A DNA stretch of 39,734 nt from a bacterium (GTDB lineage Bacteria > Patescibacteriota > Patescibacteriia > UBA1558 > S5-K13): the NCBI GenBank assembly GCA_021106915.1, contig JAIOTH010000019.1, positions 1 through 39,734 on the forward strand, given 5' to 3'. Shown here one piece after another: positions 1 to 39,734 of the stretch (position 1 is its first letter; every line of letters begins with the position of its first letter). Below the pieces are notes generated by a model. That model was not told where the DNA came from. It was given only the letters and a program-made list of their open reading frames with translations, and ran no database searches. Both the position numbers and the translations under genes were made by a program.

Positions 1-9151: not shown

Positions 9152-10006
9152 TTAATCAGATGACAAATCTATCCAATTCTCTATTGTTAATTTTTCAGCT
9201 CGGATATTTTTAGCTAGACCAACTCGCTCTAACATTTTATAAATTTCCTCTTTTTCGATTTTTAAACCTGTGCTTAAATTATTAACCAAAGTTCTTCTCT
9301 TAGAAGAAAAACCTATTTTAACTAATTGCCAAAATCGCTTTTGATCAACTTCCGCCCTAGGGTGACCTCGAAGGTCAAATCTGATAACCGCGGAATCAAC
9401 TTTTGGTATTGGTAAAAAATTATTTTTAGAAACCGTAAATAAATATTCTGGTTGCGAATAAAAATTACACATCACTGAAAGTTTAGACCATTTACCATCT
9501 TTATTAATTATCCGTTCTGCCACCTCTTTTTGAAGCATTAAAATCATTTCTTTTGGTGGATTTTGATGTCCTAAAATAATTCTCAAAAATCGAGAGGTAA
9601 TATTGTATGGTAAATTAGAAACTATTTTATAATTTTTTAAAAAGTCGGCTGACAAAATTTTAGATAAATCTAATTTTAAAATATCTCCTTGAATAATCTC
9701 GAAAGTTTGATCATCCAAAATCTTTAAAATTTTAATTAATTCTTCATCCAGTTCAATAGTTTTTAAATTTATCCCTGTCGCCTTTTTTGAGGCGAGGGGA
9801 TAAACATTTTTTTTAACCAAAGCTTTAGTTAAAGTTCCAATTCCCGGACCAATTTCTAAAACATTTTCATTTGGTTTTAAATTAGCTACTTGAATTATTT
9901 TTTCCAAAATTTCTTCAGAAATTAAAAAATTTTGCCCTTTAGATTTCTGGAGCAAAATTCTATTTTGTTTTAACAAAAGTTTTGTTTCTTCTAAGATACT
10001 AATCAT
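9152..10006 (-). CDS. rsmA: 16S rRNA (adenine1518/1519-N6)-dimethyltransferase
   Basis: It shows the KsgA/RsmA signature QNFLISEEILEKII...VLEIGPGIGTLTKAL plus the NLPYNITS motif. It carries a ~12-aa in-frame insert (VYPLASKKATG) encoded by a GC-rich hairpin at 9772..9800. Confidence 0.9.
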   Translation of the reverse strand: MISILEETKLLLKQNRILLQKSKGQNFLISEEILEKIIQVANLKPNENVLEIGPGIGTLTKALVKKNVYPLASKKATGINLKTIELDEELIKILKILDDQTFEIIQGDILKLDLSKILSADFLKNYKIVSNLPYNITSRFLRIILGHQNPPKEMILMLQKEVAERIINKDGKWSKLSVMCNFYSQPEYLFTVSKNNFLPIPKVDSAVIRFDLRGHPRAEVDQKRFWQLVKIGFSSKRRTLVNNLSTGLKIEKEEIYKMLERVGLAKNIRAEKLTIENWIDLSSD

Positions 10007-10031
10007 ACGAATTATTAGTACTAATATATTT

Positions 10032-10118
10032 CCCCCTTGTCACCTGCCTGCCGGCAGGCAGGAAGGGGGTTAAGGGGATTGAATTTTAAATAAAATTATT
10101 AAACCCCCTAAATCCCCC
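10032..10118. repeat. GC-rich palindromic repeat cluster
   Basis: The sequence cccccttgtcacctgcctgccggcaggcaggaaggggg forms a long hairpin. A second inverted pair is present: ttaaggggatt ... aatcccccttaa. The cluster is intergenic between rsmA and the MFS gene. Confidence 0.8.
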
Positions 10119-10198
10119 TTAACAGGGGGACTTAAAAATTCAAATACTTACCATAAACTGATTTCTAATTCATAATAAATTTATAAATTGGTATCACA

Positions 10199-11425
10199 TT
10201 ATTTATATAGCATATAAAGCAAAGAGGTTAAGCCAGCAAAAACAAAACTAATTACAAAACCACCATCATCCTCTAATGAAAAAATCAAAATTACTACAAT
10301 AATCACTAAACAAGCTAAAATTTTTCCAATAATTAATCCCGCTTCATAATTAACTACATTTTCCATAATACTATTATTATTCTTTCTTTTTCCATCTCTA
10401 GCTTTTTTATGAAAAATAGCTCGAATTGGAACATCAATACTAGCTTTGGAAATCTTAGAAGTAGTATCAATTAGAAAAATTGGTATAATTGTCCTAGTAA
10501 AAATCCTGATCAGCCAAGTTAAAGAATAAATAATTGAACCGAATCTCAAAACTTTTCGTTTATCATCTTTATCACAAATTTTTCCAATGTATAAAGTGAC
10601 TAATAAAGTAATTGCTGTTGCAATACCAATTAAAGCACCAATTTTAGAATAACTAACAATTATAATCGACATAAAAATTGGCCAAATTACCATTACAATT
10701 AATTCTTCTGCATAACCAATGCAAGCTAATAAATTTTTTAAATTCTTCTTACGAAAAATATCAAAAATTCGAATATATTTATATCCTCTTTGATCAAAAT
10801 CTTCTTTAGTCAATAACATTGGAATATTAGAAACTAAAAATAATATTGATACTATTAAAAATAAAACTGGAAATCCAAAATAAGTAATAATTAAACCACC
10901 AATCACTGGCCCTAAAATAAACATCAAAGCGTTAGAGACATTTACTGAGCTAATCTCCCGCGCCTCTTCGCCTTCTTCAGAATTATGAGCGAAATCAGCC
11001 ATAAATCCTGTCCAGTAAAATATTTTTTGGAGAGTATAAATTACTGCTGAAATATAAAATAAAATTGGATAAACAGGAATTAAAAAAAGAGAAATATAAA
11101 AAATCACATACAAAGCCGAACCCAAAAACATCCCGTTTTCATAACCATATTTATTAGCAAACTTAGCCCCAAAAGGAAGTAGAAAAAAATAGAGCACATA
11201 AACTATTAAATAAAAAAAGGCAATCTTAATTAAAGAATAACCCATTTGATGTAGATAAATTGGTTCAAAAATTTGAACCATTGCTAAGGCAAAATTAACA
11301 ATAATACTAGCTACAAATAATTCTTTGACCTGTCGTTTCATTTTATAAGGCAAAAAAGCCCGAATAAATTTTGGCAATTTGGAAAATCTTTTTTTAGTTT
11401 TTATTGGTTGAGGATTTATAGGCAT
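10199..11425 (-). CDS. Major-facilitator-type multi-pass membrane transporter
   Basis: It is 408 aa with roughly 12 hydrophobic segments arranged in two halves separated by a charged loop, which is an MFS-like organisation. No specific substrate can be inferred. Confidence 0.65.
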   Translation of the reverse strand: MPINPQPIKTKKRFSKLPKFIRAFLPYKMKRQVKELFVASIIVNFALAMVQIFEPIYLHQMGYSLIKIAFFYLIVYVLYFFLLPFGAKFANKYGYENGMFLGSALYVIFYISLFLIPVYPILFYISAVIYTLQKIFYWTGFMADFAHNSEEGEEAREISSVNVSNALMFILGPVIGGLIITYFGFPVLFLIVSILFLVSNIPMLLTKEDFDQRGYKYIRIFDIFRKKNLKNLLACIGYAEELIVMVIWPIFMSIIIVSYSKIGALIGIATAITLLVTLYIGKICDKDDKRKVLRFGSIIYSLTWLIRIFTRTIIPIFLIDTTSKISKASIDVPIRAIFHKKARDGKRKNNNSIMENVVNYEAGLIIGKILACLVIIVVILIFSLEDDGGFVISFVFAGLTSLLYMLYK

Positions 11426-11432
11426 AAGGAAT

Positions 11433-11513
11433 TAGTTTAAAGTTATAAAGTTAAAAGTTTAAAGGTAAAATACAAAAAATAAAAAATAACTTTCTACTTT
11501 CTACTTTAAACTG
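11433..11513. repeat. Imperfect AT-rich inverted repeat in the intergenic spacer
   Basis: The arm agtttaaagttataaagttaaaagtttaaagg opposes aactttctactttctactttaaact. It sits between the Bro-N gene and the MFS gene. Confidence 0.5.
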
Positions 11514-11564
11514 ACATAATTATAACATTAAAAAAAATCTCTTCAAATAGAGAAATTTCAAAAT

Positions 11565-12386
11565 TTATTTTTCTTCAAGTTTCTTCTGTTCTGGCAAAAA
11601 ATTATCATTAGAAATTACTTTTTTACCACTTTCTATTTCTAATTTTTGACGAGCGTCTCCGGCAATTTTTCCACCGTCCTTAGAGTCTTTTTTAAGTTCT
11701 TTAAAGCCTTGCGAATTTCTGCTTTTAGTTATTTCAGTTGTAGAAGCTTCACCAAGCATAGAAAAAATTAACTCTAAATCAGTCATATGGTCTCGAAGAT
11801 TTTCTCGATCCAATCCTTTAAAATCTTGATACTCACTAGGAATCATTCCAAAAGTTGCTTTAGAAATTTCAGCTGTTAAAATAGCATAATTTTTTTGTTC
11901 TTTTACTCCTCTGTTATCCCATTCACCTGTTAATTGTTCACGTATGGCAATTCCTCGCATTCGTTTTTCAATCCAGTTATCAGGATAACCCTTTGCTTTA
12001 TACAAAGCTCTGGTTCGTTTAGTGGCTAATTCAGGGTCTTCAATTTCTTGTACTCTTTCATAACCGACTTTAGCAAGCCAACGTTTAAATGGTTCTGCTT
12101 TGGGCGATGGGATAGATTGAATAATTCTAAAAATACCTTCTGTATTAGCACAGTCAGTTTCCCTCATTTTTCCGTCCGGAGATTGTAATTTCAACTGTCC
12201 GATTTTCTCGGACACTTCAAAAAAACCTTCCTCTATAAGCTTTTTCTTTAAATCGTTCCAATATTTTCGTGCTCGATTTGTTTCTGTTAGTATTTCAATA
12301 ATATCAACAACTGAAAACCACCATTCATTTTCATAAATAGTTTTTCTAATCTTTTTTCCTTTAAAAACTGCTAATTTTGTATTCAT
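11565..12386 (-). CDS. Bro-N domain / DinD-like (prophage antirepressor family) protein
   Basis: The N-terminus FKGKKIRKTIYENEWWFSVVDIIEILTE...ARKYWNDLKKKL fits the Bro-N pattern. The C-terminal half resembles DNA-damage-inducible protein D. Confidence 0.7.
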   Translation of the reverse strand: MNTKLAVFKGKKIRKTIYENEWWFSVVDIIEILTETNRARKYWNDLKKKLIEEGFFEVSEKIGQLKLQSPDGKMRETDCANTEGIFRIIQSIPSPKAEPFKRWLAKVGYERVQEIEDPELATKRTRALYKAKGYPDNWIEKRMRGIAIREQLTGEWDNRGVKEQKNYAILTAEISKATFGMIPSEYQDFKGLDRENLRDHMTDLELIFSMLGEASTTEITKSRNSQGFKELKKDSKDGGKIAGDARQKLEIESGKKVISNDNFLPEQKKLEEK

Positions 12387-12395
12387 AAAATTATT

Positions 12396-15300
12396 TTACT
12401 TGTCTGCCGATAGGCAGGTAACAATATTCACAATCTTTCCCTTAATATAAATAAATTTAACAATTTCCTTGCCATCAATAAATCTCTGCACATTTTCTAA
12501 TCCTAAAATTTGTTTTTTTAAATCATCTTCGGAAATATCAACCTCTATTTCTAGAGTAGCTCGTAATTTTCCGTTAATTTGAATAGGTAAATTTATTTTA
12601 TCTTCTACAATTAATTTTTCATCATACTTTGGCCATTCTTGCCGACAAATAAATCCCTCGTTTCCCAATTTTTGCCAAATTTCTTCACAAATATGCGGAG
12701 CAAAAGCAGAAAGCATAATTAAATAAGAATCAACTAAAGTCTTGTCAGGACTGTTTAAAGAACTTAATATTTTTAAACAAACCATCAAAGAACTAATTGC
12801 TGTATTAAATCTAAAATTTTCAATATCTTCTGTAACTTTTTTAATTGTTTTGTGTAATATTGAAACAACTTGATTATTAGATTCATCACCATAATTAATG
12901 TCTGAAAAATATCTCCAATTCTTATCTAGAAATCTTCGCAAACCTTTAATACCATCTATATTCCAAGGTTTTGAGTCTTCTAAAGGACCCATAAACATTT
13001 CATACATTCGGAAACTATCCGCACCATATTCCTCAACGACTTCATCGGGATTTACGACATTACCTAAAGATTTACTCATTTTTTGACCATCCGTTCCCAT
13101 AATTAAACCTTGATTAATCAACTTTAAAAATGGTTCATCAAAATCCCCACCTTCGCCAAGGCTACGGTCGGCAGGCAAATATCCATTATCTCTCAAAACT
13201 TTAGTAAAAAATCTAGAATAAATTAAATGGCCAACAGCATGTTCAGTTCCACCGACGTAAGTATCAACTGGCATATATTTTTTAATCAAATCTTTAGCAC
13301 AAAATTCTTTTTCATTCTGAGAATCTAAATAACGATAATAATACCAAGAATTATCTACAAAACCATCCATAGTATCATGTTCCCTAATTGCTTCTCCACC
13401 ACATTTCGGACATTGCACATTCTTATTAAATTCTTTTGATAAAGCTAAAGGTGGCTGACCAGTTGGTCGAAAATCCTGAACATCATCAGGCAATAAAACT
13501 GGCAAATCTTTTTCTGGCACTGGCACAGCTCCACATTTTGGACAATGAATAATCGGAATTGGAGCTCCCCAATATCTTTGACGAGAAACTAACCAATCAC
13601 GAAGTTTATATTGTGTAGTTAATTTTCCACCAGCTTTTTTAGTAATTTTCTGCTGAGCTTTTTCTGAATCCATTCCATCAAATTCTTCGGAATTTATCAT
13701 TTTCCCCTGAGCTTCTGTGGCTCGAATTTTTTCTTCAATATCAGAAATAATTTCTGGCAACTCGAAAACACTAACCCTACTATCACTAATATTAATGTGT
13801 CCTTTATTTTTTAAAACTCTATATTCACCTGGTAATTTTTCCACTAATTGTTTCTGTTGCTTATCAGATGTGTAAGGATCATCATCAGAAAAATAAGCAT
13901 AAATTTTTTCTACATTTGATTTAATATTTTGATAATTTAATTGATAATCAGTAAATTTACGCAATATCTCAATCTGCTCTTTTGTAAAATTCTCTTTAAT
14001 ACTCTCTGTTCTAGTCTGATCATCAACCATAAATTCTGAAACTGGAGCTACTAAAAATAATTTATTAATTTTTATTTTCTGAGCTAAATGCTGAGCTGCA
14101 AAAGCTCCCATACTGTGACCAATTATAATATCATCTTCTGCAAAATCCTGAACTAATGATTCTAAAATCTTTAACCAATCTTTTAAAATTGGATTTTTAG
14201 TATCTGGTAAATCTGGAACTAAAACTTCATAATTTAATTTTTCTAACTCCTTCTTTAACCACGGAAACCAATCATCTTTACTAGTCGCCATAAAGCCATG
14301 AACGATTAAAACCTTAGTCTTTCGTTGAGATTGTACTACATCAATAATTGATAAATTAAATTTCTGAGCAAATTCAAAATCTCGTTGATCATGAGCTGGA
14401 ACACACATTATTGCTCCAGTTCCATAGGTAGCTAAAACATAATCAGAAATATATACTGGTAATTCTTTTCCATTAACTGGATTAATAGCTTTAATTCCTT
14501 TTAGCTCTACTCCAGTTTTATTTTTATTCAAATCAGTTCTTTCTAAGTCACTTTTTTTCTTAGTAGTTTCAATATATTTTTCTACTTCTGAAAAATTTTC
14601 GATGCTAATTTTTAATTCCTGAACTAATTGATGCTCGGGAGCTAAAACCATATAAGTTGCTCCATATAAAGTATCAGGTCGCGTAGTAAAAACTTTTATC
14701 CCTAACGCCTCTTCTGAGGTGGGGGGATTAATTATTTTAGGTAAAATTAATTCTTTTAAAACATTGGCTTGACACTCAAACTCTTTGAAAAAATCTTCTG
14801 CTGTATTTTCAAAAAATCTTTTTCCACTTACTTTAGAATAATATAAATTTTTCATTGGAAAATAAATATCCAAATCACCTGCTTGCTGATCAGTTAAAAT
14901 ATAATCTCTTCTATTTTTAATTTGTTGATGCTCTCCATTGGGATATAGAATTGTCCAAAAATCTTCATAATAAAATTCTTTTTCTCCACCATTCTTCTGA
15001 GCAATATTCTTATAAAATTCTAAAGCTTTTTCAGCAATTTCTTCTTGAGTCAAATTCTTTTCATCAACTCCTTTTAAACAAGACCTTTTTGGAGCTAAAG
15101 GATCGACTTCATCTTCATTGCTAAAAAATACAGCTGTATCCATAGACAAAACTGGTACATCATATTTTCCTTGATAAGGATCTGTCTTCTTTAAAGAATT
15201 TTCCCAAGCATCTTGACCATTTTCCTCTACATCAACATAATCCGGAACTTGTTCAATTTTAATTTGAGGATCAATTTTTTTAAATAATTTTTTTAATCTT

Positions 15301-16118
15301 TCTAATTTAGACTTATTCCCCGTCGCAAAATATATTTTTTTGGAATTTGGAATTTGGAATTTACCTGCCTGTCCGGTAGGCAGGGAATTTGTTTGAAATT
15401 TGTTATTTGTTATTTGGAATTTGATTTCTGCTCCTTCTGATTTCCCAATCCAATTCTTTTGCATTGTTTTTAAAGCATGAGACCATTCCAATTTGTCTAA
15501 TCCTTCTAAAAGTTCATCAGCATATTCTGTCACTTTAAAAAACCATTGTTTTAAATCTTTTTTAATCACTTCATTCTTGCAACGCTCACATTTTCCATCA
15601 ACAACTTGTTCGTTTGCTAAAACAGTCTGACAAGAGTCACACCAATTCACTGGAGCTTTTTTCTGATAAGCTAAATTATTCTTGTATAATAGAAGAAAAA
15701 ACCACTGCGACCATTTATAATAGCTAGGATCAGAAGTATTTATTTCTCGCTCCCAATCATAAGAAAATCCTAAACTTTTAATTTGTTTAGTAAAATTAAC
15801 AATGTTTTCCGCAGTACTCTTCTTAGGGTGCACGCCAATTTTAATCGCATAATTTTCCGCCGGCAAACCAAAAGCATCCCAACCCATTGGATGAATTACC
15901 TCATAATTATTCATTCGTAAATAACGAGAATAAATATCAGTAGCAGTATAACCCTCAGGATGACCAACATGTAACCCTGCTCCAGAAGGATAAGGAAACA
16001 TATCTAAAACATACTTTTTTTCTTTCTGAGAATTTTTGTCAACTTTAAAAACATGATCCTTTTCCCATTTATCTTGCCACTTTTTTTCTATTTTTTGATG
16101 ATTATAATTTTGTTCCAT
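12396..16118 (-). CDS. leuS: Leucyl-tRNA synthetase with two foreign domains inserted around the CP1 editing domain
   Basis: It has the class I HIGH motif (HVGHPEGY) and KMSKS motif (KMSKSLGN), the editing-domain blocks TTRPDTLYGATY and GTGAIMCVPAHDQRDFEFA, and the C-terminal tRNA-binding tail. It is 1240 aa, compared with ~860 aa in E. coli. Confidence 0.95.
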   Translation of the reverse strand: MEQNYNHQKIEKKWQDKWEKDHVFKVDKNSQKEKKYVLDMFPYPSGAGLHVGHPEGYTATDIYSRYLRMNNYEVIHPMGWDAFGLPAENYAIKIGVHPKKSTAENIVNFTKQIKSLGFSYDWEREINTSDPSYYKWSQWFFLLLYKNNLAYQKKAPVNWCDSCQTVLANEQVVDGKCERCKNEVIKKDLKQWFFKVTEYADELLEGLDKLEWSHALKTMQKNWIGKSEGAEIKFQITNNKFQTNSLPTGQAGKFQIPNSKKIYFATGNKSKLERLKKLFKKIDPQIKIEQVPDYVDVEENGQDAWENSLKKTDPYQGKYDVPVLSMDTAVFFSNEDEVDPLAPKRSCLKGVDEKNLTQEEIAEKALEFYKNIAQKNGGEKEFYYEDFWTILYPNGEHQQIKNRRDYILTDQQAGDLDIYFPMKNLYYSKVSGKRFFENTAEDFFKEFECQANVLKELILPKIINPPTSEEALGIKVFTTRPDTLYGATYMVLAPEHQLVQELKISIENFSEVEKYIETTKKKSDLERTDLNKNKTGVELKGIKAINPVNGKELPVYISDYVLATYGTGAIMCVPAHDQRDFEFAQKFNLSIIDVVQSQRKTKVLIVHGFMATSKDDWFPWLKKELEKLNYEVLVPDLPDTKNPILKDWLKILESLVQDFAEDDIIIGHSMGAFAAQHLAQKIKINKLFLVAPVSEFMVDDQTRTESIKENFTKEQIEILRKFTDYQLNYQNIKSNVEKIYAYFSDDDPYTSDKQQKQLVEKLPGEYRVLKNKGHINISDSRVSVFELPEIISDIEEKIRATEAQGKMINSEEFDGMDSEKAQQKITKKAGGKLTTQYKLRDWLVSRQRYWGAPIPIIHCPKCGAVPVPEKDLPVLLPDDVQDFRPTGQPPLALSKEFNKNVQCPKCGGEAIREHDTMDGFVDNSWYYYRYLDSQNEKEFCAKDLIKKYMPVDTYVGGTEHAVGHLIYSRFFTKVLRDNGYLPADRSLGEGGDFDEPFLKLINQGLIMGTDGQKMSKSLGNVVNPDEVVEEYGADSFRMYEMFMGPLEDSKPWNIDGIKGLRRFLDKNWRYFSDINYGDESNNQVVSILHKTIKKVTEDIENFRFNTAISSLMVCLKILSSLNSPDKTLVDSYLIMLSAFAPHICEEIWQKLGNEGFICRQEWPKYDEKLIVEDKINLPIQINGKLRATLEIEVDISEDDLKKQILGLENVQRFIDGKEIVKFIYIKGKIVNIVTCLSADK
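13704..14333 (-). other. Alpha/beta serine hydrolase (YdeN/RBBP9-like) domain inserted in LeuRS (aa ~596-805)
   Basis: KVLIVHGFMATSKDDWFPWLKKELEKLNYEVLVPDLP is followed by the nucleophile elbow GHSMG, then FSDDDPY (Asp) and NKGHIN (His). The insert lies between HDQRDFEFAQKFNLSIIDVV and the KLRDWLVSRQRYWG block. Confidence 0.75.
14748..15341 (-). other. ITPase/Ham1/RdgB-like domain inserted in LeuRS (aa ~260-457)
   Basis: KIYFATGNKSKLERLKKLF matches the family motif ATGNxxKxxE. EENGQDAWENSLKK parallels RdgB EETGLTFIENAILKA. PVLSMDTAVF parallels PAIADDSGLAV. The insert lies between the GAEIKFQI and IKVFTTRPDT blocks, which are ~10 aa apart in E. coli LeuRS. Confidence 0.7.
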
Positions 16119-16215
16119 ATATACTAATGATACGAATTAAATGATACTAATATACTAATGATACGAATTATGTGGAAATACACAAATAATCCAAATCGAG
16201 CTGAACTCAAAGTAT
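16119..16215. repeat. ATTAGTAT/ATTCGTAT-word repeat abutting the leuS start codon, plus a decayed palindromic core
   Basis: The coding strand reads ...gtatcatttaattcgtatcattagtatatATG. The core remnant aatcgagctgaactcaaag lies at ~16194..16215. Confidence 0.8.
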
Positions 16216-16227
16216 ATTGACACCGTG

Positions 16228-16636
16228 CTATTTAAAATAATAAATTAAAAATCCGGCTACTCCAGCAAAAACTATTAACCACATTGGATGAAATTTAAAA
16301 AATATTATACCAATAAATACAACCAGAGCAATCAAAATACTCCAAATATCAAAAATAGCCTTACCTTTAATTAAACTTAGAATTGAAACCACTAATAAAG
16401 CAATTACTGCTTGGTTTTAAACCATTAAGTATTGCCTGAATAGCTCTATTTTTTCTAAAACTATAAAATAAAGTAGCGATAATTGTTACTAAAACTAAAG
16501 AAGGAAGAACTACTCCTATAGTAGCGACTACTGCTCCTAAAATTCCATTAACCTTATAGCCCACAAAAGGAATCATTGAATATCCACCACCAACAGTAAA
16601 TAAACCAATTTTAGCATGGTTATAATTTATTTCTAG
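16228..16636 (-). pseudogene. Decayed chromate-transporter (CHR family) remnant
   Basis: The open frame reads HAKIGLFTVGGGYSMIPFVGYKVNGILGAVVATIGVVLPSLVLV...ILNGLKP. After a 1-nt frameshift (aaaccaAgcagta, near 16372) it continues as AVIALLVVSILSLIKGKAIFDIW...FLIYYFK*. It has no start codon context, and the segment between the GGGxxMIP and GYxxxGxxGA motifs is missing. Confidence 0.6.
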
Positions 16637-17077
16637 TTAATATCTTTATTCTATCATTTTATCAGCCTTAAGCAAGAAAAATATTTAATCTATAGCTATT
16701 ATTTATCCCTACCTTTTACCTTTTCTCTTTTGACTTTTAACTAACTATATTCTACTATAATATATACAAAAGGTATTAAACGGTAGGTTTAAAATTCTAA
16801 AATTAATCCAAAATATATCAAAATTAAAATTACCAGGTATTTATTCCTCTCTATATTATTTTTATTAAAAACAATCAAAATTATCTCCATATATTTATGG
16901 AAAGTTTTTATAATTTTATTAAAAATTATTTTTTGGTTACCAAAAAAAATAATTAAGCCTATAATTTTAAAAATATATCACCTTTCATTCAAACTAAAAA
17001 TTAACAAAAATAAAGAAAAAGAAATAAAAATTTTCGATAATTATGAAAAAAAAATTAAGAATTCTCTACCTTATATA

Positions 17078-18160
17078 TTGTTAATAATTATTACTTCTTT
17101 TACCTTAGTAAATAATATTTTTGCTAAGATTCCCGAAGCTGAAGAACTCGGCAGAGATTCTATTATTTCTAAATTAATTATTAACAAAAATAAAGAATTT
17201 TTAAACAACGACGAAATTATTGAAGAAGAAGGACCGGCTATAATTGCTAAAAGAACAACTCATGAAGAACAACCAGCTCTAGAAGCTCCTCTACCTCAAT
17301 CTCAAATAGATCCTGAAAAAAATACCAATCAAATAATAACTACTGACGAAGGATCCGTTTTAGTCGGAACTCAACTCTCTGAAGAATCTTTAAAAAATCA
17401 ACCTCGTAATAAAGTTATTGATTATTTAATTGAAGAAGGCGATACAGTTAGTGGTATTGCTCAAAAATTTGAAATAAGTGTAGCTACTATATTATGGTCT
17501 AATAATCTTACTTATTATAGCGTTATTCGTCCTGGAAAAACTTTAAAAATTCCTCCAGTCACTGGTATTTTATACACTGTTAAAAAAGGTGACACAATTT
17601 CCTCTATTGCTAAAAAATATAGTGGCGATGAAGATAAAATATTAGAACAAAATAAATTAACTTCTGCCGAACAAATATCAATCGGTCAAAACTTAATGAT
17701 TCCCGACGGTATTAAACCAGCTTCTAAAATTACCACTTACAAAGCCACTAGATCTATTTTTGCTCCTCCTAGAACTACTACTAGAGCCCCAAGTTCTGGG
17801 ACTAAATTATTATGGCCGACCAGCGCTAAAAAAATAACTCAATATTATTGGTGGCGACATGCTGGTTTAGATATTGCTGCTAAATCTGGGACTCCAATAT
17901 ATGCTGCTGAATCTGGTACAGTTGAAACGGCTGGTTGGAGTAATGGCGGTTATGGATATTATATTATTATCAACCACGGCAACGGCATTAAAACTCTTTA
18001 TGCTCATTCTAATAAATTATATGTCCGAAAAGGCGAAAAAGTTTCTCGAGTACAATCTATTATGTCTATGGGATCTACTGGTTGGTCAACTGGACCTCAT
18101 CTTCATTTTGAAGTCCGAGCCAATGGTTACAAAAAAAATCCTTTAAGTTATATTAGATAA
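17078..18160 (+). CDS. Secreted LysM-domain M23 family metallopeptidase (peptidoglycan hydrolase)
   Basis: It has two LysM repeats (YLIEEGDTVSGIAQKF..., YTVKKGDTISSIAKKY...) and M23 motifs HAGLDIAA and GSTGWSTGPHLHFEV. The start is uncertain: TTG at 17078, or ATG at 17043, which is out of frame by one base across an A9 run. Confidence 0.9.
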   Translation: MLIIITSFTLVNNIFAKIPEAEELGRDSIISKLIINKNKEFLNNDEIIEEEGPAIIAKRTTHEEQPALEAPLPQSQIDPEKNTNQIITTDEGSVLVGTQLSEESLKNQPRNKVIDYLIEEGDTVSGIAQKFEISVATILWSNNLTYYSVIRPGKTLKIPPVTGILYTVKKGDTISSIAKKYSGDEDKILEQNKLTSAEQISIGQNLMIPDGIKPASKITTYKATRSIFAPPRTTTRAPSSGTKLLWPTSAKKITQYYWWRHAGLDIAAKSGTPIYAAESGTVETAGWSNGGYGYYIIINHGNGIKTLYAHSNKLYVRKGEKVSRVQSIMSMGSTGWSTGPHLHFEVRANGYKKNPLSYIR

Positions 18161-18288
18161 TTATCAAATTAAAATAGAATTAGGAGGTATATTGTGGATT
18201 ATGGAAATGGAATGACTAATAAAGCTACAAGGAGGCTCAGCTTTAGTTTTCATTGAGGCTAGCAAAAGAATTTTTGATAAAAATTATA

Positions 18289-18318
18289 AAAAACGGAACT
18301 AAAAATGTTCCGTTTTTT
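18289..18318. terminator. Bidirectional intrinsic terminator
   Basis: The sequence aaaaacggaac-taaaaat-gttccgtttttt has A-run and T-run flanks. It lies between the convergent M23 gene and the 77-aa ORF. Confidence 0.8.
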
Positions 18319-18359
18319 AAAAATATTTCTATAAAATAAATTATTTTTAGTATACCTAA

Positions 18360-18593
18360 TTAATCTTCAATTTTATTTTTAACTAATTCAATATTTAAAC
18401 TTTCTAATTTATATCTAGCATCAGTTAAAATAAAATTCTTAGCACCTTCCAAGCTACTAAAACTTTCTATAATTTCTTTATCATTTTTAGACTCCGCTTT
18501 GATTAAAATACTATCTCCCTCTTCAAAATTTTCAACCACTTCTAAGGGAAGCATTTTAAAATCTTCATTGTTTTTTGGCATTTCTAAACTCAT
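18360..18593 (-). CDS. Small acidic hypothetical protein (77 aa)
   Basis: It appears in the ORF track only. It has no recognisable motif, but it ends at the terminator above. Confidence 0.4.
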   Translation of the reverse strand: MSLEMPKNNEDFKMLPLEVVENFEEGDSILIKAESKNDKEIIESFSSLEGAKNFILTDARYKLESLNIELVKNKIED

Positions 18594-18740
18594 ATAATTT
18601 TTGTTAGTTTATAATAAATTTATAATATCACATTCGCGACAATTAAAAAATCATTATTAATTAATACGATCTTTGAATTTGAATGGCGGTGCCATCCGAA
18701 GCTTGCAGAAAAACTAAATAGAATTCTTAAACAATATTTT

Positions 18741-18848
18741 TGTCCTCCTACGCCACTTCCTTCGCTTCCTCTTTCGCTGAAGCTATAGAGGACAAGAAAG
18801 CTACGAAAGTCAAGAAGGCTTCGTAGGACATCCTTCGCAAGCGAAGGA
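18741..18848. repeat. GC-rich multi-hairpin repeat cluster immediately 3' of tRNA-Lys
   Basis: There is a perfect hairpin catccttcgc-aa-gcgaaggatg directly after the tRNA CCA end. A ctacgaa...ttcgtag hairpin and a gcttc...gaagc hairpin follow. This explains the spurious ORF 18748..18981. Confidence 0.6.
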
Positions 18849-18924
18849 TGGTGCCCTCAGCAGGACTTGAACCTGCGACCGTTTGCTTAAGAGGCAACTG
18901 CTCTACCAACTGAGCTATAAGGGC
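18849..18924 (-). tRNA. tRNA-Lys (anticodon CTT), CCA encoded
   Basis: The minus strand reads GCCCTTATAGCTCAGTTGGTAGAGCAGTTGCCTCTTAAGCAAACGGTCGCAGGTTCAAGTCCTGCTGAGGGCACCA. The cloverleaf folds by hand with a 7-bp acceptor stem, a GCAGG/CCTGC T-stem and a CTCTTAA anticodon loop. Confidence 0.9.
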
Positions 18925-18928
18925 AAAA

Positions 18929-19005
18929 TGGTACACCCGGCAGGGCTCGAACCTGCAACCTCTTGGTCCGAAGCCAAGCACTCTATCCAGTTGAGCTACG
19001 GGTGC
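18929..19005 (-). tRNA. tRNA-Arg (anticodon TCG), CCA encoded
   Basis: The minus strand reads GCACCCGTAGCTCAACTGGATAGAGTGCTTGGCTTCGGACCAAGAGGTTGCAGGTTCGAGCCCTGCCGGGTGTACCA. It has a CTTGG/CCAAG anticodon stem and a CTTCGGA loop. Confidence 0.9.
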
Positions 19006-19071
19006 AAATTAAAAATTACTTTTCAAAAATTAATTGTCAATCTTTTTTTATTTACTAATAAAATTAATATC

Positions 19072-19117
19072 CTATCCAGTTGCGTGCCCCGTTAATTTAC
19101 GGGGAGCTACGAGTGCA
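19072..19117 (-). pseudogene. Duplicated 5' fragment of tRNA-Arg interrupted by a 22-nt GC hairpin
   Basis: The minus strand reads GCACTCGTAGCT[CCCCGTAAATTAACGGGGCACG]CAACTGGATAG. This matches the first ~24 nt of the adjacent tRNA-Arg with 1 mismatch, and the rest of the tRNA is absent. Confidence 0.6.
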
Positions 19118-19203
19118 AAAATAATTTCTAATTTATAAACACAAACTATAAGGTACTAACAATGTCTAATTCTAGCCTTAATAGCCTAAATTGTCAATTA
19201 AAA

Positions 19204-19779
19204 TCATTTTTTATAAACTCCCTCTATTATGCTCAAAACCTTATTCACGGTTTCATCAATTTTTCCTTCTCTATTTACGACTTGATAATCAAATTCATTT
19301 GCTATTTTTAATTCATTACGAGCTGTTTCTAGTCTAGTCTTAAGTTTTTCTTCTGTAATATTAGGTCTCTTTTTTAAACGATTTTCAATCTGCTCTAATG
19401 ATTCCGGTAGAATAAAAATTGTTTTTAAATTAGGTATCAATTTTTTAATTTTCATTACCCCTCGAACATCAACCTCAAATAAAGGAATTTTATTATTTTC
19501 AATAATTTTTTCTACCTCTTTTTTCTCTACTCCATAATAATCCAAATGGACTTGTTCATTTTCTAAAAATTCTTGATTAGCAAGTTTTTTTTGAAATCCT
19601 TCTACGCTATAAAAATTATAATTTACACCATTCACCTCACCATCTCTTATTTCTCTAGTAGTAGAAGTCAATACTTTTTGTAAATTTGGATTATCTTTCA
19701 AAACCAAACCAATGATAGTTGTTTTTCCAACTCCTGAAGGACCAGCAATAACAAAATATTTTTTATTTATTTTATCCAT
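19204..19779 (-). CDS. gmk: Guanylate kinase
   Basis: It has the P-loop GPSGVGKTT, the TTREIRDGEVNGVNYNF motif, and a typical size of 191 aa. Confidence 0.9.
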   Translation of the reverse strand: MDKINKKYFVIAGPSGVGKTTIIGLVLKDNPNLQKVLTSTTREIRDGEVNGVNYNFYSVEGFQKKLANQEFLENEQVHLDYYGVEKKEVEKIIENNKIPLFEVDVRGVMKIKKLIPNLKTIFILPESLEQIENRLKKRPNITEEKLKTRLETARNELKIANEFDYQVVNREGKIDETVNKVLSIIEGVYKK

Positions 19780-19839
19780 ATTGACTTTTTTCCTAAATCG
19801 TCTATAATATAAGTATTAAGACGAAGGGAATCCGAACGG

Positions 19840-20004
19840 TTAATTACCTAAGGGGACCCTTTTTATTTTTGCCTTAACTTCTTTTTTTCCTAAAAAATCA
19901 TAATATTTAGTAGGCAACTTTTTATATAATGAAGAAGCAAATTTCTTATTCGGAAAAAGTATTTTTTCAAACCTATCTTCTTCAATTAAAAAATCTACTA
20001 ACAT
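19840..20004 (-). CDS. Possible small ORF (54 aa), unknown function
   Basis: My own translation gives MLVDFLIEEDRFEKILFPNKKFASSLYKKLPTKYYDFLGKKEVKAKIKRVPLGN*. Its ATG lies 1 nt after the rluD stop (TAAaATG). It falls below the ORF-track size cut-off, and I recognise no homology. Confidence 0.3.
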   Translation of the reverse strand: MLVDFLIEEDRFEKILFPNKKFASSLYKKLPTKYYDFLGKKEVKAKIKRVPLGN

Positions 20005-20005
20005 T

Positions 20006-20950
20006 TTATAATCCCTTAATCACATCTTTCAATTTCTCTGGCAATTCAATCTCAAAAACCTGCACCTCTCCATCTAAATCTATAAATTCTAAATGATAAG
20101 CATGTAAGAATATTCTATTTAAATCAAACTTATCTTTACATCCTTTAATATTATATAAATCATCTCCAGCAACTGGATGACTAATTGCTTTTAGATGAGC
20201 TCTGATCTGATGAGTTCGACCAGTCTTAATTTGAATATTTAATAAAGTATAGTGACTAAATGATTGTTTTACTTCCCATAAAGTTAAAGCTTCTTTAGCT
20301 TCTAAATTACCACCCTTGGCTACCATTTTACCAGATCTTTTAGAACGAGCTATGGGAAAATCTATTTCTCCTTCATGATCTGTCATTTTTCCATGAACTA
20401 AAGCTAGATACTTTTTAACAATGCTTCTATTTTTAAATTGAGATTTTAAATGGCTAAATATTTTTTGATTCAAAGCCACTACCATCAATCCTGAAACTTT
20501 TTTATCCAAACGATGTACTATGCCTGGTCTAAACTCTGGGTTGTCACCTACTGTTTTGATTTGAGGATATTTCTTAATTAAATAATCAACCAGAGTATAT
20601 TCTTGAACATTCTCTGCTGGATGAACTATCAAACCAGCTGGCTTTTCTAAAACTAAATAATTATCAGTTGCTTTGATTATTCTAATAGTCTTTTCCATCT
20701 CCATTAATTTTTTCCCACTGAGTAGAGGAAAATGTTTAGAAGATAGAGGAGGTTGTGAAATTTCTACCTTATCTCCCGCACTTAACCAATGATGCTTTTT
20801 TTTAATAATTGTACTGTTAACTTTAGCTTTTCCATCAACAACTAAACGCTGAATTTTAGATCTCGATAAATCAACTAATTTCTCAACTAAAAATTTATCC
20901 AACCTAACTTTGTCTTTTGGACATATAAATTTTTTCTTGGTATTTATCAT
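20006..20950 (-). CDS. rluD: RluA/RluD-family 23S rRNA pseudouridine synthase
   Basis: It has an N-terminal S4 domain (RLDKFLVEKL...SRSKIQRLV), the catalytic motif HRLDKKVSGLMVVA, and GRTHQIRAHL. Confidence 0.9.
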   Translation of the reverse strand: MINTKKKFICPKDKVRLDKFLVEKLVDLSRSKIQRLVVDGKAKVNSTIIKKKHHWLSAGDKVEISQPPLSSKHFPLLSGKKLMEMEKTIRIIKATDNYLVLEKPAGLIVHPAENVQEYTLVDYLIKKYPQIKTVGDNPEFRPGIVHRLDKKVSGLMVVALNQKIFSHLKSQFKNRSIVKKYLALVHGKMTDHEGEIDFPIARSKRSGKMVAKGGNLEAKEALTLWEVKQSFSHYTLLNIQIKTGRTHQIRAHLKAISHPVAGDDLYNIKGCKDKFDLNRIFLHAYHLEFIDLDGEVQVFEIELPEKLKDVIKGL

Positions 20951-21005
20951 ATATATATAAAATATCAGAGTTTAAATAAATAATCCACCCCTGGGGTGGT
21001 ATTTT

Positions 21006-21153
21006 AAGATTGATTTATTTGTATTGTATTAGTATAATTAGTATCATTAGTATATTAGTCAAGCTCAGCTCGATTAGTATTAAATTAGTATATTAGTATC
21101 ATACTATTCGTATCATTAGTATATTAGAATCATTTAATTAGTATCATTAGTAT
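21006..21153. repeat. ATTAGTAT-word repeat block with palindromic core, ending at the galU ATG
   Basis: The sequence is gtattgtattagtataattagtatcattagtatattagtcaagctcagctcgattagta...gaatcatttaattagtatcattagtatATG. About 70 nt (21079..21153) are nearly identical to 23911..23975. Confidence 0.85.
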
Positions 21154-22014
21154 ATGAAAATAACCAAGGCTGTCATTGCCGTAGCTGGATCAGGAACTAG
21201 ATTTTTACCAGCCACTAAATCCCAACCCAAAGAAATGCTACCTATTGTCGACAAACCGATTGTTCAATACGTGGTAGAAGAAATGGTTGAAGCTGGTATT
21301 ACAGATATTATCTTAGTTACTAGATGGGACAAAAAACCTTTAGAAGATCACTTTGATCGAAGTTTTGAATTAGAATATAATTTACAAAAAAATAAAAAAT
21401 TACAAAAGTTAGCTGAAATCAAAAAATTATCAAATATGGCTAACTTTATTTATATTCGCCAAAAAGGTCCTTATGGAAATGGCACTCCAGCTTTAAATGC
21501 CAAAAGTATTCTCGGTAATGAACCTTTTATTTATGCTTTTGGTGATGATCTAGTGAAATCTAAAATTTCTTTTACAAAACAATTATTAACTGCTTATCAA
21601 AAAAATCCCGGAATTATTTTAGGTGCACAAAAAGTTCCTAAGAATCAAGTAGATCGCTACGGAATCGTAAAATTAAAATCAAAGACTAAAAATGAAGTTA
21701 CTAAAATAATTGAGAAACCATCTATCCGAAAATCTCCTTCTCAATTAGCTACTTTTGGTCGTTATGTTTTAAACTCGGAAATTTTAAATTTTCTAGCTAA
21801 ACAAAAATTAGGTAAAGGTAGTGAATTGTGGCTAGTAGATGCCATTGAAGAATATATTAAAAACGGTGGAAAGGTTTATGTTCAAGAAATCGAAAACGGA
21901 AAATGGCTAACCACTGGCGATCCCTTAAATTATCTAAAAGCTACTATTGAATATGCTCTAGATCGAAAAGATTTAGCTGCTGATTTTAAAAAATATTTAA
22001 AAACTAAAATTTAA
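21154..22014 (+). CDS. galU: UTP--glucose-1-phosphate uridylyltransferase
   Basis: The N-terminal signature is KAVIAVAGSGTRFLPATKSQPKEMLPIVDKPIVQYVVEE. Confidence 0.9.
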   Translation: MKITKAVIAVAGSGTRFLPATKSQPKEMLPIVDKPIVQYVVEEMVEAGITDIILVTRWDKKPLEDHFDRSFELEYNLQKNKKLQKLAEIKKLSNMANFIYIRQKGPYGNGTPALNAKSILGNEPFIYAFGDDLVKSKISFTKQLLTAYQKNPGIILGAQKVPKNQVDRYGIVKLKSKTKNEVTKIIEKPSIRKSPSQLATFGRYVLNSEILNFLAKQKLGKGSELWLVDAIEEYIKNGGKVYVQEIENGKWLTTGDPLNYLKATIEYALDRKDLAADFKKYLKTKI

Positions 22015-22025
22015 AAATAAAAAAC

Positions 22026-23432
22026 ATGATTCAAAATAAATTATCTAACGGGGTAAATAAAAAAATAATTCTCAGTCTCTTATTTATATTCATAATTAGC
22101 TCTGGTTTTGGCTGTACTAAAAATCCCTTAGTTAAAAAAGACGTAGTTCTTAGACCAGTCAGTATTGAAATTTGGGGTGTTCACGAAAATGAAAATAATT
22201 TATCTCTTTTAATAGATGCTTTTAAAAAAATACATCCAACTGTCACCATTAAATATAAAAAATTTACTCCTCAAGAATTTACTAATGGTTATTATGAGGA
22301 TCAATTAATTAGTGAATGGGCCAAAGACAAAGGTCCAGATGCTTATTTCATTCCTAATAATTATATTGCCAAATTTAAAGATTTTATCACTCCTCTGCCA
22401 GCAAAAGTAAAACTTCCTTTTCGAGAAATAAAAACTTCTAAAATTGGTTATTTTTCTAAAACTGACGTAATAAATTACACTAAGGACTTACCAACCACTT
22501 CTTTAAAAAAACTAATTTCCAATTATCCAGAAGTAATCTACGATGATGTAGTAATTAATAATCAAATTCATGGTCTTCCTTTAAGCCTAGAAACTATTGG
22601 TCTCTTTTATAATCGGGATATTTTCAATAATGCTAATATTGCTCAAGCCCCTAAAAGTTGGGAGGAATTTAATGCTGCTGTAAAAAAAATTACTCAATTA
22701 AATTCGGATAACAAATTCATTCAATCTGGAACTGCCTTAGGAACAACAAATAATATTGATAATGCTTCGGAATTATTAATGCTTTTGATGATGCAAAACG
22801 GCGGTGATATAGTCAGTTCTAATAAAAGAATAAATTTTAATGACTATCAAAAAATTTCTCAAGCCATTAGTTTCTATAATGACTTTTCTAATCCAATTAA
22901 AGAAGTATATTCTTGGGATGAAAGTCAAAATAATTCTTTTGATGCTTTTAAGGCTGGTCAATTAGCAATGTTTTTTGGACTACCTTATCATATTGATGAA
23001 ATTAAAAAATCTGCCCCAGCTTTAAATTTTGGAATTGCCCCTGTTCCTCAAGTAAATAAATCCAATCCAGTGAACATAGCTAACTATTGGAATTTAGTTG
23101 TTTCTCACAAAAGTAAAAATAGTGACATAGCTTGGGGATTTATTGATTTTGCGACCCAAGAAAAAAATGTTAAAATATATTTAGAGAACTCGCAACGACC
23201 AACTGCTCTCCGAACTCTACAAAATGATTCTAGTCAAAACAATTTAAATACCGAACCTTTTGCTAATCAAATTCTCAGTGCCCGTTCTTGGTATCATGGT
23301 CTTTCTCCAGAAATAGCCAAAAATTATTTAAAAGAAATGTCTAATTATATTAAAAATAATTCTTTAAAACCTAGTGATCTCGAAGATGTTTTGGAAAATA
23401 CCGCTATTAAAATAAATCAGACAATTAATTAA
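22026..23432 (+). CDS. Extracellular solute-binding lipoprotein (ABC family-1, sugar-type)
   Basis: It has a signal peptide with lipobox SSGFGC. Its size and motifs match family-1 SBPs. No cognate permease or ATPase lies adjacent. Confidence 0.7.
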   Translation: MIQNKLSNGVNKKIILSLLFIFIISSGFGCTKNPLVKKDVVLRPVSIEIWGVHENENNLSLLIDAFKKIHPTVTIKYKKFTPQEFTNGYYEDQLISEWAKDKGPDAYFIPNNYIAKFKDFITPLPAKVKLPFREIKTSKIGYFSKTDVINYTKDLPTTSLKKLISNYPEVIYDDVVINNQIHGLPLSLETIGLFYNRDIFNNANIAQAPKSWEEFNAAVKKITQLNSDNKFIQSGTALGTTNNIDNASELLMLLMMQNGGDIVSSNKRINFNDYQKISQAISFYNDFSNPIKEVYSWDESQNNSFDAFKAGQLAMFFGLPYHIDEIKKSAPALNFGIAPVPQVNKSNPVNIANYWNLVVSHKSKNSDIAWGFIDFATQEKNVKIYLENSQRPTALRTLQNDSSQNNLNTEPFANQILSARSWYHGLSPEIAKNYLKEMSNYIKNNSLKPSDLEDVLENTAIKINQTIN

Positions 23433-23521
23433 GCGATACCAATATACGAATGACATACGAATTATACTAATATATTATTATTAAAATAATTTAAAATTAA
23501 TAAACATTAAGAAAAAGCGAT

Positions 23522-23905
23522 ATGAAAAGCGATATAATTTACCCAAAATTATCTTATTTGGTTACTGGAATTTGTTTTCAAGTTCATAATGAGTTAAGAC
23601 GTTATGGAAAAGAAAAACAATATGGAGATTTATTGGAATCTAAATTTATAAACGAGAATATAAAATATAAAAGAGAATATTATATAATAAATACTAGAAA
23701 TATATTAGACTTTATAGTAGAAAATAAAATTATTCTCGAATTAAAAGCCAAAAAATTTATTACCAAAGAAGACTACTATCAAACTCAAAGATATTTACAA
23801 TCAACAAATTTAAAATTAGCATTATTAATTAATTTTAGAAATAAATATTTAAAACCAATTCGGATAGTAAAAATAGATACTAATTACAAATCTAAATTTA
23901 TTTAG
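23522..23905 (+). CDS. GxxExxY-family protein (PD-(D/E)XK nuclease-like fold)
   Basis: The 127-aa product reads YPKLSYLVTGICFQVHNELRRYGKEKQYGDLL...ILELKAKK...QTQRYLQSTNLKLALLINF, which is the typical family layout. Confidence 0.7.
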   Translation: MKSDIIYPKLSYLVTGICFQVHNELRRYGKEKQYGDLLESKFINENIKYKREYYIINTRNILDFIVENKIILELKAKKFITKEDYYQTQRYLQSTNLKLALLINFRNKYLKPIRIVKIDTNYKSKFI

Positions 23906-23980
23906 CCTACATTAGTATATTAGTATCATGCTATTCGTATCATTAGTATATTAGAATCATTTAATTAGTATCATTAATAT
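23906..23980. repeat. ATTAGTAT-word repeat, near-identical copy of the galU-proximal block
   Basis: The sequence is cattagtatattagtatcatgctattcgtatcattagtatattagaatcatttaattagtatcattaatat. It differs from 21079..21153 by only a few bases. Confidence 0.85.
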
Positions 23981-24082
23981 ATTTATCCCGTTAGATAAAA
24001 CTAATTTATTTTTCAAAAAATAATATAAAAAATTAAGCTAAATTAAAAATATGAATATCCTTACAAATAATTATCTAATGGG

Positions 24083-25351
24083 ATGAAAAGAATATTACTC
24101 ACATTATTATTTAGTTTAATTATAATCTTTCCTGGGTTTGTGCAAGCTACTATTGGAAATGATTGCGAAACTGATATTAATTGCGGAGAAATGTGTGAAG
24201 AATGCGACGATGATTATCATAGTGATACTTATCAAAAATGCATACTTAAACAAAACGATCTGCTAGATTGTTATGGACCATGCCAAGAATGTATAAATAG
24301 TGGTGGACAAGGAACATGCTCATACTTTTCAGATTATGAGCAACACGGATGTGATGCTGGATTTATTTGTGGTAGTAGTAGTACCTGTGAAGAAGACGAA
24401 GGAGGTTGTCTATATGATGATCAATGTGGTACTTGTGAAGAATGTACAAATTTTGAATGTGTATTTAAAATTTCAGATCCTGATTGTAGTGGACCATGTG
24501 ATTACTGTGAAAGAGACGATTATGGAAGAGGTGCTTGCTTGCAAATCGTAGCTGGGTATCCATCAAGTGCTTGTGAAAATGGATATGTTTGTGGTGGTGG
24601 TAGTAATTGTATTACTGAATGTGCTTATCATGGCGGTGAATGCCAAGATTTAGCATGTTCATTTACTGAAAATATTGTAAAAGGCTGTGGAGATGAAGGC
24701 AATTTTTGTTGTAAAGACTATACCGGAGATACTTGTAGCGTCCCGTGTAGCATGTTTCCCTGTGAAGCACATGAAAATGAAGATACAGCTGAGAGCGCTT
24801 GCAGTGACCCAATGAAATATTGCTGTGTACCTAAAGATGAATGTACTGGTGGATCAAAAAAATTTACTATAACAGACACTTTAGATGGTTGCCCAGTTGG
24901 TTATAAGGAAGATCAAGACGCAACACTTAATTTACCTGATAACATGTATAATCAAATCTGTTGTCAAAAAAATGAAGATTACAAACCCAGTACTGTAGCC
25001 AATGTGGGAAAATTATTTGAAGGCATACCCTGCATAACAGACGGCAATTGTTCCACTGAAGACCTAGTTCAATTAGCAATTAATGTTTCTAAATTATTAA
25101 CTGGTTTTGTAGGAAGTGTAGCTTTATTATTTTTTATAATTGCTGGCGTGAAATTAATCTTTTCAGCTGGTAAAGAGGAAAGCGTTAAAAGTGCTAAAGA
25201 AATGATGGTGCAAACTATTATTGGTCTATTTATTTTTCTAGGAGCTTATTTAATTATTCTATTTTTACAAGATAATATTTTAGGAACTAAACAAAAATAT
25301 AGAATAGACAAAAAAGGTGCTTATAATAATGAATCACAATTCTGGACTTAA
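24083..25351 (+). CDS. Secreted 42-Cys repeat ectodomain fused to a C-terminal VirB2/TrbC-like (T4SS pilin-like) two-helix membrane domain
   Basis: Signal peptide MKRILLTLLFSLIIIFPGFVQA|T. Two ~75-aa tandem Cys repeats are followed by three modules each ending in CC (NFCCKD, KYCCVPKD, QICCQKNE). The C-terminus carries the pilin-like domain. Confidence 0.85.
   Translation: MKRILLTLLFSLIIIFPGFVQATIGNDCETDINCGEMCEECDDDYHSDTYQKCILKQNDLLDCYGPCQECINSGGQGTCSYFSDYEQHGCDAGFICGSSSTCEEDEGGCLYDDQCGTCEECTNFECVFKISDPDCSGPCDYCERDDYGRGACLQIVAGYPSSACENGYVCGGGSNCITECAYHGGECQDLACSFTENIVKGCGDEGNFCCKDYTGDTCSVPCSMFPCEAHENEDTAESACSDPMKYCCVPKDECTGGSKKFTITDTLDGCPVGYKEDQDATLNLPDNMYNQICCQKNEDYKPSTVANVGKLFEGIPCITDGNCSTEDLVQLAINVSKLLTGFVGSVALLFFIIAGVKLIFSAGKEESVKSAKEMMVQTIIGLFIFLGAYLIILFLQDNILGTKQKYRIDKKGAYNNESQFWT
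25025..25267 (+). other. T4SS-pilin-like (VirB2/TrbC, PF18895-type) domain
   Basis: IPCITDGNC...LVQLAINVSKLLTGFVGSVALLFFIIAGVKLIFSAGKEESVKSAKEMMVQTIIGLFIFLGAYLIILFL has two Cys, then TM1, then the loop motif AG-x5-SxG-x6-AK, then TM2. This matches the short CPR pilin-like proteins. The call rests on remembered family motifs, not on a search. Confidence 0.55.
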
Positions 25352-25358
25352 AACAATG

Positions 25359-25416
25359 TTGTCATTCCGGGCTTATTTATTTACATTGTCATTCCGGGCT
25401 TGACCCGGAATCTCAA
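25359..25416. repeat. GC-rich hairpin repeat (GTCATTCCGGGCTTGACCCGGAATCTC family), one partial plus one full copy
   Basis: The partial copy gtcattccgggctta is followed by the full copy tgtcattccgggcttgacccggaatctca. Confidence 0.85.
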
Positions 25417-25457
25417 ATTCATAAATTATATTAACATTAAAAATAAGAAAAGCGATT

Positions 25458-25748
25458 ATGAAACAATACTGTGTCTATATTTTAACAAATAAAAATAATA
25501 CTGTTTTATATATTGGAGTCACTAATAATTTATTAAGAAGAATAAGGGAACATAAAAATAAAAAATTCAGAGGTTTTACAAATAAATATAATGTTAATAA
25601 ATTAGTTTATTATGAAATTACTGATAATATTAATAGTGCTATTACTAGAGAAAAACAGTTAAAAAATTGGCGTCGTAAGTGGAAAATAGAATTAATTAAT
25701 GAATTCAATTCAGAATGGAAAGATTTGTTTCATGATTTGTTTAATTAA
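25458..25748 (+). CDS. GIY-YIG nuclease superfamily protein (UPF0213-like)
   Basis: YCVYILTNKNNTVLYIGVTNNLLRRIREHKN ... TREKQLKNW is the canonical GIY-YIG pattern. Confidence 0.85.
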   Translation: MKQYCVYILTNKNNTVLYIGVTNNLLRRIREHKNKKFRGFTNKYNVNKLVYYEITDNINSAITREKQLKNWRRKWKIELINEFNSEWKDLFHDLFN

Positions 25749-25785
25749 TAATTGAATATTTAATAATAGATAAATTAAAATTATA

Positions 25786-26033
25786 TCGTCATTCCGGGCT
25801 TGAGGGTCTGTCCCAGCGTTAGCGAGGGTATCCGGAATCTCAATTTCAATGTTTAGTGGTATTAGAGATCCTATCGTCATTCCGGGCTTGACCCGCCTGC
25901 CTGCCGGTAGGCAGGGAATCTCGAGATCCTGAACAGATTGAGATCCTGAGTCAAGCTCAGGATGACATTGTTCAGGATGACATGGTTCAGGAAGACACGG
26001 TTTCAAGCTCAGGATAACATGGTTCAGGATGAA
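25786..26033. repeat. Mosaic cluster of at least three GC-rich hairpin repeat families, including one element nested inside another
   Basis: gtcattccgggcttgaGGGTCTGTCCCAGCGTTAGCGAGGGTAtccggaatctc is followed by gtcattccgggcttgaccc[gcctgcctgccggtaggcag]ggaatctc. Then come gatcctgagtcaagctcaggatgaca and degenerate ggttcaggatgaca tandems. Confidence 0.9.
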
Positions 26034-26066
26034 ATTTTAACACAGTTTTTTAAATCAGAATTGACT

Positions 26067-27914
26067 ATGGATAAAAATATTCGTAACTTTTGCATAATTG
26101 CCCACATTGATCACGGAAAGTCCACTTTAGCGGATCGTTTTTTAGAATTGACAGGAACTATTTCAGAAAGAGATATGAAAGATCAAGTTTTAGACACCAT
26201 GGACTTAGAGAGAGAAAAAGGCATTACTATTAAATTACAGCCAATTAGGATGCAATATCAGGCTGCTAGTGGTGAGGATTATGTATTGAATCTTATTGAT
26301 ACTCCTGGTCATATGGATTTTGGTTACGAGGTTTCTCGATCAATTGCTTGTGTAGAAGGAGCTATATTGATTGTTGATGCCACTCAAGGTATTCAGGCTC
26401 AGACTTTAGTTAATTTAAGATTTGCTCAAGATCAGAATTTGAAAATTATTCCCGTGATGAATAAAATTGATTTACCAACCGCAGATACAGAAAAAGTTCG
26501 AAAAGAAATTATTACTTTATTACAATGTGAAAAAGATGATATTTTAGAAATCTCAGCTAAAACTGGTCAAGGAGTAGCAGAACTTTTAGAAGAAGTAGTT
26601 TCTAAATTTCCTAGTCCACCAGAAAATCAAGATCATAATTTAAATAGAGCTTTAATATTTGATTCTGTTTTTGATGAATATCAAGGAATTATTTCTTATG
26701 TGCGGGTTTTTGATGGATCTTTTAAAAGAGGAGACAAGATTAAATTTTTAGGCTCTAAAGCAGAAGATGAAATTTTAGAAGTGGGTTATTTTAGAATTAA
26801 AAGAGAAAAAACTGAGGAAATCAAGGCGGGAGATATTGCTTATATAATTACTGGTCAGAGAAATTTAGAAAGCGTTCGAGTGGGTGATACTATTTCTTTC
26901 CAAGGTCAAAATCCAGACCCTTTACCAGGTTATAAAGTAGTAAAACCAATGGTTTATGCTGGAATATATTCTCAAGGTGGTGATCGTTACGAAGAATTAA
27001 GAGAAGCAGTGGAGAAGATTAAATTAAATGATTCCTCAATTGAAGTTGCTAAAGAGTCTTCTCCAGTTTTTGGTTTTGGTTTTCGTTGTGGATTTTTAGG
27101 ATTATTGCATTTGGATATTTTTTTACAAAGATTAGAAAGGGAATTTGATTTAGATCTAGTAGTGACTATTCCTTCTGTAGCTTATAAAGCTTATATTAAA
27201 CAAGGTGGAGCAGAAAAATATGTTCAAGATAAAAGAATTAATATTTTAAAAGATGAAATGGGTAATTATGTAATTTTGACTAAGCCTTCAGAATTAGATT
27301 TACAATATGTAGAACATATTCAAGAGCCTATAGTAAAAATGGATATCATTACTCCAGCGGAATATATGGGATCAGTAATGGGTTTAGCGGACGAAAGAAG
27401 GGGTGTCTATCAGAATACAGAATATTTAGATAATGATTTAGTGGTTTTACAGTATGAAATTCCTCTTTCACCAATTTTAGTAGATTTTTATGATAAATTA
27501 AAGAGTGTTAGTCGGGGTTATGCTTCTTTGAATTATGAATTTTTAAAATATGACATAGTAGATGTTATTAAGTTAGATGTGCATATTGCAGAAGAACAAA
27601 TAGAAGCTTTATCAAGTTTTGTTTATCGAGATGAAGCTTATAGAGTTGGAAAATCAATAGTAGAAAAATTAAAAGAATCAATTCCGCGTCAACAATTTGT
27701 AGTTAAAATTCAAGCAGCTATTGGTGGTAAAATTATTGCTGCCGAAAGATTGAGTGCTTTACGAAAAGATGTCACTTCTAAATTATATGGTGGAGATGTT
27801 AGTCGAAAAAAGAAATTACTTCAAAAACAGAAAAAAGGTAAAAAAAGAATGCAAAGTACTGGAAAGGTTGCTTTGCCTCAAGATGTTTATTTGTCAGTTT
27901 TGAAAAGAGACTAG
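26067..27914 (+). CDS. lepA: Translation elongation factor 4 (LepA)
   Basis: IRNFCIIAHIDHGKSTLADR, DTPGHMDF and NKIDL are the GTPase motifs, and a LepA-specific C-terminal domain is present. I place the start at ATG 26067 (MDKNIRNF...). The ORF-track start at 25962 adds 35 codons read from the repeat cluster. Confidence 0.9.
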   Translation: MDKNIRNFCIIAHIDHGKSTLADRFLELTGTISERDMKDQVLDTMDLEREKGITIKLQPIRMQYQAASGEDYVLNLIDTPGHMDFGYEVSRSIACVEGAILIVDATQGIQAQTLVNLRFAQDQNLKIIPVMNKIDLPTADTEKVRKEIITLLQCEKDDILEISAKTGQGVAELLEEVVSKFPSPPENQDHNLNRALIFDSVFDEYQGIISYVRVFDGSFKRGDKIKFLGSKAEDEILEVGYFRIKREKTEEIKAGDIAYIITGQRNLESVRVGDTISFQGQNPDPLPGYKVVKPMVYAGIYSQGGDRYEELREAVEKIKLNDSSIEVAKESSPVFGFGFRCGFLGLLHLDIFLQRLEREFDLDLVVTIPSVAYKAYIKQGGAEKYVQDKRINILKDEMGNYVILTKPSELDLQYVEHIQEPIVKMDIITPAEYMGSVMGLADERRGVYQNTEYLDNDLVVLQYEIPLSPILVDFYDKLKSVSRGYASLNYEFLKYDIVDVIKLDVHIAEEQIEALSSFVYRDEAYRVGKSIVEKLKESIPRQQFVVKIQAAIGGKIIAAERLSALRKDVTSKLYGGDVSRKKKLLQKQKKGKKRMQSTGKVALPQDVYLSVLKRD

Positions 27915-28006
27915 CCTAATAAAGGAAGCATAGTCCAAGCAATTAAACTGATGATCATAAAAATAGCTAAAATTGTCCAAGTGATTTTTATAGCTTTTTT
28001 TTGCAT
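27911..28006 (-). CDS. Possible 31-aa hydrophobic peptide
   Basis: My own translation gives MQKKAIKITWTILAIFMIISLIAWTMLPLLG*, a single TM helix that overlaps the lepA stop codon. It is too short to judge. Confidence 0.25.
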   Translation of the reverse strand: MQKKAIKITWTILAIFMIISLIAWTMLPLLG

Positions 28007-28258
28007 TATTTTAATATATTATTAATTTTATTATTTTGGTACGACGTAATTGAATTTTATTTAGCCTAGGTGTATTATTTAAATATAAGATTTTTTGTAA
28101 AATAATTTTTTTACTCTAATTTGCTATTTTTGGTTGCAGGTTGTTTGGGTTTATTGTTTTATTCTACAGGCTATTCCTTATTTTTTATGATTTCCGCTCA
28201 AAAATATTTAAATTTCGTTACAAAAATTATTTCGCAAAAAATTTAATAATATTATATT

Positions 28259-28741
28259 ATGATGTATAAGTATTTTAACAAATATTTGGATAATAATGAA
28301 GTCATTTTAAAAGTAATTTATCAGGCTAAGTTTTTTTTATTTTTAAAATTATTTTTTCTGCTCTTAGTTTTTTTATTAGATTTTTTTTTAATGATTCCGA
28401 TTTTCAATTTAGGGAGGTGGGGAATTGTTTTCTTTTTTTTAATTTTATTATTTTGTGTATTTTCAGCTATTAGAATTTATCGTCAGTCTCTTTATAATGC
28501 TTTAGTAATTACAGATAATTATATTCATAGTTTTTATCATAATGGAATTCTAGATCGAGTGGTAGAGGAGTTTAAAATGGACAATATTCAAAAAATTGAA
28601 ATTATTTATTTAAATTGGTTTTTAAGTTTTCTGAAAATAGGAGATATTTCGATATTTTTAAAAAATGAAAATGAATTGATTTTTGAAAATATCACATCAC
28701 CTCAAAGGTTAAAGCGTTATATTCAGGAGTTGGTGATTTAG
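28259..28741 (+). CDS. Membrane protein with bacterial PH (bPH_2/YdbS-like) domain
   Basis: Two N-terminal TM helices are followed by a ~80-aa soluble domain (ALVITDNYIHSF...GDISIFLKNENELIFENITSPQRL) that matches the YdbS/YdbT layout. Confidence 0.5.
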   Translation: MMYKYFNKYLDNNEVILKVIYQAKFFLFLKLFFLLLVFLLDFFLMIPIFNLGRWGIVFFFLILLFCVFSAIRIYRQSLYNALVITDNYIHSFYHNGILDRVVEEFKMDNIQKIEIIYLNWFLSFLKIGDISIFLKNENELIFENITSPQRLKRYIQELVI

Positions 28742-28872
28742 GTAGAATACAAATTACGGGATACGAACAACGAATTACGAATAACGAATTACTGGATATG
28801 AATTACGGAGTACGGGCTCGGTATTTTTTTAATTAAATAGAGTAGGTATATCTTGAAACTGGCGAATATCGC

Positions 28873-28901
28873 TTGACAAGTTTCTTTTTTTGGTGTATAA
28901 T
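28873..28901 (+). promoter_or_regulatory. Consensus sigma70-type promoter (TTGACA-17-TATAAT)
   Basis: TTGACA at 28873-28878 is followed by a 17-nt spacer and TATAAT at 28896-28901. AGGAGG at 28923-28928 lies 5 nt before ATG 28934. Confidence 0.8.
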
Positions 28902-28933
28902 TTAATATTAAAATAAAAAAATAGGAGGATATT

Positions 28934-30337
28934 ATGAGTAAGAAAAAAAGTGGAACAACTGTGTTCCAAAAAATGGGGATTGTTATTATAATAATAATCT
29001 TGTTTGCTATGTATATGGCAGCCAATAATATGATGGATGGTAAAAAAACCATTTTTCATAAAATTGGTGCCATTTTTTCTGGGGAAAAAGTTCAAGAGGT
29101 AAAAGTCAAGGCTGATAGCCTTTTGACTGATGCTGAGAGAGCTCTTGCTGAAGCTAAGAAAAAAAGTTTTGGAGAAAAAATTAGAGAATGGAAAATTTGG
29201 AAGAAGTTAACATTTGAAGATTTTAGTATTTTGGCTTTTTTAGGAAAATTAGCCTATTTACTAGTTATCGTTTTATTGTTAATTTGGAGGAAAGATCTTA
29301 AGAAAAAGAAAAGAGTAATGATTATTATTATACTTTTAGCTTTAGGATTTATTTTTTCAAGCTTGGATAAGGAAAATCTTACTTTTGGTAGAATTATTAG
29401 CTTAGGAATTTTTTTCTTAGTTCTTAGTAGATTAAAAATTGTGCCTCCAAATGAAAATCATGTAGTTATTGATTTTTTTGGAGTTTTTGTTTTCTATTCA
29501 CTTAATCCAAAACAAGTTAATGGGAATAAAGATAAAAAAATAGGATTGAATTTTTATTTTAATTTTCCATGGCAAGTAGTGGTAATTGTTCCCACTGGAA
29601 ATTCTGAAATTGAAATTAAAGAAGGTAATTTTCTTGCTAAAGAAACAGTTCCTTTTATAGCCGATGTTTCAATAACAGGAAGTTTTACAAATCCTAAATT
29701 AGCAGCTCAGAAAGTTCAACGTAAATCAGATGGGACGCTAGATATTGAGACATGGAGAACAGATAAAATTTTAGAAACATCTAAAAAAGCTATTCTAACA
29801 GCTGTTAGTCGTCATAACATTCAACAAATAACGGAATCAGATCCGGGTGTTATTGTTGAAATGAAAACAATGGTTGATACGGCTTTGGGTGTTTATGGGT
29901 TTACCTCTCATGATAATGCTTTATCTAATTTTAAAGATAAAGATGGTAGTTCAGTAATATTTGATTTAGGTAGACCAACTGCTGAAATAGCAAAATTGAA
30001 AGCAGAAGAGGCTAGAATTAATCGAGAGGAAGGCGTTGGTGTCAAAGAACAAGACAAAAATAAGGCAATTTATACCAAAAAGAAAGAAGCTAACGAGAAA
30101 TATTTAGAAGCTTTAGGGGTTATTACTATTAATTCTAATGATCCAATAGCCATGACTTGGGGTAAGATTGCAGAAGCAATTGGTCAACCTTACGATAAGA
30201 TTGCTAGTGATAGTAATCTTAATGACATGATTAAAACTCTGGATGGTAAGGTTCAGATTTTTGCGGGACCAGATGGGGTTTTGAGTTTGAAGGCCATGAA
30301 AGAGTCATTGGCTGGAATTATGACTCCAAATCCTTAA
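28934..30337 (+). CDS. Multi-TM SPFH/band-7-like membrane protein
   Basis: Several N-terminal TM helices are followed by KIVPPNENHVVIDFFG, an SPFH-type start. The C-terminal region is coiled-coil-like (EIAKLKAEEARINRE). Confidence 0.5.
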   Translation: MSKKKSGTTVFQKMGIVIIIIILFAMYMAANNMMDGKKTIFHKIGAIFSGEKVQEVKVKADSLLTDAERALAEAKKKSFGEKIREWKIWKKLTFEDFSILAFLGKLAYLLVIVLLLIWRKDLKKKKRVMIIIILLALGFIFSSLDKENLTFGRIISLGIFFLVLSRLKIVPPNENHVVIDFFGVFVFYSLNPKQVNGNKDKKIGLNFYFNFPWQVVVIVPTGNSEIEIKEGNFLAKETVPFIADVSITGSFTNPKLAAQKVQRKSDGTLDIETWRTDKILETSKKAILTAVSRHNIQQITESDPGVIVEMKTMVDTALGVYGFTSHDNALSNFKDKDGSSVIFDLGRPTAEIAKLKAEEARINREEGVGVKEQDKNKAIYTKKKEANEKYLEALGVITINSNDPIAMTWGKIAEAIGQPYDKIASDSNLNDMIKTLDGKVQIFAGPDGVLSLKAMKESLAGIMTPNP

Positions 30338-30345
30338 TTACATTA

Positions 30346-30384
30346 AAGGAAGTTGTAAATATTTACAACTTCCTTCTTTTTTTT
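30346..30384 (+). terminator. Intrinsic terminator
   Basis: A perfect palindrome aaggaagttgtaaat|atttacaacttcctt is followed by cttttttttt. Confidence 0.85.
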
Positions 30385-30411
30385 GTTAAAAAGGAAATTT
30401 TTTAGTATAAT
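30383..30411 (+). promoter_or_regulatory. Promoter positioned for a leaderless divIC/ftsB transcript
   Basis: TTGTTA (30383-88) is followed by a 17-nt spacer and TATAAT (30406-11). After 6 nt (ataatt) comes ATG 30418. No SD is present. Confidence 0.6.
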
Positions 30412-30417
30412 ATAATT

Positions 30418-30807
30418 ATGACTAGAAATAATTCATTATTTTTTAGAATTTTATCTTCTAAACTTTTTTTTATTGTTTTTTTATTGATAGTAATTTATTT
30501 AGCTATCAATGTTTATGGTGAGTTTAAAAAAAGATCTCAAGTCAAAAAAGAAATTAGTGATTTACAAATGGAGATTAAAGATTTAGAAAAAGAAAATAGT
30601 GATTTATTAGGATTAATAGGATATTTTGAGACTGATGAATATGTAGAATCTTTTTCTCGAGAAAAATTAGGTTATAAAAAGCCAGGTGAAAAAATTATAA
30701 TTTTTACAGAAGATGATTCCGGAATTATAAATTATACGGAAGATGTAAAAAATGGTAAAATTAAAGTAGCTAATATTAAATTATGGTGGAATTATTTTTT
30801 TAAATAG
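30418..30807 (+). CDS. ftsB: Septum formation initiator (FtsB/DivIC family)
   Basis: A single TM helix is followed by a coiled coil (KKEISDLQMEIKDLEKENSDL). EYVESFSREKLGYKKPGEKIIIF is the family C-terminal motif. Confidence 0.8.
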   Translation: MTRNNSLFFRILSSKLFFIVFLLIVIYLAINVYGEFKKRSQVKKEISDLQMEIKDLEKENSDLLGLIGYFETDEYVESFSREKLGYKKPGEKIIIFTEDDSGIINYTEDVKNGKIKVANIKLWWNYFFK

Positions 30808-30870
30808 ACCTATCCAGAAATTCTTTCGTTACGAGAATTCTTATTTCTTAACGAAGCAAGGAAAATGATT

Positions 30871-30913
30871 AAAATACTTTATAATGTACTGGATGTACAT
30901 TATAAAGTATTTT
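30871..30913. repeat. Perfect 19-bp inverted repeat with 5-nt spacer
   Basis: The sequence is aaaatactttataatgtac-tggat-gtacattataaagtatttt. Each arm contains TATAAT. It lies in the divIC-ppiC spacer. Confidence 0.85.
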
Positions 30914-30989
30914 ATGAAATTTGACGAAGCTGTAGTTAGAAATAAAAATTTGGAGTAGAAATGAGCTTCCGGAGAGGTCTAATAAATAA

Positions 30990-31862
30990 ATGTTTAAGAA
31001 TAGAAAAAAAATATTTTTTGGATTAGCAATATTTATTTTAATACTTTTTTTATTAAGTACTTTGGATTTATATATTTCTAAAAAAGATATTTTTTGTACG
31101 AAATATTTAATTAGTGCTTTTCATTTGCCAATTGTCAAGGTTAATAATGAATTGATTAATTCCAGTGATTATTTTCAAGCTTGGAGAAATTATCGAAAGT
31201 CTTTTTTAAAGCCTTTAGGGAAGAATAATAAAAATTATAAATATTTAGTAATAGATACCATTATTAGGGAAAATTTATTAAAACAAATTGCTGATGACTT
31301 AGAGATAAATTGGCAGGATCAAGAGTTCGAGGACTTTAAGAAAAATTTTTATAGAAAGTATATTGGTGAAGAAAATTTTAATAATTTAAAAAGTGATACT
31401 AATTGGCAAGAAAGTTATTTTTGTCATTATGTTATTCGTCCTTTATTTTTAAGATTTAAGGTCGATGAAAAATTAATAGCTGATGAATTGAATCGAGAAA
31501 AAAAGAAAGAAATAGAAGAGATTTATGAAAAAATTATTGATCAACCAAATTTGTTCGATGAATATTCTCAGACTTATCAAGATCCAGATTTAATTTCTAC
31601 AGGAACAATTGGTTGGATTCCTTATCAAAATTTGCCAGATAATTTGAGAAATAAAATATTAAATTATCAAATAGGGGATTTTAGTCCAATTTTGAAAAGT
31701 TTATCAGGTTATCATATTTATAAGTTAACTGGTAAAATAAAAGATGAAAAGAATGGGGATTTTTATTATCAATTACGACAGATATTTTTGCCTATTAAAA
31801 ATTTTGAAAGTTATTTTCAGGGTTATATTCAAGAAAGTAATATTAAAGTTTATTTAAAATAA
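30990..31862 (+). CDS. Membrane-anchored parvulin-type peptidyl-prolyl isomerase (PrsA/SurA-like)
   Basis: An N-terminal TM helix is followed by the PpiC rotamase signature GTIGWIPYQNLPDNLRNKILNYQIGDFSPILKSLSGYHIYKL. Confidence 0.75.
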   Translation: MFKNRKKIFFGLAIFILILFLLSTLDLYISKKDIFCTKYLISAFHLPIVKVNNELINSSDYFQAWRNYRKSFLKPLGKNNKNYKYLVIDTIIRENLLKQIADDLEINWQDQEFEDFKKNFYRKYIGEENFNNLKSDTNWQESYFCHYVIRPLFLRFKVDEKLIADELNREKKKEIEEIYEKIIDQPNLFDEYSQTYQDPDLISTGTIGWIPYQNLPDNLRNKILNYQIGDFSPILKSLSGYHIYKLTGKIKDEKNGDFYYQLRQIFLPIKNFESYFQGYIQESNIKVYLK

Positions 31863-31873
31863 ATATAAAAATG

Positions 31874-32030
31874 ATGTCATTCTGAACCATGTCATCCTGA
31901 GCTTGACTCAGGATCTCAATTCATTCAGGATCTCAAAGATTCCGGATCAAGTCCGGAATGACAACAGGCATCGCTAACACTGGGGCAGACTCTCAAATCC
32001 GGAATGACAACATTATTTCAATCAAGCTCA
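31874..32030. repeat. Mosaic GC-rich hairpin repeat cluster
   Basis: It contains catgtcatcctgagcttgactcaggatctc, then attccggatcaagtccggaatgaca. The reverse copy of the GGGTCTG..CAGCGTTAGCG module follows (cgctaacactggggcagactctcaaatccggaatgaca). Confidence 0.85.
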
Positions 32031-32071
32031 TAATAATGTAAGTAAGTTTAGAATTAAAACAAAAATAAAAA

Positions 32072-32752
32072 ATGATTAATTTATCTAATGTCTCAAAATT
32101 TTATAAGCCTAATGTTTGGGCTCTTAATAAAGTTTCTTTAAATATTAATCCTGGAGAATTTGTTTCTATTGTTGGGCAAAGTGGAACTGGTAAAAGCACT
32201 TTAGCTAAGATTTTATTTGCCGAAGAAGCTCCTACGGAAGGTAAAGTAGAAATTGGTGGCTGGGATATAACTAATATAGGTTTAAGCGAAATTCCTTATT
32301 TAAGAAGGCAAATTGGTTTTGTTTTCCAGGATTTTAGATTATTGAAAAGGAAGAATATTTATGAAAATATTAGTTTTGCCATGGAAACTTGTGGAATTGA
32401 TTCAGAGCAGATAAATAAAGTTGTTCCTCAAATTTTAAAAATAGTTGGTTTGCAGAATAAAGTTGATCGTTATCCTCATCAATTATCTGGTGGAGAACAA
32501 CAGAGGACGGCTATTGCCCGAGCTTTGGTTCATCAACCGAAATTATTGATAGCTGATGAGCCTACGGGAAATTTAGATTCTATTAATTCTAGAGAGATTA
32601 TAGATTTACTATTAAGAATTAACAAATTAAACACCACAATAATTTTAGTCACTCATAATAGAGATGTAGTCAATAATTTAAATAAAAGAGTAGTGACTTT
32701 AGATGATGGAAAAATTATTAGTGATCAAAAAAATGGAAGATATATACTTTGA
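32072..32752 (+). CDS. ftsE: Cell-division ABC transporter ATP-binding protein FtsE
   Basis: It has Walker A GQSGTGKST, the signature LSGGEQQR and Walker B LLIADEP. It is followed by ftsX. Confidence 0.9.
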   Translation: MINLSNVSKFYKPNVWALNKVSLNINPGEFVSIVGQSGTGKSTLAKILFAEEAPTEGKVEIGGWDITNIGLSEIPYLRRQIGFVFQDFRLLKRKNIYENISFAMETCGIDSEQINKVVPQILKIVGLQNKVDRYPHQLSGGEQQRTAIARALVHQPKLLIADEPTGNLDSINSREIIDLLLRINKLNTTIILVTHNRDVVNNLNKRVVTLDDGKIISDQKNGRYIL

Positions 32753-32786
32753 TTTTTTTAGAAAATCAAAGGAATTATTAATTTTT

Positions 32787-32865
32787 TAATTTTAAATTTT
32801 AATTGAAGTCATTCACTTTTGACTGGGGGATTAAAAATTTATCATTAAATTAAAATTTAAAATTA
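32787..32865. repeat. 18-bp perfect AT-only inverted repeat with 43-nt loop in the ftsE-ftsX spacer
   Basis: taattttaaattttaatt (32787-32804) opposes aattaaaatttaaaatta (32848-32865). The loop holds a GC-richer gactggggga. Confidence 0.8.
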
Positions 32866-32886
32866 GGAATTTAAAATTTATATACT

Positions 32887-33816
32887 ATGTTTACAACATT
32901 TTTAAGAATTATAAAATTTGCAGGGCAGAGTTTTGCTCGAAATATTTGGTTATCAGTAATTAATATTACAATTTTAGTTTTGACTCTTTTAACAATTAAT
33001 TTTTTAATAATTTTTAATCTTTTAACTACTGGAGCAGTTGATATTATTAAAGATAAGGTAGATGTTAGTGTTTATTTTAAAGAAAATGTTGCTGATGAAC
33101 AAATTCAAGAAGTTCAGAGTAAGATTTTAGATTCTCTATACATTGATGATGTTCAATATATTTCACCAGAACAGGCTTTGAAGGATTTTAAGGCTAAACA
33201 TGAATCAGATCAGGATATTTTACAGGCCGTCACTGAGCTAGAAAGAGAAAAAGAGGCGGTTTTTTTACCTAGTATTAGAATTAAGGCTCAAAATATATCC
33301 TTATATGGGGATATTTTGAAGGAATTAAAAGAGAGTCAGTATAGTAATTTATTTGAAATAGACGAGGCTCAATTTCGAGATTATGCCACTATTACCGAAA
33401 AAATTAATACTATTTCTAATAGAGTGGAAATGGTTGGTTACATAGTATCTTTGATATTTTTAATTATTGCTTTTATGATGGTTTATAATACCATTAAAGT
33501 AGCTATTTATACTCATCAAGAAGAAATATCAATTATGAAATTAGTAGGAGCTACCAATAATTTTATTAAGAGTCCTTTTATAGTAGAAATAATTTTTTAT
33601 AATATTATTGCTTTGTTGATAGTTGTGATTTTATTTTATTTATCGATGTCATTTGTTCAACCAATGTTGAATAAATTATTTGCTGGTTATTCGGTTAGTG
33701 TTTTAGATTATTATAATTCAAAATTTTTATTAATATTTTTAGGACAATTTATTTTTACAGTTTTATTTTCAGTATCAACTAGTTTGATGGCTATGAAAAA
33801 ATATTTAAAAATATAG
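32887..33816 (+). CDS. ftsX: Cell-division permease-like protein FtsX
   Basis: TM1 is followed by a ~130-aa extracytoplasmic domain and three C-terminal TM helices. It lies downstream of ftsE. Confidence 0.85.
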   Translation: MFTTFLRIIKFAGQSFARNIWLSVINITILVLTLLTINFLIIFNLLTTGAVDIIKDKVDVSVYFKENVADEQIQEVQSKILDSLYIDDVQYISPEQALKDFKAKHESDQDILQAVTELEREKEAVFLPSIRIKAQNISLYGDILKELKESQYSNLFEIDEAQFRDYATITEKINTISNRVEMVGYIVSLIFLIIAFMMVYNTIKVAIYTHQEEISIMKLVGATNNFIKSPFIVEIIFYNIIALLIVVILFYLSMSFVQPMLNKLFAGYSVSVLDYYNSKFLLIFLGQFIFTVLFSVSTSLMAMKKYLKI

Positions 33817-33857
33817 TAACAATTTTTAAGCTGTAAAATAATTATATATTTTTAAAC

Positions 33858-33890
33858 AAAAAAATCGCTATTTTAATGTAGCGATTTTTA
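33858..33890. terminator. Bidirectional intrinsic terminator
   Basis: aaaaaaatcgcta-ttttaatg-tagcgattttta lies between the convergent ftsX and rpmA genes. Confidence 0.8.
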
Positions 33891-33911
33891 TATTGAGCTT
33901 ATTATCTAAGC

Positions 33912-34202
33912 CTAAGAAGTCTTTTTTTCTGTTTCAATACTAACAATATTTCTAGGTTTAAGTTTACCATCAAATCTTTTTACTTTTTTAGTAGAAAATT
34001 TAACTATTCCAGGTTTAGTTGATAACAAAGTATCATCACCGCCTCTTTTAACATTTAAACCAGGGTAATATTTAGTACCTCTTTGTCTGACTATTACTTG
34101 ACCTTGATTTATTCTTTGTCCATTTTGAGCTTTAATTCCAAGTCTTTTACCTTGAGAATCTCGACCCAGCGAGGTAGATCCACCAGCTTTTTTATGTGAC
34201 AT
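33912..34202 (-). CDS. rpmA: 50S ribosomal protein L27
   Basis: MSHKKAGGSTSLGRDSQGKRLGIKAQNGQRINQGQVIVRQRGTKYYPGLNV matches the L27 signature. Confidence 0.95.
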   Translation of the reverse strand: MSHKKAGGSTSLGRDSQGKRLGIKAQNGQRINQGQVIVRQRGTKYYPGLNVKRGGDDTLLSTKPGIVKFSTKKVKRFDGKLKPRNIVSIETEKKTS

Positions 34203-34242
34203 AAGTTTTATTTAATATTAAATAGCTCGTTTGAATGAGCCA

Positions 34243-34270
34243 TATAAATAAAAGTATAACAAGATTGGTA
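34243..34270 (-). promoter_or_regulatory. rpmA promoter (TTGACA-16-TGtTATACT, extended -10)
   Basis: The minus strand reads ttgaca-atattaccaatcttgt-tatact, about 40 nt upstream of ATG 34202. Confidence 0.6.
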
Positions 34271-34401
34271 ATATTGTCAATAGACTTCTTCGGAAATTCG
34301 TTTTTACTACAAATTCTTATTTATCACTACAGTTTCGTTAAATTTTATAAAATATTTTAATAATTTTTATTTATTATCAAAGATAAAGTGTTATTTTTTT
34401 G

Positions 34402-34430
34402 TTGACAAAAATGATAATAGTTTGTAAGTT
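34402..34430 (+). promoter_or_regulatory. Candidate promoter TTGACA-17-TAAGTT
   Basis: TTGACA lies at 34402-07 and TAAGTT at 34425-30. AAGGAGG at 34449-55 precedes ATG 34460. Confidence 0.4.
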
Positions 34431-34459
34431 TAGAATAAATAAATCATTAAGGAGGAATT

Positions 34460-34753
34460 ATGATTATGGTAATTATTTGTACAGGTATTTTTATAGAGAG
34501 CTTGATGATAATTTTAGCAGAAGCGAACGGTACAATGTATTCGGTGGATAAAAGATGGGAATTTATAGGTAAAATGATGTCAACAATCAAGGGAAATATA
34601 ATTACTAGTTTGATTGTTATGTTAATTATCTCAGGTATATTCTTTTTTTTCCGTCAAAATAAAGATGCTTTGATGCTTTATTATGGGTCATTAGCATTGT
34701 ATGTATTGGTAAAATTTTTTGTTATTTCTTTTGGTAGAACTTTTCGCATTTAA
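34460..34753 (+). CDS. Small membrane protein (97 aa), unknown function
   Basis: It has a strong SD (aaggagg, 4-nt spacer) and three hydrophobic helices. Confidence 0.55.
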   Translation: MIMVIICTGIFIESLMIILAEANGTMYSVDKRWEFIGKMMSTIKGNIITSLIVMLIISGIFFFFRQNKDALMLYYGSLALYVLVKFFVISFGRTFRI

Positions 34754-34820
34754 TTTATGACAAAGTTGTTTATTGAGAGTGTTTTATTTTTAGTATTAAA
34801 GTATCTAAGAGGAGGAAACA

Positions 34821-35357
34821 ATGAAAAATATTTTATTTGTAGCTATAATAGCTATTTTGGGAGCCTGTTCTCATAATATTGCTACGGAATGGGAGTGTCA
34901 GGATTTTGAAAATGACATCAGCGATTCGAAGGACATTAAAAAAATATTTAATAGTGATACTTTAGCGGTAGAATGTTTAGGGATTACTTATTATCATAGA
35001 ACTCTTTCTAAAAGCAGGAAAGCTTTTAATTTTACAGTTAATGATAAGCTTTATGTAGCTGTAATTATTGAAGAAGATCAAGTTTTTCAGGCTAAGGAAA
35101 TAGGTTTGCATCATATTGCAGCTTTATTAAAGTATCCCAAATATGAACCTGGAAATATGAGTTTTTTGAAAAAGAATATTATAGCTGGTCGTATTGGTTA
35201 CTACGACTACAATCTGGTATTTACTGGAATCAATAATTCTTTTGATAAATATTATGATCGTATTATTTGGTATGAAAGTACTAAACATTATGAAACAGAA
35301 AAGAAGCTGAAAAAGCTTCAAAAAAAATTAGATAAAAAAAATAAAAAAGACCCTTAA
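34821..35357 (+). CDS. Lipoprotein (178 aa), unknown function
   Basis: It has a strong SD (agaggagg), a signal peptide with lipobox ILGAC, and a lysine-rich tail. Confidence 0.65.
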   Translation: MKNILFVAIIAILGACSHNIATEWECQDFENDISDSKDIKKIFNSDTLAVECLGITYYHRTLSKSRKAFNFTVNDKLYVAVIIEEDQVFQAKEIGLHHIAALLKYPKYEPGNMSFLKKNIIAGRIGYYDYNLVFTGINNSFDKYYDRIIWYESTKHYETEKKLKKLQKKLDKKNKKDP

Positions 35358-35380
35358 TTGCAAGGGTCTTTTCTTTTTTA
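35347..35380 (+). terminator. Intrinsic terminator
   Basis: aagaccctt-aattgc-aagggtctt is followed by ttcttttttatttttttt. The stop codon lies in the loop. Confidence 0.85.
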
Positions 35381-35586
35381 TTTTTTTTTGACCAAATCCA
35401 GTTTAAATGCTATTATAAGGGAGTTATAGAGCATATTTCTATTCGTTTTTTTGTATTTTTTATGCAAATTGATAATATATTTAATATGGTAAAATAAAAA
35501 TTTGAAATTAAATCATTAAATTGAAATTAAAAATTGTGTCATTAATTTAAAATTTAAAATTAAACATTAAATATTCATATATATAT

Positions 35587-35973
35587 ATGTATTCTAAAGA
35601 AGTATTAGAACATTTTAAAAATCCCCGTAATCAGGGTCAAATTGATAATCCAGATGTCATAGGGCAAGTTGGTAATCCAGTTTGTGGAGATGTCATGAAA
35701 ATTTATTTAAAAATAAATCAGAATTCAAAGGATATTAATAAATCTAAAATTGAAGATATTAAATTTGAGACCTTGGGTTGTGCAGCCGCAATTGCTTGTT
35801 CTTCAGTTGTCACTGAAAATACCAAAGGAAAAACTTTGGAAGCAGCTTTAAAAATAAACAAGGATTTAATTTTAAAAAAATTAGGTGGTTTACCTTTACC
35901 AAAAGTTCATTGTTCAATGTTAGCTTTAGAGGGTTTAGAAAAAGCTATTAAAGAATATTTAGCAAAACATTAA
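35587..35973 (+). CDS. iscU: Fe-S cluster scaffold protein (IscU/NifU N-terminal type)
   Basis: The three conserved cysteines are present in GNPVCGDVM, LGCAAAIA and KVHCSMLA. Confidence 0.9.
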   Translation: MYSKEVLEHFKNPRNQGQIDNPDVIGQVGNPVCGDVMKIYLKINQNSKDINKSKIEDIKFETLGCAAAIACSSVVTENTKGKTLEAALKINKDLILKKLGGLPLPKVHCSMLALEGLEKAIKEYLAKH

Positions 35974-36041
35974 AACACGATATAGTGAGAATTAATAAAA
36001 TAGATTGTTACTAAAAACTAACAATTAAAAACTAATAATAT

Positions 36042-36305
36042 ATGATTAAATTAGATAAATCCCCACAACTTAGGGGTAAGTGTGGGGATAAAAAAATTGA
36101 AGATAAATTGAAAGAAATTAGAAAAGTTTTAGAGGGTGATGGTGGAGGTTTAGAGGTTATTAAATATGATGAGAAAACCAATATTTTACAAATAAAATTA
36201 TTAGGTATGTGCCAAGGATGTCCAATGGCTGAAGTGACAGTCAAGGATTTTATTGAAAAAGAGCTACAAAAAATAGAACCTAAGATTAAAGTAGAGAAAG
36301 TTTAA
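36042..36305 (+). CDS. NifU C-terminal (Nfu-type) Fe-S domain protein
   Basis: LEGDGGGLEVIKYDEKTNILQIKLLGMCQGCPMA contains the CxxC motif typical of the Nfu domain. Confidence 0.8.
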   Translation: MIKLDKSPQLRGKCGDKKIEDKLKEIRKVLEGDGGGLEVIKYDEKTNILQIKLLGMCQGCPMAEVTVKDFIEKELQKIEPKIKVEKV

Positions 36306-36333
36306 GGCAGTATTTAGCGTATTTACCTTGAAT

Positions 36334-36473
36334 CATATCATCCTGAAGATGTCATTCCGGACTCGATCCGGAATCTCAATTTCAATGTTAGTGGTACTAG
36401 AGATCCTGAGTCGAGCTCAGGATGACAGAATATATCACTAACGCTGAGGTAGACCCTCAAGCCCGGAATGACA
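36334..36473. repeat. Mosaic GC-rich hairpin repeat cluster
   Basis: It contains gtcattccggactcgatccggaatctcaatttcaatgttagtggtactagagatcctgagtcgagctcaggatgaca plus a reverse GGGTCT..AGCGTTAG module. A ~40-nt stretch is shared with 25831..25871. Confidence 0.9.
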
Positions 36474-36480
36474 AATAAAT

Positions 36481-36522
36481 AATTAGTATATTAGTATCAA
36501 ATTATTAGTATCATTAGTATAT
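36481..36522. repeat. ATTAGTAT-word repeat abutting the cysteine desulfurase ATG
   Basis: The sequence is aattagtatattagtatcaaattattagtatcattagtatatATG. Confidence 0.85.
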
Positions 36523-37686
36523 ATGAAACAAATTTATTTCGACAATGCAGCGACAACGCCAGTAGATAAAGAAGTGTTAAAGGCCATGGAGCCTTATTTT
36601 TTAGTTGAATTTGGTAATGCTTCCTCTATTCATAATTTTGGTCAACGAGCAGAGGCTGCTATTTTAAAATCTAAAGATATTATTGCTGATTTTTTAAAGT
36701 GCCAGGCTCAGGAAATTATTTTTACCTCGGGTGCTACAGAGAGTAATAATACAGTTTTAAAAAGTGTTTTTGTTGATTTCAAAGGGCATCTAATAACAAC
36801 TTTATTTGAACATCCTGCTATTTTAGAAACCGCTAAATATTTATCTCAAAACGGAGTAGATGTTACATTTATTAAGCCAGAAAAAAATGGTTTAATAGAT
36901 TCGCAAAAAGTCCTTAAAGCAATTAAAAAAGAGACTCGTTTAATTTCTATAATGTATGTTAATAATGAAATTGGTACCATTCAACCGATTGGTAAAATTG
37001 GTAAAGAATTAGTAGAAATTAATAAAAAAAGAGAAAATCCAGTTTTATTTCACACAGATGCGGTGCAAGCTATGTATTTTTTACCAATGCAAATAGATCG
37101 TTTGAGGGTCGATTTTATGTCAATTTCTGGTCATAAAATTTATGGTCCCAAGGGAATGGGTCTTTTATATATTAAAGATGGTCTTAAATTAAAACCTTTA
37201 TTGCATGGTGGTCATCAGGAAAATGGTGCTCGGGCTGGAACTTATAATGTTCCTGGAATTGTTGGTTTAGGTAAGGCCGTGGAACTCTTATCAAAAGCAG
37301 AACATCAAAAAGAGTTAATTAGAATTGAAAAATTAGGCAATTATTTAATAGAGAAAGTTATGGAATTGGAAGGAGTGTCTTTGAATGGTGATCCTCAAAA
37401 TAAATTACCTTATAACTCTAATTTTTTATTTAAGAATGTAGAGGGAGAATCTTTGTTATTGAAGTTAGATTTGGCGGGTATTGCTTGCTCTACTGGCTCA
37501 GCTTGTGCTTCTGGTTCTTTAAGTGCCTCTCATGTTTTATTGGCGATTGGTATTCCACATGAAGAAGCTCATGGATCATTAAGAATTAGTCTGGGAAAAA
37601 TGAATGATAAAAGCGATATTGATTATTTTTTAGAAATATTATCAAAGTCACTTACTGAATTAAGATCATTTTCACCTTTTAAATAA
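36523..37686 (+). CDS. iscS: Cysteine desulfurase (NifS/IscS class I)
   Basis: SISGHKIYGPKGMGLLY holds the PLP lysine and SACASG the active-site Cys. It lies downstream of iscU/nfu. Confidence 0.9.
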   Translation: MKQIYFDNAATTPVDKEVLKAMEPYFLVEFGNASSIHNFGQRAEAAILKSKDIIADFLKCQAQEIIFTSGATESNNTVLKSVFVDFKGHLITTLFEHPAILETAKYLSQNGVDVTFIKPEKNGLIDSQKVLKAIKKETRLISIMYVNNEIGTIQPIGKIGKELVEINKKRENPVLFHTDAVQAMYFLPMQIDRLRVDFMSISGHKIYGPKGMGLLYIKDGLKLKPLLHGGHQENGARAGTYNVPGIVGLGKAVELLSKAEHQKELIRIEKLGNYLIEKVMELEGVSLNGDPQNKLPYNSNFLFKNVEGESLLLKLDLAGIACSTGSACASGSLSASHVLLAIGIPHEEAHGSLRISLGKMNDKSDIDYFLEILSKSLTELRSFSPFK

Positions 37687-38058
37687 ATGAGCAATTTTTT
37701 AGATTCATTAAAAATTTTTTTTAGAAAGAGAGTTGTTTTTTGGTCTTTGATTGTGGCGTTAGTTTTAAATTCTTATCTTTGGTATTTAATTCGTAATTTT
37801 ATAGATTTTAATCGAGATTTTCATATTTTGCATTATAATGCTTATTTTGGAATAGATTATATTGCTCCAGCTCAACAATTTATTTACTTACCATTTTTAG
37901 CTCTGGGAATCTATTTAATTAATTTGTTATTTGCTTTTATTTACTATCATTACAGTAAAGGATCCTGGATTTTTTCTTATATTTTTTTAGCAGTCGGAAT
38001 TTTTATCAATATTGAATTAATAATTTATTTAATAAAAATAATCGGTATAGAATATTAA
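37687..38058 (+). CDS. Small multi-TM membrane protein, unknown function
   Basis: It is 123 aa with three hydrophobic helices. Its start ATG immediately follows the iscS stop (TAAATG). Confidence 0.5.
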   Translation: MSNFLDSLKIFFRKRVVFWSLIVALVLNSYLWYLIRNFIDFNRDFHILHYNAYFGIDYIAPAQQFIYLPFLALGIYLINLLFAFIYYHYSKGSWIFSYIFLAVGIFINIELIIYLIKIIGIEY

Positions 38059-38094
38059 ACATTAATTTAATATTTAGATTTTATTACCTGCCTG

Positions 38095-38137
38095 CATACC
38101 TACATTTCATTTCGGTATGTAAACTGGTAGGCAGGGA
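38095..38137. repeat. GC-rich nested hairpin element, second copy
   Basis: tacctgcctgcatacctacatttcatttcggtatgtaaactggtaggcaggga is nearly identical to 9071..9123. Confidence 0.85.
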
Positions 38138-38173
38138 TATTAGAATTTATTTATTAGAAATTTATTTAAAAAT

Positions 38174-39220
38174 ATGTCCCCAGAAATATTAAAAATATTT
38201 ATTTTAACAGCTTTTTCAACTTTTATAGCTTTTGGGATTACACCTATGCTTATTAATTTTTTATATAAGCATAAATTAGGAAAGCAAATTAGAACTGAAA
38301 GTAAGGCACCAGTTTTTTTTAATTTACATAAGAAAAAAGAGGGTACGCCAACTATGGGCGGAATTATAATTTGGGCGACATTATTAATAGTGATGATAAT
38401 TACTTATTTATTGAATATTATTTTTCCAGGGACTTATTTAGCAATTTTAAACTTTTTTTCTAGATCGCAAACTTTACTTCCTTTAGGAGCTTTAGTAGCT
38501 TCAGCTTTAGCAGGTCTTTTAGATGATTATTTGGGAGTTAAAAGAATAGGTAAAAATGGTGGAGGATTAAGTATTGTTCAGAGATTATTAATTTACATTG
38601 GCATATCTTTAATTGGTGCTTTATGGTTCTATTTTAAATTAGATTGGGATATTTTACATGTTCCTTTTGTAGGTAATTTTAATATTGGTTGGTTGATTAT
38701 TCCAATTTTTACTTTAGTCGTCACTTCGGTTTCTTTTAGTGTTAATGAAACAGATGGTTTAGATGGCTTGGCTGGAGGATTGCTTTTAATTTCTTTTGCA
38801 GCTTTTGGTACAATTTCTTTTTTACAAGGTCGTTATGATCTAGCAGTTTTTTGTAGTGTAATAGTGGGTGCTTTAGTAACTTTTTTATGGTTTAATATTC
38901 CGCCAGCTCGTTTTTTTATGGGTGATACTGGTTCAATGAGTCTAGGAGTCACTTTGGGAGTGATTGCTATGTTAACTAATACGCTTTTATATTTACCTTT
39001 AATTGCTGGTATATTTTTATTAGAATCTTTATCAGTGGTAGTTCAATTAAGTTATAAGAAATTGAATAATGGTCGAAAGTTATTTAGGTCTACGCCGATT
39101 CATCATCATTTTGAGGCTATTGGTTGGTCAGAGCCAAAAATTGTAATGCGAGCTTGGCTTTTAGGTGGTATTGCCTCTGTAATAACTTTAATTATTTATT
39201 TATTTGATAAGGGAATTTAA
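38174..39220 (+). CDS. mraY: Phospho-N-acetylmuramoyl-pentapeptide transferase
   Basis: TPTMGG, NETDGLDGLAGG and FMGDTGSMSLG are MraY motifs. It has 10 TM helices. Confidence 0.95.
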   Translation: MSPEILKIFILTAFSTFIAFGITPMLINFLYKHKLGKQIRTESKAPVFFNLHKKKEGTPTMGGIIIWATLLIVMIITYLLNIIFPGTYLAILNFFSRSQTLLPLGALVASALAGLLDDYLGVKRIGKNGGGLSIVQRLLIYIGISLIGALWFYFKLDWDILHVPFVGNFNIGWLIIPIFTLVVTSVSFSVNETDGLDGLAGGLLLISFAAFGTISFLQGRYDLAVFCSVIVGALVTFLWFNIPPARFFMGDTGSMSLGVTLGVIAMLTNTLLYLPLIAGIFLLESLSVVVQLSYKKLNNGRKLFRSTPIHHHFEAIGWSEPKIVMRAWLLGGIASVITLIIYLFDKGI

Positions 39221-39228
39221 TTAGTTAG

Positions 39229-39283
39229 TAGTTGGTAGTTTGTAGTTTTTAGCTACCAACTAAAAACTACAAACTACCAACTA
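39229..39283. repeat. Perfect 24-bp inverted repeat with 7-nt loop in the mraY-murD spacer
   Basis: The sequence is tagttggtagtttgtagtttttag-ctaccaa-ctaaaaactacaaactaccaacta. It ends 5 nt before the murD ATG. Confidence 0.9.
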
Positions 39284-39288
39284 AATTT

Positions 39289-39734
39289 ATGAATTTCAAA
39301 AACAAAAAAATTTTAATCATGGGTTTGGGGATTATCGGCAAGGGATTGAAAGATGCCTTATTTTTTTATGAACAAGGAGCAAGAGTGACAGTAACAGATT
39401 TAAAAACAGCTGATGAATTAAAAAAATCTACTGACATTTTAAAACAATATCCAGACATTAAATTACATCTTGGAGGTCATCAAAAGAGTGATTTTTTAGA
39501 TACTGATTTAATTGTCCGGAACCCAGCTATTCCTTCTAACTCTAAATTTTTAAAATTAGCTCAGGAAAATGATAAAAAAATTGTCATGGAAGATTCTTTA
39601 GCAGTAACTTTAACAGAAGCTCAGGTAATAGGAATCACTGGAACCAGAGGAAAGACAACTACTGCTACTCTAATTTATGAAATTTTAAAATTAGCTGGCA
39701 AAGATGTTTATTTATCGGGAAATATTAGAGGAAC
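39289..39734 (+). CDS. murD: UDP-N-acetylmuramoylalanine--D-glutamate ligase, N-terminal part (runs off the right edge)
   Basis: My own translation gives MNFKNKKILIMGLGIIGKGLKDALFFYEQGARVTVTDLK...VIGITGTRGKTTTATLIYEIL. It shows a Rossmann-like N-domain, the Mur ligase P-loop, and the conserved mraY-murD gene order. Confidence 0.85.
   Translation, partial: MNFKNKKILIMGLGIIGKGLKDALFFYEQGARVTVTDLKTADELKKSTDILKQYPDIKLHLGGHQKSDFLDTDLIVRNPAIPSNSKFLKLAQENDKKIVMEDSLAVTLTEAQVIGITGTRGKTTTATLIYEILKLAGKDVYLSGNIRG

What the first reader, a model, noticed from the sequence alone, without database searches (positions are those of the whole stretch)
12396..16118. Chimeric LeuRS: ITPase/Ham1-like and alpha/beta serine-hydrolase domains inserted in-frame on both sides of the CP1 editing domain
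**Seen in the sequence.**
- The ORF is 1240 aa. By my alignment from memory to E. coli LeuRS (860 aa), all core blocks are present.
- About 237 aa are inserted between GAEIKFQI and IKVFTTRPDT (aa ~237-473).
- About 210 aa are inserted between HDQRDFEFAQKF...DVV and the KLRDWLVSRQRYWG block (aa ~596-805).
- Insert 1 has ATGNKSKLE, EENG..ENSLKK and SMDTA, the hallmark blocks of the RdgB/Ham1 non-canonical NTP pyrophosphatase fold.
- Insert 2 has HG..W..WL, GHSMG, an Asp-rich strand and a GH motif, the Ser-Asp-His layout of YdeN/RBBP9-type serine hydrolases.
- Insert 1 begins with a GC-rich palindromic repeat read in-frame (SLPTGQAG) flanked by intergenic-style word repeats (KFQITNNKFQTN, KFQIPNSK). 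This hints that formerly separate genes were welded together.

**Inference.** A serine esterase next to the editing site could act on aminoacyl esters as extra proofreading. The ITPase fold could sanitise or hydrolyse nucleotides or adenylates. Alternatively the enzyme is simply a tolerated fusion. I know of no described LeuRS with these inserts.
Basis: partly seen in the sequence, partly recalled or inferred. Interest (0 to 1): 0.7.

Follow-up and report, generated by a model that had tools for sequence, protein, structure and literature searches.

The report
LeuRS with two inserted hydrolase domains
This is a real, intact leucyl-tRNA synthetase from a tiny-genome (Patescibacteria/CPR) bacterium whose proofreading domain carries two extra, apparently active hydrolase enzymes, and it belongs to a wider, seemingly undescribed pattern in which these bacteria repeatedly plug interchangeable hydrolase modules into the same few loops of this one essential enzyme.

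Summary
**Observation: confirmed.**
- 12396..16118 (-) is one uninterrupted 1240-aa bacterial-type LeuRS. HIGH, KMSKS and the CP1 editing motifs are intact.
- Insert 1 (aa 237-473) is a complete but divergent Ham1/ITPase fold.
- Insert 2 (aa ~598-799) is an RBBP9/YdeN-type hydrolase with triad Ser669/Asp747/His774.

- Both inserts lie inside CP1, not on either side of it.
- The GC-rich palindrome is not a fusion scar. It is a REP-like repeat with three copies in the window (two intergenic). It sits in a 13-aa extra segment that all 11 orthologs carrying the same insert lack.

**Not an artefact.** Eleven full-length orthologs come from independent assemblies. Synteny is shared with an insert-less 801-aa ortholog. 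dN/dS of the inserts (0.08, 0.12) equals that of the core.

**Wider pattern.** Patescibacteria LeuRS have three insertion hotspots carrying Ser-hydrolase (sites A, B or C), Ham1-like (A), NUDIX (B) or an IS200-type transposase domain (A), in many combinations. There is evidence for cassette replacement.

**Function (inferred).** Most likely these are cis-tethered accessory hydrolases acting on aminoacyl esters, adenylates and nucleotides. Passive hitch-hiking in permissive loops remains a strong rival.

**Literature.** Ten full-text searches found no description.

The parts
12396..16118 (-). leuS ORF, 1240 aa plus stop: bacterial-type leucyl-tRNA synthetase with two inserted domains
   Evidence: One search gives the ORF. 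One search gives TIGR00396 at 996 bits. One search gives 1H3N at E 2.5e-217. One search finds the motifs HVGH50, KMSKS1013, TTRPDT478 and AHDQRD575.
15411..16118 (-). N-terminal half of the catalytic (Rossmann) domain, including the HIGH motif, the first zinc knuckles and the beta-strand leading into CP1 (aa 1-236)
   Evidence: Searches align aa 3-238 to T. thermophilus LeuRS residues 2-238.
14700..15410 (-). Insert 1 as a whole (aa 237-473), at hotspot A in the N-terminal hairpin of CP1
   Evidence: it is absent from the insert-less orthologs P0012-P0019.
15363..15401 (-). 13-aa in-frame mini-insert KFQTNSLPTGQAG (aa 240-252). It carries the REP-like GC-rich palindrome at 15364-15384.
   Evidence: absent from all 11 orthologs with the same Ham1 insert; repeat family; pLDDT below 50, a disordered linker.
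14736..15341 (-). Divergent Ham1/ITPase-fold domain (aa 260-461)
   Evidence: PF01725 at 27-31 bits; stand-alone subfamily P0121-P0139; conserved N268, K271, E299, N307, K311, D327, R345; pLDDT 94. Foldseek hits to Ham1/RdgB/ITPA at TM 0.6-0.77.
14700..14735 (-). Second small variable linker IINPPTSEEALG (aa 462-473). It is GC-rich and shared only with P0003 and P0007.
   Evidence: pLDDT below 50 at aa 462-467.
14328..14699 (-). CP1 editing domain, main part (aa 474-597), with the T-rich motif TTRPDT and the catalytic Asp577
   Evidence: PF13603 profile positions 20-146; invariant columns. Foldseek hits to LeuRS CP1 structures.
13722..14324 (-). Insert 2: RBBP9/YdeN-type alpha/beta serine hydrolase (aa 599-799) at hotspot B. 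Triad Ser669, Asp747, His774.
   Evidence: PF06821 at E 2e-20. RBBP9 at 1e-13 and YdeN at 2e-12. TM 0.80-0.85; triad conserved.
13605..13721 (-). C-terminal part of CP1 (aa 800-838)
   Evidence: PF13603 profile positions 148-183; aligns with insert-less orthologs.
12399..13604 (-). Second half of the catalytic domain (KMSKS at aa 1013), the anticodon-binding domain and the C-terminal domain (aa 839-1240). There is no leucine-specific domain.
10043..10062 (.). Second copy of the CCTGCC..GGCAGG palindrome. It is intergenic, between the RrnaAD-like and MFS genes.
25896..25915 (.). Third copy of the palindrome. It is intergenic, upstream of a lepA-like ORF and among other GC-rich hairpins.

Best explanation
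**Shown.**
- This is the chromosomal, functional LeuRS of a Patescibacteria (CPR) bacterium.
- Two surface loops of its CP1 editing domain each carry a complete, independently folding hydrolase domain that keeps its catalytic residues.
  - Hotspot A carries a divergent Ham1/ITPase-fold domain. It keeps the phosphate- and metal-binding residues but has lost the canonical hypoxanthine/xanthine recognition motifs.
  - Hotspot B carries an RBBP9/YdeN-type Ser-Asp-His hydrolase.
- The core synthetic and editing sites are intact, so the inserts add functions rather than replace them.
- The enzyme belongs to a lineage-wide modular system with three hotspots (A, B, C). These accept Ser-hydrolase, Ham1-like, NUDIX or Y1-transposase domains in many combinations.
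- Patterns of identity indicate repeated capture or replacement of cassettes.

**Inferred.**
- The cassettes are functionally coupled to LeuRS as cis-tethered accessory hydrolases.
- The RBBP9-like domain would hydrolyse alpha-aminoacyl esters or acyl compounds that have a free amine. Candidates are a mischarged tRNA-Leu 3' end, or a non-cognate aminoacyl-adenylate or a non-hydrolysable mimic of one.
- The Ham1-like domain (NUDIX in other lineages) would cleave the alpha-beta phosphoanhydride of a nucleotide substrate near the enzyme. Candidates are a non-canonical NTP or an adenylate-type compound.
- Together they would give extra quality control, or detoxification, at an enzyme that handles aminoacyl-AMP and aminoacyl-tRNA.
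For: **Architecture and reality.**
- The ORF is uninterrupted.
- LeuRS family scores are far above cutoff and the motifs are intact.
- CP1 catalytic columns are invariant in 50 LeuRS, with or without inserts.
- The folds are established.
- There are 11 full-length orthologs at 66-82% identity from NCBI, JGI, ENA and Logan.
- Synteny is conserved: M23/LysM, leuS, MFS, RrnaAD. It is shared by the two-insert ortholog (952-kb contig) and by an insert-less 801-aa ortholog.

**Selection.**
- dN/dS is 0.081 for insert 1 and 0.122 for insert 2, against 0.07-0.15 for the core.
- Across 43 embedded hydrolase copies at all three sites, Ser is kept in 43, Asp in 42 and His in 41.
- The Ham1 phosphate/metal residues are invariant across embedded and free versions.
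- NUDIX boxes are intact in the NUDIX carriers.

**Coupling to LeuRS.**
- The same hydrolase family is found at three different sites in or next to CP1, sometimes twice in one protein.
- Of 19 multi-domain hosts sampled from an exhaustive search of 1.84 billion representatives, 12 are LeuRS and none is another synthetase.
- Two unrelated folds that, by established knowledge of the families, share one chemistry (NTP to NMP + PPi) recur in the same enzyme: Ham1-like at site A and NUDIX at site B.

**Chemistry.**
- RBBP9 is a serine aminopeptidase that requires a free alpha-amine and forms an aminoacyl-enzyme (PMC8866121).
- It is cited by title as a valacyclovir (valyl ester of a nucleoside analogue) activating enzyme (reference list in PMC7730578).
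Against: - No biochemical data exist for any of these proteins.
- CP1's own editing site is intact, so there is no obvious proofreading gap to fill.
- Close relatives at the same locus do well with no insert. Distribution is patchy even within a clade whose cores are 80-89% identical.
- An IS200-type transposase domain and REP-like hairpins use the same loops. This suggests the sites may simply tolerate insertions.
- Both domain families exist mainly as free-standing proteins with no known tRNA link.
- RBBP9's alpha-amine anchor Glu108 is not obviously conserved in the sequence alignment.
I therefore could not tell whether the inserts' active sites face the CP1 pocket or the path of the tRNA CCA end.
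Confidence: 0.45

Rival explanations
1. **Passenger domains.** The inserts are autonomous housekeeping enzymes: a house-cleaning nucleotide pyrophosphatase and a small esterase or aminopeptidase. They landed in permissive CP1 surface loops and are kept for their own activities. LeuRS only supplies expression and a scaffold, with no mechanistic coupling to leucylation or editing.
For: - Full-length free-standing relatives exist for both domains.
- Flexible, low-confidence linkers flank insert 1.
- The same loops also accept a Y1 transposase domain and REP-like hairpins.
- Insert-less orthologs sit at the same locus.
- Combinations are patchy.
- The Ser_hydrolase domain is also fused to L22, to peptidase S51 and to other hydrolases.
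- Purifying selection fits this reading as well as it fits functional coupling.
Against: - Host bias is strong. LeuRS is the only synthetase among the sampled hosts and accounts for 12 of 19.
- The hydrolase family appears at three distinct LeuRS sites.
- Two analogous NTP-pyrophosphatase folds converge on the same enzyme.
- IleRS and ValRS have comparable CP1 loops (by established knowledge of the families), yet neither appears among the sampled hosts.
Confidence: 0.35
2. **Regulatory or sensor modules.** The Ham1-like domain has lost canonical base recognition. It acts as a nucleotide sensor, as (by my recollection) the Ham1-like subunit of the KomBC defence complex does with dITP, and modulates CP1 movement or LeuRS activity. 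The hydrolase domain acts as a ligand-binding or regulatory module rather than as an enzyme.
For: - Foldseek also hits KomBC complexes (9xvc, 8zsg, 9v0g) at TM 0.54-0.69.
- The FGYDP and SHR motifs are replaced.
- Insertion is at the CP1 hinge hairpin. From my knowledge of E. coli and T. thermophilus LeuRS structures, rigid-body rotation there gates the switch between aminoacylation and editing.
Against: - The catalytic metal- and phosphate-binding residues of Ham1 and the full Ser-Asp-His triad are strictly conserved. A pure sensor would not be expected to keep them.
- Neither insert matches a PADLOC defence model convincingly.
Confidence: 0.08
3. **Fusion scar.** Three formerly adjacent genes were welded together, and the GC-rich palindrome with its flanking word repeats is the remnant of an intergenic terminator at the junction.
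For: - The palindrome is of an intergenic type: two other copies are intergenic.
- It lies at the N-terminal junction of insert 1.
Against: - All 11 orthologs with the same insert at the same site lack the 13-aa segment. It therefore arrived after the insertion.
- The domain is nested inside a hairpin loop of CP1, not joined end to end with it.
- Insert-less syntenic genomes have no Ham1-like or hydrolase gene next to leuS.
- The palindrome is absent from the orthologous loci.
Confidence: 0.03
4. **Artefact.** The ORF is an assembly chimera, an unrecognised frameshift or pseudogene, or an intein-type selfish element that is spliced out of the protein.
For: None beyond the unusual length.
Against: - The same architecture appears in 11 or more independent assemblies from four sources, and the closest ortholog was read on 24 contigs.
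- dN/dS is low across both junction-flanked inserts.
- Pfam shows no Hint, intein or homing-endonuclease domain.
- The inserts are homologous to ordinary enzymes.
Confidence: 0.01

Closest known systems
Canonical bacterial LeuRS with CP1 editing domain (E. coli 4AQ7/4ARC, T. thermophilus 1H3N/2BYT)
   Same: - The whole core is colinear, with E 2.5e-217 to 1H3N.
- HIGH, KMSKS, the T-rich editing motif, the catalytic Asp and the zinc knuckles are all present.
- The CP1 fold is recovered.
   Different: - About 430 extra residues form two additional enzyme domains nested in CP1 loops, between Tt residues 238/240 and 363/374.
- The leucine-specific domain (Tt residues ~578-637) is absent.
RBBP9 / B. 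subtilis YdeN serine hydrolases (Pfam PF06821; PDB 2QS9, 7OEX, 9FCR, 1UXO)
   Same: - The fold matches at TM 0.80-0.85.
- Ser-Asp-His are aligned with RBBP9 Ser75/Asp138/His165, and the size (~190 aa) is the same.
- The family's known chemistry is removal of an aminoacyl group with a free alpha-amine.
   Different: - It is embedded inside another enzyme instead of free-standing.
- Identity is 26%.
- The residue aligned with RBBP9's alpha-amine anchor Glu108 is not acidic in the sequence alignment.
- The substrate is unknown.
RdgB / Ham1 / ITPA non-canonical purine NTP pyrophosphatases (PF01725; PDB 4BNQ, 1VP2, 2Q16, 2J4E)
   Same: - The full fold matches at TM 0.6-0.77 over about 200 columns.
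- The TGNxxK, E-x-G...EN..K and D(T/S) motifs and the Arg aligned with the canonical SAR Arg are conserved.
   Different: - Sequence similarity is confined to the N-terminal third, at about 55 bits.
- The FGYDP and SHR base-recognition motifs are replaced.
- It belongs to a small divergent subfamily of about 20 clusters of 200-215-aa proteins.
- It is embedded in LeuRS.
Cis and trans editing modules of other synthetases (ProRS INS/YbaK, AlaXp, ThrRS N2, DTD-like domain of archaeal ThrRS) and NCBIfam NF040702 'isoleucine--tRNA ligase, N-acetyltransferase domain-containing'
   Same: - The concept is the same: an extra catalytic domain appended to or inserted in a synthetase, acting on aminoacyl-tRNA or adenylates (established knowledge).
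- The NF040702 model appears in the NCBIfam list. It shows that synthetases with additional enzyme domains are recognised by curators.
   Different: - The folds differ (alpha/beta serine hydrolase, Ham1, NUDIX).
- They are nested in an editing domain that is already functional.
- Content is combinatorial and variable between close relatives.
- No activity on tRNA has been shown.
Rickettsia palindromic elements and REP-type repeats that insert in frame into genes
   Same: - It is a short, GC-rich, hairpin-forming repeat present in several copies, mostly intergenic.
- One copy is read in frame in an essential gene, at a surface linker.
   Different: - It is much shorter: a palindrome of about 21 nt within a 39-nt insertion.
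- Only three copies were seen in 39.7 kb.
- No associated transposase was identified.
- The comparison with RPE rests on my own knowledge and was not tested.

Membership tests
Bacterial-type leucyl-tRNA synthetase (TIGR00396 leuS_bact) | Whole-protein score above the curated cutoff and colinearity with solved LeuRS | tested here: met
   996 bits against a cutoff of 548. E 2.5e-217 to 1H3N in four colinear blocks.
Bacterial-type leucyl-tRNA synthetase (TIGR00396 leuS_bact) | Class I signature motifs HIGH and KMSKS | tested here: met
   HVGH at aa 50 and KMSKS at aa 1013.
Bacterial-type leucyl-tRNA synthetase (TIGR00396 leuS_bact) | CP1 editing domain with the T-rich motif and the catalytic Asp | tested here: met
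   PF13603 at 200 bits. TTRPDT at 478 and AHDQRD at 575. These columns are invariant in 50 sequences.
Bacterial-type leucyl-tRNA synthetase (TIGR00396 leuS_bact) | Leucylation of tRNA-Leu and hydrolysis of mischarged tRNA-Leu | not testable with these tools
   Requires enzymology.
Ham1/RdgB/ITPase (Pfam PF01725) | Pfam gathering score | tested here: met
   27.3-31.3 bits against a cutoff of 22.5, but only profile positions 1-71 of 186 are matched.
Ham1/RdgB/ITPase (Pfam PF01725) | Complete Ham1 fold | tested here: met
   AF2 pLDDT 94 and pTM 0.86. Foldseek probability 1.0, TM 0.6-0.77 to 4bnq, 1vp2, 2q16, 1v7r and 2j4e.
Ham1/RdgB/ITPase (Pfam PF01725) | Phosphate- and Mg-binding residues (TGNxxK, acidic E, EN..K, D of DDSGL/EDT, Arg of SAR) | tested here: met
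   N268, K271, E299, N307, K311 and R345 are invariant. A265 and D327 are at least 90% conserved across 29 embedded, free and canonical sequences.
Ham1/RdgB/ITPase (Pfam PF01725) | Purine (hypoxanthine/xanthine) recognition motifs FGYDP and SHR | tested here: not met
   They are replaced by DIYFPM..LYYS, and there is no SHR, in the whole divergent subfamily. It should therefore not be called an ITP/XTP pyrophosphatase.
Ham1/RdgB/ITPase (Pfam PF01725) | NTP pyrophosphohydrolase activity | not testable with these tools
   Requires an assay.
RBBP9/YdeN serine hydrolase (Pfam PF06821) | Pfam gathering score over nearly the whole model | tested here: met
   69-74 bits against a cutoff of 22, covering profile positions 1-157 of 172.
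RBBP9/YdeN serine hydrolase (Pfam PF06821) | Ser-Asp-His triad in a GHSxG nucleophile elbow | tested here: met
   Ser669, Asp747 and His774 align to RBBP9 S75, D138 and H165. They are conserved in 43/43, 42/43 and 41/43 embedded copies.
RBBP9/YdeN serine hydrolase (Pfam PF06821) | Compact ~190-aa alpha/beta fold | tested here: met
   Foldseek TMt 0.80-0.85 and rmsd 2.4-2.9 to 2qs9, 7oex, 9fcr and 1uxo.
RBBP9/YdeN serine hydrolase (Pfam PF06821) | Alpha-amine anchoring acidic residue (RBBP9 Glu108) and aminoacyl-cleaving activity | tested here: inconclusive
   In the phmmer alignment Glu108 aligns to Thr, with Asp-Asp two to three positions earlier, in a variable loop. Activity cannot be tested here.
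REP-like / in-frame palindromic repeat element | Several near-identical hairpin copies in one genome, mostly intergenic | tested here: met
   Three copies in 39.7 kb, at 10043, 15364 and 25896, two of them intergenic. Zero were expected by shuffling for the exact 21-mer.
REP-like / in-frame palindromic repeat element | Presence or absence polymorphism at orthologous sites | tested here: met
   Absent from 11 orthologous proteins and from the orthologous loci.
REP-like / in-frame palindromic repeat element | Associated RAYT/Y1 transposase in the same genome | not tested
   None was seen in the window, and the whole genome is not available.
Intein or homing-endonuclease insertion | Hint/intein splicing domain or LAGLIDADG/HNH endonuclease domain in the insert | tested here: not met
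   Pfam shows no such family at E<=1. Both inserts are ordinary enzyme folds.

The most novel reading that the evidence does not exclude
Patescibacteria use LeuRS as a docking platform for interchangeable catalytic cassettes at three fixed hotspots: an RBBP9-type aminoacyl hydrolase plus a Ham1-like or NUDIX nucleotide pyrophosphatase. The cassettes are gained, swapped and lost between close relatives. Together they would form a cis-acting immunity or quality-control layer that destroys toxic or erroneous aminoacyl-adenylate-type molecules, or mischarged tRNA, at the enzyme those molecules target. Natural LeuRS-directed adenylate mimics are one possible substrate. This would be a new class of synthetase-embedded proofreading or antibiotic-resistance modules. 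Its turnover would resemble that of an arms race rather than that of a housekeeping function.
Probability: 0.2. Interest if true: 0.85.

Novelty: new variant of a known kind. Interest (0 to 1): 0.66.

Why it matters
- Synthetase editing domains are textbook examples of fixed, ancient architecture. Here an essential enzyme's editing domain behaves as a modular scaffold. Close relatives at one syntenic locus carry zero, one or two extra enzymes, drawn from at least three catalytic families and placed at three hotspots.
- If the RBBP9-type domain acts on aminoacyl esters, it would be a new kind of cis proofreading or detoxifying module. It would also point to a native substrate class for the poorly understood RBBP9/YdeN family.
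- If the domains are only passengers, the case is still useful. It would be a natural map of permissive insertion sites in LeuRS, and an example of how ultra-small genomes package accessory enzymes.
- Ham1-like and NUDIX domains, which catalyse the same type of reaction, recur in the same host protein. That gives a directly testable hypothesis about nucleotide or adenylate hygiene at a synthetase.

Tried and rejected
- **Assembly chimera, frameshift or pseudogene: rejected.**
- **Intein or homing endonuclease: rejected.** Pfam shows no such domains.
- **Palindrome as fusion scar: rejected.**
  - My first mismatch-only search for the palindrome found a single copy, because the other copies differ by an indel. 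A hairpin scan found them.
- **Insert 1 searched as a single sequence.** The word-indexed protein search returned only two proteins. An alignment query was needed to reach the subfamily.
- **Defence-system and phage-family scans of both inserts.** Nothing significant.
- **Stand-alone domain genes beside leuS in an insert-less syntenic genome.** None found.
- **Other synthetases as hosts of the hydrolase domain.** None among the 19 multi-domain hosts checked.
- **A conserved Glu in the motif [ST]EF as a possible alpha-amine anchor.** It is conserved only in this clade, so I dropped it.
- **Ten literature searches.** None found a description of these LeuRS. PMC8629427 and PMC4138327 were opened and were not relevant.
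- **NJ trees of the insert domains.** They have no support values and long deep branches. I use them only together with the pairwise identities.
- **Packing of the inserts against the CP1 pocket.** This could not be examined, because model coordinates are not returned.

Full report
**1. The observation**

The minus-strand ORF 12396..16118 is uninterrupted, has an ATG start and encodes 1240 aa. It is a bacterial-type LeuRS. It scores 996 bits on TIGR00396 (cutoff 548). It aligns to T. thermophilus LeuRS 1H3N at E 2.5e-217 in four colinear blocks. The functional motifs are all present: HVGH50, KMSKS1013, the editing T-rich motif TTRPDT478, the editing Asp in AHDQRD575, and four CxxC knuckles.

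Two blocks have no counterpart in canonical LeuRS.
- Insert 1 is aa 237-473.
- Insert 2 is aa ~598-799.

An alignment with 120 homologs gives net insert lengths of 231 aa and ~191 aa relative to an insert-less relative. GC content across the ORF is uniform at 0.26-0.38.

**2. Where the inserts sit**

The title's 'on both sides of CP1' is wrong.
- The Pfam LeuRS editing-domain model PF13603 is matched by aa 471-601 (profile positions 20-146) and again by aa ~800-835 (profile positions 148-183).
- In insert-less or differently arranged LeuRS, the same model starts about 20 positions earlier, before site A.
- On 1H3N, insert 1 falls between residues 238 and 240, and insert 2 between residues 363 and 374.
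- From memory, the T. thermophilus editing domain spans roughly residues 224-417. Both inserts are therefore nested in CP1 loops.
- The enzyme lacks the T. thermophilus leucine-specific domain.

**3. What the inserts are**

*Insert 2* is an RBBP9/YdeN-type alpha/beta serine hydrolase.
- It scores E 2e-20 on PF06821. It matches RBBP9 chains at 1e-13 and YdeN at 2e-12.
- Ser669, Asp747 and His774 align to RBBP9 Ser75, Asp138 and His165.
- In an AF2 model of the whole CP1 module (pLDDT 88.9, pTM 0.70), this part superposes on 2qs9, 7oex, 9fcr and 1uxo with TM 0.80-0.85. The CP1 part superposes on LeuRS editing-domain structures.

*Insert 1* is a divergent but complete Ham1 fold.
- It matches Pfam Ham1p_like above its cutoff, but only over profile positions 1-71 of 186.
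- An alignment-based search found a small subfamily of free-standing 200-215-aa proteins that are similar over their whole length (187-323 bits). Canonical XTP/dITP diphosphatases score about 55 bits, on the N-terminal third only.
- AF2 gives pLDDT 94 and pTM 0.86. Foldseek places the model firmly among Ham1/RdgB/ITPA structures, at TM 0.6-0.77 over about 200 columns.
- The phosphate- and metal-binding residues are invariant: N268, K271, E299, N307, K311, D327 and R345. The FGYDP and SHR base-recognition motifs are replaced.
- I therefore read it as a Ham1-fold nucleotide hydrolase of unknown specificity, not as an ITPase.

**4. It is real, orthologous and under selection**

- Eleven full-length proteins (1201-1238 aa, 66-82% identity) from NCBI, JGI, ENA and Logan have the same two inserts. 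The closest was read on 24 contigs, one of 952 kb.
- The gene order M23/LysM peptidase, leuS, MFS, RrnaAD, TSP3, giant ORF is shared by the window, by the two-insert ortholog and by an 801-aa ortholog with no insert. This is one chromosomal gene seen with zero or two inserts.
- Against the closest ortholog's DNA, dN/dS is 0.081 for insert 1 and 0.122 for insert 2, compared with 0.069-0.147 for core regions.
- CP1 catalytic columns are invariant in 50 LeuRS, with or without inserts.

**5. The palindrome**

- The 13-aa segment KFQTNSLPTGQAG that contains the palindrome is absent from all 11 orthologs carrying the same Ham1-like insert.
- Near-identical palindromes occur at 10043-10062 and 25896-25915. 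Both are intergenic and lie among other GC-rich hairpins.
- The motif is absent from the orthologous loci.
- In the AF2 model there are two internal segments with pLDDT below 50. One is this segment (aa 242-253). The other is a second small variable linker (aa 462-467, within IINPPTSEEALG), which is shared only with P0003 and P0007.
- The palindrome is therefore a REP-like repeat that inserted in frame into a disordered linker after the domain insertion. It is not a weld scar.

**6. The wider pattern**

Local HMMs, a NUDIX-box scan and Pfam were run on the 121 LeuRS. They show three hotspots, given in query coordinates: A at about aa 237-242, B at about aa 597-800, and C at about aa 862-866, just after the CPKCG knuckle.

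| Site | Domains found |
|---|---|
| A | Ham1-like, Ser_hydrolase, or an IS200-type Y1 transposase domain |
| B | Ser_hydrolase or NUDIX |
| C | Ser_hydrolase |

Architecture counts among the 121 sequences:

| Architecture | Count |
|---|---|
| No insert | 49 |
| SerH@A | 15 |
| Ham1@A + SerH@B | 13 |
| SerH@B | 11 |
| NUDIX@B | 9 |
| SerH@A + NUDIX@B | 6 |
| Y1Tnp@A | 3 |
| NUDIX@B + SerH@C | 2 |
| Ham1@A; SerH@A + SerH@B; Ham1@A + NUDIX@B; SerH@C | 1 each |
| Unassigned insert | 9 |

This sample is ranked by similarity to an insert-bearing query, so the counts are not prevalences. Further arrangements came from the exhaustive search: Ham1@A + SerH@C, NUDIX and SerH together between the two CP1 segments (site-B region), and two SerH at A plus NUDIX.

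The hydrolase triad is kept in 43/43 (Ser), 42/43 (Asp) and 41/43 (His) embedded copies.

Of 19 multi-domain hosts of insert-2 relatives taken from a search of 1.84 billion representatives, 12 are LeuRS or LeuRS fragments. None is another synthetase. The rest are fusions to L22, peptidase S51, other hydrolases or unknown regions.

**7. Cassette dynamics**

- Within the two-insert clade the core is 80-89% identical. Insert 1 ranges from 34% to 88% identity and insert 2 from 52% to 81%, and the two do not track each other. P0005 has 35% for insert 1 and 81% for insert 2. P0002 has 88% and 53%.
- The query's insert 1 is 62-63% identical to a free-standing protein (P0121), but only 35% identical to insert 1 of P0005, P0010 and P0011. 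Each embedded class has a free-standing relative closer to it than the other embedded classes are.
- P0121 lies on a contig with archaeal marker genes (S17e, tRNA-splicing endonuclease, TrmB).
- This indicates repeated capture or replacement at site A. The NJ trees are unsupported and are used only as illustration.

**8. Mechanism**

*Shown.* The enzyme is an intact LeuRS with two extra domains that keep their catalytic residues and are under purifying selection.

*Inferred.* The domains are functionally coupled to LeuRS. Three arguments support this.
- There is a strong host bias towards LeuRS.
- The same hydrolase family was acquired at three sites in or next to CP1.
- Two unrelated folds recur in the same enzyme. 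Both cleave NTP to NMP + PPi (established knowledge of the families).

The family chemistry fits. RBBP9 is a serine aminopeptidase that needs a free alpha-amine (PMC8866121). It is also cited by title as a valacyclovir (valyl-ester) activating enzyme. That is the kind of bond found in aminoacyl-tRNA, and the kind of aminoacyl moiety found in aminoacyl-adenylates and their mimics.

The main rival is passive hitch-hiking in permissive loops. Several observations support it.
- Insert-less orthologs exist.
- A transposase domain and REP-like hairpins use the same loops.
- Both domains have free-standing family members.

I put coupling at 0.45 and passengers at 0.35. A sensor or regulatory role is at 0.08, and it is weakened by the conserved catalytic residues. 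I give 0.20 to a more specific and more novel version, immunity against adenylate-mimic toxins, which would fit the patchy, fast-turnover distribution.

**9. Novelty**

These proteins are in public databases, labelled simply as leucine--tRNA ligase. Ten full-text searches found no paper describing LeuRS with these inserts. The library does not cover most subscription journals.

I rate it a new variant of a known kind. The enzyme and the domain families are known. The nested, combinatorial architecture and its dynamics appear to be undescribed.

Noticed in passing
window 10000-10135 and 25830-25960: Both intergenic regions hold clusters of different GC-rich hairpins in a genome of 29% GC. Examples are TCCCCCTTAACAGGGGGA at 10113 and ATTCCGGGCTTGACCCGGAAT at 25391, alongside the CCTGCC..GGCAGG copies. 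They look like a family of REP-like modules.
   Followed up: partly
window 14700-14735 (Q aa 462-473); proteins P0003, P0007, P0004, P0009: There are other small in-frame extras in the same gene family. INPPTSEEALG sits at the C-terminal junction of insert 1 in Q, P0003 and P0007, but not in the closest ortholog P0001. PSFAKASEGM sits inside the Ham1-like domain of P0004 and P0009. They are probably further short repeat insertions. Only Q's DNA was inspected, and there it is GC-rich.
   Followed up: partly
window 11565-12386 (-): A Bro-N gene that is strongly phage-like (phrog_15286 at E 8e-91, with anti-repressor-like hits) lies 9 nt downstream of leuS. It is absent from the otherwise syntenic loci L087 and L088, so it is a window-specific insertion between leuS and the MFS gene.
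   Followed up: partly
proteins P0046, P0065, P0069 (Patescibacteria LeuRS, e.g. Falkowbacteria): An IS200-type Y1 transposase domain (PF01797, E 1e-12 to 6e-16) is encoded in frame at hotspot A of LeuRS. Whether the HUH and Tyr catalytic residues are intact, and whether hairpins flank it, was not checked.
   Followed up: partly
L001 5001-5609; L012 5983-9012; L036: The closest free-standing relative of insert 1 (63% identity) is on a contig with archaeal marker genes (S17e, tRNA-splicing endonuclease, TrmB). MAGs labelled Nanoarchaeota and Woesearchaeota encode bacterial-type LeuRS. The L012 copy (1009 aa) carries the Ser-hydrolase at site B. This suggests exchange between CPR bacteria and DPANN archaea, or mis-binning.
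   Followed up: partly
L029 5143-11585: In a Saccharibacteria MAG the LeuRS match spans 5.5 kb and is broken into several ORFs (479, 277, 482 and 508 aa). It could be a split or interrupted leuS, or a much larger insertion.
   Followed up: no
proteins P0281, P0300, P0346; L003 5001-6253: The PF06821 hydrolase is also fused to ribosomal protein L22 (P0281), to peptidase S51 (P0300), and to NUDIX plus another alpha/beta hydrolase (P0346). A free-standing Ham1-like gene (P0122) is immediately followed by a peptidase S51 gene on a contig rich in mobile-element genes (relaxase, sortase, methyltransferase).
   Followed up: no
window 1695-8135 (-): Two very large ORFs (914 aa and 1218 aa) have no Pfam match at E<=1e-4. 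The syntenic loci carry ORFs of about 3000 aa at the corresponding position.
   Followed up: no
window 39229-39283: A 55-nt AT-rich near-perfect palindrome (24-bp arms, 7-nt loop) lies near the end of the window.
   Followed up: no
L007, L008, L009, L011 record titles: The closest genomes are titled 'uncultured Gammaproteobacteria bacterium' (binchicken MAGs). Gene content, 29% GC and all other relatives point to Patescibacteria, so this is probably a taxonomic mislabel.
   Followed up: no
window 18852-19005 (-): Two adjacent tRNA genes are the only Rfam matches in the window. A 9-bp-stem hairpin at 18829-18850 lies directly beside them.
   Followed up: no

Follow-up and report, generated by a model that had tools for sequence, protein, structure and literature searches.

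Within the window, by which is meant the whole stretch of DNA that was analysed, an entire contig of 39.7 kb, lies a gene whose product joins a membrane hairpin like that of secretion-system pilins to a Cys-rich outer domain that is of exceptional size and evolves fast (Table 1). A sequence-only reading had described an ORF with 42 Cys at this place, and the ORF is indeed there, with exactly that number in a translation of 422 aa, i.e., 10% of the residues. As NCBI had already given the protein (MCD4704571.1) the name 'pilin', its identity as a pilin was known before the present analysis. What is new is that, as judged from comparison with relatives, it is the ortholog of the first, or 'lead', gene in the VirB2-like pilin arrays of Patescibacteria, the ultrasmall bacteria of the CPR. 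Its N-terminus carries a predicted Sec-type signal peptide, read from sequence and hydropathy only, with MKR, a 19-residue hydrophobic core and VQA|T, in agreement with the earlier proposal of cleavage after VQA.

Table 1. Coordinates of the lead-pilin gene, the parts of its product and its neighbours in the window
Feature	Position	Strand	Basis
SBP_bac_1 solute-binding lipoprotein gene, lipobox SGFGC	22026..23432	+	Pfam
PDDEXK_3 nuclease-family gene, between the SBP and pilin genes	23522..23905	+	Pfam
AT-rich promoter-like/operator-like element (CATTAGTATATTAGWATCAT), two copies 5' of the pilin gene	23910..23985	+	
Whole gene, 422-aa Cys-rich lead pilin	24083..25351	+	ORF and translation; exact NCBI nr match MCD4704571.1
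Predicted Sec-type signal peptide, aa 1-22	24083..24148	+	Hydropathy scan and direct reading; AF2 helix 2-23
Repeat R1, aa 24-103, 12 Cys, C-x5-C-x3-C-x2-C ... C-x3-C-x2-C ... C-x5-C-x5-C	24152..24391	+	R1/R2 alignment
Repeat R2, aa 104-179, 12 Cys	24392..24619	+	Sequence reading, R1/R2 alignment
Six-Cys module M3, aa 180-210, C-x6-C-x4-C-x9-C-x6-CC, net acidic	24620..24712	+	Regex, shuffle test, AF2 module model
Six-Cys module M4, aa 218-248, C-x3-C-x4-C-x12-C-x6-CC	24734..24826	+	Regex; weak similarity to M3
Last ectodomain module M5, aa 254-294, ends QICC	24842..24964	+	BLASTP and alignment vs P0002
Juxtamembrane Cys pair C317-x5-C323 (CITDGNC; CMSNGNC in P0002)	25031..25051	+	Alignment
VirB2-like pilin hairpin (aa 325-401), two helices joined by the loop SAGKEES	25055..25285	+	Pfam, AF2, ortholog identity
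C-terminal tail of aa 402-422, short and basic, predicted to be outside	25286..25348	+	Sequence, relatives
GIY-YIG nuclease-family gene, where relatives carry short pilins #2 onward	25458..25748	+	Pfam; comparison with L001, L015, L016

At the other end of the protein, a hydropathy scan gives two hydrophobic segments, approximately aa 338-364 and 374-398, on either side of SAGKEESVKSAKE, and AF2 models a hairpin with helices at 325-360 and 365-401 and pLDDT of 87-96. The suggestion that the C-terminal ~80 aa are VirB2/TrbC-like is borne out both by that topology and by profile search, in which Pfam PF18895 (T4SS_pilin) matches aa 326-392 with 32.0 bits, above its gathering threshold of 26.6 (E = 1.4e-7). 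The match to TrbC/VirB2 (PF04956) is weak and below cutoff, 18.8 bits vs 27.9 (E = 0.0019). From the pilin profile there was no sequence link to the solved VirB2/TraA structures, and a Foldseek search with the full model returned generic helical hairpins, the top one of which, a conjugation pilin, has the non-significant E value of 0.77 and is not counted as evidence. Because a signal peptide and a Cys-rich N-terminal domain precede the hairpin, both of its ends are predicted to be outside, and the Cys-rich domains that three relatives (P0002, L003 and P0210) carry in the tail position, after helix 2, fit with this, as does a sub-cutoff PG_binding_1-like match in L003.

In short pilins the motif G-x-x-W-M-T-[SA]-G-G-N-E-E-K, which spans the end of helix 1 and the loop, has a nearly invariant W-M-T. 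Here the Gly and E-E are kept and W-M-T is replaced by L-I-F, the corresponding letters being M-I-F in the orthologs P0002, L008 and L009. Is the hairpin, then, that of a protein which polymerises? The absence of W-M-T would suit a non-polymerising surface protein for which the hairpin is a two-helix anchor and the Cys-rich domain a cell-surface adhesin or wall-associated protein that works by itself, with no part in a pilus or T4SS. So would the tail of the L003 ortholog, whose PG_binding_1-like match is just below cutoff (22.1 bits vs 23, E = 1.8e-4) and suggests anchoring in the cell wall, not packing in a filament. That explanation is taken up again below with the gene neighbourhood.

The ectodomain, ~290 aa in length, acidic and with 40 Cys, consists of two R repeats followed by six-Cys modules that end in CC. 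That there are two tandem repeats is real: they are ~78 aa each and the alignment of R1 (aa 24-103) with R2 (aa 104-181) scores 119 as against 41 +/- 7.7 for shuffles (z = 10.2), with none of 500 shuffles reaching the observed value. Their Cys spacing is as had been described, save that the second gap, x3 in R1, is x2 in R2. At the DNA level the similarity of R1 and R2 is only fragmentary, and the duplication is therefore old. An R-type motif, D-x-x-C-x2-C-x2-C, can also be seen by eye in P0002. The three CC-ending stretches pointed to earlier, NFCCKD, KYCCVPKD and QICCQKNE, are all present, though the modules that they close have little similarity to each other, it being weak between M3 and M4 (z = 3.2) while M5 resembles neither. 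Three CC doublets are in any case ruled out as a signal, as at 10% Cys at least that number occurs in 93% of shuffles (P = 0.93). What is non-random is the six-Cys framework ending in CC, at aa 180-210 and again at aa 218-248, and it is also found in P0002, P0183 and P0210. M5 is the sole part of the ectodomain that can be aligned to the 598-aa P0002 (BLASTP, aa 270-408, 49% identity).

Searches for more distant kin of the ectodomain gave little. With aa 24-316 as query, phmmer against 1.84 billion representatives retrieved only the sequence itself, comparison with PDB sequences gave nothing beyond one chance-level match, and the Pfam and NCBIfam scan had no match within the ectodomain. The AF2 model of the whole protein, made from a 67-row alignment, is confident only for the signal peptide and the hairpin, and the pLDDT below 50 for the ectodomain lends no support to its description as 'Cys-knot-like'. 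A relationship to the giant proteins encoded at 1..8135, with which a shared surface system had been envisaged, finds no support: BLAST gave no match below E = 0.2, and the giant proteins, with 3-4% Cys, have neither CC doublets nor CxxC motifs.

Are the six-Cys modules defensins? The framework of beta-defensins is C-x4-8-C-x3-5-C-x9-13-C-x4-7-CC, and M3, with spacing 6,4,9,6,0, conforms to it, while M4 (3,4,12,6,0) is just outside the range. The exact M3 spacing occurred in 0 of 20,000 shuffles and the range pattern in 1.25% of them. An AF2 model of M3 by itself (pLDDT 76) has a short N-terminal helix and strands, which may merely reflect learned Cys spacing, and all 14 of its Foldseek matches, the only ones obtained, are beta-defensins (TM 0.46-0.60, rmsd 1.7-3.4), every one with an E value above 1 (1.4-7.8). 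The match in a PDB profile search (E = 0.012) was a carboxypeptidase inhibitor chain of 39 aa, and Pfam Defensin_beta scores 15.8 bits, below its cutoff of 21 (E = 0.014). Of nine Cys-preserving shuffles of M3, one does equally well with that profile (15.4 bits, E = 0.018), and the match is ruled out as independent evidence. All of these lines depend on Cys spacing, and it is in Cys spacing alone that M3 resembles a beta-defensin. Moreover, the modules are strongly acidic (M3 has 5 Asp/Glu to 1 Lys), whereas defensins are cationic, and they are within a large bacterial membrane protein with no evident processing sites. That the protein would be a precursor or carrier of defensin-like peptides, antimicrobial or membrane-active effectors directed, released or in place, against the host bacterium, is for these reasons highly improbable, despite the recurrence of the framework in the three relatives. 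A different possibility, quite unlikely as well, is that the CC modules are genuine trans-defensin units reused in a host-contact domain of the position-1 pilin of a Patescibacterial T4SS-like apparatus. Were it so, bacteria would for the first time be seen to have a trans-defensin-type fold, only cis-defensins having been reported from them and trans-defensins being described from vertebrates and some invertebrates (PMC11561630), and the missing adhesin or tip subunit would have been identified for an essential, structurally uncharacterised surface machine of the CPR.

As the earlier reading had said of the usual family members, they are short, 100-149 aa among the best 120 profile matches, in contrast to 422 aa here, and 98 of 243 retrieved pilin-family proteins are free of Cys. 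Lead pilins form a subfamily, normally of 180-203 aa with one small Cys module, and the best matches to a lead-pilin profile have 185-203 aa and 6-11 Cys. All the lead-pilin orthologs fetched have a Cys-containing N-terminal extension, normally of ~60-90 aa, and in 10 of the 14 best matches fetched a CC doublet (e.g., NCCEK, QCCEE) precedes the hairpin, L008/P0125, P0131 and P0148 being without it. The extension of the window protein has QICC and C-x5-C before helix 1. Its hairpin finds pilin #1 as best match in seven of eight loci, and shares 56-67% identity with pilin #1 of L001, L008, L015 and L016 as against 21-36% with pilins #2 onward. In most comparisons between these four loci, pilins #1-#4 and #6-#8 pair position for position, while paralogs of one genome are at most 31-61% identical. 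The members of the arrays are position-specific orthologs across genomes. GTDB species representatives yielded no close orthologs, only distant long pilins (L003-L007), and the useful ones were drawn from metagenome contigs and protein look-ups.

In contrast to the hairpin, the ectodomain varies greatly in length, the shortest among orthologs being ~55 aa and the longest ~390 aa. Between the window and L001, identity is 80% for the NTP_transferase, 64-66% for the hairpin and 51% for the SBP, and the ectodomains are mostly unalignable, which points to the ectodomain evolving fast relative to the hairpin. Gain of modules has enlarged the lead-pilin Cys module to ~290 aa here, and the 598-aa P0002 has been expanded as well. 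How does this bear on the picture of the earlier reading, that the protein is a major pilin of which each subunit brings a 290-aa Cys-rich domain to a VirB2-like filament? The hairpin is of the pilin family, the outward position predicted for both termini is also that of the termini in F and T pili, and no other pilin gene is present in the contig. However, because the protein is orthologous to the single position-1 pilin of each array, one differentiated member among 4-12 and not a sole or dominant pilin, display along the length of a filament is unlikely. By a rough geometric estimate, a domain with ~4x the mass of the hairpin would be a poor fit to the subunit density of known conjugative pili, and a filament end would tolerate the variation in ectodomain length more readily than a lattice would. 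A decorated major pilin is, on this evidence, decidedly unlikely. A better fit would be a subunit that is minor or specialised, or else an anchored protein on its own.

In L001, L003, L004, L008, L010, L012, L013, L015, L016 and L017 an SBP gene immediately precedes the pilin genes, and a synteny of LeuRS ... LysM-M23 ... Gmk-RluD / NTP_transferase-SBP-lead pilin is common to the window, L015 and L016. Linkage to glycosyltransferase genes, too, is seen in the lead-pilin loci of relatives, with DUF2079/GT2 genes beside the arrays. In relatives, the SBP-pilin junction is 0-30 nt and no fetched locus has a counterpart of the PDDEXK_3 gene which here lies in between; on the 3' side come GIY-YIG and then LepA, so that the lead pilin has a small nuclease gene on either side. 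In every related locus that extends far enough, the ortholog is followed by 3-12 further pilins in an array of conserved order, whereas the 39.7-kb window has no other pilin ORF and those downstream short pilins are missing from it. The CATTAGTATATTAGWATCAT element upstream of the gene occurs in 7 copies in the window, where 0 are expected, and the two copies upstream of the gene are nearly duplicates of the element 5' of the NTP_transferase-SBP operon. It has no match in the 17 fetched loci, and a scan for promoter and terminator consensus around the lead-pilin gene gave the same result as shuffles. The earlier statement that no other T4SS genes are in the window was correct, VirB4, VirB6, VirB3/PrgI and VirD4 all being absent from the contig, and VirB4, VirB6 and VirD4 are likewise absent within about 10 kb in L001, L015, L016 and L017. 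Because of this, family membership is the only tie to a T4SS.

A sole pilin-family gene without T4SS genes, separated by nuclease-family genes from its ancestral neighbours and equipped with a promoter-like element of its own, is what a free-standing surface protein anchored by its hairpin would lead one to expect. Against that, the conserved arrays behind its orthologs argue for function together with other pilins, the hairpin has been strongly conserved in comparison with the ectodomain, and the array and T4SS of this organism may simply be on other contigs. The anchored, pilus-independent protein is rather unlikely.

The explanation we prefer, for which the chances seem evenly balanced, is that the gene encodes a specialised, position-1 member of a VirB2-like pilin set, with the ectodomain as a disulfide-rich candidate module for host contact. 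The predicted Sec signal peptide exports the Cys-rich ectodomain and the VirB2-type hairpin inserts in the membrane, by prediction with both ends outside. There it would join a pilin assembly or sit at its membrane base, in low copy and at one end of the structure. Stabilised by disulfides and rapidly diverging, the ectodomain would be the module that contacts or recognises the surface of a host cell, a role which is otherwise unfilled since Patescibacterial T4SSs are without VirB5- or PrgB-type adhesins. Any binding function that the ectodomain may have is something that we purely infer. In the organism studied, the gene, apparently cut off from the array and with its own promoter-like element, may act alone.

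With VirB2/TrbC/TraA pilins (PF04956, PF18895) the protein shares an N-terminal leader, two hydrophobic helices with a short polar loop, and mature ends that are both outside, yet those pilins are ~100-150 aa, not 422 aa, whereas here 290 aa of Cys-rich domain come between leader and hairpin, T4SS genes are not adjacent and the W-M motif of helix 1 is replaced. Minor or tip subunits are known elsewhere, VirB5 on T pili and, on type IV pili, the minor pilins with PilY1/PilC. There too one specialised subunit per cluster, whose gene borders those of the other pilins, has an extra binding domain and a proposed site at the filament end, but there is no relationship of sequence or fold, the extra domain is here fused directly to a VirB2-type hairpin, and its location in a filament is hypothetical. 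The variant-specific surface proteins of Giardia, which are Cys-rich with CxxC and have a hypervariable ectodomain on a conserved C-terminal membrane anchor, offer an analogy only: ~10-12% Cys, CxxC, ectodomain variability and conserved anchor are alike, while the sequences are unrelated, the anchor here is a pilin hairpin and there is no evidence of variant switching.

Another comparison is with the VirB2-like arrays of Patescibacteria, as at the T4SS locus of Southlakia epibionticum. The protein shares their family and comes from their phylum-level group, and its orthologs head arrays of 4-12 pilins, though an array is absent from the window contig and the arrays of relatives are not beside virB4. 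Many Patescibacteria have such an array, with 2-11 genes, and no PrgB-like adhesins have been detected in them. In the published view the members are small pilins that diverge from one another and possibly serve variation (PMC12102498). The array is essential in Southlakia (PMC10633639; PMC12857230). No Patescibacterial T4SS has been observed to bear a pilus (PMC12857230), and for any PF18895 protein polymerisation is unproven. The literature searched on these arrays speaks neither of a distinct Cys-bearing lead pilin nor of position-specific orthology or SBP linkage.

Why should the first gene of such arrays matter? Patescibacteria, which account for much of the diversity of bacteria, seem to spend their lives attached to host cells, and the one species that is genetically tractable cannot do without its T4SS-like system and pilin array (PMC10633639, PMC12857230, PMC12102498). 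The arrays are ordered sets of position-specific orthologs, not of interchangeable variants, and in a system from which no adhesin is known the first pilin, distinct, Cys-bearing and fast-evolving, is the obvious candidate for the end that makes contact or recognises the host. That its gene is tightly linked to one for a solute-binding lipoprotein, and in relatives to glycosyltransferase genes too, is an additional, unexplained lead. The lead pilin can also grow by duplication of modules, from ~190 aa to 422-598 aa, and it can persist after the rest of the array has gone from the locus.

The protein under study joins a modular ectodomain of disulfide type, which is exported, to a VirB2-type hairpin. 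Its ORF is intact (422 codons). The product, with 42 Cys (10%) and with Gly at 10% and Asp plus Glu at 16%, opens with a classical signal peptide in which MKR and a hydrophobic core precede cleavage between VQA and T; in its final ~100 residues two hydrophobic helices flank the loop SAGKEESVKSAKE. How much of the repetition that the sequence-only reading saw in the ectodomain is real? The two tandem repeats are: aa 24-103 aligned with aa 104-181 score 119, with shuffles at 41 ± 7.7 (z = 10.2; 0/500 reach the score), and by its sequence the pair is a true tandem duplication, an old one, since DNA similarity between the copies is only scraps. Of the three CC-ending modules placed after them, the segments are present but resemble one another weakly or not at all, and in shuffles the number of CC doublets is not above chance at this Cys content. 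The genuine regularity is a six-Cys framework with a CC end, spaced 6,4,9,6,0 at aa 180-210 (module M3) and 3,4,12,6,0 at aa 218-248 (M4). A further public copy, P0123 (ENA, 2.75-kb contig), has as its sole difference C180R, which takes away the first Cys of the defensin-like M3; the change may reflect polymorphism or a mistake in assembly or sequencing.

The spacing of M3 is exactly C-x6-C-x4-C-x9-C-x6-CC, the canonical spacing of beta-defensins. Does the protein, then, carry a defensin-like effector? In ectodomain shuffles the range pattern was matched in 1.25% and the exact spacing in 0/20,000, and P0002, a 598-aa relative, has two matches to the range pattern (P = 2e-4). An AlphaFold2 model from an 8-row module alignment reached pLDDT 76, and Foldseek against the PDB matched that model to 14 structures, every one a beta-defensin (TM 0.46-0.60), but at E = 1.4-7.8; a module profile matched a single chain in the PDB, a carboxypeptidase inhibitor of 39 aa (E = 0.012). 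The best Pfam match of M3 is Defensin_beta, under cutoff at E = 0.014, and one of nine control shuffles keeping Cys positions only matches it equally well (E = 0.018), so that all the defensin evidence reduces to spacing. Though alike in that spacing, M3 differs from beta-defensins in that the CC modules are acidic, not cationic. Trans-defensins are placed in animals, with only cis-defensins reported from bacteria (PMC11561630). The likeness is an intriguing resemblance, not membership, and the case for an effector carrier is weak.

For the C-terminus, both the VirB2/TrbC-like assignment and the hairpin topology proposed from sequence hold up. Residues 326-392 score 32.0 bits with Pfam PF18895 (T4SS_pilin; gathering cutoff 26.6), TrbC/VirB2 PF04956 being a weak second (E = 0.0019), and AlphaFold2 with a 67-row alignment places helices at 325-360 and 365-401 with pLDDT 87-96, the ectodomain being below 50. 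The sole NCBIfam match is weak, to a mycoplasma ICE pilin-like family; Foldseek with the model was uninformative (best match an archaeal conjugation pilin, E = 0.77), and a pilin-domain profile search for solved structures found no relative by sequence. As the NCBI entry MCD4704571.1, 'pilin [bacterium]', is exactly this protein, the family assignment is already public. Cys-rich tails behind helix 2 in P0002, the L003 lead pilin and the related protein P0210 are consistent with the two ends of the protein both lying outside the membrane.

A whole-protein search gave one relative, P0002, 49% identical over aa 270-408, whose N-domain is Cys-rich, different but similarly built, and whose C-terminal tail is also Cys-rich. 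On contig L001 it heads an uninterrupted run of eight PF18895 genes, directly preceded by genes for an SBP_bac_1 lipoprotein and a GalU-like NTP_transferase, the same upstream genes as in the window. Further loci share the layout of SBP, a longer Cys-bearing lead pilin, then 3-12 short pilins, and with L015 and L016 synteny extends to an unusual LeuRS with inserted domains, a LysM-M23 peptidase, Gmk and RluD. The extra-domain LeuRS architecture, also found in those two loci, comprises a partial Ham1p_like segment (aa 262-332) and, behind the editing domain, a Ser_hydrolase / alpha-beta hydrolase domain (aa 603-778). The SBP/lead-pilin junction is 0-30 nt in relatives, and in the window a PDDEXK_3 gene is inserted there; on the other side relatives have pilins #2-#8 and then DUF2079 and GT2 genes, and in the window that place is taken by a GIY-YIG gene, with LepA next. 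These two small nuclease-family genes sit exactly at both synteny breaks around the pilin gene, positions that would agree with loss of the short pilins in a rearrangement brought about by mobile or selfish genes. The 39,734-bp window, which is the entire contig, has no second pilin-family ORF and, as had been stated from sequence, no VirB4, VirB6 or VirD4. That neither array nor any T4SS is in view there counts for a less likely rival explanation, a solitary membrane-anchored surface protein.

Coordinates of features in the window and related loci, with lead-pilin arrays
Feature	Position (strand)	Length	Detail
Focal pilin gene	24083..25351 (+)	422 aa	
C180R codon	24620-24622		
PDDEXK_3 gene	23522-23905		
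GIY-YIG gene	25458-25748		
SBP_bac_1 gene region	21154-23432		
LeuRS	12396-16118 (-)	1240 aa	
Giant ORFs	1-8135 (-)	1218, 914, 564 aa	first with signal peptide; second without, start 40 nt past previous stop; third a fragment off contig edge
AT-rich element	8956-8975 (-), 16141-16160 (-), 21083-21133 (+), 23910-23960 (+), 36481-36500 (+)		
Skew and orientation switch	~20950-21154		
L003 lead pilin	9684-10493	270 aa	3 short pilins; Cys-rich C-terminal tail; near-threshold PG_binding_1 match, E = 1.8e-4
L008 lead pilin		194 aa	7 short pilins
L010/L011 lead pilin		201 aa	11-12 short pilins (L010: one more found in a separate listing)
L013 lead pilin		197 aa	3 short pilins
L015 lead pilin		192 aa	7 short pilins
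L016 lead pilin		190 aa	7 short pilins
L017 lead pilin		180 aa	3 short pilins
~400-aa group, L005 example	8984-10213		

In every related locus for which upstream sequence exists (L001, L003, L004, L008, L010, L012, L013, L015-L017), the gene directly 5′ of the pilin genes is an orphan SBP_bac_1 lipoprotein gene, with SBP identity down to 25-35%, and a GalU-like NTP_transferase often precedes it; 3′ of the arrays come DUF2079 and GT2 (L001, L015, L016) or PMT_2 (L003). This neighbourhood suggests a possible functional link of the pilins with solute binding and extracytoplasmic glycosylation.

Are the array members interchangeable? With all hairpins aligned to one HMM and best matches taken between genomes, pilins #1-#4 and #6-#8 pair position-for-position in most comparisons of L001, L008, L015 and L016 at about 42-86% identity, and the most similar paralogs of any one genome reach 31-61%. 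This pattern makes the arrays ancient collections of differentiated subunits and argues against interchangeable antigenic variants. The window hairpin has pilin #1 as best match in 7/8 loci (56-67% identity in the close group, 21-36% to other positions), and judged by that hairpin the protein is the position-1 ortholog, the counterpart of the unique first member of ordered arrays. This orthology, and the protein's size, speak against a decorated major pilin, so that the decorated filament envisaged by the sequence-only reading is disfavoured. A lead-pilin profile search brought up a populated subfamily, its best matches being 185-203 aa long, with an N-terminal extension of 60-90 aa that carries 6-11 Cys and, in many, a CC doublet before the hairpin; generic pilins have 100-149 aa and are often Cys-free (Cys is absent from 98/243 of the pilin-family proteins retrieved). 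Among the sequences listed, no member of this subfamily exceeds 203 aa except the window protein and P0002. A separate ~400-aa pilin group in other CPR lineages (L005-L007, L014; labelled Woesebacteria or Pacebacteria) has a different, unrelated N-domain of ~310 aa with 12-14 Cys, and a second pilin of 180-250 aa comes after it.

Between the window and L001, identity is 80% for NTP_transferase, 64-66% for the pilin hairpin and 51% for SBP; of the ectodomain the last module alone is alignable. Phmmer with aa 24-316 against 1.84 billion cluster representatives gave no match except the protein itself. On visual inspection both kinds of element that make up the ectodomain, the D-x-x-C-x2-C-x2-C repeats and the six-Cys CC modules, recur in P0002; the domain thus grows and diverges by module turnover with its Cys frameworks kept. 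The hairpin is conserved; the ectodomain is hypervariable and expandable.

Other features of the window deserve mention. An AT-rich element (core CATTAGTATATTAGWATCAT, made of ATTAGTAT 8-mers; 7 copies vs 0 expected) always has the orientation of the gene and lies shortly 5′ of a transcription unit: the TSP3-like/giant-protein operon, LeuRS, NTP_transferase-SBP, pilin and IscS. A ~50-nt conserved block reaches the ATG in four of the five units; the pilin copy, a duplicate of the NTP_transferase copy over ~75 nt, has its block end ~100 nt, and its second core copy ~120 nt, away from the ATG. The element, which has no exact match in 17 related loci, may be a reused promoter/leader cassette or operator. 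The three consecutive giant ORFs (acidic, 3-4% Cys, no Pfam match), downstream of KsgA and a TSP3-repeat protein, may be one split surface-protein gene or an operon; the kinship with the pilin once proposed for them is unsupported. At about 21 kb, 3 kb from the pilin gene, GC skew turns from negative to positive and gene orientation from - to +, which could mark a replication origin or follow the coding strand; the window has no dnaA. In Patescibacteria, T4SS genes are reported near ori (PMC12102498).

The pilin family, the existence of arrays and the 'pilin' annotation of this protein are already known; in the literature searched there was no mention of the Cys-bearing lead-pilin subfamily, of position-specific orthology of array members, or of the SBP linkage and modular expansion of the lead pilin. 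VirB2-like pilins of the Patescibacterial T4SS are essential in Southlakia (PMC10633639, PMC12857230), a published survey of these systems detected no PrgB-like adhesin (PMC12102498), and no pilus has so far been seen (PMC12857230). The protein would be a specialised subunit of a pilin assembly, present in low copy as its end, base or initiator and presenting a putative binding domain.
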